This document shows, one piece after another, positions 1 through 13,511 of a stretch of DNA of 13,511 nucleotides. The notes below the pieces were generated by a model. The model did no database searches, was not told the DNA's origin, and saw nothing but the letters and a program-made list of their open reading frames with translations. The stretch is from the IMG/VR virus record IMGVR_UViG_2606217106_000016. One strand, given 5' to 3'. Origin of the DNA: a virus. Lineage: Duplodnaviria > Heunggongvirae > Uroviricota > Caudoviricetes. Position 1 is the stretch's first letter. Every line of letters begins with the position of its first letter. The translations under genes were made by a program, and so were the position numbers.

Positions 1-7450: not shown

Positions 7451-7531
7451 ATGAACCATGAAGAAATGAATCAGCGCTTCAGTCGTCTGGAAAATGAAAT
7501 TGCTGAACTGAATAAAAACTGTCGGCGCTGA
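7451..7531 (+). CDS. Tiny ORF (26 aa, MNHEEMNQRFSRLENEIAELNKNCRR), translationally coupled to the next ORF (ATGA overlap)
   Basis: GGGGAGAG 7437-7444 about 7 nt upstream of ATG 7451; the stop TGA 7529-7531 overlaps ATG 7531. Below the ORF-track length cut-off; found by manual translation. Confidence 0.25.
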   Translation: MNHEEMNQRFSRLENEIAELNKNCRR

Positions 7532-8007
7532 TGCCTTCTGAAGATGAAAAAAAACGCCGCGATGAGCAGTTTGCTGCGTTTGACGATTATTGTCGGAAAG
7601 TGATGAGCAGAAATCTCGCAGAGTGTTTCAGTATTCATAATGATAATTTCAGTGAGCTGGAATGGGAGTGTAACCGGCCATCCTTTGTTGTATCCGGTGA
7701 TGCTGGGAAAATAACCATCTCAGAAAATGGGAAAGTAACACCTCCATCGCACCAGCACAGTGAGGAGCTCATTGAATTTGCCATTGATTACCTGAAGAAC
7801 AATAAAAAGCAGGGGCTGATGAAGCGCGTTGGCCGTTGCATGGGATATCTTCAGGTAGCCGCTGAGATTGAAGCGCTGGCCAGTGGTGCTGATAAGGATG
7901 CAATTGTGCGGGAGGCTCTTCTTCGTGATTTTAATACTCCACCCTTTAAAAAAGTGCCGGCTTACTGGCTTCATCCGGGGCTGACTTATCTTAAAGTGCG
8001 TATTTAG
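7531..8007 (+). CDS. Hypothetical cytoplasmic protein (158 aa) inserted between holin and endolysin; function unknown
   Basis: Track ORF 7531..8007; no TM segment, charged N-terminus (MPSEDEKKRRDEQ); visibly more AT-rich than flanking lysis genes; no family recognised. Confidence 0.6.
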   Translation: MPSEDEKKRRDEQFAAFDDYCRKVMSRNLAECFSIHNDNFSELEWECNRPSFVVSGDAGKITISENGKVTPPSHQHSEELIEFAIDYLKNNKKQGLMKRVGRCMGYLQVAAEIEALASGADKDAIVREALLRDFNTPPFKKVPAYWLHPGLTYLKVRI

Positions 8008-8043
8008 TGGGCCAGGGACAGCGGCTGAATATTTAATATATCC

Positions 8044-8577
8044 ATGAACACCAAAATCAAATACGGCCTGTCGGCTGCCGTTCTGGCGCTGATTGCCGCT
8101 GGTGCGCCTGCGCCTGACATTCTCGACCAGTTTCTGGATGAAAAGGAAGGTAACCACACCACGGCATACCGTGATGGCGCGGGTATCTGGACCATCTGTC
8201 GCGGTGCCATTCTGGTGGATGGTAAACCTGTCGTCCCGGGCATGAAGTTGTCGAAGGAGAAATGCGACCAGGTTAACGCCATCGAACGTGATAAGGCGCT
8301 GGCATGGGTGGAGAAAAACATCAAAGTGCCATTGACCGAACCCCAGAAAGCGGGGATCGCGTCATTCTGTCCGTACAACATTGGTCCCGGTAAGTGTTTC
8401 CCGTCGACGTTTTACAGACGAATTAATGCTGGTGATCGCAGGGGAGCATGTGAGGCGATTCGCTGGTGGATTAAGGACGGTGGCAGAGACTGCCGTATTC
8501 GTTCAAACAACTGCTACGGTCAGGTATCCCGTCGTGACCAGGAGAGCGCGCTGGCGTGCTGGGGTATCGACAGATAA
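8044..8577 (+). CDS. R: SAR endolysin R (T4-lysozyme-like muramidase with N-terminal signal-anchor-release domain), 177 aa
   Basis: N-terminal Gly/Ala-rich weakly hydrophobic segment GLSAAVLALIAAGAPAP followed by the catalytic E-x8-D-x5-T motif in EKEGNHTTAYRDGAGIWTICRG; typical partner of a pinholin. Confidence 0.85.
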   Translation: MNTKIKYGLSAAVLALIAAGAPAPDILDQFLDEKEGNHTTAYRDGAGIWTICRGAILVDGKPVVPGMKLSKEKCDQVNAIERDKALAWVEKNIKVPLTEPQKAGIASFCPYNIGPGKCFPSTFYRRINAGDRRGACEAIRWWIKDGGRDCRIRSNNCYGQVSRRDQESALACWGIDR

Positions 8578-8671
8578 GCAGAATATTTTGCTGAAAAATA
8601 AGGCATGGCCACGCGGGCGGATAACATGAAATCCTGCGAACTGGCGAAACGTAAGTGAATAAAAGTAAAAA

Positions 8672-8706
8672 CCCCGTTTGTTGGCAGCAAGCGGGGTTTT
8701 GTTTTT
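8672..8706 (+). terminator. Rho-independent terminator (9-bp stem CCCCGTTTG/CAAGCGGGG with one G-U pair, 7-nt loop, T-rich tail)
   Basis: ccccgtttg-ttggcag-caagcgggg-ttttgttttt, about 95 bp after the endolysin stop; A-rich 5' flank. Confidence 0.6.
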
Positions 8707-8869
8707 ATGGCAGTAAGCTATGGGAGGCTGCCTTGATTGATTTTAGCAAACTGATTAGGGAGTTGCGACTCATGATTAGTCAATTACCAAACTGGAAATT
8801 TTTGCTGGTCTGGAGCATCCCTTTTTTATGGGTAGTATCCCAGTTAATTGTGGCAATTAAGGGGTAGCT

Positions 8870-9001
8870 ATGTCAGACAAACTCATAACGCCGGCAAAGG
8901 TCCTGTGTGTGATTGTCGGTATTTCATTTTCACTAATGCTGGTTGCTCTTTTTCTGTCCCTCGCCTGGGTGATGTTGTCTTCGTCGGGGCTGCTGGGGTG
9001 A
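8870..9001 (+). CDS. Small hydrophobic peptide ORF (43 aa, single TM)
   Basis: RBS AAGGGG 8858-8863, ATG 8870; MSDKLITPAKVLCVIVGISFSLMLVALFLSLAWVMLSSSGLLG; stop TGA 8999-9001 overlaps the GTG of the next small ORF. Confidence 0.3.
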   Translation: MSDKLITPAKVLCVIVGISFSLMLVALFLSLAWVMLSSSGLLG

Positions 9002-9120
9002 CAGTGACTGATGACATCAGCAGAGCGCTGGCTTTTGCTATTAAGTGGGTGGCTGTTGGTATTGCTGTGTCTCCGATGCTGTATGGGCTGGCTAAACTGG
9101 TCATTGCGCTGAAATCGTGA
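8998..9120 (+). CDS. Small hydrophobic peptide ORF (about 40 aa, GTG start), paralogous motif with the next ORF
   Basis: GTGA overlap with the preceding ORF; ...DDISRALAFAIKWVAVGIAVSPMLYGLAKLVIALKS; 3' part of track ORF 8848..9120. Confidence 0.3.
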   Translation: MTVTDDISRALAFAIKWVAVGIAVSPMLYGLAKLVIALKS

Positions 9121-9131
9121 ACTTTAAAAAG

Positions 9132-9218
9132 ATGAGTGCTGAACTTATTCGGGCAATGGCATTTGCCATTCGTATTGTGGCCATTGCTGTTCTGGTCTGG
9201 GCAATCCGTTGGTGGTGA
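9132..9218 (+). CDS. Small hydrophobic peptide ORF (28 aa)
   Basis: [28 protein letters not shown]; shares the RA(L/M)AFAI(K/R)xVA(V/I) motif with the preceding ORF; stop TGA 9216-9218 lies 1 nt before the Rz ATG 9220. Confidence 0.3.
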
Positions 9219-9219
9219 T

Positions 9220-9687
9220 ATGAACCGTGTTCTGTGTGTGGTGATTATTGTCCTGCTGGTAGCCTGTGGTGTGCTTAGTCTGGGGCTGAATCATTACCGC
9301 GATAACGCCATCACCTACAAAGCGCAGCGCGATAAAAAAGTCAGTGAGCTGAAACTGGCGAATGCCACTATTACTGATATGCAGCAGCGCCAGCGCGATG
9401 TTGCTGCGCTCGATGCAAAATACTCGAGGGAATTAGCCGATGCGAGAGCTGAAAATGAAACTCTGCGTGCTGATGTTGCCGCTGGTCGTAAGCGCCTGCG
9501 GGTCAACGCCACCTGCCCCGGTACCGTGCGTGAAGCCACCGGCACCTCCAGCGTGGATAATGCAACCGGCCCCCGACTGGCAGACACCGCTGAACGGGAT
9601 TATTTCATCCTCAGAGAACGGTTGATGACAATGCAGAAGCAGCTGGAAGGGGCGCAGGAATATATCCGCACTCAGTGCCTGAAATAA
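9220..9687 (+). CDS. Rz: Rz i-spanin (inner-membrane spanin subunit), 155 aa
   Basis: ATG 9220 after GGTGGTG; N-terminal TM ([20 protein letters not shown]), coiled-coil periplasmic domain, C-terminus ...[10 protein letters not shown]; lambda Rz-like. The track start at 9136 belongs to the upstream small ORF frame run-on. Confidence 0.8.
9440..9625 (+). CDS. Rz1: Rz1 o-spanin lipoprotein, embedded in Rz in the +1 frame (61 aa)
   Basis: [61 protein letters not shown]: lipobox LVVSAC, proline-rich; near-identical in pattern to lambda Rz1. Confidence 0.8.
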
Positions 9688-9729
9688 GTTTTGTTGATGC
9701 GCCGTATCGTCGCTGTATTCCCTCATTAA

Positions 9730-10589
<860 letters not shown>

Positions 10590-10596
10590 GGAGGTC

Positions 10597-11205
10597 ATGG
10601 TGGATAAGGGAAAAGAGATTATTGCAGTACGAAATGCAGCCTGCAACGAATACGGCGGGATAAACTGTGAGGTGCAGTTTGAAGATGCGGTCAATGAAAA
10701 AGGAGAGCAGGTATGGCTGCCGTATACCGCAACGGAAACGGATAATACAGAACACGGAAAAGCCTTGTGGTCGGGGCTGACAGCAGGAACATACGGAAGT
10801 GTGAGTGCCTTTGTTGCCACGGAAGCAATACTGGAAGCGGCAAAGGCGGCGAAAAGGGAAGAGATTAATATCTGGCGTGATGTGCAGGAGAATATGGAAT
10901 ACGTGATGGAATTCAACGGAAGGAACTGGGATTACGGCAAGAAGACGTTGTCCAGGATAAGCACGACACGACTGATGGCAGAGAACAACCGTCTTCCGGA
11001 AGGGTTTGCCTGGACGGACGGGGATAATAATGTGGTGCCGGTAACGGCGGCGGAGATAATTGCGCTGGCAGATGCGACAGAGCAGGCGATGTTTGCGAAA
11101 GGTGTGGAGATTAATACACGTCAGCTTCAGATGAAAGCAGAGGTTGAGGCGCTGACAGAGCTGAAGGCGATCCGCAGTTATGTTGTCGGATGGCCTGCAA
11201 GCTGA
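10597..11205 (+). CDS. Tail fiber assembly/chaperone-like protein (Tfa-like, DUF4376-like C-terminus), 202 aa
   Basis: Starts 8 nt after the tail-fiber fragment stop, behind AGGAGG 10589-10594 (the spacing also allows GTG 10600). Motif LPEGFAWTDGDNNVVPVT resembles the lambda Tfa LPENFTW region. Position immediately 3' of a tail-fiber gene. Confidence 0.5.
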   Translation: MVDKGKEIIAVRNAACNEYGGINCEVQFEDAVNEKGEQVWLPYTATETDNTEHGKALWSGLTAGTYGSVSAFVATEAILEAAKAAKREEINIWRDVQENMEYVMEFNGRNWDYGKKTLSRISTTRLMAENNRLPEGFAWTDGDNNVVPVTAAEIIALADATEQAMFAKGVEINTRQLQMKAEVEALTELKAIRSYVVGWPAS

Positions 11206-11207
11206 GT

Positions 11208-11235
11208 AAAAAAAACGGGACCACGGCCAGTCCCG
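11208..11235 (-). terminator. Rho-independent terminator acting on the minus strand (stem CGGGAC/GTCCCG, 8-nt loop, T8 on the minus strand); possibly bidirectional
   Basis: Plus strand aaaaaaaa-cgggac-cacggcca-gtcccg; on the minus strand the hairpin is followed directly by 8 T. On the plus strand a T6 run lies 10 nt downstream (weaker). Confidence 0.6.
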
Positions 11236-11349
11236 GAACCATGAGTTTTTTAGGGTATTAGTTTGTTATCATAATTAGCGTGCTAAGTATGCCGTATCAG
11301 GCTGATTAGTGAAGTGATGTTGTTCGCATTTTTGCACGGCGGAGAATAT

Positions 11350-11736
11350 TCAGATTTTGGGAAATCCATATTTTTCCCGTGCGCGGTTACATGCTTCATT
11401 CGCGATGCCATTTTCGCCGGACATTGCGAATTCCCTGCATGTGGACGGACGGTTTTTGTAAACAGAGCAATATGCGTTTTCACCGGGGGGGCCGGCCAGA
11501 GCGACACATCGGGGATTTTTCTGATTGGTGCCGCGCATACAGCGATGAAAAGGAGATATTTGCTCAGTGAGACTGACCGGGACGTTTCCGCCAGCATCAT
11601 CGGCTTCAGCCCAGTAAAAAGAGACGCGGAAAAATGCACAACAGGCACCACACGTCATGCATGGATTCGGATTGTTCATTTTTATACTATTTGTTGTTTT
11701 TTCAGCGATCAGATAAAAGGGCGCTGAAAAAAACAT
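11350..11736 (-). CDS. YkgJ/UPF0153-family putative zinc- or iron-chelating protein (CxxCGxCC motif), 110-128 aa
   Basis: Track ORF 11350..11736 (minus): ...[25 protein letters not shown]...[17 protein letters not shown].... The CxxCGACC signature is typical of the PF03692-type cysteine-cluster domain. Alternative start at the second Met (11679). Followed by the minus-strand terminator at 11208-11235. Confidence 0.5.
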
Positions 11737-11739
11737 TCT

Positions 11740-12019
11740 CCAAAATTAGATTATAACTATTTGATTTTATGGATAGAGGCATGCTTTTTACGCAAAAGTA
11801 AAAAGCATGCCAAATTTGCCATTAACTCTTTGAATATTCAGCACTAATCATCTATTTCGGTTGCCTTCTTATTCATAAGGCGGGACACTTTCAGGATTTT
11901 GAATTTATTCAATTTTTTCCTTTCTCCAAAATCTCTCCAAAACTTTTCCCCAAAACCAGGGCACGCATTTTACAACACTTTTTTCCTGAAATGGTGACGG
12001 ATATTCCATATGATGTTTG
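11740..12019. promoter_or_regulatory. AT-rich putative attachment-site (attL/attP-arm-like) and promoter region downstream of the int 3' end
   Basis: Lambda-type int genes are transcribed toward att, with the core within ~100-250 bp of the int stop. The region is AT-rich and contains direct repeats TCTCCAAAA (about 11923-11942) and the palindrome above. The core cannot be pinned without the partner site. Confidence 0.35.
11778..11811. repeat. Perfect 13-bp inverted repeat GGCATGCTTTTTA / TAAAAAGCATGCC separated by 8 bp (CGCAAAAG)
   Basis: Direct inspection; lies in the AT-rich region between the YkgJ-like gene start and the integrase 3' end. Confidence 0.8.
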
Positions 12020-13138
12020 TTAAATAACCAACTTAACCCATTCCTGACCTCGGGTATCGTTATAGCGATCGGTGGTAGCCTGGACTTTATGTCCCAGTAA
12101 TGTTTTTGTATCGACACCCTGTGCGCGGTACAACCGTTCTGACAGGGAGCGTTGTTCATGAAATGTTGGCGGTGTTTTTCCTGCTGGTGGAATTATTCCA
12201 GCCAGATCTCGCGCTTTGGCGAAGTAATCGCTCAGGTTGTCTTTACTCATCGGTTTTGGTTGTTTCTGGTGCCTACTATGGATTAGATATGGACTTAATA
12301 TTCTGTCTCGGCACCCATCAATAACTTCTTTTAACGTTATCCCAATGGCATCACAGCGTAGTGTAAGCGGTAACGCCAGGCGCATTCCGGTTTTTCCCTG
12401 GGTGATATGCAAGTGTTCGTTCCACACATCTGAAAAACGCATGTGGCAAATGTCATCACGGCGCTGACCAGTAACAATCGCAAGAAGCATTGCGTTACGG
12501 ATAAAGTGTTTTTCAGGCGTTGCGTTGTAAATTTTTTGCCAGTCTTCCAGGGTGAGTCTGGCTCTGGTTACTTTAGGGATCGGTTTACGGGTAGCCTCCG
12601 GAGGATTCCATCCAGGAGGAACTTCTCCTGCATGCTGTGCTTCTTTATAAATATCAACCCATAATCCACGATTTACTCTCGCTGTGCTGACCATGTCTTT
12701 ATCCAGCCAATCATCCAGTATTAATGCAAAGTCTCTTACTTCCAGTTCTTTCAATGGATGGTTTCCCAGACGGGAAACCAGGTATGCAGCCATTCGGGCT
12801 TTTTCTTTGTGAGTTGTAGCTGCAATATCTCCATTTTTCAGTCGCGTGTCCTGTATTTTCAGATATCGATCAACCCATGCCTTTAATCTGATACCCCGAC
12901 GTTTTGTTGCTGACGGACTTTCATCAATTTTGCGCATGAAATATTCAGCTTCTGCTGCAGCTATTCGCTGATTGGCTGTGGAAGCGATTTTTTCTGCCTT
13001 ACCTTTGTCTGTTCCGAGTCCGTGAAATTTTCCAGTCACAGGATTTTTATACTGGTAGTAAACTCTGCCAGTTCTGCGATCAAACTTTTCGTAAAGACCG
13101 GCTACGTCAGTGCTGTTTTTTCGTGGCCTCGGTGACAT
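12020..13138 (-). CDS. int: Lambda-family tyrosine integrase (372 aa)
   Basis: N-terminus MSPRPRKNSTDVAGLYEKFDRRTGRVYYQYKNPVTGKFHGLG parallels lambda Int (MGRRRSHERRDLPPNLYIRNNGYYCYRDPRTGKEFGLG). C-terminal catalytic region PPTFHEQRSLSERLY...LLGHKVQATTDRYNDTRGQEW matches lambda PPTFHELRSLSARLY...LLGHKSDTMASQYRDDRGREW (H-x-x-R, catalytic Tyr). Confidence 0.9.
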   Translation of the reverse strand: MSPRPRKNSTDVAGLYEKFDRRTGRVYYQYKNPVTGKFHGLGTDKGKAEKIASTANQRIAAAEAEYFMRKIDESPSATKRRGIRLKAWVDRYLKIQDTRLKNGDIAATTHKEKARMAAYLVSRLGNHPLKELEVRDFALILDDWLDKDMVSTARVNRGLWVDIYKEAQHAGEVPPGWNPPEATRKPIPKVTRARLTLEDWQKIYNATPEKHFIRNAMLLAIVTGQRRDDICHMRFSDVWNEHLHITQGKTGMRLALPLTLRCDAIGITLKEVIDGCRDRILSPYLIHSRHQKQPKPMSKDNLSDYFAKARDLAGIIPPAGKTPPTFHEQRSLSERLYRAQGVDTKTLLGHKVQATTDRYNDTRGQEWVKLVI

Positions 13139-13376
13139 GAGTTAAAATCTCCTTCAGTGCATCATCATCGCCAGTATGAATTTCCGGCGCAATTCCCGTT
13201 TCACCAGGCCCAACAAATACTGCTCGGCGATCTATCAGCCAACGCCCACGAATTTTTTGTGGCCTTGGAACGATGTATCCTAGTTTTCCGTATTTCACCA
13301 GGGTAGTGTTTGTTATTGGGAGACTGAACCGTTTTGGTTTCCACTCGTCGAGCGTTATCAGGTACTGTTCGCTCAT
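13107..13376 (-). CDS. xis: Excisionase Xis (about 90 aa), 3' end overlapping the int start
   Basis: MSEQYLITLDEWKPKRFSLPIT... parallels lambda Xis MYLTLQEWNARQRRPRSL...; SD GGAGTG 9 nt upstream of the minus-strand ATG at 13376; the xis-int overlap is typical. Confidence 0.7.
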   Translation of the reverse strand: MSEQYLITLDEWKPKRFSLPITNTTLVKYGKLGYIVPRPQKIRGRWLIDRRAVFVGPGETGIAPEIHTGDDDALKEILTHVTEATKKQH

Positions 13377-13437
13377 GGCTATCACTCCGGAACGCGCCAG
13401 TTGCAGAATATCAACGACAACTGGCGACGGTTGAACA

Positions 13438-13511
13438 TTAAAAATCAGCCTGACTCGGGATCAGTTTTTGCCAGATAACTGAAACGTATTTTGCCTGGTA
13501 ACGGGCGTCAT
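13438..13511 (-). CDS. 3' end (last ~23 codons) of a minus-strand ORF entering from beyond the right edge
   Basis: Minus-strand frame open from the window edge to TAA at 13440..13438 (...DARYQAKYVSVIWQKLIPSQADF*); too short to assign. Confidence 0.2.
   Translation of the reverse strand, partial: DARYQAKYVSVIWQKLIPSQADF

Follow-up and report, generated by a model that had tools for sequence, protein, structure and literature searches.

A catalogued accessory gene between the holin and endolysin genes of a decaying Escherichia coli prophage is very likely split by a one-base frameshift

The holin-endolysin gap and its prophage setting

We analyzed a 13,511-nt stretch of viral DNA (IMG/VR record IMGVR_UViG_2606217106_000016), referred to below as the window, in which the genes run in the order DUF968 gene, RusA, antiterminator Q (2433-3044), three tRNA genes (3811-4060), NanS-p-type esterase gene (4438-6516), DUF826 gene, holin gene S, the accessory gene studied here, endolysin gene R and Rz (9136-9687). 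Past Rz, similarity to phages ends at ~9780, and from there on the window holds a fragment of a collagen-like tail fibre, a DUF4376 ORF and, on the opposite strand, an integrase. No stx, terminase, head or tail genes were found in the window, with no terminase, head or tail genes following Rz. The window is a decaying Stx-phage-type prophage that lacks stx and that has lost its packaging, head and tail genes, and the terminase-to-tail block appears to have been deleted at ~9780. The features of the S-R region that are used in the analysis are as follows.

7232-7447, + strand: holin S, phage-21-type class II, 71 aa, with dual starts at Met1 and Met4 (PF04971, E=9e-33; phrog_20/9876)
7437-7444, + strand: Shine-Dalgarno-like GGGGAGAG, read from the sequence, within the 3' end of S
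7445-7447, + strand: S stop codon TAG (ORF list)
7451-8007, + strand: accessory gene, read as a frameshifted 185-aa phrog_1085 allele (profile match, alignment, restored ORF)
7451-7531, + strand: 5' remnant ORF of 26 codons (ORF list; phrog_15975, phrog_36381, phrog_1085 positions 117-139)
7514-7518, + strand: A5 homopolymer, site of the 1-nt deletion (DNA alignment; A6 in relatives)
7531-8007, + strand: 3' ORF of 158 codons, coding for ancestral residues 28-185 (exact protein WP_001423428.1)
7678-8004, + strand: conserved C-terminal domain, residues 50-158 of the 158-aa ORF (AlphaFold2, invariant columns, dN/dS)
8044-8577, + strand: endolysin R, SAR-type, 177 aa (PF00959, E=1.4e-24; phrog_7)

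A sequence-only reading of this DNA had placed two ORFs in the gap, of 26 aa and 158 aa, and the ORF list bears this out with ORFs at 7451-7531 and 7531-8007, the first of them reaching 27 codons if counted from a GTG at 7448. The same reading put ~600 bp between a holin stop at 7447 and an endolysin start at 8044, a separation that is 596 bp, and correctly described the gap as lower in GC (45.5%) than either S (54.6%) or R (54.9%). The accessory start codon (7451) is located 3 nt past the S stop codon on the same late-operon strand, and R, which codes for a lysozyme-family protein with an N-terminal hydrophobic SAR-like stretch, starts 36 nt past the accessory-gene stop codon. The GGAG core of GGGGAGAG is positioned 8 nt 5' of the ATG at 7451, and this motif probably functions as a ribosome binding site from which the accessory gene would be translated closely after S. 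Consensus scans, which are insensitive for such elements, revealed no sigma-70-like promoter site on the + strand from 7200 to 8044 and gave as the sole terminator-like match between S and R a weak one at 7966-7983 with a tail that is not T-rich. The S-R transcript appears to include the accessory gene. Further downstream, between R and Rz, there is a strong intrinsic-terminator-like hairpin (8668-8700) in which a 15-bp stem precedes a T run; the R-Rz stretch of other lambdoid phages holds ant or other inserts.

Several additional features of the window were observed outside of the lysis genes. The tRNA cluster at 3811-4060 codes for Met(CAT), Arg(TCG) and Arg(TCT) and is located downstream of Q as in Stx phages. 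Only ~380 nt (4060-4438) separate this cluster from the NanS-p esterase gene, which indicates that the position occupied by stx in relatives such as ST866 (stx1c) is empty here. Past Rz, ORF 9838-10533 contains a 45-nt tandem repeat at 9963-10318 (7.9 copies, 90% matches) with collagen-like Gly-X-Y triplets, and this ORF looks like a side-tail-fibre fragment.

In phage genomes with this S and R, the length of the S..R match varies with what the slot between the two genes holds, as listed here.

S..R match of ~808 nt: S and R adjacent, slot empty; 933W and most Stx2a phages
S..R match of ~1,165-1,203 nt: ydfR alone in the slot; for example BP-4795
S..R match of 1,635-2,072 nt: longer variants

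The expectation that the insert would prove sporadic was upheld, S and R being adjacent in most Stx phages, and the C-terminal domain of the accessory protein was found in only 5 of 50,697 phage records. The S-R slot is a recombination hot-spot in Stx-type prophages. In Salmonella prophages a homologue is present between Q and the holin gene, with neighbors that include HicAB, ParE and an ArtA-like toxin gene, and one of these cassettes has a lambda-S-type holin. This placement indicates that the constant feature is the late operon near the lysis genes and not the S-R gap, and a specific link of the gene to pinholin/SAR-endolysin cassettes, which we had considered, was dropped for the same reason.

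A single reading frame interrupted at an A run

The 158-aa product had been described from the sequence as a protein with no recognizable family. This is correct with respect to Pfam, where it has no match, but not with respect to the PHROG profiles. Specifically, phrog_1085 is matched at positions 141-296 by the 158-aa ORF (E=9.8e-104) and, directly ahead of these, at positions 117-139 by the 26-aa ORF (E=0.0018). An intact relative, P0001, covers positions 117-296 as one protein (E=2.6e-112), and phrog_36381 also covers both window ORFs in order. The family is therefore a catalogued one, which carries the PHROG function label "function unknown", and WP_001423428.1 is named 'hypothetical protein' by NCBI.

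At the same place, a single ORF beginning MNHEEMNQRFSRLENEIAELNKKLSALMPSED... is found in related Stx prophages and in related E. coli genomes. Examples of these relatives are given here.

Stx2_12E129: single ORF of 213 aa
Stx2_499: single ORF of 161 aa
E. coli ST866: single ORF of 185 aa (WP_062891728.1)

The P0001 protein is 97% identical to the 185-aa ORF of ST866. When the DNA is aligned, the relatives have GAATAAAAAACTG where the window has GAATAAAAACTG, and the one missing A is the sole cause of the split. Addition of one A to the run gives an uninterrupted ORF of 185 codons with no other defect, and both the length and the N-terminus of this restored ORF match those of intact relatives such as ST866. 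Over the codons of the C-terminal domain, the window and the intact ST866 copy differ by one non-synonymous and no synonymous changes.

The composition of the two ORFs follows from this alignment. The 26-aa ORF had been interpreted as a charged helical peptide, and its residues 1-22 are indeed those of the ancestral leucine-zipper helix. It is, however, a gene remnant in which these residues are followed by four out-of-frame residues, NCRR, that are without counterpart in relatives, and by a TGA stop at 7529-7531. The 158-aa ORF starts at the ancestral internal Met28, the ATG of which (7531-7533) overlaps the new stop by one nucleotide. The junction is thus TGATG and not the ATGA overlap that had been reported, and the pair looks translationally coupled because the new TGA by chance overlaps the Met28 ATG. 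No Shine-Dalgarno sequence was read upstream of 7531.

From these results we consider it very likely that 7451-8007 is one frameshifted accessory gene, not a two-gene module, and that it reflects ordinary decay in a decaying E. coli prophage. Loss of one A from an A6 run would cause translation from 7451 to end after 26 codons and would leave a 158-codon ORF open from Met28 to the end of the gene. Ribosomes that finish the 26-codon remnant could reinitiate at UGAUG, which would give some zipper-less 158-aa protein. At best the window would code for this zipper-less 158-aa fragment, and the gene is most probably becoming a pseudogene. An open ORF of 158 codons is expected after a recent frameshift and would not in itself indicate that the truncated product is made or functional.

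Distribution of the A5 allele and alternative readings

We next searched 5,426 complete E. coli genomes with an 81-nt query centered on the A run. The stretch is carried by 231 of these genomes, in 227 cases at 98.8% identity, and none of the 231 has the A5 run or a 100% match to the query. Among the matches listed, the span in the record is 82 nt, which indicates that these genomes have A6. Exact matching in IMG/VR identified A6 in 26 contigs and A5 in 4. The carriers of A5 are as follows.

E. coli DEC6E (AIFZ01000018)
GCA_907175995.1
Three contigs of one IMG genome
One contig of another IMG genome

Two further contigs for which a 158-aa product had been called are in fact A6 and are simply cut within the gene. 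From S to R the A5 copies all match the window at 99.9-100% identity and differ from each other by 0-1 nt, and this near-identity suggests that they arose by one recent mutation. The loci with A5 are of at least two structural types, one with and one without window segment 8185-10599. Since two structural variants share A5, the change must have been inherited and is not a read error. As judged from these comparisons, A5 is a real, inherited and recent mutation of one haplotype and not a conserved arrangement. Additional analysis of the 26 A6 contigs in IMG/VR revealed that 14 have an intact 185-aa ORF, nine have other intact ORFs (161, 213, 217 or 222 aa), two carry other lesions that truncate the ORF and one is cut at the contig end, a spectrum that is as expected of a real but dispensable gene. 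The sequence-only reading had suggested that conservation of the reading frames be examined in related prophages; it is the intact single ORF that is found there, and the two-frame arrangement is not conserved.

Two side observations on the A5 carriers can be added. In IMG/VR UViG 2609460344 three contigs (L020, L021 and L022) each have an identical A5 S-gap-R block (99.9-100%) with flanks that are only 84-98% identical, which suggests that recombination or gene conversion copied the lysis block from one co-resident prophage to another. Window segment 8185-10599, which covers most of R, Rz and the collagen-like fragment, is missing from DEC6E and from one IMG/VR contig (L006 and L023), where ~355 nt of other sequence are present instead; the same prophage remnant exists here in a second version that is more degraded.

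The alternative that a homopolymer sequencing or assembly error is responsible, with the true genome being A6 and coding for an intact 185-aa protein, draws on the absence of A5 from any complete RefSeq E. coli genome, and single-base homopolymer indels are the commonest kind of sequencing error. A five-base run is, however, short for systematic homopolymer error, and the same A5 run occurs in at least four or five separate assemblies that include two structural variants, so that we regard such an error as very unlikely.

It is highly improbable that the locus is instead a genuine two-gene module in which a small helical peptide is coupled to a 158-aa protein, be it of the toxin-antitoxin, regulator-effector or leader-peptide type. 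Both ORFs are open, their TGATG overlap is the classic geometry of translational coupling, and the A5 arrangement is present in seven contigs. These contigs nevertheless hold only copies of one near-identical haplotype, whereas every other relative has a single ORF, and no diverged lineage with two ORFs was found. The NCRR tail argues in the same direction, as these residues are out of frame and unmatched in relatives. The translationally coupled module put forward in the sequence-only reading is therefore not sustained, nor is its suggestion of a toxin-antitoxin-like pair, for which PADLOC, Pfam and NCBIfam gave no significant matches. Finally, programmed -1 frameshifting or phase variation at the A run, with short and full-length products both intended, is scarcely credible even though a -1 shift in AAT-AAA-AAC restores exactly the ancestral ...ELNKKLSALMPS, given that T_AAA_AAC is not a canonical X_XXY_YYZ slippery heptamer and has broken P-site pairing, that efficient transcriptional slippage calls for longer runs than 5-6 A, that only two states exist with A5 being monophyletic so that the change is not recurrent, and that the two-frame layout is limited to one haplotype. 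The reading of 7451-8007 as a single gene interrupted by one lost A is the one we retain, and in an element that is decaying in this manner it is no surprise that a dispensable gene has recently been frameshifted.

The phrog_1085 family and the role proposed for the intact protein

Homologues of the accessory protein number ~165 by single-sequence search and ~280 by profile search, and all named ones are from E. coli or Salmonella enterica. The architectures observed in the family and its relatives are as follows.

Long forms, 259-333 aa: DUF1327/YdfR domain, linker, zipper and ~110-aa C-terminal domain
185-aa form: no DUF1327 head; zipper helix of 27 residues, second helix, flexible linker and globular ~110-aa C-terminal domain
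161-aa form: zipper kept, unrelated C-terminus
K-12 YdfR: head alone, between essQ and rrrQ (Qin prophage)

The family is a modular one of lambdoid prophages and occupies the same late-operon place next to the lysis genes as does the window gene, and relative to the phrog_1085 profile the window copy lacks the N-terminal third (the DUF1327-like head) in addition to being frameshifted. The ydfR gene of the K-12 Qin prophage is located in the same holin-endolysin slot (essQ-rrrQ). In long relatives of the window gene (287-329 aa), named 'YdfR family' by NCBI, DUF1327 is fused upstream of the same zipper and C-terminal domain, whereas K-12 YdfR lacks the C-terminal domain and the window ORFs lack DUF1327. 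Specifically, Pfam searches found no DUF1327 (PF07041) in either window ORF, while the long relatives and K-12 YdfR match it at E=1e-41 to 1e-53.

The zipper has heptad d positions M6, L13, L20 and L27 and a positions F10, I17 and L24, of which the 26-aa remnant retains M6, L13 and L20 at d and F10 and I17 at a. The 161-aa variant of the slot gene (L004 1752-2237, and also L026, L039 and L043) has the same zipper and second helix followed by an unrelated C-terminal module, ...TKIGPFFLKVER, that has no Pfam match. The zipper region seems to be a junction for module shuffling.

The C-terminal domain has two conserved motifs, GRCMGYLQVAAEIEA and DFxxPPFKxxPxxWxxPGxxYLKxR. The domain is recognizable in Salmonella at 28-44% identity, its motifs being GRCMG(Y/L)LQVAAEIEA and DF(D/N)xPPFKxxPxxWxxPGxxYLKxR. 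A catalytic Cys-His pair was considered and then dropped, as several homologues have Ser or Ala in place of the GRCMG Cys. Among E. coli variants the dN/dS of the domain is 0.17-0.40, and these ratios indicate that the domain is under purifying selection and that the family is a real selected protein. The earlier description of the gap as real coding sequence of uncharacterized function that is embedded in a late operon thus stands. AlphaFold2 with a 67-sequence alignment gave a model with a pLDDT of 78.5 and a pTM of 0.66, in which most of the C-terminal domain has a pLDDT of 85-96 and is predicted to fold as a three-strand beta meander followed by four helices; an earlier model from 36 E. 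coli sequences had a pLDDT of 54 and was set aside. A Foldseek search of the 67-sequence model against PDB and BFVD gave no match at E<=0.001, and PDB sequence searches with two profiles remained at chance level (best E=0.057). Pfam, NCBIfam and PADLOC searches with the 158-aa, 185-aa and longer forms gave nothing significant except for DUF1327 in the long forms. Neither a transmembrane segment nor a signal peptide was detected (maximum 19-residue Kyte-Doolittle value of 0.75, GRAVY of -0.61), and a role as holin, antiholin or membrane-bound lysis regulator, which calls for at least one transmembrane segment, is not supported.

Many relatives, among them the most distant two that were found, have a convergent ORF of ~105 aa tail-to-tail 3' of the gene coding for the C-terminal domain. 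Its positions in five loci are given here.

L003: 2569-2883, - strand
L002: 2405-2719, - strand
L013: 4807-5124, - strand
L054: 585-902, - strand
L055: 436-759, - strand

The two genes are either 5-10 nt apart or overlap by 18-33 nt. The convergent ORF belongs to phrog_1853, a group of 41 proteins from E. coli and Salmonella with no Pfam match, and together with the C-terminal domain gene it looks like a conserved convergent pair. The window is without a phrog_1853 partner, which has been lost by its 185-aa form.

In regards to function, the intact protein would be soluble, non-enzymatic and cytoplasmic, and would be made from the late transcript together with the holin and endolysin. It probably oligomerizes through its zipper and engages a partner through its C-terminal domain. 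We tentatively take the intact gene to be dispensable for lysis and non-essential. Accessory lysis regulators with genes within or beside lysis cassettes, such as P1 LydB, P2 LysA/LysB, T4 RI/RIII and Mu gp25, are likewise non-essential, are expressed along with holin and endolysin, and occur in a subset of phages. The window protein differs from these regulators in that it has no transmembrane segment, which several of them have, in that it has no sequence or fold match in PDB or BFVD, and in that the Salmonella gene is upstream of the holin. From its context, it is possible, as a tentative prediction, that the intact protein modulates a late process such as lysis timing. Any functional reading of the C-terminal domain is an argument from context alone and is held with low confidence.

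It is also conceivable, though rather unlikely, that the intact gene is not a late-process modulator and is instead a moron that benefits the lysogen, or an anti-defense or exclusion gene. The low GC content that had led the sequence-only reading to propose a moron is confirmed, as is a sporadic distribution, and in these features, as well as in its late-region position, the gene resembles morons of lambdoid phages such as lambda bor and lom and the stx and nanS-p genes of Stx phages. Also in keeping with such a role are the company of the Salmonella copy, which has HicAB, ParE and an ArtA-like toxin beside it between Q and the holin, and the pairing of ancestral forms with a small convergent ORF. 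A moron in the strict sense is nonetheless doubtful, given that the consensus scan, insensitive as it is, revealed no promoter-like site in the gap and, as its one terminator-like match, the weak one without a T-rich tail. Furthermore, a gene that is on the late-operon strand and that starts 3 nt after the S stop should be silent in a lysogen, and PADLOC gave no match.

Literature searches on ydfR/DUF1327 and on Stx lysis cassettes revealed nothing on the accessory gene itself, and only one paper on YdfR and RNase E was relevant. [quoted passage not shown] By analogy the DUF1327 head of the long forms might tether the protein to host RNase E, which we consider doubtful, and this link cannot be transferred to the window copy as the latter lacks the DUF1327 head. 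A broader proposal, which we regard as quite unlikely, is that the C-terminal domain is a structurally unprecedented effector of enterobacterial lambdoid phages that, in its ancestral form and together with an RNase E-binding DUF1327 head and the phrog_1853 partner, would constitute a late-operon system tuning lysis timing or host RNA decay, with the window copy being a stripped-down and recently inactivated version.

The main consequence of this analysis is a correction. What had been read as a coupled peptide and protein pair in a lysis cassette is very likely a one-base frameshift in a single catalogued gene, and there is no case for pursuing the pair as a new two-gene module. The family to which this gene belongs is selected, module-shuffling and late-expressed, and it has a C-terminal domain without a recognizable fold relative. 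Coupled with the reported binding of the YdfR head to RNase E, this makes the family a reasonable, if modest, choice for experiments in an intact phage, a purpose for which the window copy is unsuitable.

Follow-up and report, generated by a model that had tools for sequence, protein, structure and literature searches.

The interval between the endolysin gene (R) and the spanin gene (Rz) in the lysis cassette of the E. coli prophage in the window, the 13,511-nucleotide stretch of DNA analyzed here, is occupied by a compact array of four small open reading frames, ORF0 to ORF3, which by sequence comparison are genuine, conserved small-protein genes with predicted translation. They appear to fall into three families, namely ORF0 (phrog_6632), ORF1 (phrog_4906) and a family typified by an AFAI(K/R) motif that is present in two paralogous copies. 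Comparisons across prophages show that these genes are tied by position to the endolysin-spanin junction. The best explanation as a whole, to which we assign a probability of roughly 0.45, is that they encode late-operon inner-membrane accessory proteins that modulate lysis. That they insert in the inner membrane, are expressed late and modulate lysis is in each case predicted, and the evidence pointing to a role in lysis is positional.

Organization of the lysis cassette and of the R-Rz interval

The cassette opens with an S21-type pinholin gene and closes with Rz and the Rz1 frame contained within it (Table 1). The translated endolysin has a hydrophobic N-terminal sequence, MNTKIKYGLSAAVLALIAAGA, and is probably of the signal-anchor-release (SAR) type, given its likeness to R21. 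The 61-aa Rz1 product, which carries a lipobox and whose mature part is rich in proline, was assigned by its resemblance to the lambda and 933W Rz1 proteins tabulated in PMC6139136. The stop codon of R at 8577 leaves 642 bp between R and Rz, close to the 640 bp given in an earlier note on this DNA, and this gap is filled by a terminator and four tightly linked small ORFs. The same note had described three tandem small hydrophobic ORFs of 43, 40 and 28 aa; their sizes and coordinates stand, and the number is amended to four by the inclusion of ORF0 at 8733-8867.

Table 1. Features of the lysis cassette and its surroundings in the window
Feature	Coordinates	Strand	Matches and remarks
Q antiterminator	2433-3044		upstream of lysis cassette
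S21-type (class II) pinholin gene, cassette start	7232..7447	+	Pfam PF04971 Phage_holin_2_1 E=9e-33; phrog_20/9876 holin
Endolysin R, GH24 lysozyme	8044..8577	+	Pfam PF00959 E=1.4e-24; phrog_7 endolysin
R 3' untranslated region, conserved	8578..8667	+	
Intrinsic terminator, hairpin and T-run, between R and small ORFs	8668..8707	+	
ORF0, 44 aa	8733..8867	+	phrog_6632 E=1.3e-12
ORF1, 43 aa, predicted single-helix membrane protein	8870..9001	+	phrog_4906 E=4.5e-21
ORF2, 40 aa from GTG 8998, 38 aa from GTG 9004	8998/9004..9120	+	phrog_1115 E=6.4e-25; phrog_4493 E=5e-17
ORF3, 28 aa, ATG start	9132..9218	+	phrog_4493 E=4.4e-7
Rz, inner-membrane spanin subunit	9220..9687	+	Pfam PF03245 Phage_lysis E=3.6e-50; phrog_13 Rz-like spanin E=1.2e-77
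Rz1, outer-membrane lipoprotein spanin subunit	9440..9625	+	within Rz in +1 frame

The 3' untranslated region of R contains an invariant motif, GGATAACAC(G/A)AAATC, and its alignment across 9 E. coli and Salmonella loci has a mean column identity of 76% with long invariant runs. The strong terminator that had been placed at 8672-8706 is recovered as a 15-pair stem (8668-8700) with 6 G-C pairs followed by a T-run. Its MFE fold has a z-score of -2.4, three of its stem pairs still pair across loci despite changes on both sides, and an equivalent hairpin is also found 3' of GH108, M15 and GH19 endolysins. A scan of the whole window against Rfam (E<=1) yielded no match in 8578-9220. No sigma-70-like promoter was found on the + strand between the terminator and Rz, and a single promoter-like site was found on the - strand (8876-8847), against 3.0 expected from shuffled sequences.

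The small ORFs are linked translationally to one another and to Rz, as had been proposed, since their stop codons overlap or adjoin the next start codon, the junctions between them taking the form of GTGA, ATGA or a spacing of 1-12 nt. ORF0 starts with TTG, with GGGAGG 5 nt upstream, and stops 2 nt before the ATG of ORF1, which is in turn preceded at 5 nt by AAGGGG. The ORF1 stop codon (TGA, 8999-9001) is overlapped by the first GTG of ORF2 (8998-9000) in a GTGA, an alternative GTG start of ORF3 at 9117 overlaps the ORF2 stop codon, and one base separates the TGA of ORF3 (9216-9218) from the Rz ATG at 9220. Both the overlap at 8998-9001 and the junction of ORF3 with Rz had been noticed before and are confirmed in the sequence. 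ORF3 has no Shine-Dalgarno sequence and hence relies on reinitiation. The segment 9120-9131 matches the 3' end of another small gene, the one that precedes ORF3 in locus L006, and the host prophage itself carries a deletion.

The small ORFs as genuine genes

The substitution patterns of ORF1, ORF2 and ORF3 show purifying selection in their own frames only. Conservation of the peptide frames, on which the earlier note had made its interpretation depend, is apparent in dN/dS values of 0.17 for ORF2, 0.31 for ORF3 and 0.42 for ORF1, against 0.6-10 in the shifted frames (0.85 and 1.53 in the case of ORF1), in small sets of 6-14 distinct sequences each that were gathered partly through protein similarity, which biases dN downward. 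The variable columns of ORF2 are distributed over the three codon positions as 17/5/30. Blocks of similarity in other loci stop and start at the edges of the ORFs, with query positions 171-302 corresponding to ORF1 alone and 305-419 to ORF2 alone, and each small ORF behaves as an independent module that occurs by itself, or in other orders and combinations, in other prophages. Each is intact in many other loci, which places the array well beyond chance. The complete members of the ORF1 family (103 clusters at 90% identity) are mostly 43-44 aa long and retain this length down to ~62-65% identity, the ORF2 family comprises 228 clusters in E. coli, E. marmotae, Salmonella and Shigella, and identical or near-identical 28-aa products of ORF3 are encoded on ~1000 contigs.

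These observations bear directly on the possibility that the ORFs are non-functional, being either chance frames or, as the earlier note had suggested as an alternative, the decayed remains of one ancestral gene, and that they are kept as a spacer or a translational-coupling ramp for Rz. In its favor, ORF2 has a GTG start and is without the ATG and the N-terminal extension that the 48/60-aa forms possess, while the missing Shine-Dalgarno sequence of ORF3, the gene remnant at 9120-9131 and the deletion in the host prophage could be read in the same way. However, purifying selection is confined to the annotated frames, hundreds of intact copies are conserved in length, and the modules occur independently. 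Forms of ORF2 with 38 aa and an ATG start are present elsewhere (P0112), which shows that the short 38-aa core is a normal variant of the family. Moreover, one longer real gene is not present at any homologous locus, and no longer intact ancestor was found among the 5.8 billion and 1.84 billion proteins searched. The decay of one ancestral gene is refuted and the explanation as a whole largely so, and we consider it very improbable.

The "proteins" of 71-104 aa in databases result from over-calling, their frames passing through the terminator or ORF1. Likewise, the 90-aa open frame at 8848-9120 and the 51-aa RefSeq version over-extend ORF2, the upstream part of such models being the ORF1 sequence in another frame, with no conservation of coding. 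A -1 slip at G_GGG_TGA that would fuse ORF1 to ORF2 was also considered and dropped, because an identical ORF1 3' end precedes Rz in loci that lack ORF2.

Sequence families and their relationships

All four small ORFs give full-length profile matches to PHROG families of small proteins (4906; 1115/4493; 6632). The same proteins are already catalogued in PHROG 4906, 1115/4493/3246 and 6632 and in RefSeq (WP_001280935, WP_042004856 and WP_032140280), where they are labeled "hypothetical protein" or as of unknown function; both phrog_3246 (90 aa) and the RefSeq model of 51 aa seem to extend beyond the true ORF.

Two members of the AFAI(K/R) family are found here, the longer ORF2, which is a short form compared with the 48/60-aa versions that have an extended N-terminus and an ATG start, and the shorter ORF3, which ends in RWW. 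The motif (D/E)(I/L)xRA(L/M)AFAI(K/R)xVA(V/I) is common to both, and the attribution of this similarity to paralogy by the earlier note is borne out: the hybrid or intermediate proteins P0112, P0116, P0318 and P0323 bridge the two, with P0318 and P0323 joining ORF3 to ORF2, and both ORFs match phrog_4493. Hence, on sequence grounds, ORF2 and ORF3 are paralogues. The ORF1 protein (MSDKLITPAKVLCVIVGISFSLMLVALFLSLAWVMLSSSGLLG), which is identical to ORF50 of phage BP-4795, represents a separate family. The ORF0 protein (M/L-IDFSKLIRELRLMISQLPNWKFLLVWSIPFLWVVSQLIVAIKG) combines an amphipathic N-terminal half with one predicted transmembrane segment. A single superfamily uniting all the small ORFs was considered, since endings (RWW, IKG/LKS) and an N-terminal motif of the DFSK/DISR kind are shared, but is not demonstrated, because profile-profile comparisons with ORF2/3 gave probabilities of 6% (P=0.006) for ORF0 and 1% for ORF1.

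Phyletic distribution and gene arrangements

Relatives of the small ORFs occupy the same cassette position in thousands of enterobacterial prophages, and parts of the region are present in 1944 of 5426 complete E. coli genomes (~1/3). The best 80 IMG/VR loci are nearly identical to the window and add little diversity. A homologue of ORF1 is found in 276 phage records, mostly of Stx phages, and is usually unannotated. In the searches made, the families are restricted to Enterobacterales: members of the ORF1 and ORF2/3 families came from no genera other than Escherichia, Shigella and Salmonella, and ORF0 homologues of 44-45 aa, starting with MIDFSK and an ATG codon, are present in Citrobacter, Enterobacter, Klebsiella, Providencia and Salmonella. 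A scan for the AFAI(K/R) motif in one genome per GTDB species returned no confirmed relative, and the family is absent from these species representatives.

The arrangements include R-ORF2L-ORF1-Rz in a prophage of E. coli strain 9000 (L005) and in the inducible PhiR12 phages, R-ant-ORF1-Rz in BP-4795, and R-ORF0-ORF1-Rz, R-ORF2-ORF3-Rz and R-ORF2L-ORF1-ORF2-ORF3-Rz in others. Lysogens with the array of the window include E2348/69, O103:H2 12009 and ST131 strains. The order of endolysin, terminator, one or more small membrane-protein ORFs and spanin recurs with four endolysin types (GH24, GH19, GH108 and M15). The small-ORF families precede three spanin types, namely Rz/Rz1, an overlapped 92/61-aa spanin pair and the phiP27-type lipoprotein, and co-occur with holins that belong to unrelated types. 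In the Qin prophage of K-12 Rz directly follows R, as it does in lambda, and phiP27 lacks the ORF1-3 families. One Salmonella copy (L104) lies outside the lysis cassette in the degraded end of a prophage. The endolysin-spanin interval is prone to recombination, and modules in this slot are acquired, deleted, duplicated and rearranged.

Such a pattern, with accessory and patchily distributed genes that are heavily shuffled through duplication and family swapping, is typical of phage accessory genes and, together with the restriction to Enterobacterales, would fit factors that benefit the lysogen. Many exclusion proteins are small inner-membrane proteins, and the products of the array might likewise block entry of superinfecting phage DNA or alter a host membrane protein while riding in a tolerated slot. 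Against this, there is no + strand sigma-70-like promoter between the terminator and the ORFs, the terminator lies upstream of the genes and not downstream, and the ORFs are chained translationally to Rz, so that an uninduced lysogen would not be expected to express them. The layout of a moron, with its own promoter upstream and a terminator downstream, is thus not seen here, the only strong terminator being the upstream one. Furthermore, no match was found with PADLOC, and the dN/dS values below 1 imply that there is no arms-race signature. We view a lysogen-benefit or exclusion function as unlikely.

Membrane character and comparison with known systems

The products of the small ORFs are shown by hydropathy and structural modeling to be helical and hydrophobic, in agreement with the single transmembrane helix per ORF that had been predicted earlier. 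The Kyte-Doolittle windows reach 1.9-2.8 (2.08 for the best 17-aa window of ORF0), and AlphaFold models ORF2 as a single helix over residues 2-37 of 38 (pLDDT 94.7) and ORF1 as a helix over residues 3-38 of 43 (pLDDT 84.8). With one hydrophobic helix per gene, they are presumably single-pass inner-membrane proteins. Their C-terminal flanks are of 0-2 residues with a net charge of 0 to +1 (...GLLG, ...ALKS, ...IRWW and ...AIKG).

Sequence searches of Pfam, NCBIfam, PADLOC and PDB with all the small ORFs gave no match, and no published study of these families was found in the searchable literature, which included the Sakai study of small genes by Ribo-seq. The roles suggested in the earlier note, as antiholin-like regulators, membrane-depolarizing toxins or spanin accessory factors, are hypothetical. 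Like the pinholins and other holins, the products are small and hydrophobic, have at least one predicted transmembrane helix and are encoded in the lysis cassette. Unlike them, they lack a hydrophilic, highly charged C-terminal domain and match no holin family in Pfam or PHROG at E<=0.1-1, whereas the genuine S21 holin already present in the cassette matches PF04971.

At 28-44 aa, with one hydrophobic helix and C-termini that are basic or aromatic (RWW, KS), the small-ORF products resemble type I toxins of enterobacteria such as Hok, Ldr, TisB, DinQ and Ibs. They could accordingly be membrane-depolarizing peptides, akin to type I toxins or holin helpers, the accumulation of which would lower the proton-motive force and trigger the pinholin earlier; the - strand promoter-like site and the symmetric terminator could even yield an RNA antisense to ORF0. 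However, the ORFs match no Pfam toxin or holin family at E<=1, no dedicated + strand promoter was found for them and they are probably set in a polycistronic late operon, and the single - strand promoter match is below the number expected from shuffles. Four tandem toxin genes without separate regulation would also be unusual, and the peptides accompany holins of unrelated types. Toxicity of this kind is, in our view, distinctly unlikely.

The small ORFs lie immediately upstream of the spanin genes, to which they are translationally linked, and their single predicted helix recalls the N-terminal anchor of i-spanins. In cassettes without an Rz homologue, genes like ORF1, ORF2 or ORF3 are found directly upstream of a 51-63 aa lipoprotein (phrog_7528), a type that corresponds to the o-spanin of phiP27, the shortest spanin known (Kongari et al., PMC6139136). 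This raises the possibility that they are inner-membrane partners of outer-membrane lysis lipoproteins and part of the outer-membrane disruption machinery. However, in the 2018 catalogue of two-component spanins by these authors, which includes Rz/Rz1 and the minimal phiP27 pair, the shortest periplasmic domain of an i-spanin, that of phiP27, has 32 residues, whereas the small-ORF proteins have no periplasmic domain, and their tails beyond the helix, of at most ~11 residues, are far too short to bridge the periplasm. They do not match PF03245 Phage_lysis, DUF2514 or the PHROG spanin families, phiP27 has the lipoprotein without these ORFs, and in the window they are additional to a complete Rz/Rz1 pair. 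We find such a partnership quite improbable; in particular, the peptides as the missing i-spanin of the phiP27-type lipoprotein were rejected as the main explanation because of the absent periplasmic domain and the absence of these ORFs from phiP27.

Another parallel is offered by the accessory membrane proteins of other lysis cassettes, such as the antiholins P2 LysA, P1 LydB and T4 RI and the Mu gp25 releasin (PMC9239132). These share with the small ORFs a location in the cassette beside the endolysin and spanin genes, a dispensable or regulatory status outside the holin-endolysin-spanin core and, as far as can be predicted for the small ORFs, late co-expression and embedding in the membrane. 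The small ORFs differ in having no sequence similarity to them, in being far smaller (28-44 aa, with one helix and hardly any soluble domain) and in forming shuffled multi-gene arrays.

A possible role in the modulation of lysis

According to the preferred explanation, that of accessory proteins modulating lysis, the array would be part of the Q-dependent late (lysis) operon. It lies downstream of a terminator that would be read through, has no sigma-70-like promoter of its own, and is chained within itself and to Rz through stop codons that overlap or adjoin start codons. With this organization the peptides would be made together with the holin, endolysin and spanin late in induction, and they may be dispensable inner-membrane factors that tune the membrane steps of lysis, either holin triggering or spanin action. 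Counted against a role in lysis are the dispensability of the genes in principle, as illustrated by the contiguous R and Rz of Qin and lambda and by phiP27 without ORF1-3, and the consideration that the R-Rz position may merely mark a site tolerant of insertion and recombination.

A more far-reaching version, which we regard as doubtful, is that these peptides constitute an unrecognized class of lysis-cassette components, in which interchangeable families of single-helix peptides of 28-60 aa act on the last membrane steps whatever the types of holin, endolysin and spanin. In that event, they may gate or localize spanin-mediated membrane fusion, or set the trigger point of the holin.

Implications

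The textbook account of phage lysis is built on the lambdoid S-R-Rz/Rz1 cassette, which is regarded as fully explained. The presence in it of conserved and widespread extra membrane-protein genes would mean that there is an unstudied accessory layer of lysis. At the level of annotation, the analysis supplies the missing ORF0, corrects the over-extended models of ORF2 and identifies the ORF1 that most Stx phage records leave unannotated. In addition, three families of small proteins (28-60 residues across their forms) are defined with good comparative support and are suited to small-protein studies. Since a homologue of ORF1 sits in most Stx-converting phages, an unrecognized class of lysis components, if such it is, would influence the timing of Shiga-toxin release; the release of Stx from lysogens depends on phage lysis, and hence anything that modulates when lysis occurs would have medical relevance.

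Organization of the prophage and its lysis cassette

The window represents a lambdoid prophage from the E. coli group in which the genes for packaging, head and tail are apparently gone, since homology with other E. coli prophages ends at about 9780, right behind Rz, and gives way to a tail-fibre repeat of collagen-like type, then to a DUF4376 protein and an integrase (regions 9700-10533 and 12020-13138). The gene order places an array of small ORFs inside the lysis cassette of a Q-dependent late operon. Downstream of Q, the tRNAs, STnc100 and AgvB occupy the place held by stx in Stx phages. The 158-aa ORF matches phrog_1085 at positions 141-296 of 296 only, in the C-terminal half, and may represent a truncated or recombinant gene; related prophages carry a YdfR-family gene in this slot.

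Table. Features of the window and of phrog_7528 loci compared with it
Feature	Coordinates	Remarks
Q antiterminator	2433-3044	
tRNA and sRNA block	3811-4438	three tRNA genes: Met-CAT, Arg-TCG, Arg-TCT
sRNA STnc100	4170-4378	
Anti-sRNA AgvB	4379-4438	minus strand
SASA/DUF6645 esterase	4438-6516	
DUF826 protein		after esterase, before holin
S21-type holin	7232-7447	
158-aa ORF	7531-8007	between holin and endolysin
GH24 endolysin (R)	8044-8577	
Endolysin 3' UTR	8578-8707	
Terminator hairpin	8668-8700	15 pairs, then T-run
ORF0 (44 aa)	8733-8867	TTG start, five bases past GGGAGG; directly upstream of ORF1
ORF1	8870-9001	stop overlaps GTG at 8998
ORF2	ends 9120	
ORF3	9132-9218	one base between stop and Rz ATG (9220)
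Rz	9220-9687	
Rz1	9440-9625	embedded within Rz
Collagen-like tandem repeat	9963-10318	45-bp unit, 7.9 copies
DUF4376 tail-fibre-assembly-like gene		3' of collagen-like repeat
Integrase		minus strand, beyond DUF4376 gene
phrog_7528 lipoprotein, L089	2075-2257	
phrog_7528 lipoprotein, L090	1891-2082	
phrog_7528 lipoprotein, L096	3306-3461	
phrog_7528 lipoprotein, L107 (phiP27)	2528-2683	

R and Rz are usually contiguous, as an earlier note on this DNA had held; in the Qin prophage of K-12, rrrQ and rzpQ overlap. Each coordinate of that note was right on re-checking, as was its strong terminator on the R side of the ORFs. The three tandem small ORFs that it reported are all genuine, but its array was incomplete, ORF0 having been overlooked. 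A terminator behind the endolysin is general across the cassettes, with pairing kept through compensatory changes. The 3' UTR that ends in this hairpin is conserved in E. coli and Salmonella prophages, includes an invariant GGATAACAC(G/A)AAATC, and has the look of a 3' UTR-derived small RNA or regulatory element; Rfam holds no family for it.

Evidence that the small ORFs are genes

ORF0-ORF3 are real genes on five grounds, namely modularity, codon constraint, length, translation signals and physical character. A sensitive blastn search with 8700-9230 found parts of the region in 1944 of 5426 complete E. coli genomes, in similarity blocks bounded by ORF edges (ORF1 alone, ORF2 alone, ORF1+ORF2, ORF0+ORF1), and the order and combination of modules vary among the fetched loci. 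The arrangement R-ORF0-ORF1-ORF2-ORF3-Rz is that of the window and of 73 of the 80 best IMG/VR loci. Other versions are R-ORF2L-ORF1-Rz, ORF2L being a longer ORF2 with an N-terminal extension (a prophage of E. coli strain 9000 (L005), L004 and the plaque-forming PhiR12 phages), R-ORF0-ORF1-Rz (L003), R-34 aa-ORF2-~49 aa-ORF3-Rz (L006), R-ORF2L-ORF1-ORF2-ORF3-Rz (L007, L008), R-ant-(truncated ORF0)-ORF1-Rz (L087), where ant is an antirepressor gene, and R-ant-ORF50-Rz in the related Stx phage BP-4795, whose ORF50 is an ORF1 homologue.

The synonymous versus non-synonymous pattern, whose absence the earlier note had named as a ground for refutation, is present: pooled Nei-Gojobori dN/dS over distinct nucleotide sequences, in sets of only 6-14 per family assembled partly through protein similarity, is 0.17 for ORF2 (variable columns per codon position 17/5/30), 0.31 for ORF3 and 0.42 for ORF1, versus 0.6-10 in both shifted frames. 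ORF0, with only two distinct nucleotide sequences, was left out. That the interval is a spacer without function is highly improbable. Descent of the frames from a single decayed gene, the alternative once offered, does not hold up, the only longer database "proteins" being frames that cross either the terminator hairpin or, wrongly phased, ORF1. The open frame of 90 aa at 8848-9120 was likewise rejected as the ORF2 gene, its upstream part being ORF1 in another frame, with dN/dS >1 there. The 51-aa RefSeq model of ORF2 is over-extended into ORF1 sequence in the other frame, and database models of ORF0 start too early, at GTG 8655 within the terminator region.

Complete relatives of ORF1 are mostly 43-44 aa even at about 62-65% identity. 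Good Shine-Dalgarno sequences precede ORF0 and ORF1, GTGA overlaps occur at the ORF1/ORF2 and ORF2/ORF3 junctions, and ATGA overlaps join these small genes in other loci. All four ORFs contain a strongly hydrophobic segment, and AlphaFold models ORF2 and ORF1 each as one helix (residues 2-37, pLDDT 94.7, and residues 3-38, pLDDT 84.8, respectively). Toxin-like peptides that depolarize the membrane are quite an unlikely reading of these helices. A type I toxin would suit the size and hydrophobicity of the peptides, and none of them matches a Pfam toxin family.

Relationships and distribution of the families

As the earlier note had proposed from a repeated motif, ORF2 and ORF3 are paralogues by sequence, given their common match to phrog_4493 and the existence of hybrid and intermediate proteins. 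The 38-aa proteins of the P0116 type join an ORF3-type N-terminus (MSADFIRA) to an ORF2-type C-terminus; of the intermediates found with HMMER, P0318 is ORF2-like with RWW at its end, and P0323 has an ORF3 core behind an ORF2L N-terminus. The ORF2/3 family is very narrow, only 20 members having come out of an exhaustive HMMER search through 1.84 billion representatives. Its named sources are E. coli, E. marmotae, Shigella and Salmonella. ORF1 forms a distinct family, its entries named mostly E. coli with a few Shigella; 276 phage records, mostly Stx1 or Stx2 phages, carry full-length homologues (63-77% identical), usually unannotated.

Homologues of ORF0 (44-45 aa, starting MIDFSKLIREL, with ATG or GTG start codons) occur in Citrobacter, Enterobacter, Klebsiella, Providencia and Salmonella, and ORF0-like genes in 53 phage records, including H-19B, SPN3UB and SEN34. 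ORF0 resembles ORF2/3 in ending with IKG or RWW and in carrying a DFSK-like motif at the N-terminus; a profile comparison of the two was not significant (probability 6%). A minus-strand sigma-70-like site at 8847-8876 (CTGACA, 18 nt spacer, TG-CACAAT) points leftward across ORF0 to the symmetric terminator. From this single match, not above chance expectation, an RNA antisense to ORF0 could arise.

In the Qin-like cassette L006 (1163-1865), five small membrane-protein ORFs are chained from R to Rz, among them representatives of two further families, a 34-aa MTPKAANIAG... protein and a MIKAETT... protein of roughly 49-65 aa that also occurs in L096; of the latter gene, a remnant of the 3' end survives in the window at 9120-9131. 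In ant-carrying cassettes (L087 1783-1878; L105 2486-2632), small ORFs are re-started via fusion to the ant 3' end: L087 has a 31-aa truncated ORF0 ATGA-coupled to ant, and in BP-4795 ORF50, where ATA replaces the usual ORF1 ATG, the start is an upstream ATG overlapping the ant stop. Such re-starting suggests selection for continued translation of the membrane helices.

Position and possible function

The small-ORF families lie directly between the endolysin with its terminator and the spanin, whatever types are present. The one exception seen, L104, is a copy from Salmonella that stands at a degraded prophage end. The endolysin is a GH24 SAR lysozyme with S21 holin, a GH19 enzyme with lambda-S-type holin, or a GH108 or M15 peptidase with holin_8/holin_3_7; the spanin is Rz/Rz1, an overlapped 92/61-aa pair in Enterobacter, or, in the GH108 or M15 cassettes, which have no Rz homologue, a lipoprotein of 51-63 aa (phrog_7528). 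Kongari et al. (PMC6139136) list this lipoprotein as a separated o-spanin, that of phiP27, and as the shortest spanin of their survey; its inner-membrane partner looks less certain, since the stretch assigned as i-spanin in phiP27 (20348-20542) overlaps an ORF of 90 aa on the opposite strand. In most phrog_7528 loci an ORF1-, ORF2- or ORF3-like gene stands just ahead of the lipoprotein, and phiP27 has none of the small ORF families; that the peptides are partners of outer-membrane lysis lipoproteins is very unlikely.

The small ORFs have no matches in Pfam, NCBIfam, PADLOC or PDB, and their PHROG families are labelled as of unknown function. No promoter-like site was found for the array, its terminator is upstream rather than downstream, and it is chained to Rz, which suggests that the peptides would be produced late, together with the lysis proteins, and would insert into the inner membrane. 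Given the fixed endolysin-spanin position, independent of holin, endolysin and spanin types, our best guess, at a probability of about 0.45, is that they are dispensable lysis modulators. Exclusion or host-modulating accessory proteins in a permissive slot are a fairly unlikely alternative. A moron was rejected, the array having no promoter and the terminator being on the wrong side, as were a holin (no charged C-terminal domain, no family match) and an i-spanin (no periplasmic domain). By analogy, the array most resembles membrane proteins with accessory roles in other lysis cassettes (P2 LysA, P1 LydB, Mu releasin), although it belongs to none of these families.

The sequences are not new, being already catalogued as hypothetical proteins; searches of the literature by topic, accession, peptide string and supplements found no paper on them. 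What appears not to have been described so far is that small membrane-protein genes form a general, shuffled array where endolysin and spanin genes meet. This array sits in the best-studied lysis cassette, and is solidly real, widespread and extends to the Stx phages.

Follow-up and report, generated by a model that had tools for sequence, protein, structure and literature searches.

The attachment site of phage lambda (attP) is laid out in the order P1-H1-P2-X/F-H2-COC'-H'-P'1-P'2-P'3 and is served by an integrase (Int) with an arm-binding domain, encoded by a gene that is overlapped by xis and transcribed toward att. The 13,511-nt stretch of viral DNA analysed here (IMG/VR record IMGVR_UViG_2606217106_000016; hereafter the window) is alike in all of these respects: its Int is homologous and has an arm-binding domain, its xis overlaps int, int runs toward the att region, and the putative arm-type and IHF-like sites follow one another in the same order, on the same strands and at near-identical distances. 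There are also clear differences. The arm-type sequence is TCTCCAAAA in the window and C/AAGTCACTAT in lambda, the cores differ, and the target, as judged from relatives, lies at the 3' end of potB, whereas lambda uses gal-bio. Compared with lambda, the P arm is displaced by ~8 bp, and int ends 148 bp from the overlap centre, compared with 80 bp in lambda. The slot that holds direct Xis repeats in lambda, together with the Fis site, is occupied by a perfect palindrome here, and, unlike in lambda, each of the two arms is derived from a different prophage.

The closest described prophage is Sp6 of O157:H7 Sakai, which has the same core, P arm family and chromosomal site, and whose annotated right end falls on the core. 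Sp6 excises to form a circle, and in K-12 a marked copy of it inserts again at the same locus (PMC2669165); potC is itself a listed insertion site of Stx phages. Sp6 is a single prophage with an ordinary attL and attR, whereas the window holds a hybrid junction, and its P arm is a variant (A2) with one palindrome mismatch, no ykgJ-like gene and espK as neighbour. A prophage of O157:H7 strain F8092B (L005, L033) carries the same P' arm, and its Xis and potC-side integrase are 100% and 98.7% identical to those of the window; these identities were read from the F8092B prophage, which is taken as the Sp6 equivalent. Tandem lysogens on one attB are known as well, from lambda dilysogens and from Sp10, which sits beside Rac via the Rac attR (PMC2669165, PMC8112680). 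When a phage integrates into an att site that a resident prophage provides, the two elements end up joined by a central P-O-P'-type junction without bacterial DNA, as here; the window differs from these other tandem lysogens in that its two arms are of different sequence types and its left element is a heavily deleted remnant.

We read positions 11680–12019 as a lambda-type att site in P-O-P' form, belonging to tandem prophages at the 3' end of potB and carrying a palindrome that is likely a passenger, and we put the probability of this reading as a whole at about 0.88. The feature is of a kind already known, being an ordinary lambda-type att site, in its hybrid form, at a known locus and in the Sp6 prophage family. 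The initial annotation, made from the letters of the window, had proposed an att site downstream of int, in an AT-rich region toward which the gene is transcribed. This proposal held up well: int lies on the minus strand, G+C is 34% over 11650–12030 against 51% for the whole window, and a core, putative arm-type sites and IHF-like sites were all located beside int, with the core inside the interval (11850–12019) in which it had been predicted (Table 1). A simple attL or attR is refined, from the arms on its two sides, to a hybrid P-O-P' junction.

Table 1. Features of the hybrid att site and of the genes beside it. Positions are those of the window; signed distances are from the centre of the overlap, which in the window is the predicted one.
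Feature	Position	Strand	Sequence	Remarks
ykgJ-like gene	11350..11679	-		109 aa, CxxCxxCC domain; Pfam PF03692, E 8e-12
P arm ('type A') from the left-hand prophage	11680..11863	+		same arm abuts core and potB in L004, L005, L006 and Sakai Sp6
Inverted repeat abutting the P1 site	11697..11732		TTTTTTCAGCG-N14-CGCTGAAAAAA	-13.3 kcal/mol, z -3.7
P1 equivalent (putative arm-type site)	11737..11745	+	TCTCCAAAA	-135..-127; lambda P1 -143..-134
H1 equivalent (IHF-like)	11754..11766	-	AATCAAATAGTTA	perfect match to WATCAANNNNTTR; -118..-106; lambda H1 -126..-114
Candidate P2 equivalent, weak	11767..11775	-	TATCCATAA	2 mismatches; inverted, directly after H1; -105; lambda P2 -112, also inverted
Perfect palindrome	11778-11791 + 11798-11811		GGCATGCTTTTTAC / GTAAAAAGCATGCC	14-nt arms, 6-nt loop; -94..-61
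H2 equivalent (IHF-like)	11823..11835	-	ATTCAAAGAGTTA	1 mismatch; -49..-37; lambda H2 -48..-36, same strand
Substitute potB 3' end on the P arm	11844..11863	-		hand reading of the sequence
Common core, 12 bp	11864..11875	+	CCTTCTTATTCA	invariant in attL, attR, attB and POP' junctions
P' arm of the right-hand int/xis prophage	11876..12019	+		near-identical in L003, L008, L009, L033 and other POP' junctions
Possible H' (degenerate, IHF-like)	11907..11919	+	ATTCAATTTTTTC	2 mismatches; +35..+47; lambda H' +32..+44; by inspection, weak
P'1 equivalent (putative arm-type site)	11923..11931	+	TCTCCAAAA	+51; lambda P'1 +53, same orientation
P'2 equivalent (putative arm-type site)	11934..11942	+	TCTCCAAAA	+62; lambda P'2 +63, same orientation
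P'3 equivalent (putative arm-type site)	11947..11955	+	TCCCCAAAA	one mismatch to TCTCCAAAA; +75; lambda P'3 +74, same orientation
int	12020..13138	-		lambda-type heterobivalent tyrosine recombinase, 372 aa; intact; transcribed toward the att region
xis	13107..13376	-		89 aa, overlaps the int start; Pfam PF07825, 23.2 bits against a cut-off of 23

The core was defined by megablast searches against complete E. coli genomes and phage records, in which the same sharp match boundaries recurred. Loci with int beside potC (L003, L008, L009) match the window from the first base of the core rightward, and loci with a phage end beside potB (L004, L005, L006) match it up to the last; attL-type matches begin exactly at 11864 and attR-type matches stop exactly at 11875. 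In a five-way alignment of the attL on the potC side, the attR on the potB side and the junctions, CCTTCTTATTCA is the only segment common to all, and in one locus (L008) both ends are found on a single prophage. The attL core of F8092B carries a C-to-T change. The initial annotation had pointed to comparison with an uninterrupted att site, and such a site was found: joining the potC-side and potB-side flanks (B-O-B') gives an intact potB-potC sequence that is present in 3800 of 5426 complete E. coli genomes. The potB-potC junction is split in the rest (~30%), and 1636 genomes match the junction of the window. The core occupies the last potB codons (...LLNKKVELE-stop), just upstream of potC, whose ATG lies 11 nt past it. 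One phage record, that of an Stx1a phage (LC744186), was rejected as a source of a matched attL: the core and any int homologue are absent from its first 3 kb, and its left end therefore belongs to a different site.

By analogy with lambda, CCTTCTTATTCA is predicted to be the place of strand exchange, and the 9+3+9 layout of the lambda core would put the 7-bp overlap at TTATTCA (11869–11875). Imperfect inverted core-type 9-mers, TGCCTTCTT and CATAAGGCG, were recognised by inspection at 11862–11870 and 11874–11882; they are separated by a 3-bp spacer and appear to fit this layout. The sequence immediately left of the core can be read as a replacement for the end of potB. By hand translation, PotB in the attR context would read ...LNKK-ATEIDD-stop, with the TAG at 11846–11844, and the arms of three further sequence types described below (B, C and D) encode VSELDD, VSEIDN and VSDIDN, each followed by a stop, in place of the native ending. 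Encoding a substitute PotB C-terminus explains part of the conservation beside the core; in the hybrid junction of the window the substitute end is not in use.

The left arm of the window is the attR arm of L004, L005 and L006, and the right arm is the attL arm of L003, L008 and L009; the P arm of the one phage and the P' arm of the other adjoin without intervening bacterial DNA. With a phage P arm on the left of the core and a phage P' arm on its right, this is a P-O-P' junction, formed by tandem prophages. The initial annotation had expected the window to contain a boundary of two phage-derived elements; this boundary is the core, where the two arms meet. The prophage carrying int and xis does extend rightward out of the window, as that annotation had also stated; its P' arm follows the core and is itself followed by int and xis. 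The likeness among loci with the type A arm starts near 11680.

The recombination genes agree with this anatomy. Int has an N-terminal Arm-DNA-bind_1 domain (PF09003, residues 1–64, E 3.7e-21) in addition to the Phage_integrase domain, and it aligns with lambda Int (1z1b, E 2.5e-54) through the TGQR, KTG, FHExRS, LLGHK and Y motifs; by this alignment and the Pfam Phage_integrase match, the catalytic R-K-H-R-H-Y residues are all present. Xis is 100% identical in all six of the int-bearing potB/potC loci that were compared.

To compare the arms with those of lambda, we fetched the lambda attP sequence and measured the sites in both sequences from the overlap centre (Table 1). Two copies of TCTCCAAAA lie 2 bp apart on the P' arm, as had been noted before; the initial annotation had overlooked a third exact copy on the P arm (11737) as well as TCCCCAAAA at 11947, which differs by one mismatch. 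All four are on the plus strand within 220 bp. Three exact copies in the window compare with 0.11 expected, and a count of three was reached in 0 of 200 shuffles. The most plausible reading of these repeats is as arm-type sites for Int, of which the P arm has one and the P' arm three. A longer segment around P1, TTCTCCAAAA, is identical in every P-arm type of the fetched-loci comparison, the divergent type B included; in the IMG/VR set described below it served as the search anchor. The H1-like site shares both the bottom strand and the relative position of lambda H1, and its TTGATT element is shared by types A, B and D and reads TTGAGT in type C. At the H2-like site, TTGAATAT is likewise kept in types A, B and D and replaced by TTGATTTA in type C. 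The assignment of a P2 equivalent is made with low confidence, from the weak inverted match after H1; types C and D seem, by eye, to have one-mismatch inverted arm-type copies near the same position. Site for site, these assignments combine consensus matches with positional analogy, and the putative IHF sites are IHF-like at the level of sequence; taken together, their order, strand and spacing match lambda attP almost position for position. The inverted repeat that abuts the P1 site holds the position of the lambda tI/sib hairpin; it does not resemble a terminator, nor is it conserved in the Sp6-type arm.

Homology with lambda suggests how the site would work. The N-terminal domain of Int would bind the single TCTCCAAAA site of the P arm, the tandem three of the P' arm and perhaps also the weak inverted P-arm match, while its core-binding and catalytic domains would bind the imperfect inverted sites around the predicted overlap TTATTCA, where ordered strand exchanges would take place. 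IHF may bend the arms at two or three of the consensus-like sites, and Xis would set the direction of the reaction. Paired with an attR further to the right, the junction would be the left-hand att site when the int/xis prophage excises. Because int and xis are intact and lie next to a hybrid P-O-P' junction, the right-hand prophage may still be excisable. For annotation, the boundary of two prophage-derived elements is fixed to a 12-bp core and the integration locus is identified as potB/potC; the map of arm-type, IHF-like and core sites for this integrase can be used to delimit related prophages.

The palindrome between the H1-like and H2-like sites was described in the initial annotation as a perfect inverted repeat, which it is, with 13-bp arms around eight nucleotides; the actual arms are 14 nt and the loop 6 nt. 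It spans 34 bp, no other perfect inverted repeat of the hairpin type in the window is as long, and it is non-random: the longest stem in 120 shuffled or random 13.5-kb sequences was 7–12. The predicted folding energy of the RNA is -24 to -26 kcal/mol for both strands (z about -6.5). Its dismissal as a canonical terminator stands, as there is no T-run after it on either strand and the terminator scan makes no call, and we likewise discarded it as an intrinsic terminator. Both IHF-like matches flank the palindrome and neither coincides with it. Within IMG/VR it was not found beyond this P arm, since all 17 stretches that bear it are the same P arm, which removes a dispersed repeat or a site used elsewhere from consideration. 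A known RNA family was also set aside, the sole Rfam match being RsaJ, with 16 bits where the gathering score is 100. A possible third half-site at 11960–11973 matches the palindrome arm at 12 of 14 positions, but most other P' arms match at 11 of 14, and it is probably a chance likeness.

The surroundings of the palindrome were compared across related arms. A pattern search of IMG/VR for TTCTCCAAAA followed by a gap of 108–128 nt and the core returned 21 stretches, which together with the loci already fetched represent 17 unique arms. The gap from P1 to the core is exactly 118 bp in every related arm, although 108–128 was allowed. One match with the same anchors and a 118-bp gap (L022) is an open frame throughout by hand translation, has unrelated flanks, and was treated as a chance hit. 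The related arms fall into four sequence types. Type A, with its variant A2, has the GGCATGC palindrome; types B and D show, by eye, only short dyads (6-bp and 4-bp arms, respectively) at about the same position, and type C has no counterpart. Over the central 52-bp slot, type A is 25–42% identical to the other types, compared with 68–82% in the flanking P1-H1 part and 60–71% from H2 to the core. The same Xis (100%) and Int (98–99%) occur with type A/A2 arms (L009; L005 with L033) and with a type B arm (L008). The L009 prophage, which has a type A arm, is degraded and could be recombinant. An exact 118-bp spacing around central segments that are unrelated suggests a length-constrained spacer able to host passenger elements, an idea that is modest and not a surprise.

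Where the junction lies and what the palindrome does each admit other explanations. The window contains neither potB nor potC, nor the outer att sites, so its chromosomal location is deduced from relatives, and the int/xis phage could instead have entered a relic P arm and core inside another prophage, giving a prophage within a prophage away from potB/potC. Relic P arms with the core do occur beside non-potB DNA in prophages near ssrA (L007, L021, L023, L029), and integration into prophage-borne attB sequences is documented in STEC (PMC8112680). The relatives nonetheless point to potB. The same POP' junction is found in 13 genomes, and the best match (H63), which is the nearest full-length relative of the junction, shows att at three places, the number that the series B-O-P', P-O-P' and P-O-B' would give; in L006, moreover, potB is directly abutted by an identical type A arm together with the ykgJ-like gene. 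We therefore regard a prophage within a prophage as highly improbable, and the local anatomy and mechanism would be identical under either reading. With regard to the palindrome, the initial annotation had suggested an operator or a recombinase- or IHF-related site. The second part of this suggestion is not favoured, as the palindrome lies in the least conserved segment of the P arm and the IHF-like sites are on either side of it; an operator-like site is still considered. A slot that is fixed in length and unrelated in sequence among arms with the same Int and Xis argues that the palindrome is probably not a specific recombination-protein site. More generally, it might be an architectural or directionality element that binds Xis, Fis or another dimeric factor and is needed for excision with type A arms. 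It occupies the interval between P2 and H2, which we take to be the segment that holds the Xis and Fis sites (X1/X1.5/X2, F) in lambda, the dyads of types B and D are centred within ~2 bp of its position, and phased A-tracts are common to the arm types. However, Xis is 100% identical with A/A2 and B arms despite the divergence of the slot, and lambda-family Xis binds direct repeats, not a 34-bp dyad. A 10-mer search of the central slots of types A–D for a shared Xis-type motif gave only A-tract-like matches with 2–3 mismatches, and matches to the Fis consensus there were unconvincing by eye; no Xis site was recognised in the P arm. Finally, the Sp6 arm, with its mismatched palindrome, sits in a prophage that excises (PMC2669165), which means that such an arm works. 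An architectural role thus appears rather unlikely.

Alternatively, the palindrome could act as RNA, as a terminator or a sib/tI-like retroregulator of int transcripts (in attP or the hybrid) or of potAB transcripts (in attR). The stability of the hairpin on both strands fits this, as does its place past the core in the direction of int transcription, where lambda tI/sib also forms a stable hairpin; in attR it would lie ~30 nt past the substitute potB stop and upstream of the co-oriented ykgJ-like gene or espK. Yet the lambda hairpin is outside P1 and has a T-run, whereas the palindrome sits between the IHF-like sites H1 and H2 and lacks a U-tract on both strands, with no call from the terminator scan and no Rfam match, and in these features it is unlike a retroregulator. 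The type B slot, moreover, has only a 6-bp stem, and the variants carry arm mismatches that are uncompensated. We consider a role as RNA of this kind distinctly unlikely. The palindrome might also be a functional cassette in the Xis/Fis slot that controls the ykgJ-like gene or read-through from potAB or int and at the same time modulates assembly of the excision complex; this would link passenger-gene expression or the physiological state of the host to prophage excision, but we judge it very unlikely. More likely, the palindrome is a passenger that occupies a spacer of constrained length and has a functional tie to the neighbouring ykgJ-like gene. As such a passenger, it might form a stable hairpin at which transcripts arriving from potAB or int are blocked or processed; alternatively, it could be an operator-like site upstream of the ykgJ-like gene. 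Its arms are perfect in 10 of 10 loci with a full-length ykgJ-like gene and carry one or two uncompensated mismatches in 15 of 15 loci in which the gene is truncated or absent, a pattern that spans only ~3 lineages and is therefore a lead rather than a test.

Among the genes of the left-hand prophage remnant the ykgJ-like gene comes last, directly outside the P arm. In two loci (L001, L006) it is annotated as a YkgJ family protein. It is 81% identical to K-12 ykgJ at the nucleotide level, over the coding region only, with homology ending at the ATG (11679). For this reason we rejected an origin of the P arm from the chromosomal ykgJ-ecpE region, the 'attB-in-PP_2' of a previous study (PMC8112680); the K-12 sequence upstream of ykgJ has an inverted repeat of its own, which is unrelated. 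A scan for sigma-70 promoters called none upstream of the ykgJ-like gene, and a TATAAT on the minus strand at 11755–11750 was discarded as its promoter, having no acceptable -35 element and no call in the scan. The remainder of the left-hand element is phage-derived and deleted. Genes for Q, a methylase and lysis functions extend up to ~9780; next come a tail-fibre fragment, in which a 45-bp collagen-like repeat is present, a DUF4376 protein and the ykgJ-like gene. Tail-fibre-assembly and ykgJ-like genes lie to the left of the P arm; the remnant's own int is outside the window. Downstream of the ykgJ-like gene, a terminator-like hairpin with a T-run is present on the minus strand at 11216–11244.

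The P arm of the att junction (the arm belonging to the left-hand prophage) has a constant spacing. In every P arm, comprising that of the window and 16 other unique arms drawn from the compared loci L001-L031, exactly 118 bp separate the arm site TTCTCCAAAA from the core, in a search that permitted gaps of 108-128. The central 52 bp of the arm are essentially unrelated across arm types.

The palindrome within this arm varies with the state of the neighboring ykgJ-like gene. Among the loci compared (L001-L039), the 10 that carry a full-length ykgJ-like gene all have perfect palindrome arms, and the 15 in which the gene is truncated to 37 amino acids or absent all show 1-2 uncompensated mismatches, with these 10 and 15 loci representing only about three lineages. 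A terminator-like hairpin followed by T8 lies just past the ykgJ-like gene, which gives the gene the appearance of a self-contained unit, or moron, inserted at the phage end.

Features in and around the P and P' arms and in the left-hand prophage.
Feature	Coordinates	Strand	Remarks
45-bp tandem repeat	9963-10318		7.9 copies, 90% identity; in tail-fibre fragment
Terminator-like hairpin, then T8	11216-11244	minus	directly downstream of ykgJ-like gene
11-nt perfect inverted repeat, TTTTTTCAGCG / CGCTGAAAAAA	11697-11732		abuts P1 arm site
Arm site TTCTCCAAAA through core	11736-11875		
Palindrome	11778-11811		perfect arms
P'-arm segment GGCACGCATTTTAC	11960-11973		

Two further sequences lie in the P and P' arms. 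The 11-nt inverted repeat holds the place that the tI/sib hairpin occupies in lambda; it can be ruled out as terminator-like because it has a T-run on its 5' side and an A-run on its 3' side on both strands, and it has been lost from the Sp6-type arm. In the P' arm, the listed segment agrees with the palindrome half-site at 12 of 14 positions. The equivalent stretch in most of the other P' arms is GCCACGC..., which agrees at 11 of 14, and the resemblance is probably due to chance.

The type A2 P arm (the variant in Sp6 of O157 Sakai) also occurs next to non-potB DNA within other prophages, both at prophage ends near ssrA (L007, L021, L023 and L029) and in L035-L039. The cores of these copies are complete in some cases and truncated in others, and the copies may be remnants of recombination or sites that could act as secondary attB inside prophages. 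A core variant is present in the prophage of O157:H7 F8092B, where the attL core adjoining potC (L033) reads CCTTTTTATTCA and the attR core CCTTCTTATTCA. This C-to-T change, at core position 5, falls in the potC ribosome-binding region and not in the predicted 7-bp overlap.

Approximately 1626 of the 5426 complete E. coli genomes have an interrupted potB-potC junction. Integration splits potAB from potCD, so that potC comes to lie behind the P' arm, downstream of int.

In the left-hand prophage, similarity to other lambdoid phages ends near 9780, which points to a large internal deletion. The 45-bp tandem repeat codes for a collagen-like Gly-X-Y run.
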